From a virus (Duplodnaviria; Caudoviricetes): DNA of 64,000 bases. Below, one piece after another: positions 1-64,000 of this stretch. The notes under the pieces were generated by a model. The model had not been told where the DNA came from, did not search any database, and worked only from the letters and a program-made list of their open reading frames with translations. The stretch is taken from the IMG/VR virus record IMGVR_UViG_3300028888_000001. One strand, given 5' to 3'. Numbering within the stretch: position 1 is the first letter of the stretch; each line of letters starts with the position of its first letter. A program made the translations under genes and the position numbers.

Positions 1-659
1 CTTTAAGACAACAACAAGATCAGCTAAATAAAAATCTAGGCTCTGTAAATTCTGATATTAAGAATCTATCTGAAAGGAGAGACAGTCTTAAGCATTCTTT
101 AGTTATGCTTAATGATTATAAGATAGAGCTGGATAAATACAATAAAGAGTACATGCTAATAGAGAAAGTTAGATATTATGCAAGCCCAAACACTGGTATT
201 CAATCTATCTTTATAGGGCTTTACATGAATAAGGCTTTGTCTTTAGCAAATGAATTATTATCTATGCTTTTCAATGGTGAATTTATATTGGAGCCATTTA
301 TAGTAAATGAAACAGAGTTTAGAATTCCATGTCGTGGTGAAGGCTTAAGCCATGATGATATAAGCTCTATGTCAACTGCACAGAAGACAGCTATAAGCAT
401 GATTATATCATTTGCTTTATTGCATCAATCATCAACTAAGTATAATATAATTTGCTTAGATGAAGCTGATGGTGGATATGATTCTTTGAATAGATCTCAG
501 TTTATTAATCTATTGGATAGATTAATGAGTATATTAAACTGTGAGCAAGCTTTTATGATTTCTCATAATAATGAGATAGATACATCTGCTTGCGATATGA
601 TTTGTTTAAAGAATACATCATCTGAGTTGATAAATGGTCATATTATATGGAAATTTTAA
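1..659 (+). CDS. SbcC/Rad50-like ABC ATPase, C-terminal part (gene starts before the window)
   Basis: Signature-like MSTAQK, Walker B ICLDEADGGYD and H-loop MISHN; coiled-coil region upstream. Confidence 0.85.
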   Translation, partial: LRQQQDQLNKNLGSVNSDIKNLSERRDSLKHSLVMLNDYKIELDKYNKEYMLIEKVRYYASPNTGIQSIFIGLYMNKALSLANELLSMLFNGEFILEPFIVNETEFRIPCRGEGLSHDDISSMSTAQKTAISMIISFALLHQSSTKYNIICLDEADGGYDSLNRSQFINLLDRLMSILNCEQAFMISHNNEIDTSACDMICLKNTSSELINGHIIWKF

Positions 660-673
660 AATAATAAATCATT

Positions 674-700
674 CCAGTGGGGTTTAACCCCCACTGGTTT
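674..700. terminator. Intrinsic terminator
   Basis: ccagtgggg-tttaa-ccccactgg stem followed by T-tract. Confidence 0.75.
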
Positions 701-750
701 TGTTTAGCATAATTTTTATTTAACTTAACAATAAGCAGGAGGATAAAATT

Positions 751-1050
751 ATGCAAACAAAGAAAATTTTAACCGCAAAAGCGGTAGATAAATTAAAAAT
801 AAAAAAAGCTGCATTGCAGCAGCAGATCTATATTTGTAGAGCCGATAAATCCAGATTAAATACGTGTTTAGATTTAGCATTCAAAAATAAAAGTTATTCA
901 CATTTATCAAAAGAAAGTCCTATTAAATTAGTTAATGAGTTATATCAAACAAATCAAAAGCTCAATAGCTTAAGAGACCAGGTTGATACTATAAATAAGA
1001 AATTATATAATAGAGAGGAAGCTATAAAATCTGCAAATTATAATACATAA
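751..1050 (+). CDS. Hypothetical coiled-coil protein
   Basis: RBS aggagg; AACT-N6-TAA motif at 722-734. Confidence 0.7.
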   Translation: MQTKKILTAKAVDKLKIKKAALQQQIYICRADKSRLNTCLDLAFKNKSYSHLSKESPIKLVNELYQTNQKLNSLRDQVDTINKKLYNREEAIKSANYNT

Positions 1051-1100
1051 TGATATGACAAAATATACCGGTAGGGATAACGCCCCTACCGGTATATAAT

Positions 1101-2063
1101 TTAAAATTTATTTATTGTAGAATCAATGCCTGAATTGTTAATAACTATTAAAGGATAAGTGGCATTTCTATGCTTATCAACAGCAACACCATTTCTAACA
1201 TTTAGATCTAGCTCATATATATCATCATTGCTAGGAACTTCTATCCCTTGAAGCGGTTGCCCTGTAGATTTATCTATACAAGCATACCATCTATTGCCTG
1301 TAGATTCATCATAATAAACCACAGTTTCAATTAATCCTTGAGATTCATATAGCATTCTCTTTCCAGCTGGATCTAATGATTGCTCCCATGAGCCTGTATT
1401 ATCAGCATAACCACCGATTACAGCTCTATCATACATTTGACCTGCACCCACCATAGTTGTGTCCATAATAGACGGTCCTAACGGTGTTGTTTGTCCTATA
1501 GGAGTAGAAATGAAAGCATTATACATATTAGCAATTCTTGTGTTATCATCCTCTTCAGATTGCTGAAGCATCTTTAGGTCTTTGATTCTTCTAATTTCCA
1601 TATTATTAATATCATTAATAGTCTTATTCTTTTCTTTAATTGCAGAAAGCTTAGCATTGATAATACCAACAGCGTTTTCTGTCATATCATTTATATAATT
1701 ATATTTATTTTTTAGAGTCTTGGAAGCTCTAATCATCTGCAAGTCGCTAAGAGTTTCAGCTCCAAGCATATCTAGTTGTCTAATAGCATCATCTAATTGC
1801 ATATTAGTCTCTGTATATGCAGTTTGATATGGTATATTTTGTTGAATATATGACATAGATGATTCTGGCTTTATTGGAGTTAAAATTTCTACAGAACCAT
1901 CATCTGATTTCTTTTTTGTTTTAGCTCTAACTGGCTTTATAGATGTACTTGTATTATCGTCTATGGTGATTAGTTTATTATTCTTTTCTTCGGCTGAACC
2001 TTTAATGAATGAATTTATATTAAATCCAATATCTTCTTCTTTCTTTTTAGCCATTTTATCCAT
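1101..2063 (-). CDS. Hypothetical late protein
   Basis: 320 aa, RBS ggagg, late-type motif at 2107-2119, terminator ~1063-1097. Confidence 0.75.
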   Translation of the reverse strand: MDKMAKKKEEDIGFNINSFIKGSAEEKNNKLITIDDNTSTSIKPVRAKTKKKSDDGSVEILTPIKPESSMSYIQQNIPYQTAYTETNMQLDDAIRQLDMLGAETLSDLQMIRASKTLKNKYNYINDMTENAVGIINAKLSAIKEKNKTINDINNMEIRRIKDLKMLQQSEEDDNTRIANMYNAFISTPIGQTTPLGPSIMDTTMVGAGQMYDRAVIGGYADNTGSWEQSLDPAGKRMLYESQGLIETVVYYDESTGNRWYACIDKSTGQPLQGIEVPSNDDIYELDLNVRNGVAVDKHRNATYPLIVINNSGIDSTINKF

Positions 2064-2402
2064 AAACCTCCTAACGATTATATATTATAAAAATGCAAGC
2101 AATTGATTATATCAATGTTTTAGGAGGTATATTAAAAAACAATACTTATACAGGTGCGGTCAGGCGCACCTGTGTATGAAAGGTTTGGGGTTGTTATATC
2201 TGGAACAGAGGAAGTTTCACTATGAAAATAACACACTTATCATGGCAAGTAATAAGTTTACATTATGCATATACCCTGACATATATTGCATTTATAATTA
2301 TGTTTCTACGATAATAGAAAAATAATATATGGAGCACATCTATATAAATTAGATGATAATAAGAAGTTTAATAATAATAAATAATGTAATATAAAGAGGT
2401 AA

Positions 2403-4334
2403 TTGAAAATGGATTTTAAACCGATATTAAAGAATGTTCCTCTTGGAGCTAATGTTACATTAGTAAATACAGTATATATAAGACCACAAAAAATAATAGA
2501 CGAACAGACTTCTAAACCAAAGTACACTGATGATTTTCTATATATTGTGTATAGGAATCTAGACACTGGAGAAAAATCACATGAGTTAATTAGATGCCCT
2601 GAATATACATATTATCTTACTAACGAGGGAGTCTCATATGGATATAATAGACTCTTTACAGATAAATCTGATGTACATCCAATAACATGTAGATTTACAG
2701 ATTTAAAACGTTCAATAGCATCAAACACAAATAATCTAGAGTGGTTTAAAGAAAATCTACAAAATGGTAATTATAGATTAAACGATAAGTTGTTACAATT
2801 ACCGTGTGTTTTCTTAGCAGATATGAATATCGAAGATCACTATAGATTCTGGTTCTCTTTACAGTATAAGAATGAACCATATACGCCAACTAAATTATAT
2901 TTCGATATTGAAGCAGATACTATAAAAATGAAAGGAGACTTTCCTGAACCTGGTGAGTGCCCTGTTAATGCGATTACATTAGTAGATGATACTAATTTCG
3001 TTGTTTATACGTTATTATTAGATAATTATAATAATGATCAAATCTATCCATTTATGGAAAGAGAGAATCTTTCTGAAGAAATAAAAGCATTTATTAGGGA
3101 GCATGTTGGTGGCTGGAAAGAAGAAATCAGATATGGACTAGATAAGTTTCAATATAAAATAGCTTTATTTGATGAGGAGATTAAACTAATAAAAATAGCT
3201 TTCGATATAATCAATAAAGTTAATGCTGATTTTACATTGGCGTGGAATATAGCATTCGACTTGCCATATTTAATACAGAGAATATATAATCTTGGATACG
3301 ATCCAGCAGAGATTATTTGTCCTAAAGACTTTGAAATTAAATATGTGCAATATTTTATAGATAGAAAAGCTGACAAGTTTGCAGAGCGTGGTGATAATGC
3401 TATTATAACTTGCGAAACTGTTTATATGGATCAGCTTATATTATTCGCATCTCGTCGTAAAGGACAACGAGATTTAGGATCTTTTAAGCTTGATTATATA
3501 GGCGGCGTTGTAGCCGATGTTGGCAAATTAGATTATTCTGATATTACTACAAATATATCTAAATTACCATATTTAGATTATCATACATTTGTGTTTTATA
3601 ATATCGCTGATACTATAGTGCAACTATGCATAGAGCATAAAATAAATGATGTTGATTTTGTATTTACAAAAGCTTTATCTGTAAACACAAGATATTCTAA
3701 AGTACATAGACAGACTACATATTTGATCAATAGAGGTATATATGATTTTTATAATATGGGTTATGTGATGGGCGCAAATGTCAATAAAGATAACCCTAAA
3801 GAAAAATTTCCTGGAGCATTTGTGGCAGACCCATTATTAGTATCAGACAAAGCAAAACTCAAAGTTAATGGAATTCCTGTAAATATAATTCCAAATGCAG
3901 ACGATTTCGATTTTAAAGCACTATACCCCTCAATTATTGATCAAAATAATATGGCTCCAAATACTATGCATGGGAAGATATTCTTACCTGAGCAAGTAGA
4001 TCCTAAAGAAGATAGGTTTAATAATGAAGATTTTGATAGAACGTCATGGTTTATCGAAGACCTTATATCTGGAGACGTAATAGATTTTTGTGTTAGATAT
4101 TTGTCTATGGCTGGATATGAGGAGTTGTATGATGACATAATAAATTATTATATGAATAAGATGAATGCATATGATGGTTTATTTGAATCTAATACGTTAA
4201 CTCATAAACGTTATATGATAGATCCTATAGTGGATAACACTAAAAAACGTCCTATGATAGAGCTAGTAGATAATTCTAAAAACCGTGAGATGATTGTCAT
4301 ACAGGAGAAAATACCTAAATGGGAGCAGAATTAA
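2403..4334 (+). CDS. Split family-B DNA polymerase, N-terminal subunit (3'-5' exonuclease plus palm motif A)
   Basis: ExoI FDIE, ExoII AWNIAFDLPY, ExoIII YNIAD, motif A DFDFKALYPSII; motifs B and C absent. Confidence 0.9.
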   Translation: MKMDFKPILKNVPLGANVTLVNTVYIRPQKIIDEQTSKPKYTDDFLYIVYRNLDTGEKSHELIRCPEYTYYLTNEGVSYGYNRLFTDKSDVHPITCRFTDLKRSIASNTNNLEWFKENLQNGNYRLNDKLLQLPCVFLADMNIEDHYRFWFSLQYKNEPYTPTKLYFDIEADTIKMKGDFPEPGECPVNAITLVDDTNFVVYTLLLDNYNNDQIYPFMERENLSEEIKAFIREHVGGWKEEIRYGLDKFQYKIALFDEEIKLIKIAFDIINKVNADFTLAWNIAFDLPYLIQRIYNLGYDPAEIICPKDFEIKYVQYFIDRKADKFAERGDNAIITCETVYMDQLILFASRRKGQRDLGSFKLDYIGGVVADVGKLDYSDITTNISKLPYLDYHTFVFYNIADTIVQLCIEHKINDVDFVFTKALSVNTRYSKVHRQTTYLINRGIYDFYNMGYVMGANVNKDNPKEKFPGAFVADPLLVSDKAKLKVNGIPVNIIPNADDFDFKALYPSIIDQNNMAPNTMHGKIFLPEQVDPKEDRFNNEDFDRTSWFIEDLISGDVIDFCVRYLSMAGYEELYDDIINYYMNKMNAYDGLFESNTLTHKRYMIDPIVDNTKKRPMIELVDNSKNREMIVIQEKIPKWEQN

Positions 4335-4942
4335 TAATACCAGTAAGCGATATATTTTATATACTAGAGATTTCTAAAGCACTTAAGCAGAGAACCATCA
4401 TGTGGTATCAAGATTATGTAATTGGAATGGATTCTGATGATTACATAATTTATTATAAAATAGATTCTACTAAGATTAATGTAAGGCCTATAGTGGGCCT
4501 TATAGTTAATCAACGTGAATTATCAGCATTTACAAAAACTATAACAACAGAGTTTGAGTTTAAGATAGATATTATAGCAATAAACTTTAGTACTCTATTA
4601 ACGACTTTAAATGGAACTCTAAAGGTTGATGTGAATACTTCATTTATAAATAATAAGATGATGTTTATCGGATTTAATAATAGATTCATTAATTCTAAAG
4701 AAGATGATATGAGTAATATTATAGATTTTATGTATAGTATGAATAAATCATCCGGAGTAAGATTGTTTAAGTACGATGATAATCATATACTGACTTTATT
4801 TGGTGGGCTATTACCATTAACCAAATCAGATAAGATTTTCTTAAGTATAATAGATGATATCAACGAAACATTCTTAGCTCGATTTAGAATTAAGAAAAAG
4901 CTAGGTGACGTAATAATAATTTTAAAATATATGAAAATTTGA
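4319..4942 (+). CDS. Hypothetical protein coupled to the polymerase gene
   Basis: Overlaps the pol stop codon, RBS aggag. Confidence 0.7.
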   Translation: MGAELIIPVSDIFYILEISKALKQRTIMWYQDYVIGMDSDDYIIYYKIDSTKINVRPIVGLIVNQRELSAFTKTITTEFEFKIDIIAINFSTLLTTLNGTLKVDVNTSFINNKMMFIGFNNRFINSKEDDMSNIIDFMYSMNKSSGVRLFKYDDNHILTLFGGLLPLTKSDKIFLSIIDDINETFLARFRIKKKLGDVIIILKYMKI

Positions 4943-4957
4943 TTTGGAGGGCTAGAA

Positions 4958-5518
4958 ATGGAACAGGAAAAAATTAATGCATTAGTAAATTCTATAAATG
5001 GTATTATTAAAGAAATAGCTTTAACAGCTAAGTCTCAAGAGTATAATATAATTCAAGTATATAATAATTCATTTCTAGCCCTACAAGCATTAAATGCTTG
5101 TATATTAAATTTATTACAAAATAATCCAAAAGATAAACAGCTTATTTTATATAAATTAGTTACAGATGATCTGATAAAAAGCTATACGCTTATAACAGAA
5201 GAGAACCAAAAAGCTAATTCTGTTGTTACATATAGAATATCTAGATATTGCGAAGAGTTTCTTAAATTTGTTTTTACGGAAAATGATAATATAAGATGGA
5301 TGATCAAATTCAGAACTCAATATTTAGATAACGTTTTATCTACATCTGATTTAATACGAAATTGTGTTAAAGAACGTAGAAAATTGAATATAAGTGATAA
5401 TGAAGATAAATATAAAACTGCGTTTATAAATATTTATCTTGATGGCGAAGATATCACTAAAGGCAATGAATTTAGAATCGAGATGGTCATGAATTATGTG
5501 ACTGACATACAACTTTAA
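4958..5518 (+). CDS. Hypothetical protein
   Basis: RBS ggaggg, 186 aa. Confidence 0.7.
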   Translation: MEQEKINALVNSINGIIKEIALTAKSQEYNIIQVYNNSFLALQALNACILNLLQNNPKDKQLILYKLVTDDLIKSYTLITEENQKANSVVTYRISRYCEEFLKFVFTENDNIRWMIKFRTQYLDNVLSTSDLIRNCVKERRKLNISDNEDKYKTAFINIYLDGEDITKGNEFRIEMVMNYVTDIQL

Positions 5519-5593
5519 ACGAGTGTATTTCTTTTTGTTTAATAAGTACCCCGAAACATGAGATTAAATTACACTCGAAAGGAGCATTAAAAT

Positions 5594-7942
5594 ATGGCTG
5601 ATGATAAGCAAATTAGATTAGGGCCAATTAAAAGGCTCGCTAATCTTATTCAGGGTAATAACGATGCTCTATATAAAACAACGTATTATTCTGATCCTAC
5701 AAATAGACAGCAGCTGCAGGCGTTGAAAACAGATATCACAAATACAATTAAAGATATTATGACCAATAGTACAGATAATACTGGACAACCAAATATCTCT
5801 AAATTGTATGAAAGATTATTGCTTGGGTTTCAAAACGATAAGAGCACTGTAGATGATTTTGAACGTATATTTAGCGATAATGATTTTGTCAATAACCTTA
5901 CGGCTTCTTACCTAGACAATAGATGGGTAAGAGCAGTAGATATGGAAATCGACGAGATACTAAAATATATGCCAAAACTACAAGAAGCTTTGGATACTAT
6001 TACAGATAACGTTCTCTCTGCAGATAGCTTCTCTAAAGACTTTTTAAATATAAAAAATACTCTTAGCAATGGTGATACTACAACAGAGCAATTTGATAAG
6101 AATGTAGAGGATCTTAAAAAAGATTATAAACTTCTTAAGTTGATAAAAGAAATATATGAGGACACCAGCAAATATGGTGAATGCTTTATATACTGTGTGC
6201 CATACGACAAAGCAATACAGAAATTGTTAAATAAGAAGTTTGACAATCGTAATGTAGTTGTTAAAACTAATTTCGGCGAGGGTACGATTATAACTGAGTC
6301 TGCAGAGATGGGAAAATCTAAAGTAGATATACCGGATGGATATCAATTAGATAATTCTGTAGACAATTTTAATATGAATATCACCATAGAATCTGGTATA
6401 ATTTCTTCTGTTGTAAATACAGAGAAAGCCGCTAGAGAAAAACTACAGAAAGTTAATGAGCAATCTATTTATCATGAAGCTATAGACAGCTATGATAATT
6501 TAGGAAGAACAGCATGGGCTTATAATAGAACAATGGATGTAGATGCTAATCTTGGTTCTAAATATCCTAAGCATACTAGATTTGATCAAACCTTAGGAGA
6601 TTCTTTAGAATTGCCAGATGATGCAAATATTTCAGCACAAGATGGATTAACAATGACAAATAAAAATGGAAAAATAAAATCCATGAATGGTGTTATTGTT
6701 AAGAAGCTTAAAAGAGACCGTGTAGTTCCAATTATTATAAATGATATTTGTCTTGGATATTACTATTTTGAATTTGATAATGATCTTCAATTATTTGATG
6801 AGAAGCAATCCTCCACTGGTATGGTAAATACTATTACTGGTTTAAGATCCAATGGAAGATCAGAAGCTTTTGATTCAATGGAGCGTCGTATGCAACTATT
6901 GAGAAGTATTGCTTCTCAGCTTGCGGATAAGATAGATAACAAATTTGTAGACAATAACCAAGATCTTAAAAAAGAAATTTATTATATTCTTAAGTATAAT
7001 GATGATTTTGCTTCAAATGCTAGTGCTTTAAATAATATTAGGGTATCATATATTCCACCGGATGATATTCATCATGTGTATTTTGATATCAATGAAGATA
7101 CCGGTAGAGGAGTATCAGATCTTATGCTTTCTCTAGTTCCGGCTAAATTATGGGTTGCTATTTATGTAACTAATTGCTTGGCTATAATGACTAGAGGCAA
7201 TGATAAGAGAGTTTATTATGTCAGACAATCTGTAGAATCTAATATAAGTAAGACTCTATTGAAGACTATAAATGAAATTAAGAAATCTAACTTTGGTATT
7301 AGACAGATTGAGAATATCAACTCTGTTCTTAATATCACTGGTAGATTTAATGACTATATTATTCCTAGAGGCGCAGATGGGCAATCTCCAATTGAATTTG
7401 AAGTTATGCAGGGTCAGCAGATAGAAATAAAAACAGAATTATTAAATCTGCTAGAAGAATCTGCAATTAATCCAACTGGCGTACCAATAGAGATAATTCA
7501 AAATAGACAATCTCCAGACTATGTTATGCAGCTTACAATGTCTAACTCTAAATTCTTAAGATTTGTATATGATAGGCAATCTCAATTCCAAGAGATCATT
7601 AGCCCATTATTAACAAAGATTTATGATTTAGAGTACGCTACCAAAGACATGGTAACGTTATTACTACCACCGCCATTATTTATCAATGTGACTAACACTA
7701 ATCAGCTTATAGTTAATACTAACGAATATTGTGATAATATAGTTAATATTATATGTGCTGATGAGCAAGATGATCAAGTTAAGAATAAATTTGCTAAAGA
7801 ATTAAAGATTTATTCTCTTGGATCATATTTAAATATGGCTAACATTATGGAGATTTATAACAAAGCTAAACAGAATGTTACAATGGATGCCATGAAGCAG
7901 AATATAAATTCTGATGACGTAGGTGGCGATGACAATTATTAA
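5594..7942 (+). CDS. Portal protein (T4 gp20-like, jumbo-phage type)
   Basis: Portal-like segments (LQEALDTITDNVLSAD, KYGECF, RGNDKRVYYV, DYIIPRG, TGVP); late-type promoter 5555-5567. Confidence 0.7.
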   Translation: MADDKQIRLGPIKRLANLIQGNNDALYKTTYYSDPTNRQQLQALKTDITNTIKDIMTNSTDNTGQPNISKLYERLLLGFQNDKSTVDDFERIFSDNDFVNNLTASYLDNRWVRAVDMEIDEILKYMPKLQEALDTITDNVLSADSFSKDFLNIKNTLSNGDTTTEQFDKNVEDLKKDYKLLKLIKEIYEDTSKYGECFIYCVPYDKAIQKLLNKKFDNRNVVVKTNFGEGTIITESAEMGKSKVDIPDGYQLDNSVDNFNMNITIESGIISSVVNTEKAAREKLQKVNEQSIYHEAIDSYDNLGRTAWAYNRTMDVDANLGSKYPKHTRFDQTLGDSLELPDDANISAQDGLTMTNKNGKIKSMNGVIVKKLKRDRVVPIIINDICLGYYYFEFDNDLQLFDEKQSSTGMVNTITGLRSNGRSEAFDSMERRMQLLRSIASQLADKIDNKFVDNNQDLKKEIYYILKYNDDFASNASALNNIRVSYIPPDDIHHVYFDINEDTGRGVSDLMLSLVPAKLWVAIYVTNCLAIMTRGNDKRVYYVRQSVESNISKTLLKTINEIKKSNFGIRQIENINSVLNITGRFNDYIIPRGADGQSPIEFEVMQGQQIEIKTELLNLLEESAINPTGVPIEIIQNRQSPDYVMQLTMSNSKFLRFVYDRQSQFQEIISPLLTKIYDLEYATKDMVTLLLPPPLFINVTNTNQLIVNTNEYCDNIVNIICADEQDDQVKNKFAKELKIYSLGSYLNMANIMEIYNKAKQNVTMDAMKQNINSDDVGGDDNY

Positions 7943-8009
7943 TAAAAATAAAATTTTCAAAATATATAGAGGGTGGATTTCTCCACCCTCTATTAAATAA
8001 TCAATTATG

Positions 8010-8690
8010 TTAAATCTTATCTTTATCTGGAAGCATCTCGTATGCTTCAATGATTTTATCGTTAATGACTAGATTAACGAATTTATCTTGTGCTGCAATC
8101 TCAAGCTTTCTCTCTTCGTTTGCTTTGATGAAGTCTTGCGGATTATCTATGTCTAGGCTATAATCAGTACCGTGATCGAATTCCCAGTATGGTGTTCGAT
8201 CTATTAACTTAGATAGAGTTTCAGCTTCAAAGATTCCAGTTTTTATAGTTTCATGAGTTCTCATAAACCACGCAAATCTCACTGCTGCTTTAAGACAACT
8301 AATTTCTGTATAACCTTTATTGGATGTCCTATCTAAAAGCTTATACCGACATTCGCCGTTCCATTTTTCTTTATTAAACTTCTTATCAAAATAATTATAT
8401 AACTGGAGAACTTGCTCTGAAAGCAGACTATTGAAAAAATCATTACATAGAACCACTATAGACTGCTTTTGTTTATAGTCGATTCTTTCATAATACTCTT
8501 GCCTATATCCAATTGTGTCGATAAACGTTATAGCGTCTCTCACTGCAGGTAGATTTTGTCTAGTATAAAACGATGGCTGGCTAATCTGGTCTATATAATC
8601 TTGCAGTTTATCAATTACGGTTATGTATTCGCTGTTGATAGATTTTAATAATGAATCGATTATAATATTGTCTTCCCATTTGTTATCCAT
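8010..8690 (-). CDS. Hypothetical early protein
   Basis: RBS aaggag; TATATATTATA at 8749-8759 (-). Confidence 0.75.
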   Translation of the reverse strand: MDNKWEDNIIIDSLLKSINSEYITVIDKLQDYIDQISQPSFYTRQNLPAVRDAITFIDTIGYRQEYYERIDYKQKQSIVVLCNDFFNSLLSEQVLQLYNYFDKKFNKEKWNGECRYKLLDRTSNKGYTEISCLKAAVRFAWFMRTHETIKTGIFEAETLSKLIDRTPYWEFDHGTDYSLDIDNPQDFIKANEERKLEIAAQDKFVNLVINDKIIEAYEMLPDKDKI

Positions 8691-8926
8691 CTTATTGCTC
8701 TCCTTTAATTTTTTATTTATATATAATGCACATGAAGTGTATCATGTTTATAATATATAAATAAAAAATTAATTACTTAAAAGCCTTCATTATTAAGCTT
8801 TATCTCCAGTTCCGCCACCATCCAATTGATTTGATATTATATACATCAATAATATAGAGCACGGATCATCACACTTTAATAATTTTTTACCAAGTCAATC
8901 TACTTGTTTCTACTTAAAGCCTGCTT

Positions 8927-10750
8927 TTAGTCATTAAGATCTGTCAGATAATCACTAGTAACAATATCAATACCGAGTGAAAACCATTCTTTGACATTGC
9001 TAGCACTATTAACAGAGTATACGCTACAAAACATGCCGGCTTTATGAATAGTATCGATCAGTTCATGCGTTATACCGGCTCCAATATATCTATCAAAATC
9101 GATACCCCAATTATCAATTTTTGAACCTTTTACGTAGTTTATTACTTTGTTTGCGTCATCGACCGAAGCGACTACTTGCATCGTTGGTGCTTTTGTTATT
9201 CTCCTAAGAGTATCAGAACGCATCGTATCGCCGATGAACATATAATCACTATCGCAAAAACCATACTCATTGAGGATCGATACTATTTCTTTTACTTGTT
9301 CAACCGATGGTCTGATCTTCCATTCGATCAATGGAACACAGTTATAGGTTTTACAAATTTGTAAGTATTCTTGAAACGTTAGAATTTTTTGATCTGATAT
9401 GACACCAGTAGTCTGATTTACGTAATACAATTCCTTGATCTGAGCGAGCGTTAACGCGCTTACGTTGCCGGTACCGTTCGTAAGAGTATCAACTGATATG
9501 TCGTGGAAGCAGACCCATTTATTATCAAAAGTCAATCTTATATCTGTTTCTATAGCCCATGCCTTATTAATTCCGGCTGTTCTGAATGATAACTCACAGT
9601 TTCCTATCGGTTGTGAATCTGATCTCATGCCTTGATGCATTGCAAATTTAATCCTGCCATTATTCCACCATGGTAATTTATTAAATAATGTTACAGATAT
9701 TTCATCTTTCAAAGCATAATCGGTTCCAGACTTGTACGGAATAAAAGGTTTTACATAATTACTCTGTCGTAGTTGAAATTTCCTTATATGCCATGTATTT
9801 CCACCTGAACCACTTGCAGCCGCAATCGACACCTTACTTATAGTTTTATTTATATTACTTGTAAGACTAATTTCAGTCCACGATGAAGCACTATTTTCGA
9901 TGTATTTCGACATCGTACTTTCGTCGGTATAATCAAAATATATTCTAAATCCATTGCCGGTTTGAGTAGTTTCTCCGTCAGTGTATCCCTCAAACGAAAT
10001 CGTCCAAACTTGATTTTCCGAAAAAATATTTTCTAATATGGTCTTAGCGGGAATCGAATTGGAAAGACCATGGTATACATAAAATCCGTCTACTAACTCT
10101 TTTGTCCATCCTCCAAAATCAAGAAGAAAATCTTCGTCGAGTACATTTCCTGTGAATTTTGTTGTCTGTTGGATCAAATCGTTTGTATTTTTTGCCATTT
10201 TTCTTGCAATTTCATCGACGTACACAAACGACGGAGTAAAAGAAGATTCAACAGTCCCCTTATTCATCATTATATTTTTAAGGTAAAAGTTGTTATTTGT
10301 AAACGATCCAGCCTGAAAATAAATGCCTATAATGGTTTTATTAGCAGTAGATGTATACACGGTATGTGTATAAACACTTGCTCCGTTACCAAGACTTGTA
10401 CGCGAAGCAGTATTATCGGAATATACAAAGCCAATATACAATCCGCTCCCTGTTGTTCCAGCAGCGCCATCGCATAAATAATCTAACGATAACGTATATC
10501 TAGTATTAATTTCTCCATTGAATTGCATTGGCGAAGCCTGCGGGAAGCCTTTTTGGGCACGTAATGCTTGCGTTTTTACAGATCCATCACTTTGGAGCAC
10601 GAAAATATTCTCATTAACTAATGTCAAAAATGGGAAAAGATTTGTATCACTTTTTTCTGTCGATATGACCATATTCCCATTATAAGTGCTCTTTAAGTCA
10701 TCAAAAGACTGTGTTAAATCTTCCTTTAAATCTTCAAAATCGTTAGAAAG
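8927..10750 (-). CDS. RBS-less cassette: two carbohydrate-binding-like beta domains plus C-terminal glycerophosphodiester phosphodiesterase (GDPD)
   Basis: AMHQG, IETDIRLTFD..VCFHD, LIEWK, IVTSD GDPD motifs. The frame stays open upstream of the ATG at 10672 through LSNDFEDLKEDL to a stop at 10787-10789; no RBS. Confidence 0.8.
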   Translation of the reverse strand, partial: LSNDFEDLKEDLTQSFDDLKSTYNGNMVISTEKSDTNLFPFLTLVNENIFVLQSDGSVKTQALRAQKGFPQASPMQFNGEINTRYTLSLDYLCDGAAGTTGSGLYIGFVYSDNTASRTSLGNGASVYTHTVYTSTANKTIIGIYFQAGSFTNNNFYLKNIMMNKGTVESSFTPSFVYVDEIARKMAKNTNDLIQQTTKFTGNVLDEDFLLDFGGWTKELVDGFYVYHGLSNSIPAKTILENIFSENQVWTISFEGYTDGETTQTGNGFRIYFDYTDESTMSKYIENSASSWTEISLTSNINKTISKVSIAAASGSGGNTWHIRKFQLRQSNYVKPFIPYKSGTDYALKDEISVTLFNKLPWWNNGRIKFAMHQGMRSDSQPIGNCELSFRTAGINKAWAIETDIRLTFDNKWVCFHDISVDTLTNGTGNVSALTLAQIKELYYVNQTTGVISDQKILTFQEYLQICKTYNCVPLIEWKIRPSVEQVKEIVSILNEYGFCDSDYMFIGDTMRSDTLRRITKAPTMQVVASVDDANKVINYVKGSKIDNWGIDFDRYIGAGITHELIDTIHKAGMFCSVYSVNSASNVKEWFSLGIDIVTSDYLTDLND

Positions 10751-10824
10751 TGAATTAGGCTTACGCCTAATTCTATTATTTTTTGATTAATGACGTATTT
10801 TTCATTTGATCTTTCTAACGATTT
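10737..10824. repeat. 14-bp perfect inverted repeat CTTTCTAACGATTT (10737-10750 / 10811-10824) flanking a 60-bp spacer with a hairpin
   Basis: Read directly; both copies encode L-S-N-D in the frames of the two divergent cassettes; spacer hairpin gaattaggc-ttac-gcctaattc at 10752-10773. Confidence 0.85.
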
Positions 10825-12331
10825 AATAGATATAAATGAAGAATTACATCAAAATTTTCCTACATATGGTAATTTATTCACATTAGAAAATTTTACTGAA
10901 AAGAAAATTATTCTTAATGGAGAAATAACCACAAATGGTACTTCAGATGCTTACGGATATTCAGATTATATTCCGGTTATAAAAGGTAAAACGTATTATG
11001 TAAGTCATTGTTTATCAGCTCCAGGGGCATTATATGATAAAAATAAAAATTATATAAAAAATATATACACAAAACCAAGTAATATTAAATATGGAAATCC
11101 GATTACATTTGTCTGCGAAGCTTCTGGTTTTGTAAGATTAAATGTTGAACTAAAACATTTAAATTATTATGTATTTTGTGAAGGTACAGAGCCAACCAAT
11201 ATACTCCCTAGAAGAAAAATATATCATCCTGATTTATTAATAGATTCTTCGCAGATTAGCGATTATGAATTTGAAATTGAGCATGGTAATCTTTTTAATA
11301 GCAATACCGTATCTGAACTTGGCTATTATATAAATAAAAGCGGTAATATACAAGAATTAGAAAACTATGTGTATTCTGATTATATTCCAGTTAAAGCCAA
11401 TACACAATATATAATATATTTATGCCTTACCTCCCCAGGGGCAATATATAATACAGAAAAACAATATATAGGTCAAATACCTAACGATACAGCAACACAT
11501 GATTTTGTTTTTTCAGCACCAATAAATGGATATATCAGAATTAATATTCATAAAAATAATATCCACATATTTACAGTATATGAAAAAAATTATCAAAACA
11601 ATATACCATATGGTATGTTATTAATTAAAAATTTGATGATAGAAACATCACAGATTAGCGATTTTAATTATACAGTATCCAATAGTGTTTGGAAAAATAA
11701 AACCATTAGTATATTTGGTGATAGTAGAACATGGTATCATAGTAAAAGTTATAACGATAAAACAAAAACAGAGTGGAAAGATAAAGTATGTGTAGGATTT
11801 CAATATTATATGGAAAATATTTTACATTGTAATATTGATTCTCAAGGAGTTTCTGGCGACACATCAGTACAAATTTGTGAGCGCATTAAAGCATATGATT
11901 TTTCTAATACAGATGCTATCCTTATTGAAGGTGGTGTTAATGATTTTATAAAATCATCGTCTGTAACTATTGGTCAAATTCAACCAATATCTAGCAATTT
12001 TGATACTAATACAGTGTATGGTGCATATCAAAGCGCTATAGAATATTTGCTACAAAATTATCCAACTTTATTAATTTATATGGACATACCAGCTATAGCT
12101 TGGTCGTCTGCTGGAGTTTTCCCGTATGATATAGCAAAAATTAAGAGTGAAATAGCGCAATTATATAATTTACCATATATTGATTTATATAAAAAGTTAG
12201 GTATTAATGAGTTAAATAGGGATTATTACTATTGCGATGATGTTGAACAAACTAATTGGCGATTACATTTTAATGATTATGGTAATGAATTAATAGGAAC
12301 AAAGATAGCACAATTTATAAACACATATTAA
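10790..12331 (+). CDS. RBS-less cassette: duplicated beta-rich domain plus SGNH/GDSL hydrolase
   Basis: Repeated YSDYIPVK..PGA(L/I)Y module; IFGDS, GVSG, GGVND and LHFN..G SGNH blocks. Confidence 0.85.
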   Translation: MTYFSFDLSNDLIDINEELHQNFPTYGNLFTLENFTEKKIILNGEITTNGTSDAYGYSDYIPVIKGKTYYVSHCLSAPGALYDKNKNYIKNIYTKPSNIKYGNPITFVCEASGFVRLNVELKHLNYYVFCEGTEPTNILPRRKIYHPDLLIDSSQISDYEFEIEHGNLFNSNTVSELGYYINKSGNIQELENYVYSDYIPVKANTQYIIYLCLTSPGAIYNTEKQYIGQIPNDTATHDFVFSAPINGYIRINIHKNNIHIFTVYEKNYQNNIPYGMLLIKNLMIETSQISDFNYTVSNSVWKNKTISIFGDSRTWYHSKSYNDKTKTEWKDKVCVGFQYYMENILHCNIDSQGVSGDTSVQICERIKAYDFSNTDAILIEGGVNDFIKSSSVTIGQIQPISSNFDTNTVYGAYQSAIEYLLQNYPTLLIYMDIPAIAWSSAGVFPYDIAKIKSEIAQLYNLPYIDLYKKLGINELNRDYYYCDDVEQTNWRLHFNDYGNELIGTKIAQFINTY

Positions 12332-12391
12332 ATCTTAATTCATTTGTATATTATATTAATAAGAATATACTCTTAAGGAGGTTTCTTATTA

Positions 12392-13417
12392 ATGTATAAC
12401 GATTTTAAAAATGAATTCATATCAGATTTACAGACATTAAATCTTAATTTAACGAAAGATCAAATGAATAAAATATTAGCGGTGCTTGACGGCACCGCTA
12501 ATAATTATGACATTTTAAATCGTGCTAGTGTAAATAGACAGAAAATGACAAATGGTATTCCACAATCTGTATACGACTATATTCAGTGCAAAAAAGCAGA
12601 AGGCCTTTCTAATGATACGCTTTATATCTATAGAATCATGCTTGAAATATTCTTTAGGGCTGTACAAAAACCGCCTGAATATATTGAAGCTCAAGATATC
12701 ATGAATTTTCTAAGGGACTACCAAATACAAAATAATATATCTAATCGTACATTAGATAAATACAGACAGTATATATCTTGCTATTTTGTCTTTATACATG
12801 ACTATGGATATATCTCTAGAAATCCATCACGTCAGGTTAAGAAAATAAAATATGAAACCAAGCCCCAAGCCATTCTTACAGAATATGAAACTGAGCTTAT
12901 TAGAGGCGCATGTAGATCAAAAAGAGAAATAGCAATAATAGAATTCTTTTTATCTACAGCTTGTCGTGTTGGTGAATTAGTTAAAGTAAAAATTTCTGAT
13001 ATAAATTGGGATACTGATGAGGTATTATTATTTGGTAAGGGCTCTAAATATGGCGTTTCATTCATAACTCCAAGATGTAGATATGCATTAGAACAGTACT
13101 TAAATTATAGAAAGCTAATCAACCCAAATGAAAATTCAGAATATCTATTTATACGGGAACGGTATCCATATACGTGCTTAACCGTCAGAGGTGTTCAAGA
13201 TATTATAGAACGATTGATGAGTCGTATTTCTGAAGTGCATAAACGTATAACACCTCATTCATACCGTAGAGCTACAAGCACTAATGCATATCTTAACGGT
13301 ATGGATCTTGAAGACATTAGAGGATGGTTAAGACATTCTGATATAAGGACTACAGAAATATATGTAAAGAATTCAACGACTCATATTCACGGAGAACATA
13401 GAAGATTTGTTCATTAA
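12392..13417 (+). CDS. Tyrosine recombinase (XerD/integrase family)
   Basis: TACRVGEL, GKGSK, HSYRR, LRHSDIRTTEIY catalytic set; RBS aaggagg; TGTATATTATA at 12345-12355. Confidence 0.93.
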   Translation: MYNDFKNEFISDLQTLNLNLTKDQMNKILAVLDGTANNYDILNRASVNRQKMTNGIPQSVYDYIQCKKAEGLSNDTLYIYRIMLEIFFRAVQKPPEYIEAQDIMNFLRDYQIQNNISNRTLDKYRQYISCYFVFIHDYGYISRNPSRQVKKIKYETKPQAILTEYETELIRGACRSKREIAIIEFFLSTACRVGELVKVKISDINWDTDEVLLFGKGSKYGVSFITPRCRYALEQYLNYRKLINPNENSEYLFIRERYPYTCLTVRGVQDIIERLMSRISEVHKRITPHSYRRATSTNAYLNGMDLEDIRGWLRHSDIRTTEIYVKNSTTHIHGEHRRFVH

Positions 13418-13483
13418 AAATAAAACACCCCATAGGGATTGCTCCCTATGGGGTTATATTTCATCTTAATATTATTTTTTATA

Positions 13484-14575
13484 TTACGGATTGGTAGTGT
13501 TAATTGGATTACCATCACCGTTGGTATCATCAGAAATATACATAGGCGTACTATTGCTATAAGTCTGAGTATTATCACTAGCACTAAAGCTCGGATATTT
13601 AGACTTATCGGAATCAGATACACCATAATTAGTAAGAGTCTTGGTGATGATATCTGTGCCGCTATAGTTAAAGTCGTTGCTGTTGATGATAATCTGACGA
13701 GCGCCAGCATCTGTGCTAAGCAGGAAGCTAAGAATGTCTTGAGCAGCCATATCGATATATCTAGACTGTACTGGATAACCGCTAAACTTAACTGTAACTT
13801 CTTTCTTCTGGATATCGCCCTTGGTGTAGTTATACATAGAAGTATCTGCACTATTGAGCTGGCATCCAATTAACAGATAAGCAGACTCTACCTTACGCAT
13901 GGTATTGTCAGTAGCGATGAACAAGAATGTGAAAACTTCATGCTCAAAGCCTGGCTCCATGATACCGCTATGAATAAGTCCATGATAAGACTTAACCTGA
14001 GTACGAGGATCTTTAATACCAGACAGATAAAGCTTAGCAAACTTGGTAAGCGGAGAACCAGATTTCTCGTCATATGTAAGGCTAAATTCAGAAGCACTCT
14101 GCATATTAACCTTAGAAATTACATTAAGGCTATTCAGATCGTCACCTAGCGTAATTACTTCGGCTGACATATCTTCAAGCCCTTCAAAGCTCTTAAACTC
14201 ATACTCAACAATATGAGCCCAGTTACGTACAAGTTTTTCATAGCTTTGGTTTTTCTTTACAAGACGCTCAATGAATTCTGGCATCTGGCAAATGATAAAT
14301 GCAGCGTAACCAGTTTCATATGGATTAAACTGAACGAGCTGTCCAAAATCAGGAACGCCACGCATCAGCCTATAACTTGTTACATCGTTAAAAGACTTAG
14401 TGTATTCATAATAATCGTTAACAAGACCACTTGTGTTTGGATTATTAGCTAGTGTTGTATCCGTAGACTTACTAACAGATGAACGTCTAGTTGTAGATAT
14501 TTTCGTGTTAGATCTACCGTTACCATTTACGCCACTAACAGCACTGTTCTGATCAGTCGTTGTAAATTTTGGCAT
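13484..14575 (-). CDS. Tail tube protein (probable)
   Basis: Directly downstream of the sheath; tube-like beta pattern (FSLTYDEKSGSP, EVTVKFSGYP). Confidence 0.65.
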   Translation of the reverse strand: MPKFTTTDQNSAVSGVNGNGRSNTKISTTRRSSVSKSTDTTLANNPNTSGLVNDYYEYTKSFNDVTSYRLMRGVPDFGQLVQFNPYETGYAAFIICQMPEFIERLVKKNQSYEKLVRNWAHIVEYEFKSFEGLEDMSAEVITLGDDLNSLNVISKVNMQSASEFSLTYDEKSGSPLTKFAKLYLSGIKDPRTQVKSYHGLIHSGIMEPGFEHEVFTFLFIATDNTMRKVESAYLLIGCQLNSADTSMYNYTKGDIQKKEVTVKFSGYPVQSRYIDMAAQDILSFLLSTDAGARQIIINSNDFNYSGTDIITKTLTNYGVSDSDKSKYPSFSASDNTQTYSNSTPMYISDDTNGDGNPINTTNP

Positions 14576-14595
14576 TATATGTCACCCTCCTTTCT

Positions 14596-16473
14596 TTAAG
14601 ATATTGCAATTACTCTAAAGTACTCTTCCTGAACGAAGTTACGGAATTGTACAATGATAGTTGCATAGAAGATATTATTGCTCTCGTAAGCCTCATCTGC
14701 CATGTAGCGAATAGAAACACTCTTAAACATGGTAGAATATTGGTTAACGATATACTGAGCGTCGCGGATGTACTCTTCAAGATCATCCCCATCCAGGAAG
14801 GTATATCTAGTTCTCGGGCAACGTGTGCGAATAGCACGAATAAGATCCTGAACAAGCATAATATTGCTAAGATAGGTAAGCTGAGTATATTCTTCAGCGT
14901 TGCAGTACATGGTTTCAAGTACTGGCATACCATCATAGTAATTCAGATAGTTGATATTATTATCAACAAGCTGCTGCTTCTGATCTTCATCAGGAGTTAC
15001 TACAGGAGTAAAGTTGATTGTTCCTGTGATGATTTCTGGGAAATACATGTCATTTGCAACACCAGCAAATGGACGCCCAATTCCGGTAGAAATATATTGA
15101 ACTAATCTCTTAGCAAGCAAGAATGGCATAGATACCGTAATTTCTTTCTTGGTGTAAGGATTAATCATGTTGAAGTAGTTATGATAGATAGCTACATAAC
15201 GAGAGCTATTGATATTACCAGCATTAGCAATAATATCACCAAGAGACTCGAACTTATTAGCTGTAGTATCACACAGGTCAGCTAAGAATACGCAATCTCC
15301 ACGGAACTCGCAAAGATCGATAACAGCATTCTTAACGTCCCAGCTATACATACAGTCAATAACGCATGTCGGCTTGAAATAATCGAGATCGTAAATTACA
15401 GGATCATACTGCTGAGATGTACGATCTTTACCGAATGCACCCTTTAACAGCTCATTGTATGCAGCTTGATTTTGCCATGGTGCAGAGCCGATTGATCCAT
15501 TAGATCCATTAGCAAGAGGAATCATAGAACCGTTAAGACTATAGAATTCTGTGATATCACTTGGCTTATTTGCTACCCACGGATCGGAAGTATCTTCATC
15601 TGCAGGATCACCGGTAATAACTCCGCCAAGTGTAACACCTCTGCGGTCACAGCCATTTACAAAGTCAAAGTTAATAAGAGTAAGAGCGCTGGCTCTGTAT
15701 GTATTAGCACCATTTGTATATGTAGCCTTAGTTGCAAGCTTCTTAACCAGTGCATAAATAGAATCCTCAAACATTCTAACCTGAATCTGGTTAGAGTTTG
15801 CATTAAGCTTATAGCTGATGCTCTGAGAAATACTATCAATAACAAGATCAGGATTCATGCAGAACTTGATAGTCTCAATAATTTCCTGATTCTCCCATAC
15901 TTCAAAGTTATAACGGATATAAGAAGAAGTACGGCTGGTAGAATATTCAGGTACGATACGAACGAAAAGATTAGAAGCACCGCGACCAGATGCTGTAATA
16001 GTAAACAGCGGGAAGTCTTCGATGCTGTCAATGTCGTTCTCAGGATCAAATTCACCAAAGTCGCCATAGCCAGCTTCAGCAGCATCATGAATATTGCCAA
16101 CATTTACAGCAGAAGCGGTGTATACGTACAGATAGTATCCATCATCTCCGCCATCTACAACACGTATTTTAACGGTAGTATTTGCAAGAGTAGCATCATC
16201 TGCCACCATACGTTTCCCAAACACATATCCGCCTAAACGAAGCACTTCGGCTGCTAACAGCTGCGGAATACCATGCTTAGCAAAATTAATGCCGCCCTTA
16301 CGCTGAGAGAACTGAGATAATCCATACATCATCTCCCAGTCCTCGGAGCCTTTATCGGATGTATAAGGAATCATGACTACTACAGCAGGCTCTGATGCCA
16401 CAGAAGACACGATTTCCTGAACTTGAGTCTGATCTACAATATCAAACCTTGATCTAGGATATCCTTTAGGCAT
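14596..16473 (-). CDS. Contractile tail sheath protein
   Basis: C-terminal sheath motifs (RGDCVFLAD, LVDNNINY, IIVQFRNFVQEEYFRV); late-type promoter 16540-16552. Confidence 0.8.
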   Translation of the reverse strand: MPKGYPRSRFDIVDQTQVQEIVSSVASEPAVVVMIPYTSDKGSEDWEMMYGLSQFSQRKGGINFAKHGIPQLLAAEVLRLGGYVFGKRMVADDATLANTTVKIRVVDGGDDGYYLYVYTASAVNVGNIHDAAEAGYGDFGEFDPENDIDSIEDFPLFTITASGRGASNLFVRIVPEYSTSRTSSYIRYNFEVWENQEIIETIKFCMNPDLVIDSISQSISYKLNANSNQIQVRMFEDSIYALVKKLATKATYTNGANTYRASALTLINFDFVNGCDRRGVTLGGVITGDPADEDTSDPWVANKPSDITEFYSLNGSMIPLANGSNGSIGSAPWQNQAAYNELLKGAFGKDRTSQQYDPVIYDLDYFKPTCVIDCMYSWDVKNAVIDLCEFRGDCVFLADLCDTTANKFESLGDIIANAGNINSSRYVAIYHNYFNMINPYTKKEITVSMPFLLAKRLVQYISTGIGRPFAGVANDMYFPEIITGTINFTPVVTPDEDQKQQLVDNNINYLNYYDGMPVLETMYCNAEEYTQLTYLSNIMLVQDLIRAIRTRCPRTRYTFLDGDDLEEYIRDAQYIVNQYSTMFKSVSIRYMADEAYESNNIFYATIIVQFRNFVQEEYFRVIAIS

Positions 16474-16585
16474 ACCTATTTACCTCCTTAAAGATTTTAT
16501 TCTTTATTTACTTATATAAATAAATAAAAGCGTCAAGCTTTATTCATATGTTTATTTAAAGCCATGCACGAAGAAGCAATGCTTA

Positions 16586-17320
16586 TTAATTCATTATAAC
16601 TTTTTCAAGCGGACTTTCAGCATTTCCTGTAGTAGTCATAGCAGCTGCAATAGCCTCATCTGGGTTTTCTGATGTAATAGCAGTGTAAGGTGAAGTGTAT
16701 TTAGGAATATCTGTAATACGGATAAATTTATAATCTAGCATATCTTCCATTTTAGTCATTCTAAATGGCTGAGATAAGTCTTTAGGGTTTCTACATAATT
16801 CTGATATTATCAGTCCCATTATTTGGTTTGATACTTTATAGTTAAAGCCATTCAATTCTGCATTCATTAATAAGTAATCTAATAATTCATTATATGGAAT
16901 ATTATCTGGTAAATTTGCTCTAGTAAGAAGATTGATAAATTTATTCACGTTAGCAATTCCCTTAGGTATAGCCGTGTTTGATAATAATTCATCGCCCTTG
17001 AGGAATTTCAATACTCTATATGAAGTTTTAGCTTTAGTCCCTTCAAGATGAAAATTATTTACCTTATCTATATATGATGGTTTACATTTTATTGTCGTTG
17101 GGCATTTAAACATTTTTATTTTATCTGGCTTACCAGATTTAGAGAATTTACAATAAGAGAATAAGCCTAAAGACTCTACATATTCTCCTATGATAGACGC
17201 TACGTTAAGATCAAAATATTTTTCTGGTATATAATAAATCAATTCTCCTTCATCATTAAACAAGACTTTATTGTCTTCTGTAGTCTTTATATAACTTGCC
17301 ATTTTTCTATGTACCTCCAA
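16586..17320 (-). CDS. Probable extreme C-terminal fragment of a split RNAP beta-prime (virion RNAP)
   Basis: VSNQIMGLIISELCR and ITDIPKYTSPYTAITSENPDEAIAAA..SPLEKVI resemble the RpoC C-terminus; late-type promoter 17329-17341. Confidence 0.5.
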   Translation of the reverse strand: MEVHRKMASYIKTTEDNKVLFNDEGELIYYIPEKYFDLNVASIIGEYVESLGLFSYCKFSKSGKPDKIKMFKCPTTIKCKPSYIDKVNNFHLEGTKAKTSYRVLKFLKGDELLSNTAIPKGIANVNKFINLLTRANLPDNIPYNELLDYLLMNAELNGFNYKVSNQIMGLIISELCRNPKDLSQPFRMTKMEDMLDYKFIRITDIPKYTSPYTAITSENPDEAIAAAMTTTGNAESPLEKVIMN

Positions 17321-17406
17321 GCAATAATTTAATAAAATGTCGCAGAAAAAAATAAAAAATAATTGACCCCGAAGGGCCGGGGGCTCTTAGACCCCCGGAT
17401 GATAGA

Positions 17407-17655
17407 TTAGTTCTGAGCCTGAGCAGGCTGTACCTGCTGCTGTGCCATCTGCTGCATTTGCTGCGCAGCCAATACCTGCTGGGCCGCCTGGACCATGCTC
17501 TGATCCACTTTCTTCAGCTGGTGGTCAGTATACAGCTTGACGCCTAATGCTCCCACGCCGATACCGGCTGCCGCTGCAACTCCACCTACTAAGTAGGGGT
17601 TAACACCGTTGTTCCTGCTCATGCTCTTGCTCATAGTTGTTCTGCTTTCTGTCAT
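17407..17655 (-). CDS. Small membrane-anchored Q-rich early protein
   Basis: Hydrophobic G/A segment then poly-Q tail; own promoter, leader, RBS and terminator; GC-richer than its neighbours. Confidence 0.75.
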   Translation of the reverse strand: MTESRTTMSKSMSRNNGVNPYLVGGVAAAAGIGVGALGVKLYTDHQLKKVDQSMVQAAQQVLAAQQMQQMAQQQVQPAQAQN

Positions 17656-17816
17656 TTCAATTCTCCTTTCGCCCGCTCGTTTGGCGGGACTTACACATAA
17701 TTAATAGTATTGAATGATAAGTATTTCTACTCTCATTCACTTCTATAATATATAATCATCTAATTAGACTTTTACAAAAATTATACAGGGTGGATAACTC
17801 CACCCTGTATATATTA

Positions 17817-18920
17817 TTATGGATTCTGAGGATCGTCAGCATTATCAGACATAGTTTCAAGCTTATTTAATATAGCATCAGTCTTTTCTTTGATTGTCTT
17901 AATATTCTGGCTAGCACTAGCAGATTCTTCATCAAGAAACTGATTATACAGATAATCAATCTTATCACTATATGGCATATTACCAAGCTTTTCAATAACT
18001 TGAGAGAATCTTGTATTGGCATCATTTGAATGATTTGTTATAGCGCTTAGAACAGTATCTTTCGCTGTATTGGTATTAGCATTAACACTTCCTACAGCAG
18101 AAATGATATTATTATTTACACTAGTTCCAGCCTCGTTAATTTTAGTAATAATATTATCAAATGGAGTTGTATCATCAAGCTTAGATATAATATAAGCCAA
18201 TTTTTGAGTTGGGTCTAATTCATTAAGCTTATCTATGATATCATCTGTATCTGTTGCTAAATTATGAATAATAATATCCAGCTTAGAATTAAAGTCTGGC
18301 ATCATATTAAGTATTATATTTAACTTTTCAGAATCAGACATTTCTTCTACATCCACTGTGGGAGGAATATAGTTTTCATCATCCTCTGGGACTTCTTCTA
18401 TAGCTCTTATTGAAGCTATAAAGATTTTTCTTTTGTCAGATTTTCCAGCTACAGAACAATCCATGCCTATCCAAGCTGTAGCGACTGTCTCGTTAAATTG
18501 TCCGATGTATCTAGTGCACGTATCTGGAATACTAGAATCGATAATCTTCAATATACCGTTAGCTACTTTAAGACCGCCCTCGGTGGTATATGTAATAGCA
18601 TACTGTTTTCCGATTTCTAATACGATATCAGTATCGTCTTCTTCTTTTAGAGCATATAGCTTAATGCGTAACGATCTAAAAGCAAGAGTTTCGATATTTA
18701 CTATACGGCTAGCGATCTCACTTCTAACAATCTGACCTTCAGCTGGATCTACAGGAGTTTGAGGTACATAAAGATGTCCATCGTCAAAAAATTCAAGATC
18801 TGAAATAAATCTTCTAGGCGGTCTTCTATGATACCAGCTTGAATTATAATAAGCTGGATATGGTTGTATGAACACATTTCCATACATATAATGACCGTCC
18901 CTTACATAAGGTCCAGGCAT
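17817..18920 (-). CDS. Hypothetical coiled-coil, probably structural protein
   Basis: RBS aaggagg; in a late operon. Confidence 0.7.
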   Translation of the reverse strand: MPGPYVRDGHYMYGNVFIQPYPAYYNSSWYHRRPPRRFISDLEFFDDGHLYVPQTPVDPAEGQIVRSEIASRIVNIETLAFRSLRIKLYALKEEDDTDIVLEIGKQYAITYTTEGGLKVANGILKIIDSSIPDTCTRYIGQFNETVATAWIGMDCSVAGKSDKRKIFIASIRAIEEVPEDDENYIPPTVDVEEMSDSEKLNIILNMMPDFNSKLDIIIHNLATDTDDIIDKLNELDPTQKLAYIISKLDDTTPFDNIITKINEAGTSVNNNIISAVGSVNANTNTAKDTVLSAITNHSNDANTRFSQVIEKLGNMPYSDKIDYLYNQFLDEESASASQNIKTIKEKTDAILNKLETMSDNADDPQNP

Positions 18921-18935
18921 AGTTTAATTACCTCC

Positions 18936-19994
18936 TTAAAGAGAATTAATTTTATCTATTACTTTATAAACGTTTTCAAATAATTGTTTAGTTTCATCAT
19001 CTTCTAATATCGCAGGGTTAAATGTATATTTATAAATATTATCTACAAGCTTGTAGACGTATGCTAAATCATTTATATTATCCATATTTAGCTCTGTAGC
19101 GTGCTGACATATAGCGACAATAAAACGCTTATGCTCAATTTCAGGCCTCTCAGGATCATAGAGATTTAGCACATTTAATAGTTTAGAAATATCAGGAACT
19201 TTAATTTCAGTGGTATTTACTTTGCTGTTGAAATAGGATACCTCATCATTAAAGTACAGCTCAGCTCTCTTATAGATTCTTTTTCTTCTTCTAGGTTCAA
19301 GCCATCCTAATAGTCTATTAAATGATTTAGCATCATCGAATGCATTTTTAAGTTCGGTTAGCTTTTGGGCTTTTTCTGGATCTTCTTGTCCGATTTCTTC
19401 TATTTTACTAAATAGCTCATTATATGCATCTTTGAACGCATCAGATATCTCTAGATTAAATTCTCTATATGCATCGTCCATAGATTTATTAAACTCATCA
19501 AAGATAGCTTCAAATTGAGCGTCGCTGACAATATTATCAAAATAGAATCTAGCGACATGCTCTTTACCAATTAGCTGTGATTTTGGACGGCCTCTATTAA
19601 TATTAAACTTAATATCGTCTATAATTTTCTTATAGCTATCTGGCAGTCTATTATAGATAATAATATTCTTATTCTTCTTATACTCTAATAACAGCTTAAT
19701 TACAGTCTCAGCATCTTCATCAGTAATATCTGGACTTGACTCTTTAAGTATTTTCTTAAGAGCATCTTCTGGAGGCAGTTCTTCTTCACTATCAAGTGCT
19801 GGGTTGATACTTTCTATCTCTTCATATTCAGTATTTTCTGTTTCTTCTTGTGCTTGAGATAAAGCTTCCTTATCAGTGTTTTCTTTATCTAACTCATTGT
19901 AGATATAAGATACTTGCTCATCAGTAAGAGGAACATTTTCATTTACTTCTTCTGCTGCAACAATATTCTCCACATTCTCATTAACATTACTCAT
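18936..19994 (-). CDS. Hypothetical acidic protein
   Basis: 352 aa, coupled to the upstream gene. Confidence 0.75.
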   Translation of the reverse strand: MSNVNENVENIVAAEEVNENVPLTDEQVSYIYNELDKENTDKEALSQAQEETENTEYEEIESINPALDSEEELPPEDALKKILKESSPDITDEDAETVIKLLLEYKKNKNIIIYNRLPDSYKKIIDDIKFNINRGRPKSQLIGKEHVARFYFDNIVSDAQFEAIFDEFNKSMDDAYREFNLEISDAFKDAYNELFSKIEEIGQEDPEKAQKLTELKNAFDDAKSFNRLLGWLEPRRRKRIYKRAELYFNDEVSYFNSKVNTTEIKVPDISKLLNVLNLYDPERPEIEHKRFIVAICQHATELNMDNINDLAYVYKLVDNIYKYTFNPAILEDDETKQLFENVYKVIDKINSL

Positions 19995-20784
19995 TTTTGT
20001 TATAGTCCTCCGTAAGCATCATAAATTCTTGAATACTAGTTTCAGCAATATTACCAACTAACCGTTGAAGTGATAGTCTTATATTTGTTATTATAATTGG
20101 CAATATTTCTGGTTGTTCTAATACCGAACAGTAGTAATCTTTAAAGAAATTTCCTTTATCAGATATTACAGAATCTAGAAATTCTACAAGCTCCATATGA
20201 GAATAAATACTTTGGAATATATTCAGCAAGCTTATATCCAATGTAGCAATATGATTTAACACCTGAGCCATATTAGCACTGATAATTCCATATTGTGCAT
20301 CGTTATACATTCTCTTGCCATATACCGAAGATGAATCTCTGGATTTTCTATAATCTTCTAAATTAAGAAATCTTGATAGAGATTCTTTATTATTAATAAT
20401 AAATGAAGTAAAGAAACTAACCATGAGATTGTTTCTATTACAAACTAAGAAGTCATATAGATAAAATGCTACTGTATAAAGATCTACATTATCATCTATA
20501 TCATTAAAATGAAGATTAAACTTATCGCATAATATATTAATTATATCTAGATATACTTGCATTCTAATAATTTTTATATTATCAGAATCTCCTGGATAGT
20601 TATCGTTCATCAATTTAAAATTCTCTTCAAATGAAGAGACTATATTAGAATCTGGCAATATTGCTGTATAATCTATATTTTCTAGCTTATCGTTTAATAT
20701 GTCGAAAATATAATTAGAATCAAATCGCTCTAGCATTTCTGTAACATTGAATTCATTACTAATTTCGTATCTTGGTGTTACCAT
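19987..20784 (-). CDS. Hypothetical late protein
   Basis: RBS aaggagg, GACA-N6-TAA at 20817-20829. Confidence 0.75.
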   Translation of the reverse strand: MVTPRYEISNEFNVTEMLERFDSNYIFDILNDKLENIDYTAILPDSNIVSSFEENFKLMNDNYPGDSDNIKIIRMQVYLDIINILCDKFNLHFNDIDDNVDLYTVAFYLYDFLVCNRNNLMVSFFTSFIINNKESLSRFLNLEDYRKSRDSSSVYGKRMYNDAQYGIISANMAQVLNHIATLDISLLNIFQSIYSHMELVEFLDSVISDKGNFFKDYYCSVLEQPEILPIIITNIRLSLQRLVGNIAETSIQEFMMLTEDYNKNE

Positions 20785-20960
20785 TAGAGCTTTTAACCTC
20801 CTTAAGTTATTATAATTTAATAACTTGTCCAGGGCGTTGTAATTTCTACTTTTTTTAGTTATATATTATAAAAGTGAATGAGAACAATGCGTCCTCATTC
20901 ATACTATTAATATTTTATTTAGGAAGGCTAGCCAAACGAGCTAGCGGAAAGGAGAATAAT

Positions 20961-21152
20961 ATGAAGAAAATGACAGAGTGGGAGGCCGCATTTTTGGCCG
21001 CACAGAAAACTAACACCAAGATCGGCAAAGAATATCGCAAGCTTACTGACAAGGCGATGCGTAAAGTTAACAACGCAGACCTCGGAGCAACAGCCTACGC
21101 TATTGGGCTTACAGACCCGAAGCTTATTAGGCAGATCAGGAAAAGTATCTAA
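20961..21152 (+). CDS. Small basic early protein (true start 20961)
   Basis: RBS aaaggag, promoter 20860-20870, terminator ~21165-21195. Confidence 0.75.
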   Translation: MKKMTEWEAAFLAAQKTNTKIGKEYRKLTDKAMRKVNNADLGATAYAIGLTDPKLIRQIRKSI

Positions 21153-21215
21153 TGTCAGAAGAACACACAGGGGTGAGCAATCACCCCTGTGTGTTGTCAT
21201 TATTCTTTTTTTTGT

Positions 21216-24200
21216 TTAAAAATTAAAGTTGTCCATATAGTTATAGTCTTCATCTTCTAGCATCCACGCTTGATTAGCTGGGACAGCAGTTGCTACAGGT
21301 CTATCACTGTCACTTTCAAAATTCTTATCAGTAGGATTATAGAATGATGAAAATACAGTTTCTGGCACATTGAATTGTCCATCTATAGAGACATATTTAT
21401 TCAAAGGCTGATCTTTTGGAATGCTATATAATTCTCTATATGCTTTTTCTCCAAGAGGAGTATTCAATAGAGCTTCAAATTGTTTATGCTCTTCAGTACG
21501 CTGCTTATTGAGGAATTCGTTTAGAGATGTTCCGCCTGCTTTAATAGCAGCATTTAAATCTGCTTCAATTGTTTGATCTATTTCGTCTTTGGTGCTAAAT
21601 GAGTATACTATATCTACAGTATCATCGTTAAAATAGTCTATTGGTTCATCTATATCTTCATCTGTCTTTATAGAGGTTTTCTTTATTCCATACCTCTCAG
21701 CAAGATTGATACCTTCATACCATACCCATAAAGCCATTAACCAAGAGAATATTTGGTCATCATGGGTAGAATCAGAATGCTCAACCTTACCATTCTTTTT
21801 TATTTCCATTCCTAAAAGCTCATTATAGATAATTGGAGATATAACTTTATCTTTATGACTTTCTACTCTATCTATTAATATATCTATTAATTGCTTACGC
21901 ACATCTCTGGTTGAATTCAATCCATAGACTTTAGTGCGTATTTTCTGCTTATATGCATGAACGCCATCTTGACGTTCTTCTACAGTAATATCTTTAATCT
22001 CATAATAAAGATTCTTTTTCAGTCCACCTTTAATAAGTCGGGCTATTACACTGGACCCATACCCCCCGTTCCTCTCGACATTTACGACAGCGTTTGGCAT
22101 CCAGTTTTTAACCATGAATTCAATACAGCGGGCTAAGTCAAATGCTGATATGTAATTACAATTTAAGCAGCCTAATACTTTAGTTGAGTAAGAGTCTATA
22201 ACTGTAATACATGAGCTGTCTTGCTTATAGCCAGCTGCAACGTCAACACCAATTATAGGCGGATACGTTCTAGTGTCTGCTTGTAGATAAGTTTCAAATC
22301 TATATTTACCTAATAGATATACTACAGAAATCGGTTGTTTAACAAGAGTGCTTATACTATTAAGATCTTCTTCTCTAAATGGGCTATTATCAACACCAGT
22401 AGACCACTCAAGAAGAATTTCTCTTCGAATATCTGGCCAAGAACCCTTAAGAAGCTTAGCGACTTCATTAAACCACTGCTCTGAGCAACCAAGTTGTTGA
22501 TATGTGAATTTAATATATACAAAATCAGATTTAGTATTAGCGTCTAGTATTTGCTTTAACTGTGGCCATGTAAGATCATACCAAGATTCAGAAAATGGTG
22601 TAGCTAATTCTTTAGTTTGATAGGCTTCTTTACCTTCCAATTATCTTCACATAGTTCGCTATACTATGCAGTTCTCTTATGAACTTCTATAGGTGTTACC
22701 TATACGTTGAGACTATATTACTGCTCTTATTATTTTATAAGAAGCTCTATTTATTTTGAACTCGCTTGAGCTCTACTCGCATGTAGCGATAGTCGTTGAA
22801 CTTTTTATTATGATATTTTTTTAAAATCTCATAATAACTTAGCTGCTGATTATACATTGTTAACGGCTTTTAGCACCATCATTATACAATGATGGCTTTT
22901 ATTTCAGCATGAGCCATCCTCTAATTTATTTCTATCTTTCGATTCCTATATTTAGGTATAGAGGCTTTAGCACTTCCCAGCAATTAAAATAGATTTAGAC
23001 ACCGTGTCACCACGATGAATGGACAAATTTTATCCGTGGTCATGAAGCCTGGCGTGGTGGTTATTAATACACCATATGGAGCACCATTCTTTTTAGCATT
23101 TGCAGCTGCAGTTTTAAATGCAGGTGCGCCATTCAGATATACTACACCATTATATGGTAAGAAAGCATACTCGTCAAACCAAAGTAAAACTAGCGTTTTA
23201 CCACGCAAGATACTTGCAGCTCTTGCTTTATTAGTTGCTGAAGCAAATACTTTAATAGTGTTATTATTAAACGGATTTGCCATTTCCGTCATATTATCTT
23301 TACCTTTTTGGATTTTTCCATCTGGTAAGACTCTTTCTTTCATAATAAGATATGGTGGAAGCATATCTCTTAAATCTTTAAGAGTTTGAATATTATCTTT
23401 AGCACCATCCATATTCTTATGCAAGAAAGCCATTTTGGAATTAGTCGTGGCAAAATTATAAATATATAAATATCTAACTGCCGCTGAGACAGTCTTACCT
23501 TGCTCGTTATCTTCACAGAGTTCGTTAAGCTCTGCAGTTCTCCTATGAACTTCTATAGGTGTTACCTATAGCACGAGACTATATCAGTATCCTATATGGT
23601 ATAGGATATTCTTCATTTCGATTTAAGGGGTTCTCACCCACTCACTTGAGCCCTACTCCTATAGACTATTTTTATAGCGCCATCCTATGGGATAGTCGTT
23701 GAACTTAATTTTTTATATATTAAGCTGCTGATTGTACATTGTTTATAGCTTTTAGCACTTCACATAAGTGAAGCTTTTATTTCAGCATGAGCCATCCTGA
23801 AACTTGTTTCTATCTTTCGATTCCTTATAGGCATTCAGGCTTTAGCACTTTCCAGCAATTAAAAGAAATTCACTCACAATATTACTACTATAAGTGGATT
23901 ATAAGATTAGTCGAGGCGCTTCATAAAATACATTAAGATTTAATGCTTGGCAAAAATTTAAAGCAAGATTACCTCTAGTAAGTTTATATCGCATTGGCGC
24001 ACCGCCAGGCGATGGGATTCTCACAACCTCGCGGATGAAATACCAATAATTACTGAGGCATTCTTTAAGTATTTTTTGCTTATAAAGCATATTTAGATTC
24101 GGATCATATGGATCTACACCATCTAGATCTGGATCTATTAACGTAAGCATAAACTCATTATTCTTAATACCGATGGCTTTAAGATAATGATGCATATCTA

Positions 24201-24330
24201 AAAACGATTTATTTTTAGTCGTTTTCTGCGCATAAATACGTTTTATTGGTGTCGGTTTTGCTATCACTGGAGGCGGCATAAAACTGCCCATTGTAGGTGT
24301 AGCAGATTGACCTGCAAACATTACAGGCAT
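21216..24330 (-). CDS. terL: Terminase large subunit, three exons (24330-23910, 23504-23032, 22637-21216; ~771 aa spliced)
   Basis: Joined Walker A PRQQGKT, Walker B LLWFDEYAF, ITTTPG coupling motif, nuclease IGVDVAAG..VERN..HDDQI. Confidence 0.9.
22638..23031 (-). ncRNA. Group I intron (394 nt, no ORF) in terL
   Basis: P aattgctgggaa, Q aatcagcagc, R gttcaacgacta, S aatatagtc; P1 ggaU/gucc; ends in G; restores GFMTTD|EGKEAY. Confidence 0.92.
23505..23909 (-). ncRNA. Group I intron (~405 nt, no ORF) in the terL Walker A codons
   Basis: Same P/Q/R/S core (aattgctggaaa, aatcagcagc, gttcaacgacta, gatatagtc); exact splice sites uncertain by 1-2 nt. Confidence 0.88.
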
Positions 24331-24383
24331 ATTCTGATCCTCCTTTCATTTTAAGATTTATTATTTTGTCCAAGATGATAATT

Positions 24384-24617
24384 TGTAAGGATATAATAAA
24401 TAATAGACTTTTTAGTAAATTAAAAATAATAGAAAGGAGTTTTATGATGTTACATTTAAATGTTTTTATCGGCGACGATTATGTTACATTCGAAGATGAA
24501 ACAGGTAGTCGTTTTTCTATAGATGCTACTATAGATGATAACAACGATATAAAAATGGATCTAGATGATTTTATGAGTGGTTTAGAGTCTATCGATATTG
24601 ATGTAGAACGAGTATAA
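24384..24617 (+). CDS. Small acidic hypothetical protein (likely start ~24444)
   Basis: RBS gaaaggag before the ATGATG. Confidence 0.55.
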   Translation, partial: CKDIINNRLFSKLKIIERSFMMLHLNVFIGDDYVTFEDETGSRFSIDATIDDNNDIKMDLDDFMSGLESIDIDVERV

Positions 24618-24636
24618 TTATAGGAGGATTTAATAA

Positions 24637-25224
24637 ATGAATAAAACATACGAAGAAGTTGTAAGAGAACTGATTGAAGAGCCAAAATATTCTTCTGATT
24701 GGATTGATATTGCTGCTAAGCTCATAAGCGAGTTTAATTACACGGTAGATAAATTAGAAAAATTTAATAATAAGCAGCTTAATATTATCTATAATGCTAA
24801 TAAGCGATATGGCGAAGATAATGTAAATCCAGATGCTCCATATATTTCCGCTATAACAAATCCAAAGTTTAATGATACTCAAATGCAATTATTAGATACA
24901 GCAAGACAAAATGACATTGAGGGTGATGAGCTTAAACGTCTAATGAATCCATCATTATCATATTCCAAATTAAATTACTTAGTGCAGTCTCTAATAGATG
25001 GGTATGATATCGCTAAAGAGTATAACGTAGACAATCTCTCCATTGGACAGATATATGAGATTTATGCAGCGTTTAAATCTGGTATCGATATTTCTTCTTA
25101 TTTCTCACCTGACAATACAGAGCTTAGCGATAATCAGCTTGCTATTATGAGACATGCTGCTGAGTTAGGTCTCAATGCTAAATATGATAAATCTACAAAG
25201 CAGATTATAATTACAGAAGTATAA
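24637..25224 (+). CDS. Helical-repeat protein, paralog of 25445..26008
   Basis: Shared PxY..DWI..AA, NPKFNxTQ and Q.YEI motifs. Confidence 0.75.
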   Translation: MNKTYEEVVRELIEEPKYSSDWIDIAAKLISEFNYTVDKLEKFNNKQLNIIYNANKRYGEDNVNPDAPYISAITNPKFNDTQMQLLDTARQNDIEGDELKRLMNPSLSYSKLNYLVQSLIDGYDIAKEYNVDNLSIGQIYEIYAAFKSGIDISSYFSPDNTELSDNQLAIMRHAAELGLNAKYDKSTKQIIITEV

Positions 25225-25444
25225 AAATATTTATATATGAACTATAAAATAATCAAGTAGAGTTTGCTTGTTCTTTGCTTGATTGGCTGCTTTCAACTAT
25301 TAATCAATATATAAAATTAAAACTCCTGCATGATTTTATATATTGATTAAGGTTCAGTTGTCATTCCATTTTTCATTTTATCTTTCCCTTATCCTTAAGT
25401 CGCGCCAAGTACCCTTACGGGTACTTGGGTTGCTTTTGTTTTTG

Positions 25445-26008
25445 CTAGTCTTCTTTATTTTTCTGCAGAATTTCTTTAGGCCTTACCAATAGCTCACCAG
25501 TGTCTACATTATATTTTACATCCAGCCCAGCATGTAAAGCTGTTGCTATCATATGCATGAATGGAGCTGGCACTATCGGTGAAGCATATGTATTATAATC
25601 TATTTTCATTCTATAGCCATATAATATTTCATAACACTGATCTGGATAAAGAGCAGCGAGATTATCAACTTTAGACCAATCTAGACCTTCCTCGATGCCT
25701 TGAGCTATATAATCCATAGACTGATACGGTATATCTGGGTTTGCCAGTAATAGCAGTTTATCTCTGTCAAAGCCCTTCTCTATGCAAGTTGATAAGATTG
25801 TCAACTGTGTTGAATTAAATTTTGGATTAAACAGCAACTGAGCATATGGTGTGGCTATAATACTTCTAATCTTAGCTAATTGGAATGCTGTAAATTTAGA
25901 TAAAAAAATTTCCGTAGCTGCATTATTATGTATAAACCATGCAGCTTGATTAATCCAATCCATATCATATGCAGGGTTAGCTTTGAGTTTGTTAATAATT
26001 TCTTCCAT
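25445..26008 (-). CDS. Helical-repeat protein, paralog of 24637..25224
   Basis: Same shared motifs; convergent orientation. Confidence 0.75.
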   Translation of the reverse strand: MEEIINKLKANPAYDMDWINQAAWFIHNNAATEIFLSKFTAFQLAKIRSIIATPYAQLLFNPKFNSTQLTILSTCIEKGFDRDKLLLLANPDIPYQSMDYIAQGIEEGLDWSKVDNLAALYPDQCYEILYGYRMKIDYNTYASPIVPAPFMHMIATALHAGLDVKYNVDTGELLVRPKEILQKNKED

Positions 26009-26098
26009 TTTTGTATCCGCCTTTCTATAAAAAATAAAATAGGGCTACCCAAAATAGGATAGCCCATGTAATAGAATTTTCCGCTTATTTTTTAATAA

Positions 26099-26749
26099 TT
26101 AATATCCGTATCTAACAACCCATACATCAGCATATTGCACGCCAAATTCTTCACAGGCATCGGGGTCTCCCAGGAATAGGTCTAGTGCCCCGTACCCGAA
26201 GCCCCCGGTGTCTTCCACTAACCATTCCCCCAGCCCAGCTATTTCAACGATAGTTCCAAATGGTAATTCGTTTGATGCACAAGTCCAATACTCTGTGGGA
26301 TAATTACCATTAGCGCATAATGATCCATCGTGTTCATATGCTGTGAGTCTTAATGTACCAAGATAATCGCCTTCACCGGTATATGAAACTGTGCCTTCTT
26401 CATTTGTATCAGTGCTTTTATCTTCTGCTTCTGGTTTATCTTGGCTTATATAATTATTATTCACATAAAAGACTGATTTTCTTGGTGTATAATAAATAGC
26501 TGTCCATTCTTCATCTTCTTCAGTTACAGATAATACTTCGATTTCATCTCCATATGCAAGAGTATCGATAATACTTGAATTGATATCGGGCTGTCTTCTG
26601 ATATTTAACCCAATATCAGCAGTAACATAATACGTTTGACGATCATCATAATATTTCAAGTATTTGTTTGTTGGTGTTGCACATACTCCGGTGTTAATAA
26701 TAAGCTCTGCTATAAAACTAACTATGGTTACCATTAATGCTTTTTTCAT
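26099..26749 (-). CDS. Secreted SH3b + 3D-domain cell-wall protein
   Basis: Signal-like N-terminus; GLNIRRQP..W SH3b; LTAY..ASN.LPFGT..EDTGG..LDLF 3D domain. Confidence 0.85.
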   Translation of the reverse strand: MKKALMVTIVSFIAELIINTGVCATPTNKYLKYYDDRQTYYVTADIGLNIRRQPDINSSIIDTLAYGDEIEVLSVTEEDEEWTAIYYTPRKSVFYVNNNYISQDKPEAEDKSTDTNEEGTVSYTGEGDYLGTLRLTAYEHDGSLCANGNYPTEYWTCASNELPFGTIVEIAGLGEWLVEDTGGFGYGALDLFLGDPDACEEFGVQYADVWVVRYGY

Positions 26750-26769
26750 TTTGTCATTTCCCCCTTAGA

Positions 26770-28893
26770 TTATAATTTAACTATGTTACTATAATTAACA
26801 CTATCGTTATCTAATCTTTTTAAACCTATAGAATCAAGCGGAAAATTCTTAAGATTATCATTAACGATCGTGTTAATATCAACAAACTCTAATATCCAGT
26901 CTGGTACTTCTGTATCTACCGGAAACGCTATCGTTTCTAGCTTGGTTGATAGTTTCGGATGATCGAGAAGTCTTTTAATTTTCTCATATACCTCTGGATA
27001 TTTATCTTTAATTTTTTCTACATTGTTACGATTAATAATGGTTTTAACCTTGATGATTTTATTTCTTTCATCAAGATTTATCGCAGGCATATCGCCGGTT
27101 CTTAATTCATTATAAACCATACTTGCCATAACACCATTAACTCTTGTAGGATCTGCATATGAGGAAATTGATGCAATATTATCTGGCTTATAATACGTGG
27201 TTTCTTTCCTCATAATAGATTCAGTTATCTGTTTTTCTACAATGACTATCTTCTTTAATATTCCAATTTGATCTATATTATCAGCGTTTAATACATCTTC
27301 ATATAATATACGCTGGAATTGAGACTTAACTTTCTCTGGCAACGTAGATTTATTTATTGGCAGACCACTAACTCCTAAACGTGCTTTTTGGTTGTTGGGA
27401 ATTACATTGCCCTCCTGAAGAAGCTGAAGACTTGCATAATTCTTTTTGTTTGGAGTTAGCATTAATCTCTTAAATAGAAACTCATTTTTCATTATCATTT
27501 TAGAATGAGTTTTAGGCGCACTACTACCAGCACGTATGCAATATCTGTCGAGATAGTCAACGATCAAATCACTACAGATATATGCAATGATATTTATAAT
27601 AGAATACTTAAGACTATCCTGTGGAATAATATCCATCGGATGTATTGTCTGTTTGAGATGTATAATTTCGTCTGTATAGAAATCATAATCTAATCTTGGT
27701 TCTAGTATGTCCATCATTTTTAATTTTGGTTTATCTCCAAATTCATCTGCTTTGATGAGCTCCATAATATCGAATTTCTCTCTCTTTATAGGCATATCGA
27801 TATTATAGACCTTATCCAGAATAAATCTATACCAACCATCAAATGATACCATGCAGCTATCAGTATCGACTACAGCGACAACGTCACGCTGCATATATTC
27901 TATTCTGTCAAGTTTATCTATATAAAAGAACCCATAATATACATACTCCTTAATAATTTCAGTTAAGTGTGATAACTCATCTGCAATTATTTTTGGCGGT
28001 TTATTTGGATTCATAAATGGTTGATCTAGTTTCTTTAATATTTCTATTATAATATTAGATACAACTGGCAAATCACAAAAACAGAATAGATTATTCTTAT
28101 AGAATATTCTATTTATATCTTCATTAGAAAGGCCTTGAATTCTTTCCCATACTAACGACATCTGTTTTTCTGTTGGTATCCATATTGTTGGATCTACATT
28201 GTTTAGTAATCTGAAGAAGCACTCTTCTTTAGTTATATTTCTATCTAATATCATAGAGTCATCAAACTTTCGTTCTGACTTCTCTGATAGTACGTTATCT
28301 ATAAATATAATTATCTCATTTAGAGAGTTAAACTTGACATTATTCCCAATGAATGCTTCAAACATGGTTATGCTACAAGATATATAGGCTTTACCCTGCA
28401 TAGTTATTGCAGAGGCTACATATAGATTATAAAATGTATTTACATTGTTTCCGAGTACTCCATAGGTAGCGTTCCCGTTGAGTTTCTCTAATAGCTGTAA
28501 GAGATTATACTTCTCGAACATCGCTGAGCCTTTGGGATATTTAAACATCTCTTTTTTATACTTGGCTCTTTGATCTAGAAAACCCATTATCATTTTACTC
28601 AATGGGTTATCTGCTTCTTTGTGCTTTTTATATAAAACTCCAGAGGATGTTACTATTGGTTCTAGCTTTTGTATATAGTTTAATATATCTAGAACTGTAC
28701 CGTTGATTCTCTGCTTAGTATAATTATTATCAATATATGCCGGCTTATTATCATGCCTGCTGATGATGGAATCATCTATAGCTTCTTCTAATTCTTCTCT
28801 CGATAGATTTGTGAATGAACTAGATAAGCCATCTATCATTACTCTTTTATAATCCTTCACTACCTGTGTTTGTAGTATCTTGCTGCTTTTCAT
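26770..28893 (-). CDS. Split family-B DNA polymerase, C-terminal subunit (fingers, palm, thumb)
   Basis: Motif B QLLEKLNGNATYG, motif C VVDTDS, KKNYA; no exonuclease or motif A. Confidence 0.9.
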   Translation of the reverse strand: MKSSKILQTQVVKDYKRVMIDGLSSSFTNLSREELEEAIDDSIISRHDNKPAYIDNNYTKQRINGTVLDILNYIQKLEPIVTSSGVLYKKHKEADNPLSKMIMGFLDQRAKYKKEMFKYPKGSAMFEKYNLLQLLEKLNGNATYGVLGNNVNTFYNLYVASAITMQGKAYISCSITMFEAFIGNNVKFNSLNEIIIFIDNVLSEKSERKFDDSMILDRNITKEECFFRLLNNVDPTIWIPTEKQMSLVWERIQGLSNEDINRIFYKNNLFCFCDLPVVSNIIIEILKKLDQPFMNPNKPPKIIADELSHLTEIIKEYVYYGFFYIDKLDRIEYMQRDVVAVVDTDSCMVSFDGWYRFILDKVYNIDMPIKREKFDIMELIKADEFGDKPKLKMMDILEPRLDYDFYTDEIIHLKQTIHPMDIIPQDSLKYSIINIIAYICSDLIVDYLDRYCIRAGSSAPKTHSKMIMKNEFLFKRLMLTPNKKNYASLQLLQEGNVIPNNQKARLGVSGLPINKSTLPEKVKSQFQRILYEDVLNADNIDQIGILKKIVIVEKQITESIMRKETTYYKPDNIASISSYADPTRVNGVMASMVYNELRTGDMPAINLDERNKIIKVKTIINRNNVEKIKDKYPEVYEKIKRLLDHPKLSTKLETIAFPVDTEVPDWILEFVDINTIVNDNLKNFPLDSIGLKRLDNDSVNYSNIVKL

Positions 28894-29005
28894 CGTGTTC
28901 CTCCTTAAGACGTTTCACCTCTTCATCTATGTCTTTTATTTGACCAGGAGCGGCCTTATAAATTAAAACGCCTTTTCTCACTTCAACTTTAAGATTTTCA
29001 TCCAT
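28847..29005 (-). CDS. Small hypothetical protein (start MDENLK)
   Basis: RBS ggagg; overlaps the pol C start. Confidence 0.5.
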   Translation of the reverse strand: MDENLKVEVRKGVLIYKAAPGQIKDIDEEVKRLKEEHDEKQQDTTNTGSEGL

Positions 29006-29142
29006 AGATATTTTACCTCCAAAATTATAATATACAATTAATCTTAAGTTTGCCATTTAATAAAATATGAAAACATATTTATAAATGCCTATAAGGTTGT
29101 AGATCTACACATTTTAATAAATTTATTAAGGAGGAATATTCC

Positions 29143-29679
29143 ATGTTTTTTAATGACTATATGCTAGAATCAGAAGATCTTGAGTCTGAAGACATTGATA
29201 AAGTAATGACACCGACTGAAGGTACGACTGAAGAAGAACAAATTATTGCTAATCAGGTAGAAGAAATTGTTCAAACAGAAGCATTTGATGCTGCTCAGTA
29301 TTTTGAGGGTGGTGCAGAAGCAATCGAACAGTTCATGGAATCTGCTGAAATGAAAGCTCAGCTTGAAGCGTTTGGGCCTTTCGGTATGAATAAAAAGAAC
29401 ACGTTCGTAAGGATGAGCCGTAAAGACGACCTTCAGAGACGTACTCATTTAGCTTGCTTGATTCTTGCTAAAAATCATAAAGACCCGCTGTTTACCAAGC
29501 TTGCTAACAATCGTATTAAAGAGCGTGCACTTCGTAAACAGATTTTCAGCAAGTATGAGCAGAAAGCTTCTAGGATCGCTCGTATTAGCCAGAAAAAAGC
29601 TCTCGCTAATAAAAAGAAATTCAACTTCCCATTCTTTAAGAAGAAAGAAACTTCTGATGAGCAGCAACCTGAAGATTAA
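29143..29679 (+). CDS. Probable internal head protein
   Basis: Late-type promoter 29072-29084; acidic N-terminus with xxES sites, basic C-terminus. Confidence 0.55.
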   Translation: MFFNDYMLESEDLESEDIDKVMTPTEGTTEEEQIIANQVEEIVQTEAFDAAQYFEGGAEAIEQFMESAEMKAQLEAFGPFGMNKKNTFVRMSRKDDLQRRTHLACLILAKNHKDPLFTKLANNRIKERALRKQIFSKYEQKASRIARISQKKALANKKKFNFPFFKKKETSDEQQPED

Positions 29680-29824
29680 TTAGCCATTTTCTTTATTTTT
29701 GATTTCATAAACTTTTCACCTTCTGAAATGCTGGATGGGAAACCATCCAGCAATTTCTATTGTTTATATTAAAAATTACAATGTTAAAAACGTAATAATA
29801 ATCTAGCCTAATATTATTTTTAGA

Positions 29825-29835
29825 TATATATTATA
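29825..29835 (+). promoter_or_regulatory. Early-type phage promoter T(A/G)TATATTATA (representative of ~14 copies)
   Basis: Also at 2079, 12345, 20860, 34407, 35804, 38755, 42975, 49917, 51847, 56193, 61255 (+) and 8749, 17744, 29026 (-). Confidence 0.75.
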
Positions 29836-29868
29836 ATATTGGACTAAAAATAAGGGAGGGTAAAATAT

Positions 29869-32208
29869 ATGGATCAAGAGAAAAGGCAACTTCTTCAACA
29901 TGTATTTTATGAAGATAATAATACCTTATATAATTACAAAAACTACTTTGACTATGCAGGAGATATTCAAAGTAGAAATACAGATATCAAAGTCTATGTT
30001 CCTAAAGCTATCAACAAGCAGAATATAGACGATCACATTAATGGAATTTATAATATTTTACTTGATGGTTGCGAGACAGATTATGTGCATGAGTTAAGAA
30101 TAAATGTCATATGGCCAGAAGCAAACTGTCATCTTTCTATAGTAGATTATTGGTACAGTCTCATGATGTGGTATATGCTAGTTCAGGTTGATACACCAAT
30201 AAGGCCGTACCATATATTCATGGGATCTAGATCCAATGTTTCAGATATAGCTAGAGCTTCAGGACAATTAGTACCATGGCAGCTTAAAAGAAAAGATATT
30301 CAAACTTGGGTTAACAAGTTTATTATTACTATAGATAACGAAATAAAGTTTGGTAACGATAAGCTTAATCATATTATCGCTACAGGATTATGGAAGTTCT
30401 GTTTAATAGAAAAATTCTCGTATTATCTTAGCAATACTATTAACAATGAAGATGATATTGAGCTTATGAATGCTAACCATTCATTTTGGGAAAAATTACA
30501 TTTTAAGCTTGGTAACACACCCATCGGTGAAGCTAAAGACGTTGCTCAGTGTGCCGCTGATGAAGCTATAGATATCATTAAAGACGCTGAATATTATATC
30601 GGTCATGAGCATTCATTATCAAATAGCTTCAGATCTTCAGAAGCTGTAAATCCAAGACAGTATCGTGAAGCTTCTATAAATATTGCTACAAAACCAGATG
30701 GAACTGGAGGTATTTTCCCGTATCCTATAGATACTAACTTTAAAATTGGTGGTGTTAACACACCGCTGTATTATTTTGAAGAATCTAGAACCGCACGTGT
30801 AGCTCAGATTTATTCAAAACAAAATGTTGGTGAGTCTGGAGACTTAGCACGTATTTTAGGATTAAACAATACAGATACAATTATCAATAATAATCCTGAA
30901 TACGAGTGCTTATCATCTCATTTCATTAAGATTGAGCTTAAAACTAAAAAGCATCTCTCTATGTATAAAAATCGTTTCTATAGATTAAATCCTAGAGGTA
31001 TGGATGCTTGTATAGATCAGTATGATGAATCTCTTATCGGTAAAACTATTTATGTGCATAGCCCTATAACTTGTGCATCTAATAGTTCCGGTAAAGGCAT
31101 TTGCCGTAGATGCTATGGTAATTTGTACTATACCAATTATAATATCAATATTGGTAAAATTGCTGCAGAGATGCTCTCAGCTCAATTAACACAGACTTTG
31201 CTTTCTGCTAAGCATCTTCTTGAAACTAGAATTGCGGCTATCACATGGAATCCAGAATTTAACGATTTCTTTAGTATTGTAGACGCAAACTGCATAAGGT
31301 TAGCTGAAGAGGTATTGGATGATGACGCTCTTCGTAAGTATACTATGATTATCGATCCAGATGATGTTAATCTAGTAAATGAAGAAGAGGACACAATCGT
31401 TACAGATGAAGATGACGATGTTGTTATTCAAGATAATGGTGTTTATAATGAATATATTACAAGCTTTATTATTAAAACACCAGATGGTACAGATATTACG
31501 TTTGGTTCTGAAGAACAGACTGAGCTTTATATATCTCATGAGCTTAACGCTGCTATCAGAAAGAAAGCTCAAAATACAGATGGCAAGGTTAACATCGCAT
31601 TATCAGCTCTAGGAGATAACCCAATATTTTTCATTAAGATTAACAATAACGAGATTTCAAAAACTATGGATGATATTATTAACGTTATTAATAAATCTTC
31701 CATAACAGAAAAGATGAATAAAGATGAGATTGTTCAAAATCTTGTAGACCTTATAATTGATGGTAATCTTACAATTGATGCAATTCATCTTGAAGTTATA
31801 TTGAGTAACCAGTGTGTTAATCCTGATGATCTTATTCATAAGCCTAACTGGAATGATCCAGCTGCTAAGTCTAGGATGATCACTCTTAACCAAGCACTAA
31901 CCAACAATCCAAGCGTGATCATATCTTTACTTTATAAAGATTTGCATAAAGTATTATATAGTCCGCTTACATTTACAAAGAATGCTCCGTCGTTCTTCGA
32001 TCTATTTTTCTGTGAGCAACCGCAGAATTACATGAGCGACGATCTTTATGTAGATCAAGTTACTTCTATTAATGAGGTTGATACTTCTATAGAGATGCTT
32101 GAGCTTACTGGAGAAGAAACCAAAGAAGACAAATTGATGGCTAAACTGGAAGAGCTCATGAATAAAGAGAAGGAGATTGAAGATGCAGGTAAGAAATCTG
32201 AAGATTAA
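29869..32208 (+). CDS. Multisubunit RNAP beta-prime C-terminal part (probably non-virion RNAP)
   Basis: Bridge-helix-like ARVAQIYSKQNVGESGDLAR, Zn site SPITC..ICRRCYG, trigger-loop-like NIGKIAAEMLSAQLTQTLLSAKH, IDAIHLEVIL; early-type promoter 29825-29835. Confidence 0.85.
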   Translation: MDQEKRQLLQHVFYEDNNTLYNYKNYFDYAGDIQSRNTDIKVYVPKAINKQNIDDHINGIYNILLDGCETDYVHELRINVIWPEANCHLSIVDYWYSLMMWYMLVQVDTPIRPYHIFMGSRSNVSDIARASGQLVPWQLKRKDIQTWVNKFIITIDNEIKFGNDKLNHIIATGLWKFCLIEKFSYYLSNTINNEDDIELMNANHSFWEKLHFKLGNTPIGEAKDVAQCAADEAIDIIKDAEYYIGHEHSLSNSFRSSEAVNPRQYREASINIATKPDGTGGIFPYPIDTNFKIGGVNTPLYYFEESRTARVAQIYSKQNVGESGDLARILGLNNTDTIINNNPEYECLSSHFIKIELKTKKHLSMYKNRFYRLNPRGMDACIDQYDESLIGKTIYVHSPITCASNSSGKGICRRCYGNLYYTNYNINIGKIAAEMLSAQLTQTLLSAKHLLETRIAAITWNPEFNDFFSIVDANCIRLAEEVLDDDALRKYTMIIDPDDVNLVNEEEDTIVTDEDDDVVIQDNGVYNEYITSFIIKTPDGTDITFGSEEQTELYISHELNAAIRKKAQNTDGKVNIALSALGDNPIFFIKINNNEISKTMDDIINVINKSSITEKMNKDEIVQNLVDLIIDGNLTIDAIHLEVILSNQCVNPDDLIHKPNWNDPAAKSRMITLNQALTNNPSVIISLLYKDLHKVLYSPLTFTKNAPSFFDLFFCEQPQNYMSDDLYVDQVTSINEVDTSIEMLELTGEETKEDKLMAKLEELMNKEKEIEDAGKKSED

Positions 32209-32653
32209 TTCGTGCTTTAAAAATACATCTAAGATTAGTTTTGTCTTAGGCGTTTATAGTGGTTATGGTCATAATAATATGAATGCTAATATGACTCAGT
32301 ATTCATATGACGATGTGTGTAGAACTATAATCGAATTTATAGAAGAGAATAAGCAGATAATTGGAGAGGTTAGTTGGACTATTGAGCCTGTTAGATGCTT
32401 ATATTCTCCAAAATACGGATGCCCTGAAGTAGGTGAACATGCTTATAGATTATCGAGTGTTTACAATCCGGCGTATGAATCAACTGAAAAAGATTGGTTC
32501 GATTCTTGTATTTGTCATGCCTATTATTTAGCTAAACATTTTGGGCAGTCTACTGTAACAATAGAATATATTGAGGGAGAATCAAATAAACCAATGCCAG
32601 CACAGCTTGGGGTTATGTATATTAAAATAAATGAAGACGTAATAGAAGAATAA
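32177..32653 (+). CDS. Hypothetical protein
   Basis: Overlaps the RNAP gene end; LYSPKYGCP..GE motif. Confidence 0.65.
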   Translation: MKMQVRNLKINSCFKNTSKISFVLGVYSGYGHNNMNANMTQYSYDDVCRTIIEFIEENKQIIGEVSWTIEPVRCLYSPKYGCPEVGEHAYRLSSVYNPAYESTEKDWFDSCICHAYYLAKHFGQSTVTIEYIEGESNKPMPAQLGVMYIKINEDVIEE

Positions 32654-32705
32654 AAATATAATTCCAGAGAGGTTTTTGACCTCTCTGGATTGTATTGGAG
32701 GTACT

Positions 32706-34226
32706 ATGGATAAAATAGTTTTAAAGCATTCTCGTATAGAGATAAACAATTATGAGCTTGATGACGCTCCACGTATTGAATGGTTGTTTTCTGTATGGAA
32801 TCAAATCTATCATACTAATTTTCCAAAGTGTATAGATTATGATAAAGATAGAAAAGTCTTATTTCTCCCTAGAGGAATGGACATAGAAATGCTTAAAAGT
32901 ACATTTATGGCTGAGCCTAGAGTTGATACTAAATGTGATCCATATGTAAATACAGATCCAATACCGATTAAGTATTTAACTAAAGACGAACGCCAGATGA
33001 ATATTTTAAGCTTTATTCTCGGTGAGGGTAAATACAAATTCACAAGAACTAAATCACAGCTTGGAATAAACTCAACCACTGGATCTGGTAAAACATTCGT
33101 TACCGTTGCAGCAATATGTTATACTGGTGCTAGAGCTATAATTATTACTAGCTCTACAAACTGGCTGGAACAATGGAAGAATCGAATTTTAGAGTATACC
33201 AGCTTAAAAGAAAAAGACATATATATGATTATAGGTAAACCTCAGATCGATAAATTGCTGGCTAGAGATCCATTACAATATCAGATTTTCTTAGCATCGC
33301 ATTCTACCATAAAATCATATGGAGATAAAAATGGATGGTATGCTGTAGATGAACTATTTAAATATCTTCAGGTATCTATTAAAGTATTTGATGAAGCACA
33401 TCTTTATATAGACAATATGGCTAAGATAGATTTTCATTCTAATACTAAAAAAACACTGTATCTTACAGCAACGCCAGAGCGGTCTAATAAAGATGAAGAC
33501 GTTGTTTACCAAGAATACTTTAAAAATGTACCGCAGATTGATTTATTTGATGAGCAGAATGATCCTCATGTGAATTATGTTTCTTTATTATTTAAATCTC
33601 ATCCTAGCCCATATGATGTGCAAAAGTTTTCTGTTGGACAGTTTAAGTTTGATAGGAATATTTATACATCATACTTGATAGAAAGACCAAACTTTAAGAA
33701 ACTAGTGACTATACTTATAGACATGACTTTACCATTAAATGGAAAAGTATTAATCTATATCGGTACTAATGATGCTATCATTAAAGTCTATAACTATATA
33801 CTCTCTGAGTTTGAATTCCTTGAAGGCCACGTTGGTATCTATACTAGTATATCCAATCCAGCAACTAAAGAACTTGAGTTAACAAAGAAATATATACTTT
33901 CTACTACAAAATCATGTGGCGCGGCTCAAGACATTAGAGATCTTGCAGCGACTATAGTGTTAGCTGAGCCGTTTAAATCTCCAGTACTAGCAAGACAAAC
34001 CTTAGGTAGATGCAGGAATGATAATACTCTGTATATAGATTGTACGGACTTATCTTGCTATAGGACTAAGATTTACATGAAGCAGAAAAAGAATATATTC
34101 TTGCAGTATGCTAAATCATGTAGAGAAGTATTAATGGATGATGACCAGTTAGATTCTGAGGTTGATCGTATCCATGAGAAATATGGTAAAAAGAAAGTAA
34201 TGATGATGAGAGTTTGGAAGGAGTGA
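32706..34226 (+). CDS. SF2 (DEAH) helicase, UvsW-like
   Basis: TGSGKT, FDEAH, LTATP, QTLGRCR; RBS ggagg before ATG 32706. Confidence 0.88.
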   Translation: MDKIVLKHSRIEINNYELDDAPRIEWLFSVWNQIYHTNFPKCIDYDKDRKVLFLPRGMDIEMLKSTFMAEPRVDTKCDPYVNTDPIPIKYLTKDERQMNILSFILGEGKYKFTRTKSQLGINSTTGSGKTFVTVAAICYTGARAIIITSSTNWLEQWKNRILEYTSLKEKDIYMIIGKPQIDKLLARDPLQYQIFLASHSTIKSYGDKNGWYAVDELFKYLQVSIKVFDEAHLYIDNMAKIDFHSNTKKTLYLTATPERSNKDEDVVYQEYFKNVPQIDLFDEQNDPHVNYVSLLFKSHPSPYDVQKFSVGQFKFDRNIYTSYLIERPNFKKLVTILIDMTLPLNGKVLIYIGTNDAIIKVYNYILSEFEFLEGHVGIYTSISNPATKELELTKKYILSTTKSCGAAQDIRDLAATIVLAEPFKSPVLARQTLGRCRNDNTLYIDCTDLSCYRTKIYMKQKKNIFLQYAKSCREVLMDDDQLDSEVDRIHEKYGKKKVMMMRVWKE

Positions 34227-34233
34227 TTTTTAA

Positions 34234-34404
34234 ATGGAATGGATTGTTGAGGTTGCCATAGACAAGAACAACGGCAATGGTTATAGCGCACTTTATACAG
34301 TCGATGGTGAGAATGAAGCTATGGCGAGAGCACAAGCTATAGATATAGCTTTCGCGGTGAAAGATGTATGTAAAGCCGTTGTTCGTTCTATAAAAGCTAA
34401 ATAA
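34234..34404 (+). CDS. Small 56-aa protein missing from the ORF track
   Basis: RBS aaggag; MEWIVEVAIDKNNGNGYSALY...IKAK. Confidence 0.6.
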   Translation: MEWIVEVAIDKNNGNGYSALYTVDGENEAMARAQAIDIAFAVKDVCKAVVRSIKAK

Positions 34405-34427
34405 ATTATATATTATAAAAATAAATC

Positions 34428-34883
34428 ATGCGGAGAATAAAAATGTCAAGAAGGTTTTTACAAGATGTTTTAGGTATAGGATATAAATACTATCATTTGA
34501 AAAATAAGAAGAAATTACCAATAAATAACCAATGCTCATTAAGAGCATTGGTTAAGGTTTCCGGTGATGAGGTTAATAACGTATATAAAAATCTGTATAA
34601 GACTGCAGAGAAGTATAATGATTTTCCTGATAACGTAACGATTATCAAGAAGACAGCTAAAAAGTATTATAGAATGAGTGGTTTGAATATGGACGAATAT
34701 CCACTAGTGGCAACATTCTGTTCTGAGCATAAGATGGGTTCATTCATTATATTTATTCAATCTCATTGTTTTGCTTATGTAAATGGTGTAATCTATGATA
34801 GTATAAGCAATGGAGATAAGTGTACCAAAGAGACTATAGAATGGGTACTTACGCAAGATATATTAGATGTAATAAAAAAATAA
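34428..34883 (+). CDS. Putative papain-like/C39-type cysteine peptidase fold protein
   Basis: NQCSLRAL ... HCFAYVNGVIYDS (C/H/D). Confidence 0.45.
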   Translation: MRRIKMSRRFLQDVLGIGYKYYHLKNKKKLPINNQCSLRALVKVSGDEVNNVYKNLYKTAEKYNDFPDNVTIIKKTAKKYYRMSGLNMDEYPLVATFCSEHKMGSFIIFIQSHCFAYVNGVIYDSISNGDKCTKETIEWVLTQDILDVIKK

Positions 34884-34928
34884 TATAACAAGCACACTCT
34901 TATAATACCTAAAGGAGGGAAAGATACA

Positions 34929-35753
34929 ATGACAAAACTAGAGGTTGACTTTTTTAGATACTGTTGTAGACAAGCTGATTATGAAAAATCTCTCATGACT
35001 GTATATACTATAACAGATCTTGATCAACAATCAGATGGCTTTAGCTTATTAGTAACAATCATAAATTGGAACGTCAGAATATATTTTCAAAAGCATATTA
35101 CTTTAATGATATTAGATTATGCGTTTAAAAACTCTATATCTAAATCAGAGCTTCTTACTATAGCTAATAGGTGGCTTAATGAAGGTTTATTGGAAAAGAA
35201 TATATGGTGTAATGAAGGAAGCAGTTACAGATACAATTTCTGCTTTGGGAAGATTGGTAAGTATATTAGTAAGTATTATGATATATGCCCCATGCGTGTT
35301 ATTAATAAGCTTAATATCACTAATACTGATAATTTACCATGGTCTAAACCGAGTTATGAATATTTTAAAGCGTCTGTAAGCAACTTAGAGAGAAAATGTT
35401 TCAGATTCTTTGTAAGAAATTGTGTAAAGAAGAAATCTAGATATGATGAGAACGGCTTCTGGATTAAGATAGATGATTTCGATAAACTCTATAAGAACTG
35501 GACTGGCAGAACTCATCATACTGTATGCAGCAAGAACTTAACGAAGAAGTTTATTCATAAATGGAAAAATCTTGGCATCTATAGCACTGAGCAAGAAAAA
35601 GCTTTATACAAAAAAGAGCGTGTTAATAACTATAGCGTTATTAAGCTTAGCGAAGACAATAAAGCTCATGTTAGATATATCAGAATTTTACCTGGGAATA
35701 TCTATAAAGAACTTATTAAGGAGTATACAGATAGCTTTGATGCTAATGAGTGA
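34929..35753 (+). CDS. Hypothetical protein
   Basis: RBS aaggaggg, 274 aa. Confidence 0.7.
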   Translation: MTKLEVDFFRYCCRQADYEKSLMTVYTITDLDQQSDGFSLLVTIINWNVRIYFQKHITLMILDYAFKNSISKSELLTIANRWLNEGLLEKNIWCNEGSSYRYNFCFGKIGKYISKYYDICPMRVINKLNITNTDNLPWSKPSYEYFKASVSNLERKCFRFFVRNCVKKKSRYDENGFWIKIDDFDKLYKNWTGRTHHTVCSKNLTKKFIHKWKNLGIYSTEQEKALYKKERVNNYSVIKLSEDNKAHVRYIRILPGNIYKELIKEYTDSFDANE

Positions 35754-35872
35754 AAAATAGTCCGGTAGGGAGAAATCCCTACCGGAGTAAAATGAATTTT
35801 GATTATATATTATAAATGTGTAATCATACTACATGACAACATTTGTTTTATAAAGAAAGAGAGGAAATAAAA

Positions 35873-36895
35873 ATGTTAACTATGAATCAAAAATGGGCAA
35901 TGGCATTTATGATAGCTGAGAGAAATCTGAGAGAACGGCCTGCTGTTCAGATTATAAATATGACCAATAGGTTACCGGCACCAAAACCGATGCCGTATAA
36001 TCCTGTAGAAAAGCCTGTGCGAGTAGTCAAAACTACAGAGCAGAAGAACGTTGTTGGGCAGACTGCATCTAGAGACCTTAATGCTCAGAAAAAACCCGAA
36101 AGCAAAAAGAACGATACAGTAGAGGTTATGCAAGAGCCAGTTATATCTGAAAGAGATCTTCGTGATATGGTTGAAGCTCCGATTGCATCAATCGACTTTA
36201 AGGCGTTTGATGTGGTTAAAAACTTCGTAGCACCACAGCAGCCACAGCCTACAAACGCAAAAACAATCTTGCACAATGTGATTAATAATGGAGAGCAGAA
36301 TACTCAGACTATGCAGGCGCAGATGCAGCAGCAGGGCCCTGCAAATATCGAGGCTGAAGTTGTACCTCAGATTGATGTGCGTGCTATTAACAATAGCATC
36401 ACATCATTACGGACTTACGAAGAAAAAGCTAACTTCGTGAGGGAATGCCTTGCAACCGATAAGTTTCCGATTATCGATGGGTTGTATAACATAACGCCTG
36501 CTGATAAAAAAGAACGTCTGAAAAAGAGCGTCAATTTCTACACAGACGGTAACAAGCGTGAGATATATGATCTCGAAGCTACAGCTTTGCTGGCAGTGTT
36601 GTTTCATGGCAACACCAGAAGAGAGATCGAAAGGCGTTTTGGAACTCCAGATCGTGTAGTTGGGCTGAACAAGTATTACAAGTTCGTCGAAGTAGAGCCT
36701 ACGAAATATCCTGAATTAAGAAGAGAGGGGTATTCATGGATCTTTGAAGTACCAAGTGAAAATGGGACTCCGGTTGTTATTGCGGTAGATCCCGTGCCGG
36801 TGCTTTATGAGTATATCGACAATAAGCAGACCGGCAAAAAGAAATATAGCTGGAACTTCAAGAAGAAAGTGCTTACTGGAAATGAAGCCAAGTAA
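35873..36895 (+). CDS. Hypothetical early protein with P/Q-rich linker
   Basis: Promoter 35804-35814, RBS gagg, terminator ~36925-36960. Confidence 0.75.
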   Translation: MLTMNQKWAMAFMIAERNLRERPAVQIINMTNRLPAPKPMPYNPVEKPVRVVKTTEQKNVVGQTASRDLNAQKKPESKKNDTVEVMQEPVISERDLRDMVEAPIASIDFKAFDVVKNFVAPQQPQPTNAKTILHNVINNGEQNTQTMQAQMQQQGPANIEAEVVPQIDVRAINNSITSLRTYEEKANFVRECLATDKFPIIDGLYNITPADKKERLKKSVNFYTDGNKREIYDLEATALLAVLFHGNTRREIERRFGTPDRVVGLNKYYKFVEVEPTKYPELRREGYSWIFEVPSENGTPVVIAVDPVPVLYEYIDNKQTGKKKYSWNFKKKVLTGNEAK

Positions 36896-36977
36896 ACAAT
36901 TAAAAGTATGATTACAAATAAATAAACCCGGCTTAGACGAAAGTTAAACCGGGTTTATTTTTTGTTAGGAGAATAAA

Positions 36978-37673
36978 ATGAGCAAAGAAATGATACAGGA
37001 TATAACTGACTACAAGAGAGTAATATTAGATTTAATGTGGATATCGAATAATCATAGTTTAAAGTTTATTGCGGATCTATATAAAAGCGATGGTTTAGCT
37101 ATTAAATGCTACCACACTAATGTATATATGAGAATAAACTGGAATTTAGCCATAATGGGAGGTAAAGATACAGAATTTTCAGAGAAAACTAATTTTCTGA
37201 TAAATCAGTCTAATATACAACAGTTTAGATTATTGATAAAGAATATAGTCTTATTATTTACATCTAGTGAGTATAAAAATCTGTTCTATAAGTCTGGCGA
37301 GAATGTATATGTGAATAAAAATATTACAGTTCCAGACTTAGCGATACTAGATAGATTCAGCGAGCATAAACTAACAGTTTTCCCAGCGGTAAATGATAAT
37401 AGAGAAACTGGAGTTATATTTATATTTGATAAGGGTGAGCCTATATTTGTTATATCGCATGTGATATTGAATATGGACTATATATTGTCTACATTTAATC
37501 CATATCAAATGGCTATGGAATTAATAAATTATGCCACTATGACATCTATGGTTAATGATAATGTATCTGGAGATATAAAGCCATTACCAAAGAAAAATCT
37601 TAATGGCTATAGTAATTCTAATTCATTCTTAGCAAAAACACATGCTGTGAAAAGAGTTGATGATTCTCTATGA
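36978..37673 (+). CDS. Hypothetical protein
   Basis: RBS aggag. Confidence 0.7.
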   Translation: MSKEMIQDITDYKRVILDLMWISNNHSLKFIADLYKSDGLAIKCYHTNVYMRINWNLAIMGGKDTEFSEKTNFLINQSNIQQFRLLIKNIVLLFTSSEYKNLFYKSGENVYVNKNITVPDLAILDRFSEHKLTVFPAVNDNRETGVIFIFDKGEPIFVISHVILNMDYILSTFNPYQMAMELINYATMTSMVNDNVSGDIKPLPKKNLNGYSNSNSFLAKTHAVKRVDDSL

Positions 37674-37864
37674 TTCTGAATATGGATGAAGCACATGAGG
37701 AGCTACTATCATTATATGAATTCTATTTTTCTCCAACTTATTATTCTATTAACGATAAAGAGAAAATAAGAGTAATAAAAAGAATAAGAATGCTGGAGCT
37801 TTATATGAATAGAAGTATCAACCAAGAGTTTCAAAATCAGTTTAAAGATTCGGTAGGCCAATAA
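37670..37864 (+). CDS. Small hypothetical protein
   Basis: ATGA overlap with the upstream stop. Confidence 0.55.
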   Translation: MILNMDEAHEELLSLYEFYFSPTYYSINDKEKIRVIKRIRMLELYMNRSINQEFQNQFKDSVGQ

Positions 37865-37889
37865 AGCCTACCGAATTTATTTTTTTGTG

Positions 37890-38684
37890 TTATACTGTAT
37901 ATATAATTGGTTGATACTCATTTGCTGTCGTTGTATGCGCTTCGTCGAGTTCACGAACAATATCATCATGTTTATTAGTCCATTCTTGCAACGTGTCTAA
38001 TTGTAAAGATAATGTAGCATATGTAGTATCCATATTATCATAATATTTAAGCACTTGCCATATAGCGGTAGCAACATCGCTAATGGCCAATTTTTCGAAT
38101 GACTCCATTAGTGTAGGTGAGATGGTCCAAAGACCGGGGTGTTGTATGAGTACTTTCAATGGGAATGGCCTATGAGCGGAAATAGGAAATCCATTTACAG
38201 ATACCAATTTAATCTTATTAGGATATTCCCACTCAATATAAATTCCCAAATTAAAGAGTGACATCAGGTCATTTCCCACGGAGGTTAATGCGACATCGTC
38301 AACGGCCACCTCTCTGGCGAGGTAATCAAGAGAGAACACCGACATTCCATATCGATCTAATCTTGGATCACTTCTATAAGCTTCCCAATTTATGTCACGT
38401 ACGCCTAAGATTACAGTTCCCTCAGGAAGATCTTGATCTATAAATTGCCACCCATCTTTATTTGGTTGAGGTCTAACTAAAACTGTTATACAGTATGGAA
38501 AATATCTACTAAATGTAGGTATAGTATCTTCCATAATTATATTGGGCCAGTCTTCTTTATGTAGATTATCTGGTAGTGGTATTACAGATAGTCCTAATCG
38601 TCTTTCTATTTTATTTACTAAAAGAGTCATTTGATTGGCATTATGGCCAACCAACCCATACTTATTCATATTATCTTGAGCCAT
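37890..38684 (-). CDS. Probable neck/head-completion protein
   Basis: KIERRLG..TFSRYFP N-terminus resembling neck proteins; late-type promoter 38712-38724. Confidence 0.5.
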   Translation of the reverse strand: MAQDNMNKYGLVGHNANQMTLLVNKIERRLGLSVIPLPDNLHKEDWPNIIMEDTIPTFSRYFPYCITVLVRPQPNKDGWQFIDQDLPEGTVILGVRDINWEAYRSDPRLDRYGMSVFSLDYLAREVAVDDVALTSVGNDLMSLFNLGIYIEWEYPNKIKLVSVNGFPISAHRPFPLKVLIQHPGLWTISPTLMESFEKLAISDVATAIWQVLKYYDNMDTTYATLSLQLDTLQEWTNKHDDIVRELDEAHTTTANEYQPIIYTV

Positions 38685-38829
38685 AATATCAATTCTCCTT
38701 TGGAATAATAATTATTTTATTGTCCGGCTAGCACTTATAAAAAATATTTTTAACTATATATTATATATTTGTAGAGATACTCAAGTATATCTACGTAAAC
38801 TATTGTTTTTAAAAGAAAGGGGCTTTAAA

Positions 38830-39390
38830 ATGAAAAATGAAGAACTGTTAAATGATATCGACGCATTGTTGAAAAAGTACAACGTCGGGGACGAGACAAC
38901 TTTAATGTACATCAAAAATATCGTATCGTATGGAACGAAGATTGATGTAGACTGTATTACTTATCCGGATGCTAAAAAACGATTCCCGAATATTAGAGAA
39001 TGGAACGGTATTCCGGTATCATATCTTGATGATCTCTGTGAATACCATCTGATTCCAATTAGGATAGAAAGTAGATCTATCGATGATATTATATTTACTT
39101 ATCTTGTTTGTGAAGATGAGGACGGTCATAGAGGATATTTAGACATCAGCAATGATGAATACACACAGGCATTTGTAGATCATAGTTTCTTTAATATCGA
39201 TGTGATGACTGACACGTATTTCAGATGGAAGAAGTTTATCTGTAAATGGCTCTTCAGTGTTAGGGCTATAGAATTGCATTGGATGTATGAGCATGCCAGT
39301 GTTGAAGATCGTGAAGATCCAATATTCGAGGATGTGATTAAAAACTATAATGAAGCATCTGAATTCTTTAGGATTGGTAGCAATGAATGA
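38830..39390 (+). CDS. Hypothetical early protein
   Basis: Promoter 38755-38765, RBS aagggg. Confidence 0.7.
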   Translation: MKNEELLNDIDALLKKYNVGDETTLMYIKNIVSYGTKIDVDCITYPDAKKRFPNIREWNGIPVSYLDDLCEYHLIPIRIESRSIDDIIFTYLVCEDEDGHRGYLDISNDEYTQAFVDHSFFNIDVMTDTYFRWKKFICKWLFSVRAIELHWMYEHASVEDREDPIFEDVIKNYNEASEFFRIGSNE

Positions 39391-40168
39391 TAAAAACGCA
39401 ATAAATATTTTCATAGAAAGAGTATTCAATTATCTAAATGGTAGAGTGAATATATTTAACCGCCCGGCTGTTTTGGAGATAGATTGGACACCTTGCTTTG
39501 ATAGCTCTGTTGGTGCTGCAGCTAGAAATCCAAACAGAGTAATTATATTTCCTGAGGTGATAAAGCGATTCTTTCCAAATGAATATGATTTCTATTATAA
39601 TATAATAATTTCTTTGATCCATGAGTTGCATCATGTCGATCAGGTTATAGATTATATAGAAATGACAAAGAATCCAAATTATCTGAATGACATAGAATAT
39701 TGCGTAGAGTTTAATAGCTATATGTACATGGCCAATAATCAGATAGCCATAGAACAAGCTATTGGATTTCGCGATATTCATGAGTTTACAGAATATATGC
39801 CAAATATAACAAAATATGAGGTTGGTCATATTTTCCATAGAAGAGATTATCCAACTCATATCATATCAATGATGCAAGACATGGTAAGACAGCATAGATG
39901 CCAATTTTATGATGATATCATGTCTACATTTATGATTCCAGATTCTATTATATCTCTTATTATCAATGATAAGATGCTAGATATAAAGATAGGATTGGAG
40001 TGTTGTCCTCTAACGTTGTTAAACAATATTCTAGAAGAAGAGTATTATAAATACAACTATCGAAGGGCATCTGTAAAATATAACTTAGTTACTAACCCAG
40101 TACAGAAGATGGTTATAAAAATCGACTGCTGTGGGAAAAATATCTTAGGATACAAGAAAGGAGAATAA
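39383..40168 (+). CDS. HEXXH-containing (zincin-like) protein
   Basis: SLIHELHHVDQ...IE motif. Confidence 0.6.
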   Translation: MNDKNAINIFIERVFNYLNGRVNIFNRPAVLEIDWTPCFDSSVGAAARNPNRVIIFPEVIKRFFPNEYDFYYNIIISLIHELHHVDQVIDYIEMTKNPNYLNDIEYCVEFNSYMYMANNQIAIEQAIGFRDIHEFTEYMPNITKYEVGHIFHRRDYPTHIISMMQDMVRQHRCQFYDDIMSTFMIPDSIISLIINDKMLDIKIGLECCPLTLLNNILEEEYYKYNYRRASVKYNLVTNPVQKMVIKIDCCGKNILGYKKGE

Positions 40169-40169
40169 G

Positions 40170-41165
40170 ATGAATAATACAACTAAAATGATCGGTTATC
40201 TAGAAAGTGCCGGTATTGGATTCTATGCAACATACAGTGTTGCTGTACTGAGACATATGATATGCATGGGTATTAATCCAGTAGATGCAGATGTTAACAA
40301 AGACACAATAGTTTTTGTCAAAGGCAATATTAAAAAGACAGCTAAGAGCCCGACAAATCTCGGAAAGCTTTCTGCTGATATGTTTTATGAAAGCATGCTG
40401 TCTAAACCAGAAGCGCTGGAAGCATTCAAGGAAGCCGTCAACTCACTGTCCAAAGGGCAATTCAAGATCAGGAAAATTGTTGACGAGCATGATCAGTTTG
40501 CCATTACCAATATATATTTCTACAGGCTGTTCTCCAATGGAGAGATGGGATTACTTAGAGAGTTCTATGGAGACTTTATAAAGCAGTTTTCCTTAAGAGT
40601 AGAAGCAGATGCAACCCGTAACGGTCTTGGAGTAGATTCACCAACTAACAATGATGAAAATCTTCTTCTTAAAAATAAGACAGATAAGACGGAAGAGTTT
40701 CTGAAGAAAGATGACTTTGAGTGGCTAAAGAAGAATAAAGAGGCTTATAATGGAACCAGAGAAAATCAAAAGGATTCTGAGATTCGTGGATTTAGTGTTA
40801 ATGATATTGATATTCCTTCGGTTGCTCAGTTTGTTACACAGCGTTATGATGTTAATATAGACGAAGACAAGCTGAAAGAGTTGACCAAGAAATACAAGAA
40901 CAATCTGTACAGCTCTATCAAGTGCAGTAATCCGCCAGATCAGGTTGATTTTAGCGAATATCGGAATACCGCCGTTAAAATCACATTCAATCATATAGAT
41001 AAACCCACCGTAAGATATTTTACATATGGGTATATTGATAAGGATGGAATTCTGTATATCTTTTGCGACGAATCATTCTCATTCATTACCGATGTTGATA
41101 TTGAAATCTTGCCAATGAGTAAGAAGAAGCTCATGAAAATCTTAGGCATCAAGAAAAGTAAATAA
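40170..41165 (+). CDS. Hypothetical protein
   Basis: RBS aaggag. Confidence 0.7.
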   Translation: MNNTTKMIGYLESAGIGFYATYSVAVLRHMICMGINPVDADVNKDTIVFVKGNIKKTAKSPTNLGKLSADMFYESMLSKPEALEAFKEAVNSLSKGQFKIRKIVDEHDQFAITNIYFYRLFSNGEMGLLREFYGDFIKQFSLRVEADATRNGLGVDSPTNNDENLLLKNKTDKTEEFLKKDDFEWLKKNKEAYNGTRENQKDSEIRGFSVNDIDIPSVAQFVTQRYDVNIDEDKLKELTKKYKNNLYSSIKCSNPPDQVDFSEYRNTAVKITFNHIDKPTVRYFTYGYIDKDGILYIFCDESFSFITDVDIEILPMSKKKLMKILGIKKSK

Positions 41166-41221
41166 TATATAGGGGAGCGGATTAAATCCGCTCCCTTAAT
41201 TTTTAAGAGGGGAAGAACAAG

Positions 41222-41959
41222 ATGAAACTTAACAAAGCGTACTCAATATTTGAGTCAAATAATTCGCTTATGTTTAACAATATAGTGTCGAAGCCATACG
41301 CTGATCTCATGATAAAATATGAACCAGAAACAGTGTATCGTATTAGAAAGCATGATAGTGCTGTAAGCGTTCTTGAGAAGCGTTACACAACAGATTGGAC
41401 GTATGAATTTGTAGCAACTAAAGAAATACAGAGAGAAGATCTTCATAACGATGAGAACTATATTTTTGTCGATAATGAAATCGTCTATTCTGGTGTTGTA
41501 GCAACAAATATACCATCGAAAAACGCAATGGACAAAATATCAGCATTTGTTTCAGATCCGGAGTTTGATTTCGCTGATCTGATTACATGTAAATCTGCTG
41601 AGGAATATGCTGAAGTCTCTAGATGGCTTGAGTATGATTATTCTTTCCATATTACTGAGGCTGTAGTCGTAAGGGAAGAAAATAAAATCTTAAAAGATTT
41701 ACGCTTACAGCAGATCAATATTCCATATATAAGTCATACTGAAATCGGCGATATGGTATTTGTTGAGTTCAAGCTTAATGATGATACAATCATCACAGGC
41801 GAACGTCTTAGGCAATTCAGGAAAATCGCCAATAAAGCAATATCAGCGTTGTTTAACAAAGTATTCAATACTAGAGCTGTTAGCTTTAGAATATTCTCAA
41901 CAAATGAACCGTATAAAACACCGGCTGTAGTACAAGACAACAAGAAATATATGCACTAA
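41222..41959 (+). CDS. Hypothetical protein
   Basis: RBS gagggg; terminators on both sides. Confidence 0.7.
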   Translation: MKLNKAYSIFESNNSLMFNNIVSKPYADLMIKYEPETVYRIRKHDSAVSVLEKRYTTDWTYEFVATKEIQREDLHNDENYIFVDNEIVYSGVVATNIPSKNAMDKISAFVSDPEFDFADLITCKSAEEYAEVSRWLEYDYSFHITEAVVVREENKILKDLRLQQINIPYISHTEIGDMVFVEFKLNDDTIITGERLRQFRKIANKAISALFNKVFNTRAVSFRIFSTNEPYKTPAVVQDNKKYMH

Positions 41960-42011
41960 TAAAATCTCAATATTGGCCAGGAGGGGCAAAACCCTCCTGG
42001 CTTTTATTTTT

Positions 42012-42857
42012 TTATCCACAGATATAGTCCATAATGAGATTATCAACATAATCTTCTAATTGTAATTTGAATCTATCACCAAAAGCGTTGGTAAGAACAA
42101 CGTATTTACCATTTTCTGAGAGAGTGATCTTATCTGCAATTTTATTAAATGTTTCTAATACAGCACTAATGTTGGCAGACTCTCTCTGTAATTTATTAAG
42201 AACCATCTGCGCATCAGAACCGGTAAGATTAATAATTCTTCCAGTTTCGTTGTATTTAGTAAAATCCTCATGCTTAACCGTATTAGGATCAATATCACAA
42301 GACAGAGCAGATTCAGAAATAATTTTAGTCGTATATGCGGGGGAGTGGGAGGGGAAGATTACCTGGTCGTATGTAATAATTCGTACTCCTCGGACGTATG
42401 CTTTCCCATTTACGTTCTCGATAGCTCCAAGAGCACGTAGAGAGAATGCTGGTTTTGCACCATCTCTAAGTTCCTGATCAACAAAATTTCCATATTCGTT
42501 TAAGGTTCCTTTATATTGACCCTTGACTAAATTGCCTTCTACCCAAATTTTTAAGAAAGACACACAGGCTAATTTCTTATCAATAGTCTGCTGTCTTACT
42601 AAATCATCCGATAGTGGATGAGACATCTCTCCGTACATCTGTCCGGCTTTAATGAGTTCTTTAAGCCTAGCCCCATTAATTTCTGGCTCTATATCTTTCT
42701 TAGCATAGATACGATGATTTCTATTTTCAACTTCAAGATCTTGAAGTGTGGCTTCAGCTATTACTCTTTTAGAAGTAGATCCACTGATAATCATCGTATC
42801 TTCCGCAGAGTGGTCGATTCCTTCAAGAATAATACTACCAATAACGTTATCATTCAT
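42012..42857 (-). CDS. Prohead core protease (T4 gp21-like)
   Basis: NRNHRIY, GEMSHP, FSLRALG, ITYDQVIFPS motifs; late-type promoter 42912-42924. Confidence 0.88.
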   Translation of the reverse strand: MNDNVIGSIILEGIDHSAEDTMIISGSTSKRVIAEATLQDLEVENRNHRIYAKKDIEPEINGARLKELIKAGQMYGEMSHPLSDDLVRQQTIDKKLACVSFLKIWVEGNLVKGQYKGTLNEYGNFVDQELRDGAKPAFSLRALGAIENVNGKAYVRGVRIITYDQVIFPSHSPAYTTKIISESALSCDIDPNTVKHEDFTKYNETGRIINLTGSDAQMVLNKLQRESANISAVLETFNKIADKITLSENGKYVVLTNAFGDRFKLQLEDYVDNLIMDYICG

Positions 42858-43043
42858 AAGGATTAAAATCTCCTTTCGCTTTAATTTTAATGAAATTTTG
42901 TTTTAAAAATATTATGTTAATGTTCTGGGTTATTGAATAGATAATCAAGCTTAGGATGCAAATTATTTTTTAATTATATATTATAATTATGAAAGCATAC
43001 AGTAAAGCTTTCAAAAATATTTTATTTAAAGGAGAATAGAAAT

Positions 43044-43547
43044 ATGATAAACATTGAGACCGAGGAGAAATCCAAAAAATTTGATCTGCATGATATATTC
43101 GATGATCCGAATGCAGCTATTGTGAAGATTAAAGTGAGGCATAAAAACAAAGAATATGAGTTTTTCGTTAATCTTGTAACTCGCGTTTCATGGCCAGATT
43201 ATCCTGAGCTTATTGAAGATCTTGCAGACCCGGATGACAATGTAACATATAAATTCATTGAGCGTGTCGACGAGATTATCGATCTTCAATGTATCTGTGA
43301 TGTTTTTGATTTCACCAATGAACGATTGAACTTGATCAAGAATATTATGAGCGTGGAAAATTGTGCAATAGAACTCGATGATGTCAATTATGTAAAGTTT
43401 AATAAAACACTGTTCATCATCCAGGACAAAGACATCGATGAAGATAACCTGGGAGACATGGTAGATATCAATTTCGTTGCTACAGCAATTATGCTGTCAC
43501 CGAGACCTATAACGCTTAAACTTTACAGCAGAGAAACGGTATACTAA
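43044..43547 (+). CDS. Hypothetical early protein
   Basis: Promoter 42975-42985, RBS aaggag, terminator ~43579-43600. Confidence 0.7.
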   Translation: MINIETEEKSKKFDLHDIFDDPNAAIVKIKVRHKNKEYEFFVNLVTRVSWPDYPELIEDLADPDDNVTYKFIERVDEIIDLQCICDVFDFTNERLNLIKNIMSVENCAIELDDVNYVKFNKTLFIIQDKDIDEDNLGDMVDINFVATAIMLSPRPITLKLYSRETVY

Positions 43548-43698
43548 ATATATCATTTTAGTTATTGCGGTTAGAGATTGGGGGCTAGAAATAGCCCCCG
43601 TTGTTATTTCTATTATTATTTTTTGCTCATAAAATAATATAATTAAGCGAACTTTATAATAATGCAATAAAAATCTTAATGGGAGGTTATAAAAAGCG

Positions 43699-46116
43699 AT
43701 GTCTATTACACTTGAGAAAATAAATCGTAGATTGTTTCAGCTCAACTTAAGTAGCGGTTCTAATCAAGTGAAGAATCTAAGCGGTATTCGACTCTTAGAT
43801 GAGTCGAATAATATTTTTTTCGAAAATAATGCTTTAAATTTAATTAAAAATTGGGAAGGTTTAGATATTGACATCGATAGAGCTTTCGAAACCTCCCTTG
43901 AGACTTACGATCTTTTATTAAAATATGGTTCAAAAAATGCTATAAACAAAGCGACTGATATTCTCATTGAGGGCACAAATAAACTAAGAAATGCTTCTGA
44001 GCTAAAACGCTCGCTCAAAGTGAGACTTGGAAGACTTAAGAAAGGCACGAAGATAAGCAAAAATATCGACATTGATAGCAGCACGAACAATATCCAAAAA
44101 GCAATGGATAACATAAAAAATGCTTTGGGTTCTGCTACTGCAAATATTGTCAAAAACGATGAGCCAGATTATTTAGAAGAGAATTATAATAGAATTATAG
44201 ATAAAGTCTCTGAGGTCGCTGAGATCGATCGTATAGTCAAGCAATATTCTAATATTCATAAGCGTTTTAATATAGACAGATTATTTTCAGAGTGCGGAGC
44301 TGATAGAGAATCCATATATAATACTATATATGAGACTGCAAAATATATTGATACTTTCAATTCACCGTTTAAGAATAAATATAACGCTACATTAGAAAGT
44401 GCTTGGTATGCTTTGCAGAAATACCATATAGTGTGTGAAAATAGTACTATTATAAATACAGTAACAGATTATTATTTATTTAATGATTTTATCCCAGACA
44501 TGATTAGTTTTGCTGAAGAAACAGCAGTCTTAGCAAATATTTCCCCAATATTTAATAAGAAAGATTTTTCTTGTCTAGATTATATAAGTGAATCAAATAT
44601 AAAACAATTCAATGTTAATAAAGAATTAGACTATAGAAAAGTCGTAGAGAATTATATGCTTGACGGGAAGCTTAAAGAGATTGTTAGCTATGAAGATCAA
44701 GAGCAACAATCTATAGAAAAATCTGATAGAGATGATAATATTATAGACTTTATTAAAGACTTTAGAAAACGCTGTGCTGAAGAAGAAAATCCTAGCAATT
44801 TTATTACATTTAAAGCTTTAATAGATCAGATATTAAATCATCAAAAATCTCAGATTATATTTAACGTATCGTCTATATTTAATCTTCTTAGCGTTGTTTT
44901 TCTTAATAATGAAGATCATGATATTAAAGCTATAATTAAAATTGTAGATGATATCACTGATACTGTTTTAGAGCTCCCGTTAAAAGAAACCCAAGCTAAT
45001 GAGATTTTAAACACATACAAATCTCAAGTCGATACATTATCTAAGAAAGAAAATATTAATGCTAGAGAGCAAATTTATCTTGATACAGTTGAGGTTAATG
45101 CTGGCAAAATAGAAAATTTCATTAAGGACAATTTTACAGAAGAGCAAGAAGAAGATGAAAATGCTTCAGATGATGAGTTAACAGAAGCAGCGGAAATTGT
45201 TCTTATAGCTAATTTATTAGATAGCCTAACTGAAGGTGGCACTATTGATCCAGATATTCCAGTTATAATAAATGGCAATGTAGCAAAGTTTACAAATGAC
45301 ACATTAGATGCTCTAACAGATTTTTCTGTTACTGTACCTAAGATATTAGATAAAGATTCTTTAAAAGAGTGCTTTATAAATTATAGAAACGAATTAAGAA
45401 AAAATCAAGCTAAGAAATCTGTAGAAGATTATATGAAGATAGATTGCTTGACTAACAATATAGCTAGGCTTAATGAAGACGCTACAATATACAGCACACA
45501 TAATAACACTAGAGCTTGTATAGGCTATCTAATGTGTATGAACGAAATAAAGAATTTTCATACAGATATAAATAATGAGATTTATTTTACAGAAGCAATG
45601 AGCTTTTCTAATAAACTTAAGCTTGCTGTAAATAATCTTAAACGAGCAGCGATAAATCTTTCATCTAAAGAGAAAAGCGCTAGTAATGCTATAGACGCTG
45701 CTATAAATTCTATAGCTCGTAATATGGATAAAGAGATGTCTGCTGAAGACAGAGAACGTGTTGTTCGTGGTTCTATTTTACCATCTGCAACAAAGTGTAT
45801 TAAGTTAGCATTGATGTTTGCTGCTGTTGGTAAATTCATAGATCCTGCTGTTGCTGTAATTGGTGCCTTAGGCATGTTCTTCTCTAGAAAGAAAGCGCAA
45901 AAGAGAGAACGTCAATTAGCTTTGGATGAAATTGAAATCGAGCTTAAAATGTGTGAACGCTATCTTCGTATGTATGAGGATCAACAAGACATGGATAAGA
46001 TAAGAAAAGTTGAAATTATCCAAAGGAATCTTCAAAGACAAAGACAGCGCATTAAATATAAAATGGCAGTAGACTTTAAGCAAGCTAGCACTGCTTCTAT
46101 TGAAGATCCATATTAA
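43699..46116 (+). CDS. Large virion (internal head) protein, probable
   Basis: Late-type promoter 43650-43662; several xxE-(S/A/G) sites; upstream of the capsid gene. Confidence 0.6.
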   Translation: MSITLEKINRRLFQLNLSSGSNQVKNLSGIRLLDESNNIFFENNALNLIKNWEGLDIDIDRAFETSLETYDLLLKYGSKNAINKATDILIEGTNKLRNASELKRSLKVRLGRLKKGTKISKNIDIDSSTNNIQKAMDNIKNALGSATANIVKNDEPDYLEENYNRIIDKVSEVAEIDRIVKQYSNIHKRFNIDRLFSECGADRESIYNTIYETAKYIDTFNSPFKNKYNATLESAWYALQKYHIVCENSTIINTVTDYYLFNDFIPDMISFAEETAVLANISPIFNKKDFSCLDYISESNIKQFNVNKELDYRKVVENYMLDGKLKEIVSYEDQEQQSIEKSDRDDNIIDFIKDFRKRCAEEENPSNFITFKALIDQILNHQKSQIIFNVSSIFNLLSVVFLNNEDHDIKAIIKIVDDITDTVLELPLKETQANEILNTYKSQVDTLSKKENINAREQIYLDTVEVNAGKIENFIKDNFTEEQEEDENASDDELTEAAEIVLIANLLDSLTEGGTIDPDIPVIINGNVAKFTNDTLDALTDFSVTVPKILDKDSLKECFINYRNELRKNQAKKSVEDYMKIDCLTNNIARLNEDATIYSTHNNTRACIGYLMCMNEIKNFHTDINNEIYFTEAMSFSNKLKLAVNNLKRAAINLSSKEKSASNAIDAAINSIARNMDKEMSAEDRERVVRGSILPSATKCIKLALMFAAVGKFIDPAVAVIGALGMFFSRKKAQKRERQLALDEIEIELKMCERYLRMYEDQQDMDKIRKVEIIQRNLQRQRQRIKYKMAVDFKQASTASIEDPY

Positions 46117-46144
46117 AATGGTATTCTGAAAGGAGAGCGAGACT

Positions 46145-47323
46145 ATGAGATTTGATGATCCTATAGATGGTAAGACTAAAATCTTTAATGAATTAAGGAT
46201 TAACACTGTAGAAGAAAACGATGACGATGATCTCGAAGATTATACAGACGATGAATTTGATGATGATATAGACGTAGATGCTGATGATATGGATCTTGAC
46301 GACGCTGATCTAGAAGACTATACAGATGATGAATTTGTATATGACGATGATACAGACACAGATACTGCTGATGTGGCTGACGATACAACTGAAGCAGATG
46401 CTGATGCACCAGCTGCAGAAGATGATACAGCAACTGCTGATACTGGAGATGCCGTAACTGACGATGCTGGTGGTGAAGATGTTGCAGCTCCAGATGATAC
46501 TACAGATGATGTCACTGTAGATGATGATACTGAAGACTATACAGACGCAAATCCTGAAGAAGATACTGGCGCTACAGATGCTGGTGGTGACGCAGCAACA
46601 GAAGAACCTACAGGCGATGCAGGCGGAGACGCTGGAACTGATCCAGCCCCAGCTGACGCTGGTGGCGATGCTGATACTAATATAAATATTGGAGCAGATG
46701 CTGGAGCTGGTGGTGAAGATGCTCCAGCTGATGATGCAGGAGCTGATACTGGTGGTGAAGATGCAGGTGCCGATGCTGGAGGAGACGATGCAGATATAGA
46801 TGCCGGAGGCGATGACGCTGCTGTAGATGACTTTACAGATGAAACCGAAGGTGACGGCGAAGAAGGCGCAGATGGAGAAGACGGTGGTGATGGCGGTTCT
46901 TCTGATTCTGGTGGCGGTGGAGATGACTCTCCTGAAGTAGGTTCCATGGATGGAGATTCCAATCCAAACTCTCTTAAATCCATGGAAAAAGATCTATTTG
47001 CAGATCTAAACCCTCAACAGCTAGCAATAAAAGATGGTGAGCTCTTACAAAATTATATAGATCTATACGATACTATAAATACTATATTAGATAACGTGAA
47101 TAAAATACCTAAGACATATTATAATACAAGAGCTATAGACTTTATAGCCGACAAAATGATAGAACTTAAAGATATGGTGAATTATACCATAACAGTGACG
47201 TATTCAACTAGAACGTATATAGAGAATCTTACTATATATAAGCAATGTCTTTTAGTTCTTCAACAAATCAATACAATGCTTAAAGGGTTAGTCCAAAAGC
47301 CATCGGAAGAAAAGAAAGAATAA
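46145..47323 (+). CDS. Highly acidic D/A/G low-complexity protein (scaffold or head-protein candidate)
   Basis: ~250-aa D/G/A tract with repeated EDYTD, helical C-terminus; directly before the MCP gene. Confidence 0.6.
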   Translation: MRFDDPIDGKTKIFNELRINTVEENDDDDLEDYTDDEFDDDIDVDADDMDLDDADLEDYTDDEFVYDDDTDTDTADVADDTTEADADAPAAEDDTATADTGDAVTDDAGGEDVAAPDDTTDDVTVDDDTEDYTDANPEEDTGATDAGGDAATEEPTGDAGGDAGTDPAPADAGGDADTNINIGADAGAGGEDAPADDAGADTGGEDAGADAGGDDADIDAGGDDAAVDDFTDETEGDGEEGADGEDGGDGGSSDSGGGGDDSPEVGSMDGDSNPNSLKSMEKDLFADLNPQQLAIKDGELLQNYIDLYDTINTILDNVNKIPKTYYNTRAIDFIADKMIELKDMVNYTITVTYSTRTYIENLTIYKQCLLVLQQINTMLKGLVQKPSEEKKE

Positions 47324-47331
47324 TAAAAACC

Positions 47332-47344
47332 AACAATATAATAA
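47332..47344 (+). promoter_or_regulatory. Late-type phage promoter RAC(A/T)-N6-TAA (representative of ~15 copies)
   Basis: Also at 5555, 29072, 43650, 50382, 51923, 61702 (+) and 2107, 16540, 17329, 20817, 24358, 38712, 42912 (-), upstream of mainly structural genes. Confidence 0.8.
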
Positions 47345-47449
47345 ATATTTAGGAAATACGATAGCCTAATTATTTATATAAGTAATTAATATATATCGTG
47401 CTAAATAAGAAAAACTTTCTTTAAAAGAAATTATAAGGAGGAATATACA

Positions 47450-49489
47450 ATGCCAAGTGTAGGTATTAGAAAGTCTCCCAGTATGGGAAACTTTAGCAAA
47501 GACCCCATGTATGCGTATGCTGCAAGCTTCTGCGATGTGCAGAAGAACATTTTACGTGAGTCTCAAGTAGACTATGCTATGGAACCGCAGCGCGCTCTGG
47601 CTTTCAAGGGTAATGTTGATGCTCTTAAGAGCTTCTTTATTGAAAATTCTGTTATCGGAGATTCCAAGACTATTACACAGGAAGAGTATCAGGATCAGCT
47701 TGACATGATGTCTGAGGCTTTCCAGAATGATATCCAGGCAGTTCGTGAGAACGCCGTTGCCGGTATTGCTTCTTGGAATCCTATGATCGGTCTGTCTCTG
47801 CCTATGCATAAATATCTTATGCTTAATACCGTATTTGCACAAGCCGTTCCGCGTTTTGTTGCTAAGGCTCCGGCATGGACAGAATCCATCGAGACCCGTT
47901 ATATGGTTTCTCCTACCGGCGAAAAGATTGATATTGCAAATCAACAAAATCAGATTTATCGTATTTGGAGATCTGCTAATCAGCCTGTTGAAGTTCCTGT
48001 TGCACTTCCTGAGCTGCAGTCCATCGATATTCTTGACAAATATTTCTCTGTTTCTCGTGTTTCTCATAATCTTTCTGTTGCTACTCACATTTCCGCTATT
48101 CTTGTAGAAGACTTTGCTAAGGCTGGCGATACTGTAGTAACCATGACTCAAGGAACAGATGGATATGAATTTACTGAAGCTGAAGCTACCGCTGATGGTA
48201 AAGCTCTAGTTTGGAAGCCTTGGAAGGCTGAATTCACTCCTGGATATGGCGATGCTAATCGTATTATCGTTTCTCCTGTAGATATTCTTGTTACCACTGA
48301 TGGTACCGAAGCTACTGAAACTGCAGTTCATGATACGATCTTTGCTTCTCAGCGTGAGAACATGTTTGAGATTAACTCTACCTCTGGTGCAGTTAAAGCT
48401 GTTAAGATCTGGGCTCGCTATGATGCATCCTCTAGAACACGCAAGACACCTCGTGTAGAGTGGGGTGAGAAGACTATCTTCGTACAGGTTCCTGAAAACG
48501 ATGGTATTACTGTACCTGTAACTCCTGAGGAAGTTAAGGATATTGGAGCTCTGTATGGCATTAACCAGGTTACCAAGTACATGAGCATGATCAAAGACGT
48601 TATGGAGAACGTTAAGGATGATGATATTCATGAGCAGCTTGACCTGAGCTTCGAGCGTCTTGATGACGAGCATAAGCTTGCTAAGACTATTGACTTTGCG
48701 CCTCGTGTAGGATATTACAGCGATCATCTTGAATGGCTGCAGAAGACCTTCATGAACTCATTAGATCAGTTCATCACCGGTCTACTTACAGTTCTGAGAG
48801 ATCCTAACATGGAAATCAGTCTTATTGCAAGGCCTGGCATTATCCGTCAGATCACTCCTATCGAGTACACCTATCAGACTTCTGATTCTGTTGGCCCGAT
48901 CCAGCTTGATTTCAAGAAGACTGTTGTTACTAGCGATCATCGTGTATACAACTTCATTAGCTCCGATAAGCTGTTTGGTAATGACAACATCATTATCCTG
49001 CTTAACCCGAAGAATACCAATCGTATAGTCTACAGACTGTATGATTATCAGATGTATCTTTCCAATGAGATTCGTGACGCTGAGAATCCGCAGCTTCCCG
49101 CTCTGACTGCATTCGAAAGATATAAATTCTTTGAACTGTTCCCGGTTCAGGGTAGAATGTTTGTTGCAAATCCGTCTGGGCTTAGAGAGCATCTTCCGAA
49201 CGTTGATCCTATCGGTCGTCCGGCTGATGGTAGCCTGTATGCAAATAATGATTTGAATAGTACTTTCAGTCATTGGTCGGATCTCACCGGACGTAATGCT
49301 ATTACCGAGAACGTTCTACCTGAGACTGACGCCACTGGTAATAGTGGTCAAGGCGGTACTACTGGCGGTGGCACGACTGGTGGCGGAACTACAGGTGGTG
49401 GTACAACTGGTGGAGGTACAACTGGCGGTGGAACCACTGGAGGCGGTACGACTGGTGGAGGTACAACTGGCGGTGGTACTACTCCGTAA
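47450..49489 (+). CDS. Major capsid protein with C-terminal (GGGTT)n tail
   Basis: Strong codon bias, late-type promoter 47332-47344, strong RBS, propeptide ending near VRE|NA, position in the head cluster. Confidence 0.75.
   Translation: MPSVGIRKSPSMGNFSKDPMYAYAASFCDVQKNILRESQVDYAMEPQRALAFKGNVDALKSFFIENSVIGDSKTITQEEYQDQLDMMSEAFQNDIQAVRENAVAGIASWNPMIGLSLPMHKYLMLNTVFAQAVPRFVAKAPAWTESIETRYMVSPTGEKIDIANQQNQIYRIWRSANQPVEVPVALPELQSIDILDKYFSVSRVSHNLSVATHISAILVEDFAKAGDTVVTMTQGTDGYEFTEAEATADGKALVWKPWKAEFTPGYGDANRIIVSPVDILVTTDGTEATETAVHDTIFASQRENMFEINSTSGAVKAVKIWARYDASSRTRKTPRVEWGEKTIFVQVPENDGITVPVTPEEVKDIGALYGINQVTKYMSMIKDVMENVKDDDIHEQLDLSFERLDDEHKLAKTIDFAPRVGYYSDHLEWLQKTFMNSLDQFITGLLTVLRDPNMEISLIARPGIIRQITPIEYTYQTSDSVGPIQLDFKKTVVTSDHRVYNFISSDKLFGNDNIIILLNPKNTNRIVYRLYDYQMYLSNEIRDAENPQLPALTAFERYKFFELFPVQGRMFVANPSGLREHLPNVDPIGRPADGSLYANNDLNSTFSHWSDLTGRNAITENVLPETDATGNSGQGGTTGGGTTGGGTTGGGTTGGGTTGGGTTGGGTTGGGTTGGGTTP
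49352..49483 (+). repeat. Codon-diversified 15-nt tandem repeat encoding ~9 GGGTT units
   Basis: ggN ggN ggN acN acN periodicity. Confidence 0.9.
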
Positions 49490-49521
49490 TAAACAATTAA
49501 ATATAATACTAGCAAGTATTA

Positions 49522-49557
49522 AACCCGTAGGGAGAAATCCCTACGGGTTTTCTTTTG
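49522..49557. terminator. MCP intrinsic terminator
   Basis: aacccgtaggga-gaaa-tccctacgggtt plus T-tract; similar hairpins at ~7967, 13426, 17785, 35762, 37848, 41172, 41976, 51796, 61211. Confidence 0.85.
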
Positions 49558-49650
49558 ATTAATTGTTTATGATTTTAACATTGATTTTAGCATTCGTTCT
49601 TTTTACTTGTATCCATTAAAACATATAATGATTTATTTTTTGAAGGTCGT

Positions 49651-49922
49651 TTACCTTTTAACCGATGCTCCATAATTTCATCTATTTCCATTTCTCGTTC
49701 ACCCAGATCATTCAAATACTCTTCAGGATAATTACGTTTTCTGCATACTTTATTATACATACTAGCTGCAGCTTCTGCATCATCAAATGTAAAATAATAA
49801 TCCCCATCTACTCTACAGAAATAGTTATCTGATTTATTTGGGAATACGCCAAAATATCCTGTAGAATTTAGATTTTCTTTTGTTTTTACAGACGTGGAAA
49901 ATTTGTTTATTTTGATTGTATA
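49651..49922 (-). pseudogene. Decayed AP2-domain gene (HNH-AP2 endonuclease-type remnant)
   Basis: NSTGYFGVFPNKSDNYFCRVDGDYYFTFDDAEAAASMYNK, then a frameshift into VCRKRNYPEEYLNDLG; no start codon. Confidence 0.6.
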
Positions 49923-49927
49923 TTATA

Positions 49928-50360
49928 GCAGTAGATAGAAGACAATAGTCTCTATTAGCCGGCCTTTTGGCGTGCTTGAAATAGTACGAACAAGCAAAAC
50001 TTGTTCTCAAAAAGGTCAGGTAAAATAAGATGGTAACGCTTTTGATAGCGTCTATTAGTTTATCATTAAGTAACACGAAAAGACTAATAGCGGAGCACAT
50101 ATATTTTATCTGGTCTGTCGGGAGTACGATAGGGGATACTCGTGCAAAACGACTAAAAGGCAAAAGAATAGATTATTCCCGTTTATACTAACCTATCAAT
50201 AGTATAAAAGGTTAAGCTTGTCAACTTGACCTCGCTCTGCATACTATAGGTGACAATCTATAGTATGAACAAAGCAATCGTAATTTATTTTTTTGTAAGA
50301 TATTACCGTTTAATTTCGATGGGAGCTTCGGCTCCCACACCTTCGGGCGGTTTTATTTTT
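49928..50360 (+). ncRNA. Large structured non-coding RNA, family unassigned
   Basis: Early-type promoter 49917-49927, at least 9 hairpins, two perfect 6-bp loop-loop pairs, terminal UUCG hairpins plus U-tract, no credible ORF. Confidence 0.75.
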
Positions 50361-50442
50361 TCTTCTTTTTCTCATTATTTGGACAATCAAATAATGAGAA
50401 AAACAAACTTTACTTTATATTTTTTAAGGAGATAAACAAGAC

Positions 50443-50640
50443 ATGTATAATTATTATAAGTCTCCTGCGGAGGTATATCACGAATCTAATATATTAAGTA
50501 AAGCTTTAACTCGTGGTACAACTAATAGTTTATATCCAATGACGGATATCAATTCAGTATTCACTCATTTTGATCCATCGGTTGGTAAAAATGTACCGAC
50601 GGCAAATGTTTTATCAAAAAATAATTTAAAGGAGAGTTGA
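50443..50640 (+). CDS. Small late protein
   Basis: RBS aaggag; GACA-N6-TAA 50382-50394. Confidence 0.6.
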   Translation: MYNYYKSPAEVYHESNILSKALTRGTTNSLYPMTDINSVFTHFDPSVGKNVPTANVLSKNNLKES

Positions 50641-50643
50641 ATT

Positions 50644-51792
50644 ATGGAACGAGTCCCAACAAATTTTGATTTTTCTGTTTTAGGGCATCTTCTTGTGAAT
50701 TTAGATGAGGATCATTCTTCAACGACATTGTCTAAAATCCAAGCAGAGCTGAATAAATTCTTTATAAAAACAAAATGTAAAGGCGTTTATTTTACACGTA
50801 ATACTGATAAGCTTTTCTTTGGTATGAAAGTTTATCCTATAATATCTGGAGATGAAGCGATTAAAGTACTAACTGTAGATTCTCCATCTGTATTTGATGG
50901 ATACTATGTAGAGATCGATTCTAAGCTATGTGATCCAATGCTCTATATCAATGATAAAGAATGGGTCGCTTTAATGCTTCATGAGGTTGGTCATATTGTA
51001 TATGATACATCAACAATCGATGAAGTGAGAAATCATATTGATGCATATTTTGCTAGAAGCGGAGAAAGTATAGATCTTAAATCTTCTAGAGGATTTAGAG
51101 AATTATTAGCATGGGCTCTTAAAGATGCGTGCGTTAAAGCAGCTTCTATTTTTGCTAAGCATGGTAATAGTGAACTGATTGCTGACGCTTTTGTCGCTGG
51201 ATGTGGTTTTGGGCCAGAACTTGAATCTGCAATGAAGAAGATTGTTGCTGGGATCTCATATATGCAAAAAGATATCGATGATAGATTTATAGCTCTATCT
51301 TGGGTACTGCGAGTTGGTAGAGAGTTTGAGCTTTTTAGAATACCGGCTGTAAAAACTCTTAATAAAGCATCTATGCTTACCGGCTCTTCAATGGAACGTA
51401 AAGAAATTCAATATGCGTCTAAAGTATTAGCCACAATGAGTGATCCTATGTCTGAGGGAGTATTTGAAAATATTGGTAACGCATGGAATGCTGCTATGAA
51501 TAGATTCAAGCAGAAATCTATACGTGGTGTTAAGCAAGATGTTTATGAATTACAGCTTAGGCTTAGGACTGCTGAAGAAATGGATGAACTAATGACGATT
51601 ATTAGATCGTGTAATAACTATATTTCAATTCTTCAAGATTATATGACAGAAAATATTTCTGATAGCGAAAGAGAAGATTGCTGTAATGTGTTGCAAGATC
51701 TGTATGCTATACGTCAGCAAGCTGCTAAAGACAAGAATGTTAGAGCACGCTATTCTGGTTATATTCAAGTTGTATACCCATCAGCAGATTAA
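50644..51792 (+). CDS. Probable virion protein with HEXXH motif
   Basis: MLHEVGH ... ELIADAFV zincin-like motif; late operon. Confidence 0.6.
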   Translation: MERVPTNFDFSVLGHLLVNLDEDHSSTTLSKIQAELNKFFIKTKCKGVYFTRNTDKLFFGMKVYPIISGDEAIKVLTVDSPSVFDGYYVEIDSKLCDPMLYINDKEWVALMLHEVGHIVYDTSTIDEVRNHIDAYFARSGESIDLKSSRGFRELLAWALKDACVKAASIFAKHGNSELIADAFVAGCGFGPELESAMKKIVAGISYMQKDIDDRFIALSWVLRVGREFELFRIPAVKTLNKASMLTGSSMERKEIQYASKVLATMSDPMSEGVFENIGNAWNAAMNRFKQKSIRGVKQDVYELQLRLRTAEEMDELMTIIRSCNNYISILQDYMTENISDSEREDCCNVLQDLYAIRQQAAKDKNVRARYSGYIQVVYPSAD

Positions 51793-51972
51793 AATCACTG
51801 CAGCTGGGCTTAAAGCCCAGCTGTATTTTTTAAAATTTATAATGGTTGTATATTATAAAAACGATAGCAAAGAAAAGCTATCTAAAGAGAAATAACAAGC
51901 GGTAATAATTTACAATAACGCAAACAGAACAGTAACCCGTATTACGGCATTATCTAAAGGAGGAATAATATT

Positions 51973-52773
51973 ATGGCATTCAACAGCTATAATCAGAACA
52001 ATAATGACAAGAGACCGACTGTTAATACATATACACCGATATCGTTTACCAATCAAGATAGTAAGATAATGGACACCAGATTATCCATTTCTTATTTTAA
52101 TAAATTAATGTGTATTACCATCGCTGCGAGAACTAATGCTGGTAGTAGCGATTTCGCTACATATGATACGGATAACCCCGTGTCTATTTATATTTCTTAT
52201 TCCAAAGCTAAGATCTTGCATGATGCAATTCTCAATATGCTTTCCAAGCCAAATGAAATCCATAATGTCTGTGTGGAGCTTAAGAACGGCTTGCTAAAAA
52301 TTTCCGATGGTGTAGAGTATGGTTCATCCAATCCATGCATTGCTATTTTGTATGCTAAAGATAATGCTGGTGTGAATGAGATTATCTATGAAACCAAATC
52401 AGACATGTACTACGCTGCTTATAATTATGATAATGAGCAGTATAGTTCTATGCCGTTCCCGAAATTTGAGATCGAGACATTTGCTATGATCTTGGAACAG
52501 TATTATATAGCATCAAGCTATGCATACGCTGCGATGAATCGTGAAGCAAATATGTATGCGTCTAAATTTACCAGTGACATTCTTAAAGGTATCGCTGGTA
52601 AGGTAGGATATCAATATAGCAGCAGTAGCGGATCTGGAAACTTTAACAATAAGAGTTTTTTGAGTGGCAATAATAGTTCTTCTAGCAGCAAACCGCAGTT
52701 CAATGGAGATGTTCCAACAGAGTATCAGCAGTCTACATTTAGCGACATTGCTAATTCACTGCTTGACGAATAA
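51973..52773 (+). CDS. Possible ssDNA-binding protein
   Basis: Beta-rich core, S/N/G linker, acidic end; both promoter types upstream (51847, 51923). Confidence 0.4.
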   Translation: MAFNSYNQNNNDKRPTVNTYTPISFTNQDSKIMDTRLSISYFNKLMCITIAARTNAGSSDFATYDTDNPVSIYISYSKAKILHDAILNMLSKPNEIHNVCVELKNGLLKISDGVEYGSSNPCIAILYAKDNAGVNEIIYETKSDMYYAAYNYDNEQYSSMPFPKFEIETFAMILEQYYIASSYAYAAMNREANMYASKFTSDILKGIAGKVGYQYSSSSGSGNFNNKSFLSGNNSSSSSKPQFNGDVPTEYQQSTFSDIANSLLDE

Positions 52774-53456
52774 TGGTCAAAGGTAAAGATAATACATTGC
52801 TAGTCGAGTTCGATTTTTTAATCGATCTCGATTTAGCAATGTATAGATTTGTCGCTAAAAATTTTTTGAACTCTCCATTGCTAAATAGAGATGTTATGTC
52901 TCTAAATAATGAGAATAAAATCAAATATATAATGCTAGCTAGAAAACACATAAATCCGCTAGAGATAATGTTTAAAGAAGAGTACAATGTTGGGCCTTCT
53001 TATTATGAATTACTAGATACAAGTTTATATTTGGAAATACTTAAAAATGCTACTGCATATGATACATTTGCTTTAATGGTAACGTTTCTACGGGAAGCGT
53101 CAAGCGTATCTATAGACGTTTTATGTAAATCCGATGTAGAGGCTGATATTATTAAAGCAATGAATCCAAAACTTTCTACAGTAAGATTCCCTGTAAAGAG
53201 AGAGATAAATCTTAAACCTTATACTGCGTTGTATCTTAAATATTTTGTAAATGCAACCCAGTATGATAATCTTAATGGTAAGCATATCTATATTCCATGT
53301 GCTAAGTTTAATATGGAAGATGAGGAAGATATTGTAGATCATAAGATGCTTGAACTATTTGGGCACTCAAATGAAATTCATCTTATAGATCTATATACTA
53401 ATATCAAATATATTCCAAAAAGAAAGGGCAAGATTGATGATGAAGATGTATTCTAA
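52773..53456 (+). CDS. Hypothetical protein
   Basis: Coupled to its neighbours. Confidence 0.7.
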   Translation: MVKGKDNTLLVEFDFLIDLDLAMYRFVAKNFLNSPLLNRDVMSLNNENKIKYIMLARKHINPLEIMFKEEYNVGPSYYELLDTSLYLEILKNATAYDTFALMVTFLREASSVSIDVLCKSDVEADIIKAMNPKLSTVRFPVKREINLKPYTALYLKYFVNATQYDNLNGKHIYIPCAKFNMEDEEDIVDHKMLELFGHSNEIHLIDLYTNIKYIPKRKGKIDDEDVF

Positions 53457-55194
53457 TATCGTCCCACAAGATATAGTTAGAAAAACTCAAAGAGAAACAT
53501 TAACTATCATCGCTGATGCATTGAGTAATTCATTTGGTCCTAAGGGATCTACTACAGCTATAGTGAAGCATTTAGATCCTAACGAGGCAAATATTTCTAT
53601 AGAGTATACCAAAGACGGCCATACGATTGTAAAATCTATGATGTTTATGGGTACCATTGAAAGATCTGTACAAGATCTTCTTACAGAATTAACAAGATAC
53701 GTTGTTAAAGAAGTTGGCGATGGCACGACTTCTGCTGTAATTCTGTGCAAGACTGTATTCGATGCTCTGTGTGATAATGATAGAATTAATGCATGCTCTC
53801 CGTCTGATACATTACATAGATTCCATGAAGTAATCGAGGAAGTTAATAAGCGTATTCTTAAACTAGCAAAAGAATGTACTATAGATGATATCTATAATAT
53901 AGCTCTCATTTCTACCAACAATAATGAAGAAATATCTAAAACACTCTTAGGCATCTATAAGAAATATGGATTAGATGTCTACATCGATGTTGGTATTTCT
54001 AATGAAACAGAAAACATAGTAAAAGAATATGATGGAATGACATTAGACACCGGATTTACAGATATCTGCTTTGTTAATGATAAAGCCAATAATACTGCAA
54101 AAGTCGTAAATCCAAGTGTTTATTGTTTTAATGATCCTATCGACACACCAGAAATGCTAGGGCTGCTGGATGCAATATTGGAGCATAATATTCTTCGCTG
54201 CTATAGACCAAATTCTGTATATGAGCCAATCCCTACAGTTATATTAGCCAAGAAAATCACTCCAGATTCTTCTTCTTATTTTGAAACTGTAGTAAAGCTC
54301 ATGAATCAGTATCCTGGAAAGATTCCGCTTCTTATAGTGTCTGACATTCATCAGGATTATTTATATGAAGACATAGCTCAAATGTGCGGAGCTAAATTCA
54401 TTAAGAAATATATCTCTCAGGAGATTAAACAGAAAGACGTTGAAGCAGGTATTGCTCCTACAATAGAAAATGTATGGGAATTCTGTGGCCACGCCGATGA
54501 AATTAGAGCAGATCAGCTCAAGACTCAGGTTATCAGACCAGCAAAAATGTTTAACGAAGACGGTACTAAGTCTGAAGAGTATAATACTATGCTTACATAT
54601 TTAGAGACTCAGATTACCAAAGCTATTAAAGAAGACGCTGGTGTAAATGAGATTGCTAGAACCAAGAGAAGATACAATTCATTCAAGGGTAATATGATTG
54701 ACTTCTTGATTGGTGGATTAACTTTAGCCGATAGAGAAGCTTTAAAGTCCTCTGTTGAAGATGCTGTGTTAAACTGCAGATCCGCTGCTGTAAATGGTGT
54801 TGGATACGGTGCAAACTATATGGCATTTAAAGTCTTATCTGATATGATTCATGAACCTAAATGGGAATCTAACGTCATAGTAGATATTCTTTATACGGCA
54901 TACTATGATCTCATTAAGATTCTTTATACTAAGAGCTTTGGTATTGATGAGATTATTCCTATAATTAATAATAGCATTAAGTATGGTTGCCCATTGAATA
55001 TCAGAACCAATGAATATGATCATGACGTACTGAGTTCTATTAAGTCTGATATTATAGTTCTCGAAACTATAGATAAAATTCTAGCCCTTATGTATACAAC
55101 AAATCAATATCTTGTACCTACACCAGCTCATAATATGTATATAGAGGCTAAGGAAAATGAAAATGCTTCCACTAAAAAATCCTCAGAATCTTGA
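53434..55194 (+). CDS. Phage GroEL-like chaperonin
   Basis: SFGPKG, YTKDGHTI, EVGDGTTS, DGMTLDTG, VEDAV, GYGA motifs. Confidence 0.92.
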   Translation: MMMKMYSNIVPQDIVRKTQRETLTIIADALSNSFGPKGSTTAIVKHLDPNEANISIEYTKDGHTIVKSMMFMGTIERSVQDLLTELTRYVVKEVGDGTTSAVILCKTVFDALCDNDRINACSPSDTLHRFHEVIEEVNKRILKLAKECTIDDIYNIALISTNNNEEISKTLLGIYKKYGLDVYIDVGISNETENIVKEYDGMTLDTGFTDICFVNDKANNTAKVVNPSVYCFNDPIDTPEMLGLLDAILEHNILRCYRPNSVYEPIPTVILAKKITPDSSSYFETVVKLMNQYPGKIPLLIVSDIHQDYLYEDIAQMCGAKFIKKYISQEIKQKDVEAGIAPTIENVWEFCGHADEIRADQLKTQVIRPAKMFNEDGTKSEEYNTMLTYLETQITKAIKEDAGVNEIARTKRRYNSFKGNMIDFLIGGLTLADREALKSSVEDAVLNCRSAAVNGVGYGANYMAFKVLSDMIHEPKWESNVIVDILYTAYYDLIKILYTKSFGIDEIIPIINNSIKYGCPLNIRTNEYDHDVLSSIKSDIIVLETIDKILALMYTTNQYLVPTPAHNMYIEAKENENASTKKSSES

Positions 55195-55365
55195 ATTTGA
55201 AAGGTTATATGCTAATAACTCTAAGCGATGGGGATATACCAAGATAGGCGTATGTCCCCATTGTGGGCATTATCGAAAGATATAAAAATGCTTGAATTTC
55301 ATTGTAGAGTATGTGATAAAGATTTGAAATATTGGCTAGATGAAGATGCTATTAATAATTTTTAA
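55157..55365 (+). pseudogene. Frameshifted Zn-ribbon ORF
   Basis: MKMLPLK..CPHCGHYRKI* in one frame and LEFHCRVCDK..F* in the adjacent frame. Confidence 0.4.
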
Positions 55366-55393
55366 AATAATTATTGGGAGGAGGTGAAAAATA

Positions 55394-56179
55394 TTGGCTG
55401 ATGGAATGTCTTTTGATAAATATATAGATAATCCTTCTGGAGGTCAAGTATTCACTAACCGCCAAATGTATAAAAGTATGTATAAGCGTAAGTTCGACAT
55501 TTTGATGGTGCGAGAACAAAATCACGTAGCTTATAAAATATATAAAGCTGATGATACTGTAGACGCTTATTATATTCATTTTAAGATACCATCTGAAGTT
55601 GTGCCTAATTTCTACTATGATGTAGTCATTAGATTATTCACAACCGAAAATGTGAAGAAAAACCAAGCCAATTTAAGAAATTACGCTGTTAATTTCTATT
55701 CAAATGACCCGGCTTTCGTTTATACATTTGCTCATGCATTTAAAAAGAATAAACTTTTCATACCAGATTTAGAGCCTAAGATGTCTAAAAGAGCATTAAG
55801 GGAAAATGCTGATGTTAGAAATCCTAAAAATAATGTCTGGTACGTAAAATCATTATTCTTTGCTTATCTAGCGATGGAGAAATATAATCTATTTTCTAGA
55901 TCAATGCTAAATCAAAATTCTTCTAAGTATAATAAAAAAGAATTACTTAAAAATATAACTGACGCTGATACTAAAGTTGCCGCAAGACAGTTTGAAGAGA
56001 GCAAATTAAAAGAGCAACAGAAAAAAGAAAAAGACGATGCGGAGAGAGAACGTCATAGAAAATATTTATCTGCTTATCCAAGAAACAACCTAACTAAAGT
56101 TTCTAAAGTCACTACAACTTCTAAGGTCTCCAAGGTTACAAAGACCTCCAAAGTTTCAAAAAGAACAAAAATAACATAA
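55394..56179 (+). CDS. Hypothetical protein with basic SKV(T/S) repeat tail
   Basis: RBS ggaggagg with TTG start. Confidence 0.75.
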   Translation: MADGMSFDKYIDNPSGGQVFTNRQMYKSMYKRKFDILMVREQNHVAYKIYKADDTVDAYYIHFKIPSEVVPNFYYDVVIRLFTTENVKKNQANLRNYAVNFYSNDPAFVYTFAHAFKKNKLFIPDLEPKMSKRALRENADVRNPKNNVWYVKSLFFAYLAMEKYNLFSRSMLNQNSSKYNKKELLKNITDADTKVAARQFEESKLKEQQKKEKDDAERERHRKYLSAYPRNNLTKVSKVTTTSKVSKVTKTSKVSKRTKIT

Positions 56180-56242
56180 AGCAGGAAATAGTTATATATT
56201 ATAAATTCGTAGCAATGAAATCTTAGGAGGAGAAAAACAAGC

Positions 56243-58182
56243 ATGAAGATGTATGATTTAGTAAATAAGGAGGGATTTATCCATGTTGATGATTGGGACA
56301 CTGAAGAAAACCCGGCCCCGGAAGAAGATCGAATATTCAAAAACATTAAGGGAGAGATAATATTACCAATACATGAGCTGTTTGGTAATCCAAATGACTC
56401 AGCGGATGCACAACAATTAGATTATTTTGCTATGTCACCAAAACGTTCATATAATTCAGATGAGACTAGAGAACATATTTGCCGTTATCTGAATTATTTT
56501 GAAAAGTTTTATGATACTGACAAAGAATTGTTAATGGTTTTGTATGAAATCAAGATAAATATAGACTACATTCATAGTTATTCTATTCAGAACTTCATGG
56601 ATGATGTCAATAGATACATCATACGAAATCTCAATATAACGCTGAAGATTAGGCATTTTGTAGATGATAATTATTTGATGCATCTAACGTCGAACAATAG
56701 AACTCCGAATCTTCAGTTTAACAATGTACACGCAAAGATACTTTACGAAATTTCTCTTTTGAGCAATATGTATATACCATTAGCTTGCCACTATATGTAT
56801 ATACATTTCATAAAAAATGAAAAAATAGCAGAATTTATGTTGCAACTATTTGATATGGCTATGGTAAAATATGAAGAAGAGCGAGGTGTGTATATATTTG
56901 ATAAGCTATTAGAGACAGCCATTTCAGTTGTAAATAAATCTAAGAATCCAGATCAGCTATTATGGGAAAAGAATCTTATTCGTGGTAATAATACAACAAC
57001 GCATGCAAGAGACAGCGTTAATGATATTATCCTTCAAATTCTTCCCAAATATAAGTATACTGCAAACGTTGTATCATTTAATTATTATTCAAGTAGAAAA
57101 ACTTTGCAGTATAAAATTACTGATAATTCGTATGAATTTAATTTTTCTAAGTTAAGTTCATCGAAAAGAGATAGTGATCAAAACAGCGAATACGATAAAA
57201 TATCTTGTCGCCTCATTGTGGTAACACAGTGTTGAATAACTCTTTTTAATTGCTGGGAAGTGCTAAGAGCCTCTATGCCTAAATGGAGACGAAAGTCAGA
57301 AATAAGTTAGAGGATGGCTCATGCTGAAATAAAAGCTTCACTTATGTGAGGTGCTAAAAGCCGTTAACAATGTATAATCAGCAACCAAGCTATATTTATA
57401 CAATATAGAAGGTTCAACGACTATCTTAGGAATAAGATTAGAGCTCAAGTGAGTTCAAAATGGAAGAGCATCCTATACGACATAGGATGGTGATATAGTC
57501 TGAGCATCCAGAGAAATACTGGAGAAGTTCATAAGAGAACTGCTAGGATTAACGACCCTAGTGAACATAGCTGAGGTATGAGGCCCGATTATCGAAGAGA
57601 GACGAAGCTCTGTATCTTCAGAATAAAGTTGCAGCTGAGCAAACTGTAAAAGTTATAGAGCAATTATATGGGCCATTTGAACAAGAAGAAATCAATCACT
57701 ATAAAGCTAAACTTATAGTAGATGGATCTCCACTAATTCATCCACTACAAAGACAGCTTATAGGATATCTTTATTATAAAGACTTCTCAGATCCGATAAC
57801 ATACATGAGTATACATAACTCGACAGATTATATTAAACTCATTATTGCGGCTAAGAGAATGTTACTTAATACTGGCATGGTATTATTACCATATATAATG
57901 AGTTCTAAAGTTACTCGATTGGCAACTAGAAAAATTATATCTAAAAGAGACATCACTAAGCAAGAGAATTCCGTTATATATGAACAGCTTAAAGAAAAAT
58001 ATAATAATGAAAAAGTAATTCAAAAGATATGGGAATTTATAGGAATGGTATGCTCTTCTTCATTTCAGATTATTGATTATGATATTAATAACCATTGCCC
58101 TACTCAATATGATGGAAAAATGGTTCCAATGATTAACGATATTTTGAATGAGGAATTGTTATTCTTTATAATTTCAATTTGA
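56243..58182 (+). CDS. Intron-split 520-aa protein (56243-57196 + 57574-58182), candidate sigma-like promoter-specificity subunit of the nvRNAP
   Basis: Spliced frame continuous (SEYD|RYEARLSKRDEALY). Function inferred only from size, early-type promoter and position two genes from the chaperonin, as for AR9 gp226/gp228. Confidence 0.55.
57197..57573 (+). ncRNA. Group I intron (377 nt, no ORF)
   Basis: P aattgctgggaa, Q aatcagcaacc, R gttcaacgacta, S gatatagtc; P1 cgaU/gucg; P10 aggtat/atatct; terminal G. Confidence 0.93.
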
Positions 58183-58194
58183 GAGGAAAATATA

Positions 58195-58488
58195 ATGGCG
58201 ATCCATCATAGCTCGTATGATAAAGTCGAAACGATTAATCTTACAAATACAGATGTTCTGGTTGCAGATAAATTGCTTAGATTACAATTAAGCAACATCA
58301 GGAAAGCCAAACATCTTACACAAAAAGAATTGAGCGATATTTGCGGATTATCAGAGAGTACAATCTCTAGCATTGAATCTGGTGCTGGAGAATCTTCTCC
58401 AACATTGAGAAGTCTTACCAGATATGCTTTAGGAGTTGGAGCAGAAATAGACATTCGCATTATAGATAAAAATATACTTAATGAGTAA
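58195..58488 (+). CDS. XRE-family HTH protein
   Basis: LSNIRKAKHLTQKELSDICGLSESTISSIESG..PTLRSL. Confidence 0.9.
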   Translation: MAIHHSSYDKVETINLTNTDVLVADKLLRLQLSNIRKAKHLTQKELSDICGLSESTISSIESGAGESSPTLRSLTRYALGVGAEIDIRIIDKNILNE

Positions 58489-58596
58489 CACTTAAGTAAG
58501 GGTTGATTGCCTTTCTTTTTATCATATAAAACAGAATTCGGAGTGGTACCGCTAGCCACTCCGGATATGTTTTGCTATCTTTTAAGGAGAAAAATA

Positions 58597-59769
58597 ATGA
58601 TTAGAAAAATTCATATTTATCATCATAACGATAATGATGGAAAGTTTGCTGCTGCGTTAATGTATCAATATTTTAAGAGATACGACAAGCGATATAGAAA
58701 AACATTATTTTATTCAATAGATTACATCACAGAGATTAATCTAGAGAATATTCCTATGGAAGATTGTTTAATATTTGTAGATTACTCATTCTCCAATCAG
58801 CATAATGCTGATCAATTGCTTAAAGCTCATGAGCGAAATATACCGATCGTATGGATCGATCATCATAAATCTTCTGAGCATTTCTTATGGAATGTTCTTG
58901 GTAGAGACGTATATGGTATACAAGAGCAAGATAATCTAGTCACATATTATGATACAACATTCAGTGCTACTAGATTATGCTGGAACTATTGTCGTTCTAG
59001 AGCTATAGTTAAATCTGAGGTTGAACCATGGGATAAAGTTAAGACATACACTGAAGCAGAATATATTGCTAATAATATTCCTAACTTTATTAAGTACGTA
59101 GATGATTATGATCTGTGGAAATTTTCTAAAGGCGATAATGCTCATCTATTCCACTATGGTGTTAACGTACAAGAATATAATCTTAAAACGCTTATCAATG
59201 ATATATTATCAGAAAGAGACGTAGCAATGTCAGACTCTTATAATATTTTCGAAGACCAGATTGATAGTATTAATAAAAAATCATTTAAATTCATTCAAGA
59301 TGTTCTTGGCGTTGGAGGAAATATTTTAAAGTATAATGACGTCAGATACAATCTTGAAAGAGAATTTGGAGCTTTCCAATTTAAGATTGTAGATACATTC
59401 ACTACAAAGAATAAATTGACATGGACAGGCGTTGCCATGAATATTCATTCCAATTCAGAATCATTTGGAGATCTATACAATAAGTATGATATAGTTTGCC
59501 CGTTTGTTATGAGCAAACATGGACTATGGAAATATAGCCTATTCTCTAAAATGAAAGATCCTAACTTAGATCTTTCAAAATATGCTGAGATTCTAGGCAG
59601 CACTAAAGGCGGGTCTGGAGGCGGCGGGCATGCTAAAGCTTCAGGATTCCAGCATTATGATCTGCTGTTAGCACCAAATGTAGTCATTTACATTAAACCA
59701 AAAGCATTTAGCAAAAAACCTGTCGTTTCATATGAAATTTTAGATACAGATTTATTTGAAAAGGCTTAA
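58597..59769 (+). CDS. DHH/DHHA1 phosphoesterase
   Basis: HHNDNDG, FVDYS, WIDHH, DDYDLW, GGGHAKASG; RBS aaggag before 58597. Confidence 0.88.
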   Translation: MIRKIHIYHHNDNDGKFAAALMYQYFKRYDKRYRKTLFYSIDYITEINLENIPMEDCLIFVDYSFSNQHNADQLLKAHERNIPIVWIDHHKSSEHFLWNVLGRDVYGIQEQDNLVTYYDTTFSATRLCWNYCRSRAIVKSEVEPWDKVKTYTEAEYIANNIPNFIKYVDDYDLWKFSKGDNAHLFHYGVNVQEYNLKTLINDILSERDVAMSDSYNIFEDQIDSINKKSFKFIQDVLGVGGNILKYNDVRYNLEREFGAFQFKIVDTFTTKNKLTWTGVAMNIHSNSESFGDLYNKYDIVCPFVMSKHGLWKYSLFSKMKDPNLDLSKYAEILGSTKGGSGGGGHAKASGFQHYDLLLAPNVVIYIKPKAFSKKPVVSYEILDTDLFEKA

Positions 59770-59772
59770 ATT

Positions 59773-60834
59773 ATGTATAATCTTATAAGGCAAGAATTTA
59801 TAGAGATGGTACGTTCATTCTACCCATCTGTAAAAGTTGCTTCTGGTGGTACTGAAATCGTAGTAAGATGTATGTTATGTGGAGATTCAGAAAATCGAAA
59901 TCATGCTCATATGTATATTTCAGTACCACAAAACTATGATGAGATACCATTTTATCATTGTAAAAAATGTAACGCCTCAGGAATTGTAGACGACATATTT
60001 TTACGTAAGCTTGGATGTGAAGACTCTAGAGTTTTAATAGATCTACTTAAGCATATAAACGATATTAAGAGATCCCCTAAATATTCTAAGCTTTACCAAG
60101 TAGACATTTATCCATTAAAAAATCAATTCATTTCAAATCAAGCTTGGAATCAACCCAAGCTTGATTATATTAACAAACGTATAGGGTCTAGTTTTAGTAT
60201 ACAAGATCTAATACAGCTAAAAATATTTCTAAATATTGGCGATATTATCGTACAGAATGATTTACTACTTACAAGACATGAGTCTATTGTTAAAGCATTA
60301 CACGAGCATTTTATTGGGTTTATATCATATGATAACTCTTATTGCATACTCAGAAAATATGATAATGCTGAGTTATATCAATCTATAAATAAGAGATACG
60401 TTAATTATAACCTGATAAGCAAGAATGATAACAATAAAGATTTCTATGTCATACCAACAACCATAGATATTCAATCAACCACTCCTGTAAAAATACATAT
60501 CGCAGAGGGAGTCTTTGATATACTATCGATATTTTATAATCTCAATAGGTGTAATAATACACAGAATATCTATATATCAGCTTCAGGCAAATCATACTCT
60601 CAAGCTTTAAGTTTTATACTAAAAGAGACTAGAGTTATAAATTATGAATTACATATATACCCAGATAATGATGTAAGCGATTATTCTCTTAAAAAACTCA
60701 TGCTTAATTCAATAGCGGCGCTCCCAACAGACATCTATATACATAGGAATATCTATACTGGAGAAAAAGATTATGGTGTTCCGTTAAGTAGAATAACAGA
60801 CTCTGTTGAGGTTATATATGAGGAAAAGCTATAA
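59773..60834 (+). CDS. DNA primase (Zn finger + TOPRIM)
   Basis: RCMLCGDS..FYHCKKC, IAEGVFD, YPDND, KDYG. Confidence 0.85.
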   Translation: MYNLIRQEFIEMVRSFYPSVKVASGGTEIVVRCMLCGDSENRNHAHMYISVPQNYDEIPFYHCKKCNASGIVDDIFLRKLGCEDSRVLIDLLKHINDIKRSPKYSKLYQVDIYPLKNQFISNQAWNQPKLDYINKRIGSSFSIQDLIQLKIFLNIGDIIVQNDLLLTRHESIVKALHEHFIGFISYDNSYCILRKYDNAELYQSINKRYVNYNLISKNDNNKDFYVIPTTIDIQSTTPVKIHIAEGVFDILSIFYNLNRCNNTQNIYISASGKSYSQALSFILKETRVINYELHIYPDNDVSDYSLKKLMLNSIAALPTDIYIHRNIYTGEKDYGVPLSRITDSVEVIYEEKL

Positions 60835-61216
60835 ACGAATAAGAGAATTTAATTATTATAAAACAAAAGAAAAATTAATAAATGATATAAATGTAAATTA
60901 TATAGAAAACTCAAGATCAATTTTTGATAATGCTTCAGAGCATTCATTTTGGGCATCTGACGATAAGTTAGAATACAAAGAACGAGATTTAAAGCGAATC
61001 ATGGTGAATAACATTCGACATACACAATGTGAGTATGATAAAGCATTAAATAAATTAACTAGAGTTTCTAGAAAAGCAAGACAAGATTCTCAAATAGCGT
61101 ATCATTTATATAAAAACGCTACACTGAATGCCATTGGTAAACAATATCCGTATTTGGAAGAAGAATGTGCTAGACAAAAACATAAGGTGCCAATGATGAG
61201 AATTGTAAAACCCTAG
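60818..61216 (+). CDS. Hypothetical basic protein
   Basis: RBS gagg; overlaps the primase end. Confidence 0.65.
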   Translation: MRKSYKRIREFNYYKTKEKLINDINVNYIENSRSIFDNASEHSFWASDDKLEYKERDLKRIMVNNIRHTQCEYDKALNKLTRVSRKARQDSQIAYHLYKNATLNAIGKQYPYLEEECARQKHKVPMMRIVKP

Positions 61217-61336
61217 AGGATTGCTCCTCTAGGGTAATCTTGCGTGATTATAATTATATATTATAAATATGATTATTAATAACTCTTAGGACTTATTAAT
61301 AATCAAATATATCCAAGGGGGTAAATAAGGGGAATT

Positions 61337-61627
61337 ATGATGTGTAAAATCAAAATTGAATCTTCATCTATAAACGGCTGGGTAGATGAAGAGAGTCTAG
61401 AGCTGTTACCAGTCGATAGCAACGCAACTTTGTTCTTCTCTAAAGGGGAGGCTGAAAGATTTTTAGCTATGACGAAAAACAAAGCTGCAGAATATAATAA
61501 ACGTGTATCTGCTATTGAGAACGATAATAGCAGAAGTATTGTTGCTTCATTTGTCAAAGCATCGGTTAGCGGTAATCTTATCGACGCACTGATGAGTGGA
61601 GCATCAGTCCACTATATTTGCGTATAA
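61337..61627 (+). CDS. Small early protein
   Basis: Promoter 61255-61265, terminator ~61631-61661. Confidence 0.65.
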   Translation: MMCKIKIESSSINGWVDEESLELLPVDSNATLFFSKGEAERFLAMTKNKAAEYNKRVSAIENDNSRSIVASFVKASVSGNLIDALMSGASVHYICV

Positions 61628-61752
61628 AAATAAGGGGGAGAGCTTATGCTCTCCCCTCTTTATTAACATTTAAATTTTTTTATCTTAAATTAGCCCTATC
61701 GAACATTTCATTAAATTTATAAAAAATATAAAAGAAAGGAGGATTATTATAG

Positions 61753-63063
61753 GTGGCTGGTAAATTCTTTAATACGACGACAGCTTATACTCAAATGGTT
61801 AATCAAGCTGCTCAGACTATGAAGGGATTAATGGATAATCCTTACTATCTTTTTACAGATAAAAAAGCATCTGAGTGCACTTACTATAATTTAAATACTA
61901 CAATGACTACATTAGATGAAGCTACCAGAGGTAATTACAGCGAGATATCTAATAGTAGCCCATTGAGATTTAATAAGATAAAGAATTTTCTTTTATATGG
62001 AGTCACTAAAATAGACATAAATCTTGAAGTTGCCGAGTTTGGTCTTGAAACTACAGATGTTACTGGAGAAGCTTTAGTTTTACCAAGAACTATAATACCA
62101 TATCCAGGAGATAGATTTATACTAACTCAAACAAAAGAAAATCTTTTATTTAGAGTAACCGCTGTAAATCCTAATACTCTGGATACTGGAGCTACTCTAT
62201 ACAGAATAAATTATGTGCTTGAATCTTCAGACGGAATCAAAAAAATTGACCCTCAGGTGGTCAAGATTTTTAATTTTGTTTTGGACAACACTGGTCTTGG
62301 TAGCAATGCCGCTGCTTCATTAATTGAAGAAGATCAATTTAATGATTTAAGCGATCTTCAAGATATGGCAACAGAGCTTAAAGATTTTTACATCTCGATG
62401 TTTTACGATACCAAAGTCCAATCATTCACATATCAACACAATCCATTTACTAAAGAATGGGAAGATATGAATGGTGGTCAGCATCATTTACATCTAGCAA
62501 ATATGCATAAAGTAGACTGTAGAAACCCATTAGGTTTTAAAGTTTACGACCCGTATCTGATTGAATTCATGATTCGCAATAAGATATTAACCGGAGCCAC
62601 AGATTATATCTATGTATCTCAACAAATGTTCTTACCATCTACATTTGCTATGGATTATAATAAAACTATTTTTGCTTCATTAGAAGATAGATTTATTAAT
62701 AAACACTATGGCAGATCAGTTGGTAATTTATTATATTGTGACCAGCAATTGTCTTTGCTTTATGCTTATCCGTTGGATTATTATTATATGACGTATCATA
62801 ATCTAGATGCTAGATTCTATTATATTTCTATATTTGATGATCCTGACTTTAAGAATAAAATTATCGAGAATAAATACGATTCTACAGATAATTATCTTAA
62901 GCAAGTCATCATTAAATATTTTAATTCTGAGGATATAACTTCAGAAGATATAGAGCATCTTAAGCATGTAGATTATTTAGATAATAAAACGTTCTACTAT
63001 CAAATTCCAATGGTTATTTTCTGCATAGAACAACAGATAGCTGGGGCTATGAAGAAAGGGTAA
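61753..63063 (+). CDS. Probable virion structural (neck/tail-completion-like) protein
   Basis: Late-type promoter 61702-61714; IIPYPGDRF beta-barrel motif. Confidence 0.55.
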   Translation: MAGKFFNTTTAYTQMVNQAAQTMKGLMDNPYYLFTDKKASECTYYNLNTTMTTLDEATRGNYSEISNSSPLRFNKIKNFLLYGVTKIDINLEVAEFGLETTDVTGEALVLPRTIIPYPGDRFILTQTKENLLFRVTAVNPNTLDTGATLYRINYVLESSDGIKKIDPQVVKIFNFVLDNTGLGSNAAASLIEEDQFNDLSDLQDMATELKDFYISMFYDTKVQSFTYQHNPFTKEWEDMNGGQHHLHLANMHKVDCRNPLGFKVYDPYLIEFMIRNKILTGATDYIYVSQQMFLPSTFAMDYNKTIFASLEDRFINKHYGRSVGNLLYCDQQLSLLYAYPLDYYYMTYHNLDARFYYISIFDDPDFKNKIIENKYDSTDNYLKQVIIKYFNSEDITSEDIEHLKHVDYLDNKTFYYQIPMVIFCIEQQIAGAMKKG

Positions 63064-63197
63064 TAGTATAGACTTTTTTGAAGAGGAGGCTGTAAGAATT
63101 AATGAGTGGTTCTTAGACCCATTCAAAAAGAAAAAGCGAGTAAATAATAAAAAGATGATAAATCTACCAAAGAAAAAATTAATTGAAGGGAGTTACT

Positions 63198-63470
63198 ATG
63201 AGGCCTGAAGTAAATGTAGATAAGCTTAGAAGAATGAATACGAATAAAAATCGTACTGATGTAGAAAACGTTCTTCTTAAAGAAATGGTTGAATATGATT
63301 TAGGTGAGCTCTTACATGAAGCAGATGAATCTGGCATCGATGCTATCATTCCTGATAATGTGCAGGGCGATCATCTTTTTGGAGATGTGTCTAGTGATAA
63401 TACATTAGATTCTGCTTTTATAGATGACGACGATGATCTCTTAGGAGATTTTAATATGGTTGAAATATAA
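63198..63470 (+). CDS. Small acidic protein
   Basis: RBS aagggag. Confidence 0.6.
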   Translation: MRPEVNVDKLRRMNTNKNRTDVENVLLKEMVEYDLGELLHEADESGIDAIIPDNVQGDHLFGDVSSDNTLDSAFIDDDDDLLGDFNMVEI

Positions 63471-63488
63471 AATAGGAGGAAATATCCA

Positions 63489-64000
63489 ATGAGTGTTCTT
63501 TTAAATTTTGTTTTAGAAGATGCTATTGATGATATGGTAGATGATGTTATTGATAGCGGTGAAGTTGAAATCATAGACGACGAAGAGGATGGTATTTTTG
63601 CTCATCCGCAGATGCAAGAAGAAGAACCTGAAGAATATGAAGATCCATATATTCAGGATAATTATTCTGATGATGAAAATGAAGAAGACGAGTATGTCGA
63701 ATATCCAGTTCAAGCGACAGATGATGACAATGATTTAGATACCATCATAGATCAGCTCGATGGACAAATCGAAGGCGAAGATGATGATGAGTATGAAGAA
63801 GATGATAGTGATGATGAGGAAGATATTTTTGTTGAAGAATCAGCAAAAATTAATTCTGAGGGATCACTTTATACATTAGAAGATTCTTCATATGCATTTT
63901 ATGAATATGAGAAATTTATAAATGAGTCTTTTTTGCTGAATAATTCTATTCAAATCAGCGAGAGCGTTATCACTGAAGGCTTCTTAGAGACAGCTGTTAC
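63489..64000 (+). CDS. Acidic probable head protein, runs off the window end
   Basis: RBS aggagg; MSVLLNFVLEDA..., xxES/EG sites, no stop in the window. Confidence 0.7.
   Translation, partial: MSVLLNFVLEDAIDDMVDDVIDSGEVEIIDDEEDGIFAHPQMQEEEPEEYEDPYIQDNYSDDENEEDEYVEYPVQATDDDNDLDTIIDQLDGQIEGEDDDEYEEDDSDDEEDIFVEESAKINSEGSLYTLEDSSYAFYEYEKFINESFLLNNSIQISESVITEGFLETAV

Follow-up and report, generated by a model that had tools for sequence, protein, structure and literature searches.

Two long open reading frames stand back to back next to a tyrosine recombinase gene in the window, a 64,000-nucleotide stretch of phage DNA, and both are without a ribosome-binding site (RBS). The question raised by this locus is how such frames could be expressed. 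A preliminary description had proposed a local switch between a GDPD and an SGNH cassette. Based on the analyses below, we consider it very probable that the pair is an outlying docking station of a genome-wide shufflon, which combines a head with 14 enzymatic tips, uses hairpin spacers and is rearranged by nested inversions. Phages of this kind appear to change what they bind through rearrangement of their own DNA.

Genome and sequence data

The window was found in a contig of 313,331 bp whose ends overlap by 127 bp, hence the circle of the 313-kb phage genome was regarded as complete. Sheath, tube and portal-like genes were detected by domain and profile searches and identified a contractile-tailed jumbo phage, which is probably lytic and probably infects a Gram-positive host.

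The probable source run, a sheep-gut metagenome containing the whole contig, was examined as Logan contigs, which drop rare variants. Related loci (L0xx) were examined in 20-kb views, from which the dispersal in relatives was also judged. Three goat-gut runs yielded short pieces at a depth of 2-5, none of which spanned a site. No instance was recorded when the head, spacer, recombinase and site patterns were scanned against IMG/VR and GTDB; the 71 back-to-back site matches of these scans were attributed to chance, as two long frames were never opened. Candidate joints obtained at a likeness threshold of 85 were discarded as noise of AT-rich matches. Additionally, a repeat family of 200-400 bp with 70-86% identity was observed in G000 (reverse strand of C1) at ~96.2, 137.7-142.2, 198.4-199.7 and 233.0 kb, which is consistent with several related introns.

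Structure of the cassette pair

The 14-bp inverted repeats and the 60 bp between them were located exactly where the preliminary description had placed them (Table 1), within the longest inverted repeat of positions 6000-16000 (36 nt, 83%). The same site opens both frames in the same register, which is shared by all 14 genomic copies, and the recombinase was confirmed to have its own RBS (AAGGAGG) and promoter-like motif.

The GDPD domain of c9 (Pfam match, E 2e-22) contains all of H372, E401, D403 and H416, and the middle part of the protein is head-spike-like, with a head-spike domain match slightly below the cut-off. The predicted structure of c10 (pLDDT 87) begins with an N-terminal helix, followed by two repeated beta domains and an SGNH esterase fold, in which the catalytic residues S305, N377 and H486 are invariant. 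As families, GDPD domains act on teichoic acid and SGNH domains on acetylated polysaccharide.

Table 1. Features of the window pair (window positions) and of the genome-wide set (G000:C1 coordinates)
Feature	Position	Strand	Remarks
226-aa gene, no known family	8010..8690	-	in the 5.5-kb block between portal-like and tail-tube genes
Silent cassette c9, GDPD C-terminal	8927..10750	-	607 codons from site; no start or RBS
Recombination site s9	10737..10750	-	reads L-S-N-D; core TAACGAT
60-bp spacer	10751..10810		one of six genomic copies; letter-identical to the s13/s14 copy 99 kb off
Terminator-like hairpin with T tract, within spacer	10752..10773	+
Recombination site s10	10811..10824	+
Silent cassette c10, SGNH	10811..12331	+	506 codons; SGNH E 6e-13
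Promoter-like motif (12345-12355) and RBS (12375-12381) of recombinase	12345..12381	+	common to second recombinase
Tyrosine recombinase rec2, 341 aa	12392..13417	+	Phage_integrase E 1e-24
Bidirectional terminator-like hairpin	13427..13454		closes inserted block against tail-tube gene
Sites s1, s2, s3, s4, s5	C1 296411, 296350, 284430, 279291, 272901
Sites s6, s7, s8	C1 272840, 266951, 266890
Sites s9, s10	C1 126791, 126730		window pair
Sites s11, s12, s13, s14	C1 34605, 34544, 27752, 27691
GDPD tips			c1, c9, weakly c2
SGNH tips			c3, c6, c10, weakly c13
Metallophosphoesterase tips			c4 (expressed), c12, c14; c11 35% identical to c4
Beta-helix tip			c5
Tips of unknown type			c7, c8

Distribution of the site in the genome

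Further copies of the site had been anticipated, and the 12-mer CTTTCTAACGAT was found to occur exactly 14 times in the 313-kb circular genome, when 0.07 occurrences were expected. The copies alternate strictly in strand, and each opens a frame of 506-1033 codons; together the frames amount to 32 kb, or 10.3% of the genome. An upstream open frame was present at s4 only, where the site lies in frame inside a real gene. This gene encodes a constant head of 391 aa, has its own RBS, is the third gene of an operon (G000:C1 280464-279292) and lies 152 kb from the window pair. Hence, the suggestion that the cassettes are silent parts of a constant N-terminal gene beyond the window was borne out, and the supposed choice between GDPD and SGNH became a 14-way, genome-wide one.

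The remaining 13 copies are silent enzyme cassettes without ribosome-binding sites. Shine-Dalgarno starts were found in none of the 14 cassettes within the first 150 codons, whereas 152 of 253 ordinary ORFs had one within 50 codons.

Twelve sites are arranged as back-to-back pairs across six near-identical 60-bp spacers, each with a terminator-like hairpin. The sites s3 and s4 form the ends of a 5.1-kb head module, whose three-gene operon closes with the head gene, and have eight additional bases in common. The circle is made up of seven segments, with cassettes reading inward at both ends (11.9, 6.4, 5.9, 140, 92, 6.8 and 44.5 kb), alternating with seven connectors, namely the six hairpin spacers and the head module. 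The spacer orientations are mixed (A,A,B,A,B,B). The TAACGAT core, with one variant TAACGAG, was present in every site found by a finder which itself demanded the core; conservation covers chiefly the core and about five bases toward the connector. The head module also carries a tRNA gene with the anticodon TAT (Ile; L002:17705-17780), which matches the AT-rich cassette codons (GC3 12-17% in 13 of 14).

Two quasi-palindromes at the 3' ends of the window cassettes (8914-8929 and 12329-12342) had been described as resembling the core of the site. Their letters are present as described, yet no cassette end has a copy of the site: the best match to the 12-mer had 3-5 mismatches out of 12 in 13 cassettes and 2 in one, and a search for a second site across the cassette 3' ends found none. 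The stretch at 12329-12342 extends into the recombinase upstream region, which is common to the second recombinase. The letters at 8914-8929, past the c9 stop, are similar to the final codons of c2 and to a stretch that follows a cassette in L063, and are possibly a scar of an earlier cassette. An integron was also considered and rejected, since the cassettes are without a conserved 3' site and the recombinase reached 60 bits for TIGR02249, whose cut-off is 265.

Recombinases

Two intact tyrosine recombinases, 83% identical, are encoded in the genome: rec2 in the window, and rec1 (C1 270988-269963), whose gene stands after c6. All six catalytic residues are kept in both (R192, K216, H289, R292, H315 and Y324 in rec2). 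A dN/dS of 0.07 was calculated for the pair, and rec2 represents a divergent deep lineage (dS 1.9). The rec2 protein is Xer-like, with SAM-like and catalytic domains and no arm-binding domain, and its best model is XerA-like. It stops 17 residues past the catalytic tyrosine Y324 and therefore has no Rci C-terminal domain. In most related loci a recombinase stands beside the cassettes; three near-complete relatives gave no recombinase match. The recombinases probably catalyse the exchange at the sites. In the scan index, neither the recombinase nor the head had a look-alike from another genome.

Several further observations were made around these genes. Codons 2-4 of rec2 (window 12396-12404) hold the site core in the cassette frame, probably by chance, because rec1 and the relatives are without it. 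Remnants of a recombinase 3' end lie directly past the c7 and c1 stops (G000:C1 269005-269101 and 299147-299189), which suggests that both cassettes formerly abutted a recombinase gene. A 199-aa HTH regulator in the rec1 segment (L002:3478-4077) is convergent on the recombinase and might control switching. In L126 and in the ERZ27256846 contig, a close recombinase stands right behind an HNH gene with the cassette pair missing upstream, an arrangement which could reflect either loss or a pre-insertion state.

Exchange at the site among relatives

Alternative joints within one lineage were recorded in a relative. In L065, L066 and L067 an SGNH cassette is fused to the head, when in L068, obtained from another sample of the same strain, the identical cassette stands behind the spacer hairpin. 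Downstream of the joint, there were 0 mismatches over 5814 bp, and the upstream arms had 8 bp in common at the joint, i.e. the 7-bp core and one base, which is too short for an assembler to invent the joint. As L068 includes just 49 bp of the spacer, this evidence amounts to one contig end.

Other comparisons pointed to the same site. The c11 cassette, silent here, is expressed as the tip of the L055 head (90% aa identity over all 842 residues, dN/dS 0.20). Its 3' flank has changed: homology stops at the stop codon, and no 3' site accounts for the change. L063 and L064 come from one metagenome; their sequences agree at 96.8% identity as far as the core and are unrelated beyond it, downstream genes included, as they run on into different parts of the genome. 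The head carries at least seven different tips across the loci examined, and in strains 93-99% identical, unrelated tips at equal segment ends represent replacement in place. L069 has the deaminase segment first, followed by the head, the recombinase segment and the spacer; compared with L055, both segments keep their orientation, and the spacer and the inverted head have exchanged positions, the outcome that two nested inversions give.

Alternative junctions were not seen in the probable source run, whose contigs, which drop rare variants, gave one arrangement: single contigs cross s3 and s4 unbranched at a depth of ~27. Where a strain had been assembled repeatedly, the expressed tip was also mostly constant (L050/L069/L070; L055/L056). 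Therefore, switching is either infrequent or selected.

The core site is common to a clade of gut jumbo phages. In L062 (13012-16393) two convergent cassettes meet or overlap without an intervening gene, forming a minimal segment. L054, a more distant 300-kb phage, has a like layout at 7860-8060 and 17600-17860, with a differing core (S-S-D) and its own hairpin spacer.

The predicted fibre

Matches to tail or tail-fibre PHROGs were obtained for the head (weak, E 3e-6), c11 and c13, as well as for c9 and c10, which both matched tail-fibre PHROGs. Atlas matches for the head were all <0.9 and gave fibre-like leads only. A trimer model of head residues 150-440 through the junction scored 0.75, compared with 0.00 for the best of three controls. 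The score mark was attained by 20 of 30 solved pairs and by 1 of 23 single chains, counts which apply only roughly to three copies and a custom alignment. The model runs agreed in at least 78% of the contacts, with pLDDT of at least 70 and heptad-spaced contacts across the junction. This model supports a trimeric fibre with a coiled-coil neck spanning the junction, but coiled coils of known structure may account for its score, by recall or by likeness.

Among 154 ordinary cassette homologues, 16 likewise have, ahead of their enzyme part, the neck motif that stands just before the site, and such genes are a likely source of new tips. The fusion protein is probably carried on the virion, and it is plausible that a switch of tips would alter the host range.

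Proposed mechanism and alternatives

It was proposed that the tyrosine recombinases would exchange strands at the TAACGAT core. A cassette facing the head would then be translated as a fusion through the trimeric coiled-coil neck, the fibre would receive one of 14 enzymatic tips (GDPD, SGNH, metallophosphoesterase, beta-helix or unknown), and the spacers would hold the remaining cassettes silent. A single inversion would bring any of seven cassettes to the head, and the rest would need two. By two nested inversions, the head and a spacer would trade places with the gene order restored, and a remote pair such as that of the window could be used. This route is probably the one taken, and the window pair is probably in use. 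In its fullest form, the proposal is a whole-chromosome shufflon, in which a 5-kb mobile head commutes among docking spacers up to 150 kb apart, the core order is kept, 14 wall-degrading tips are available and tips of other phages are captured via the core in the coiled-coil neck; towards this form we lean only slightly.

It is rather unlikely that the head reaches a new cassette via directly repeated sites or sister genomes, by means of excised circles or a double crossover, instead of nested inversions. The spacer variant of L068 is the one that faces a same-orientation site 10 kb off in L065, which gives the joint expected of an excised circle, but inversion with other spacer copies explains it as well, and the joint fits either route. 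The direct-repeat route also agrees with a 135-kb core that is not split in relatives, and with the missing Rci C-terminal domain of rec2, which is thought to enforce inversion (PMC11852207). However, the strict strand alternation of the 14 sites and the mixed spacer orientations are signatures of inversion, and the conserved genes within the segments would make excision products mostly inviable. The segment comparisons favour inversion too: the 45-kb RNA-polymerase/tape-measure segment (s14-s1), one end of which lies at s11-s14, is inverted relative to two relatives that do not have the system, a comparison which is only supportive because many breakpoints against distant relatives lie off the sites.

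Less probable again is a real system with an unreachable window pair, which as a recent insertion or a stranded outlier would be used only over evolutionary time. All 8 related phages have the tube gene next to the portal gene, when here a 5.5-kb block intervenes between collinear flanks, with the nearest other sites 92 and 140 kb away. The GC content of c9 is atypical (36% vs 25-30%), and a head fused to c9 or c10 was not found in the relatives searched. Against this reading, rec2 as well as the two frames and their active sites are intact, and a distant copy matches the spacer letter for letter. Among relatives whose recombinases are equally close, the spacers are unrelated, so the identity with the s13/s14 copy, despite the divergent rec2, indicates that the window pair has been in contact with the system, by which its spacer was probably delivered or homogenised.

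The 135-kb core with the window is collinear with that of two near-complete relatives without a recombinase, hence a single 152-kb inversion at s9 has not been fixed, and the core is unsplit in the relatives examined. The 12 non-window sites all fall in the part rearranged relative to those two. Since the core is collinear apart from the inserted window pair, the likely net event under nested inversion is the head and spacer trading places, and the pair would be reached by such a swap.

A decayed remnant or ordinary mosaicism without an active switch is very improbable. The single arrangement in the probable source run and the cassette turnover between strains at fixed positions would agree with it, but none of the 14 start-less frames is broken anywhere in their 32 kb, a silent cassette and both recombinases are under purifying selection, and the two states of one strain (L065-L067 vs L068) largely refute it. 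Least credible is the micro-inverton of the preliminary description, in which a flip of the 60-bp spacer would hand an ATG to GDPD or SGNH: the in-frame ATG at 10790 and the flanking inverted repeats suit it, but the ATG occurs in three of six spacer copies without a Shine-Dalgarno sequence and with a terminator-like hairpin upstream, a hairpin is all that the otherwise unrelated spacers of relatives have retained, and a genuine head gene exists.

Comparison with known systems

To our knowledge, phage fibre switches are compact and have 2 to 6 small tips, when here 10% of the genome is devoted to 14 full enzymatic tips round the chromosome. If the nested-inversion shufflon is real, long-range programmed rearrangement joins lytic phage biology, and a short recombinase may act over >100 kb. 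It would also provide wall and capsule enzymes as a natural library, all members of which share one trimer junction, for receptor mapping on uncultured hosts, and would warn that such cassettes are mistaken for stand-alone auxiliary genes by annotation pipelines.

Mu Gin, P1 Cin and p15B Min are serine invertases whose target is a local segment a few kb long. In these systems, as in our proposal, inversion switches tail-fibre C-termini, whereas here tyrosine recombinases and genome-wide sites are present.

Several features of a shufflon were found: a constant 5' part joined in frame to start-less 3' parts, more than two short sites (14, in strict alternation), a linked recombinase which, by its residues, is catalytically intact, and, in a relative, alternative joints at the site. 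The R64 shufflon with Rci and sfx (PMC11852207) likewise has partial frames reading inward at both segment ends, alternating sites and a tyrosine recombinase; its 7-bp asymmetric core may have a counterpart in TAACGAT, which our finder demanded. Its target is the plasmid PilV adhesin in a compact locus, whereas here the target is fibre-like, phage-encoded and dispersed; sfx has a conserved right arm, in contrast to a core with about five connector-side bases, and the extra C-terminal domain of Rci is absent from rec2, which ends 17 aa past Y324.

A reversible half-replicon rearrangement at short repeats was described for Eggerthella lenta, in which megabase inversions at a 16-bp repeat are linked to phage-host recognition (bioRxiv 10.64898/2026.04.24.720693). 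That case differs in concerning a bacterial chromosome and capsule expression, with no adjacent recombinase and no gene fusion. No dispersed or jumbo-phage shufflon was found in the literature covered, most subscription papers lying outside it, and the crAss002 paper describes no phage shufflon.

The Rin shufflon of Bifidobacterium prophages (PMC6109161) is a compact locus of a temperate phage, in which the constant gene is fixed and the five tips measure 95-100 aa. It has in common with this phage a phage-encoded tyrosine recombinase without an arm-binding domain, short asymmetric sites, and one constant N-terminus with alternative C-termini of a tail-associated protein, here fibre-like by prediction. 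In contrast to Rin, there are 14 tips of 506-1033 aa at sites as far as 152 kb from the head, the segments (5.9-140 kb) carry core genes, the spacers have hairpins, two recombinases are present, and the head module has sites at both ends and moves. Neither short TP901-1-like tips nor the 11-bp rix sequence occurs here; enzyme cassettes and a different site stand in their place. Hence, the system works like the Rin and R64 shufflons, and differs from them in its dispersed layout and mobile head.

Follow-up and report, generated by a model that had tools for sequence, protein, structure and literature searches.

The interval behind the major capsid gene of the phage considered here contains no apparent protein gene, and the question it raises is what it encodes. 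The window (the whole stretch of DNA that was analysed, 64,000 nt) is part of a complete virus genome of 313,331 bp with terminal repeats. Comparison of its capsid, terminase and chaperonin sequences aligns the phage, at some distance, with jumbo phages of the AR9/phiR1-37 group, and the metagenome sets that yielded its closer relatives are, judging by their names, presumably rumen studies. A first-pass annotation had read positions 49917-50360 as a stand-alone, strongly structured phage RNA that it could not match to tRNA, tmRNA, RNase P or group I/II introns. The promoter and terminator, the folding statistics and the lack of a family match all support this reading, and the locus is very probably an uncatalogued structured RNA gene. 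That it gives rise to a real structured transcript is highly likely; self-assembly and a new RNA class are possible. Elsewhere in the window, the gene for the terminase large subunit (21216-24330, - strand) is split over three ORF pieces. Among the relatives, L079, a contig of 246 kb whose capsid gene is related (40% identity), is listed as part of a Candidatus Izemoplasmatales MAG, and is either a mis-binned phage or a hint at the host of a distant relative.

The major capsid gene (47450..49550, + strand; PHROG major head protein, 20% identical to phiR1-37 g135) ends in a terminator of its own (49521-49550) that separates its transcript from the RNA. Its protein product ends in a long Gly/Thr repeat (window 49352-49489, +). 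Next to it lies the C-terminal part of an HNH endonuclease gene (49590..49874, - strand), inverted, truncated at its 5' end with no upstream start codon, and divergent from the RNA. The RNA gene itself begins with an early promoter of the AR9 type, used by the virion RNA polymerase (49916..49933, +). In AR9, transcription from early promoters starts six nucleotides after the conserved element (PMC5312081). The motif at 49917-49927 fits the early consensus, both the consensus and the spacing rule being those of AR9, and the genome's own promoter copies likewise show a T followed by a purine at the start position; the predicted +1 is therefore A49933. The promoter copy named in the first-pass annotation is thus present, and in its strict form it is found 27 times across the genome, compared with 0-3 times in shuffles.

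The transcript would open with a hairpin, H1 (49934..49956, +; pair probability 0.99). Since a hairpin directly at +1 is common after many early promoters of the same phage, H1 is probably not specific to this RNA but a protective stem that early transcripts share. At the other end, a spacer and a twin-UUCG terminator with a U-tract (50297..50360, +) set a predicted 3' end at about 50358. The genome contains this terminator four times, and in relatives comparable terminators stand behind protein genes. Two UUCG hairpins had been described here: the first is the main terminator hairpin and is stable (P 0.99), with no antiterminator predicted, but the second amounts to 2-3 bp only, and its predicted pairing partner is 50305-11. 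Promoter, +1 hairpin and terminator are reused across the genome and are thus stock parts of a cassette, and the specific cargo is therefore about 49957-50296. From these signals we infer transcription from 49933 to about 50358, and a predicted RNA of about 365-430 nt with a core of ~364 nt. The interval is ORF-poor, as annotated, with gene callers calling nothing in the gap and no credible ORF in the unit; a 109-aa ORF on the minus strand was dismissed, as it matches no family and is skipped by gene callers. It is also GC-richer (36.5%) than its flanks (28-29%) and the genome (32.5%), again in line with the annotation. The gap of 682 nt is identical in length across independent assemblies (the contig recurs in run SRR9006805 and assembly ERZ27257205), which rules out an assembly artefact. 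Directly after the terminator, upstream of a gene for a 65-aa protein, there is an inverted repeat of 18/19 bp (window 50363-50406).

The folding energy of this interval stands out from its surroundings. Positions 49917-50360 give a z-score of -7.0, and the core (49933-50296) gives -8.3 on the + strand, where it has 14 G-U pairs, against -4.8 on the opposite strand; the neighbouring 357 nt reach only -0.4. Of the 1720 windows on the + strand of the genome, those covering the element take ranks 1 and 4 once composition is corrected for. The core is predicted to form two multi-helix domains. Domain I (49962..50161, +; z -5.2) is, as a single-sequence prediction, a multi-way junction closed by helix 49962-70/50153-61, and comprises H3 (49971-88), H4 (49988-50006), the long arm H5 (50013-50116) and the ambiguous H6 (50114-53). 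Within the H5 arm there are hairpins at 50036-51 and 50052-90, each with a mean pair probability of about 0.5, and the closure of the domain has competing alternatives. Domain II (50160..50296, +; z -7.2 on the + strand and -5.1 on the - strand) is predicted as a four-way junction with helix probabilities of 0.9-1.0, in which the 17-bp helix H7 (50160-76/50280-96; P 0.9) encloses H8 (50182-208), H9 (50209-32) and H10 (50240-67). H7 had been missing from the stems of the first-pass annotation; one of its strands is A-rich and the other U-rich, in a genome that is itself AT-rich, which counts against the fold. In addition, a helix between 49951-68 and 50155-72 is predicted to compete with both H1 and H7.

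Mean pair probabilities of at least 0.8 are found for H1, H3, H4, H5, H8, H9, H10 and the first UUCG hairpin. All of the stems and loop motifs originally listed are present in the sequence at the coordinates given for them, and most of the stems hold in the predicted ensemble, but two do not. The stem 49961/50017 has a probability of 0.01-0.03, as 49962-70 prefers 50153-61 (P 0.4-0.7), and the stem 50122/50141, which was meant to display 50128-33 as a loop, has a probability of 0.01 in the nested ensemble.

The same stem bears on the claim that hairpin loops of the RNA are complementary to one another. The proposed pairing of TTGTCA with TGACAA stood up best: in this contact, K2 (+ strand), the H9 loop (50218-23) and the H10 loop (50251-56) form six Watson-Crick pairs centred in two 8-nt loops, with p about 0.009 among confident hairpins and a net energy of about -2.4 kcal/mol after the opening cost. 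The second contact, K1 (+ strand), joins the H8 loop (50191-99), wholly unpaired in the ensemble, either to 50128-33 (6 bp) or to 50042-48 (7 bp), two mutually exclusive partners that match equally well. Pairing with 50128-33 has an opening cost of 2.8 and a net energy of -3.3 kcal/mol. The GATAGG/CCTATC complementarity behind this kiss is genuine as sequence, but its displaying stem is nearly absent unless the kiss forms and 50042-48 rivals 50128-33, which leaves K1 ambiguous. A weaker kiss suggested between 50043 and 50061 is energetically unfavourable (net +1.3 kcal/mol). A possible third long-range pair, 50091-96/50234-39 (+), was picked out post hoc, at a net energy of about -2.7 kcal/mol. 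Two disjoint 6-bp loop-loop matches have p 0.001 with hand-picked loops and p 0.012 in an unbiased shuffle-and-fold pipeline; these tests, like that of K2, draw on a single sequence and are partly post hoc. The RNA probably contains at least one real kiss. Because two short stems lying 7 nt apart on one junction could hardly stack through a 6-bp helix, we hypothesize that K2 forms more readily between two molecules than within one. An oligomer is plausible on this geometry, with the balance somewhat against it.

Searches of RNA families returned nothing at gathering score over the whole window, and over 49925-50310 Rfam gave a single match only (E 9.4), with RNase P, SRP, 6S, OLE, group II introns and riboswitches all unmatched. 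At E values up to 10, the ROOL model (RF03087) finds nothing in the region, nor does it match genome-wide, the latter search having been run without a positive control, and the model of the conserved 3' domain of GOLLD (RF02032) matches neither in the region nor in the genome. With ARAGORN and Rfam, neither a cloverleaf nor tRNA-like ends with a tag frame were found at the RNA. For HEARO/omega RNA there is no model match, and no intact nuclease ORF lies downstream on the same strand. These results bear out the earlier statement that the RNA matches no tRNA, tmRNA, RNase P or group I/II intron, and the Rfam comparison then recommended (ROOL, GOLLD, OLE, HEARO and tmRNA) yielded no match. The group I model RF00028 matches ten places in the genome, and the RNA locus is not among them; one group I intron (window 57196-57573, +) splits an RNA polymerase-related gene. 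The RNA holds two short group I-like words in permuted order. A group I intron, linear or permuted, was considered and rejected, as a profile built from the phage's own introns gives the RNA scores no better than those of shuffles, and the S-like word and the P3-like strand lie too close together to accommodate P9/P1.

Homologues were sought at several levels. Blastn against phages and plasmids, and blast and nhmmer over 95 loci (680 kb), found no homologue, and five DNA patterns run against IMG/VR gave nothing or chance matches, those read falling inside ORFs. Two single-sequence covariance models, one of domain II and one of 50008-50165, which reach fairly close relatives only, found no homologue in 20 related uncultured phage records (one of them a contig within a MAG), five cultured AR9-like phages and 149 bacterial genomes; the phiR1-37, AR9, SA1, LPJP1 and BpSp genomes gave no significant match. 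A DNA search of 399 bacterial genomes matched the U-rich end only. The RNA was likewise not found in six related virus records that are at least 90% complete, nor alongside the nearest relatives of the HNH remnant. The closest relatives (88% capsid identity) were covered up to 10 kb around marker genes only, and models built from one sequence are insensitive, so that the negative searches speak for rarity of the RNA, not for its absence. Between tRNA-Gln and tRNA-Leu, the genome carries an ORF-free, end-paired stretch of ~620 nt (L082:8470-9095, - strand; genome about 166470-167095; z -4.6) that matches no Rfam family, ROOL or GOLLD. In a covariance-model comparison this stretch is unrelated to the RNA and was rejected as a paralogue.

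More can be learned from the slot itself. The stretch from the capsid gene to a conserved 382-aa gene was compared in about 26 distinct versions, from relatives with 34-89% capsid identity. The slot varies from 130 to 3600 nt, and blast and nhmmer find the RNA in none of them, including those whose capsid protein is 86-89% identical, so that the collection of homologues behind the capsid gene of AR9-like contigs, as proposed in the first-pass annotation, came back empty. The cargo in relatives is variable: often HNH genes, but also small ORFs and, in one case, an ORF-free folded segment. In L051 (8039-10595), L052, L087 and L097, up to three tandem genes of the HNH endonuclease family sit directly behind the capsid gene, and in the closest relatives these genes follow the same early promoter as the RNA; this promoter also opens the slot in L051, L030 and L074. 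The HNH remnant beside the RNA shares 41-52% identity with the C-terminal portions of HNH-family proteins, and its full-length relatives occupy the same slot, on the + strand, in the four relatives with tandem genes. In L012 (7785-8085, +), the early promoter is followed by about 270 ORF-free nt (z -4.3) in the capsid-adjacent slot. As a homologue of the RNA this segment was rejected, its fold being different and homology lacking; it may represent a further ncRNA or else the long leader of a 160-aa gene. The 65-aa protein encoded downstream of the RNA (window 50443-50640, +) resembles the C-terminal end of the capsid protein in the phage and its relatives, which suggests a duplicated capsid tail peptide.

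Judging from these comparisons, the site behind the capsid gene is a swap slot for early cassettes, and adjacency to the capsid gene accordingly says nothing about function. The place of the RNA beside that gene thus looks accidental, and the best reading of the comparison is an accessory, optional early gene of this AR9-like phage. This runs against the tie to the capsid or to packaging that the annotation implied, as do the early type of the promoter and the presence of a terminase large subunit. A packaging or prohead RNA resembling phi29 pRNA is highly improbable, even though the RNA adjoins the capsid gene and domain II (137 nt, with a long closing helix, a junction and two complementary loops) recalls the 120-nt pRNA core (PMC4201828). 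The pRNA is essential, but this RNA is absent from the slot in the about 26 relatives compared and was not found in the six records that are at least 90% complete; moreover, its junction is four-way, not three-way, and the capsid gene ends at its own terminator. A role as cis-acting leader or attenuator of the downstream genes for the 65-aa and 382-aa proteins is very unlikely: the competing helices described above and the weakened second hairpin of the terminator would suit it, but the same genes lack the leader in all relatives examined, and the main terminator hairpin is stable without a predicted antiterminator.

Turnover in the slot also raises the question of whether the RNA does anything at all. 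A structured piece derived from a mobile element or intron could have been left in an endonuclease hot spot as a functionless passenger, and the fast-turnover slot, the broken, inverted HNH gene that abuts the RNA, the many group I introns of the genome and the two permuted group I-like words are consistent with this. However, the intact promoter at the right distance, the intact stems and the matched loops argue against decay, and neither the own-intron profile nor any Rfam intron model recognizes the RNA, making such a relic quite unlikely. If the RNA is functional, its loops might seed on host or phage RNAs, with their mutual complementarity an off-state or chance. The H8 and H9 loops are fully exposed, and the H9 loop starts with a U-turn-type (YUNR) word, a feature of antisense recognition loops. 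Nevertheless, a base-pairing regulator seems distinctly doubtful, given that exact matches to the RNA elsewhere in the phage genome do not exceed 15 nt, the longest being of low complexity, and that the RNA far surpasses typical sRNAs in size and in the extent of its pairing. Also unlikely is an oligomer or cage in the manner of ROOL and GOLLD, made of RNA only and working with no protein partner. In its favour are the two or three long-range contacts, the geometry of K2 and the precedent of known cages, which use kissing loops that were in some cases first read as intramolecular (PMC12286853); against it, neither model matches, the RNA is shorter than both, and it lies outside the tRNA island, which is 29 kb away and has its own ~620-nt candidate.

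The reading to which we give an even chance is that of an accessory, stand-alone ncRNA gene of an AR9/phiR1-37-like jumbo phage, carried as early-cassette cargo in the swap slot. At the start of infection, going by the AR9 promoter rule, the virion RNA polymerase would transcribe 49933 to about 50358, and the 5' hairpin and terminator would shield the ends of the transcript. The ~364-nt core, as computed from one sequence, would fold into its two domains; the H8 loop would dock onto domain I, and the H9 and H10 loops would kiss, by geometry more readily between two molecules. The resulting RNA, compact and possibly oligomeric, might during takeover engage one of the host's RNA-binding proteins in trans, serving as its decoy or scaffold; a defence or stress protein is the most plausible partner. 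Such a role is tentative, with the chances clearly against it, though an optional early gene in a fast-turnover slot would fit a part in conflict, and the phage's own genome offers no long antisense target. In its boldest and fairly unlikely form, the RNA would be the founder of a new class of ornate RNA, one that is made within minutes of the start of infection, assembles through H9 and H10 into rings or cages, has an H8 loop that alternates between its two partners, and neutralises a host defence or stress protein.

To our knowledge, natural RNA-only oligomers are known from a few families only, and no function has been assigned to any of these. A shorter, unrelated RNA whose kissing loops look designed offers a direct in vitro test of how general RNA-only assemblies are. 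The early promoter and the optional, cassette-like placement point to phage-host conflict, not to virion assembly. If AR9-like rumen phages indeed swap ncRNAs in early cassettes as they do small proteins, an overlooked layer of accessory genes would come into view.

Comparison with known systems puts these features in context. HEARO and omega RNAs are structured, several hundred nucleotides long and located next to an HNH-type gene, with an intact ORF downstream. The RNA resembles them in size, structure and an adjoining HNH-type gene, but its neighbour is a truncated phage HNH fragment on the opposite strand, full-length relatives of which occur without the RNA, and there is no Rfam match. 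The phi29 pRNA is essential and has a 120-nt core (PMC4201828). As in pRNA, a long helix is predicted to close a junction that presents two complementary loops, possibly pairing between molecules; in contrast to the three-way pRNA, a four-way junction, a third hairpin, a second domain and a 6-bp kiss are predicted. Furthermore, the RNA is not kept among relatives, the phage has a terminase large subunit and Rfam gives no match. A packaging role is unlikely given the essential nature of pRNA and this terminase. Orphan ncRNAs of jumbo phages include ncRNA001-004 of PA5oct, which are abundant and 236-619 nt in length (PMC7318152), and misc_4 of phiR1-37, which is 297 nt in length (PMC4848604), all shown by RNA-seq. 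The RNA is similarly ORF-free, intergenic, of comparable size and without known relatives, although it is predicted from sequence alone. ROOL (RF03087) and GOLLD (RF02032) form RNA-only, homo-oligomeric cages that are built from kissing loops and A-minor contacts, and some of these loops were first taken as intramolecular (PMC12286853). Like them, the RNA is phage-borne, large and multi-junction, with several predicted loop-loop or pseudoknot contacts, and is apparently optional. Unlike them, it has a phage early promoter of its own, is not beside tRNAs (the nearest being about 79 kb away), matches neither model at E 10 and is only a candidate for oligomer formation. At 364-426 nt, it is also smaller than ROOL (574 model positions; about 570-660 nt, often near tRNA islands) and GOLLD (often >800 nt). 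Although membership in both families fails, the predicted architecture of the RNA is closest to that of ROOL and GOLLD.
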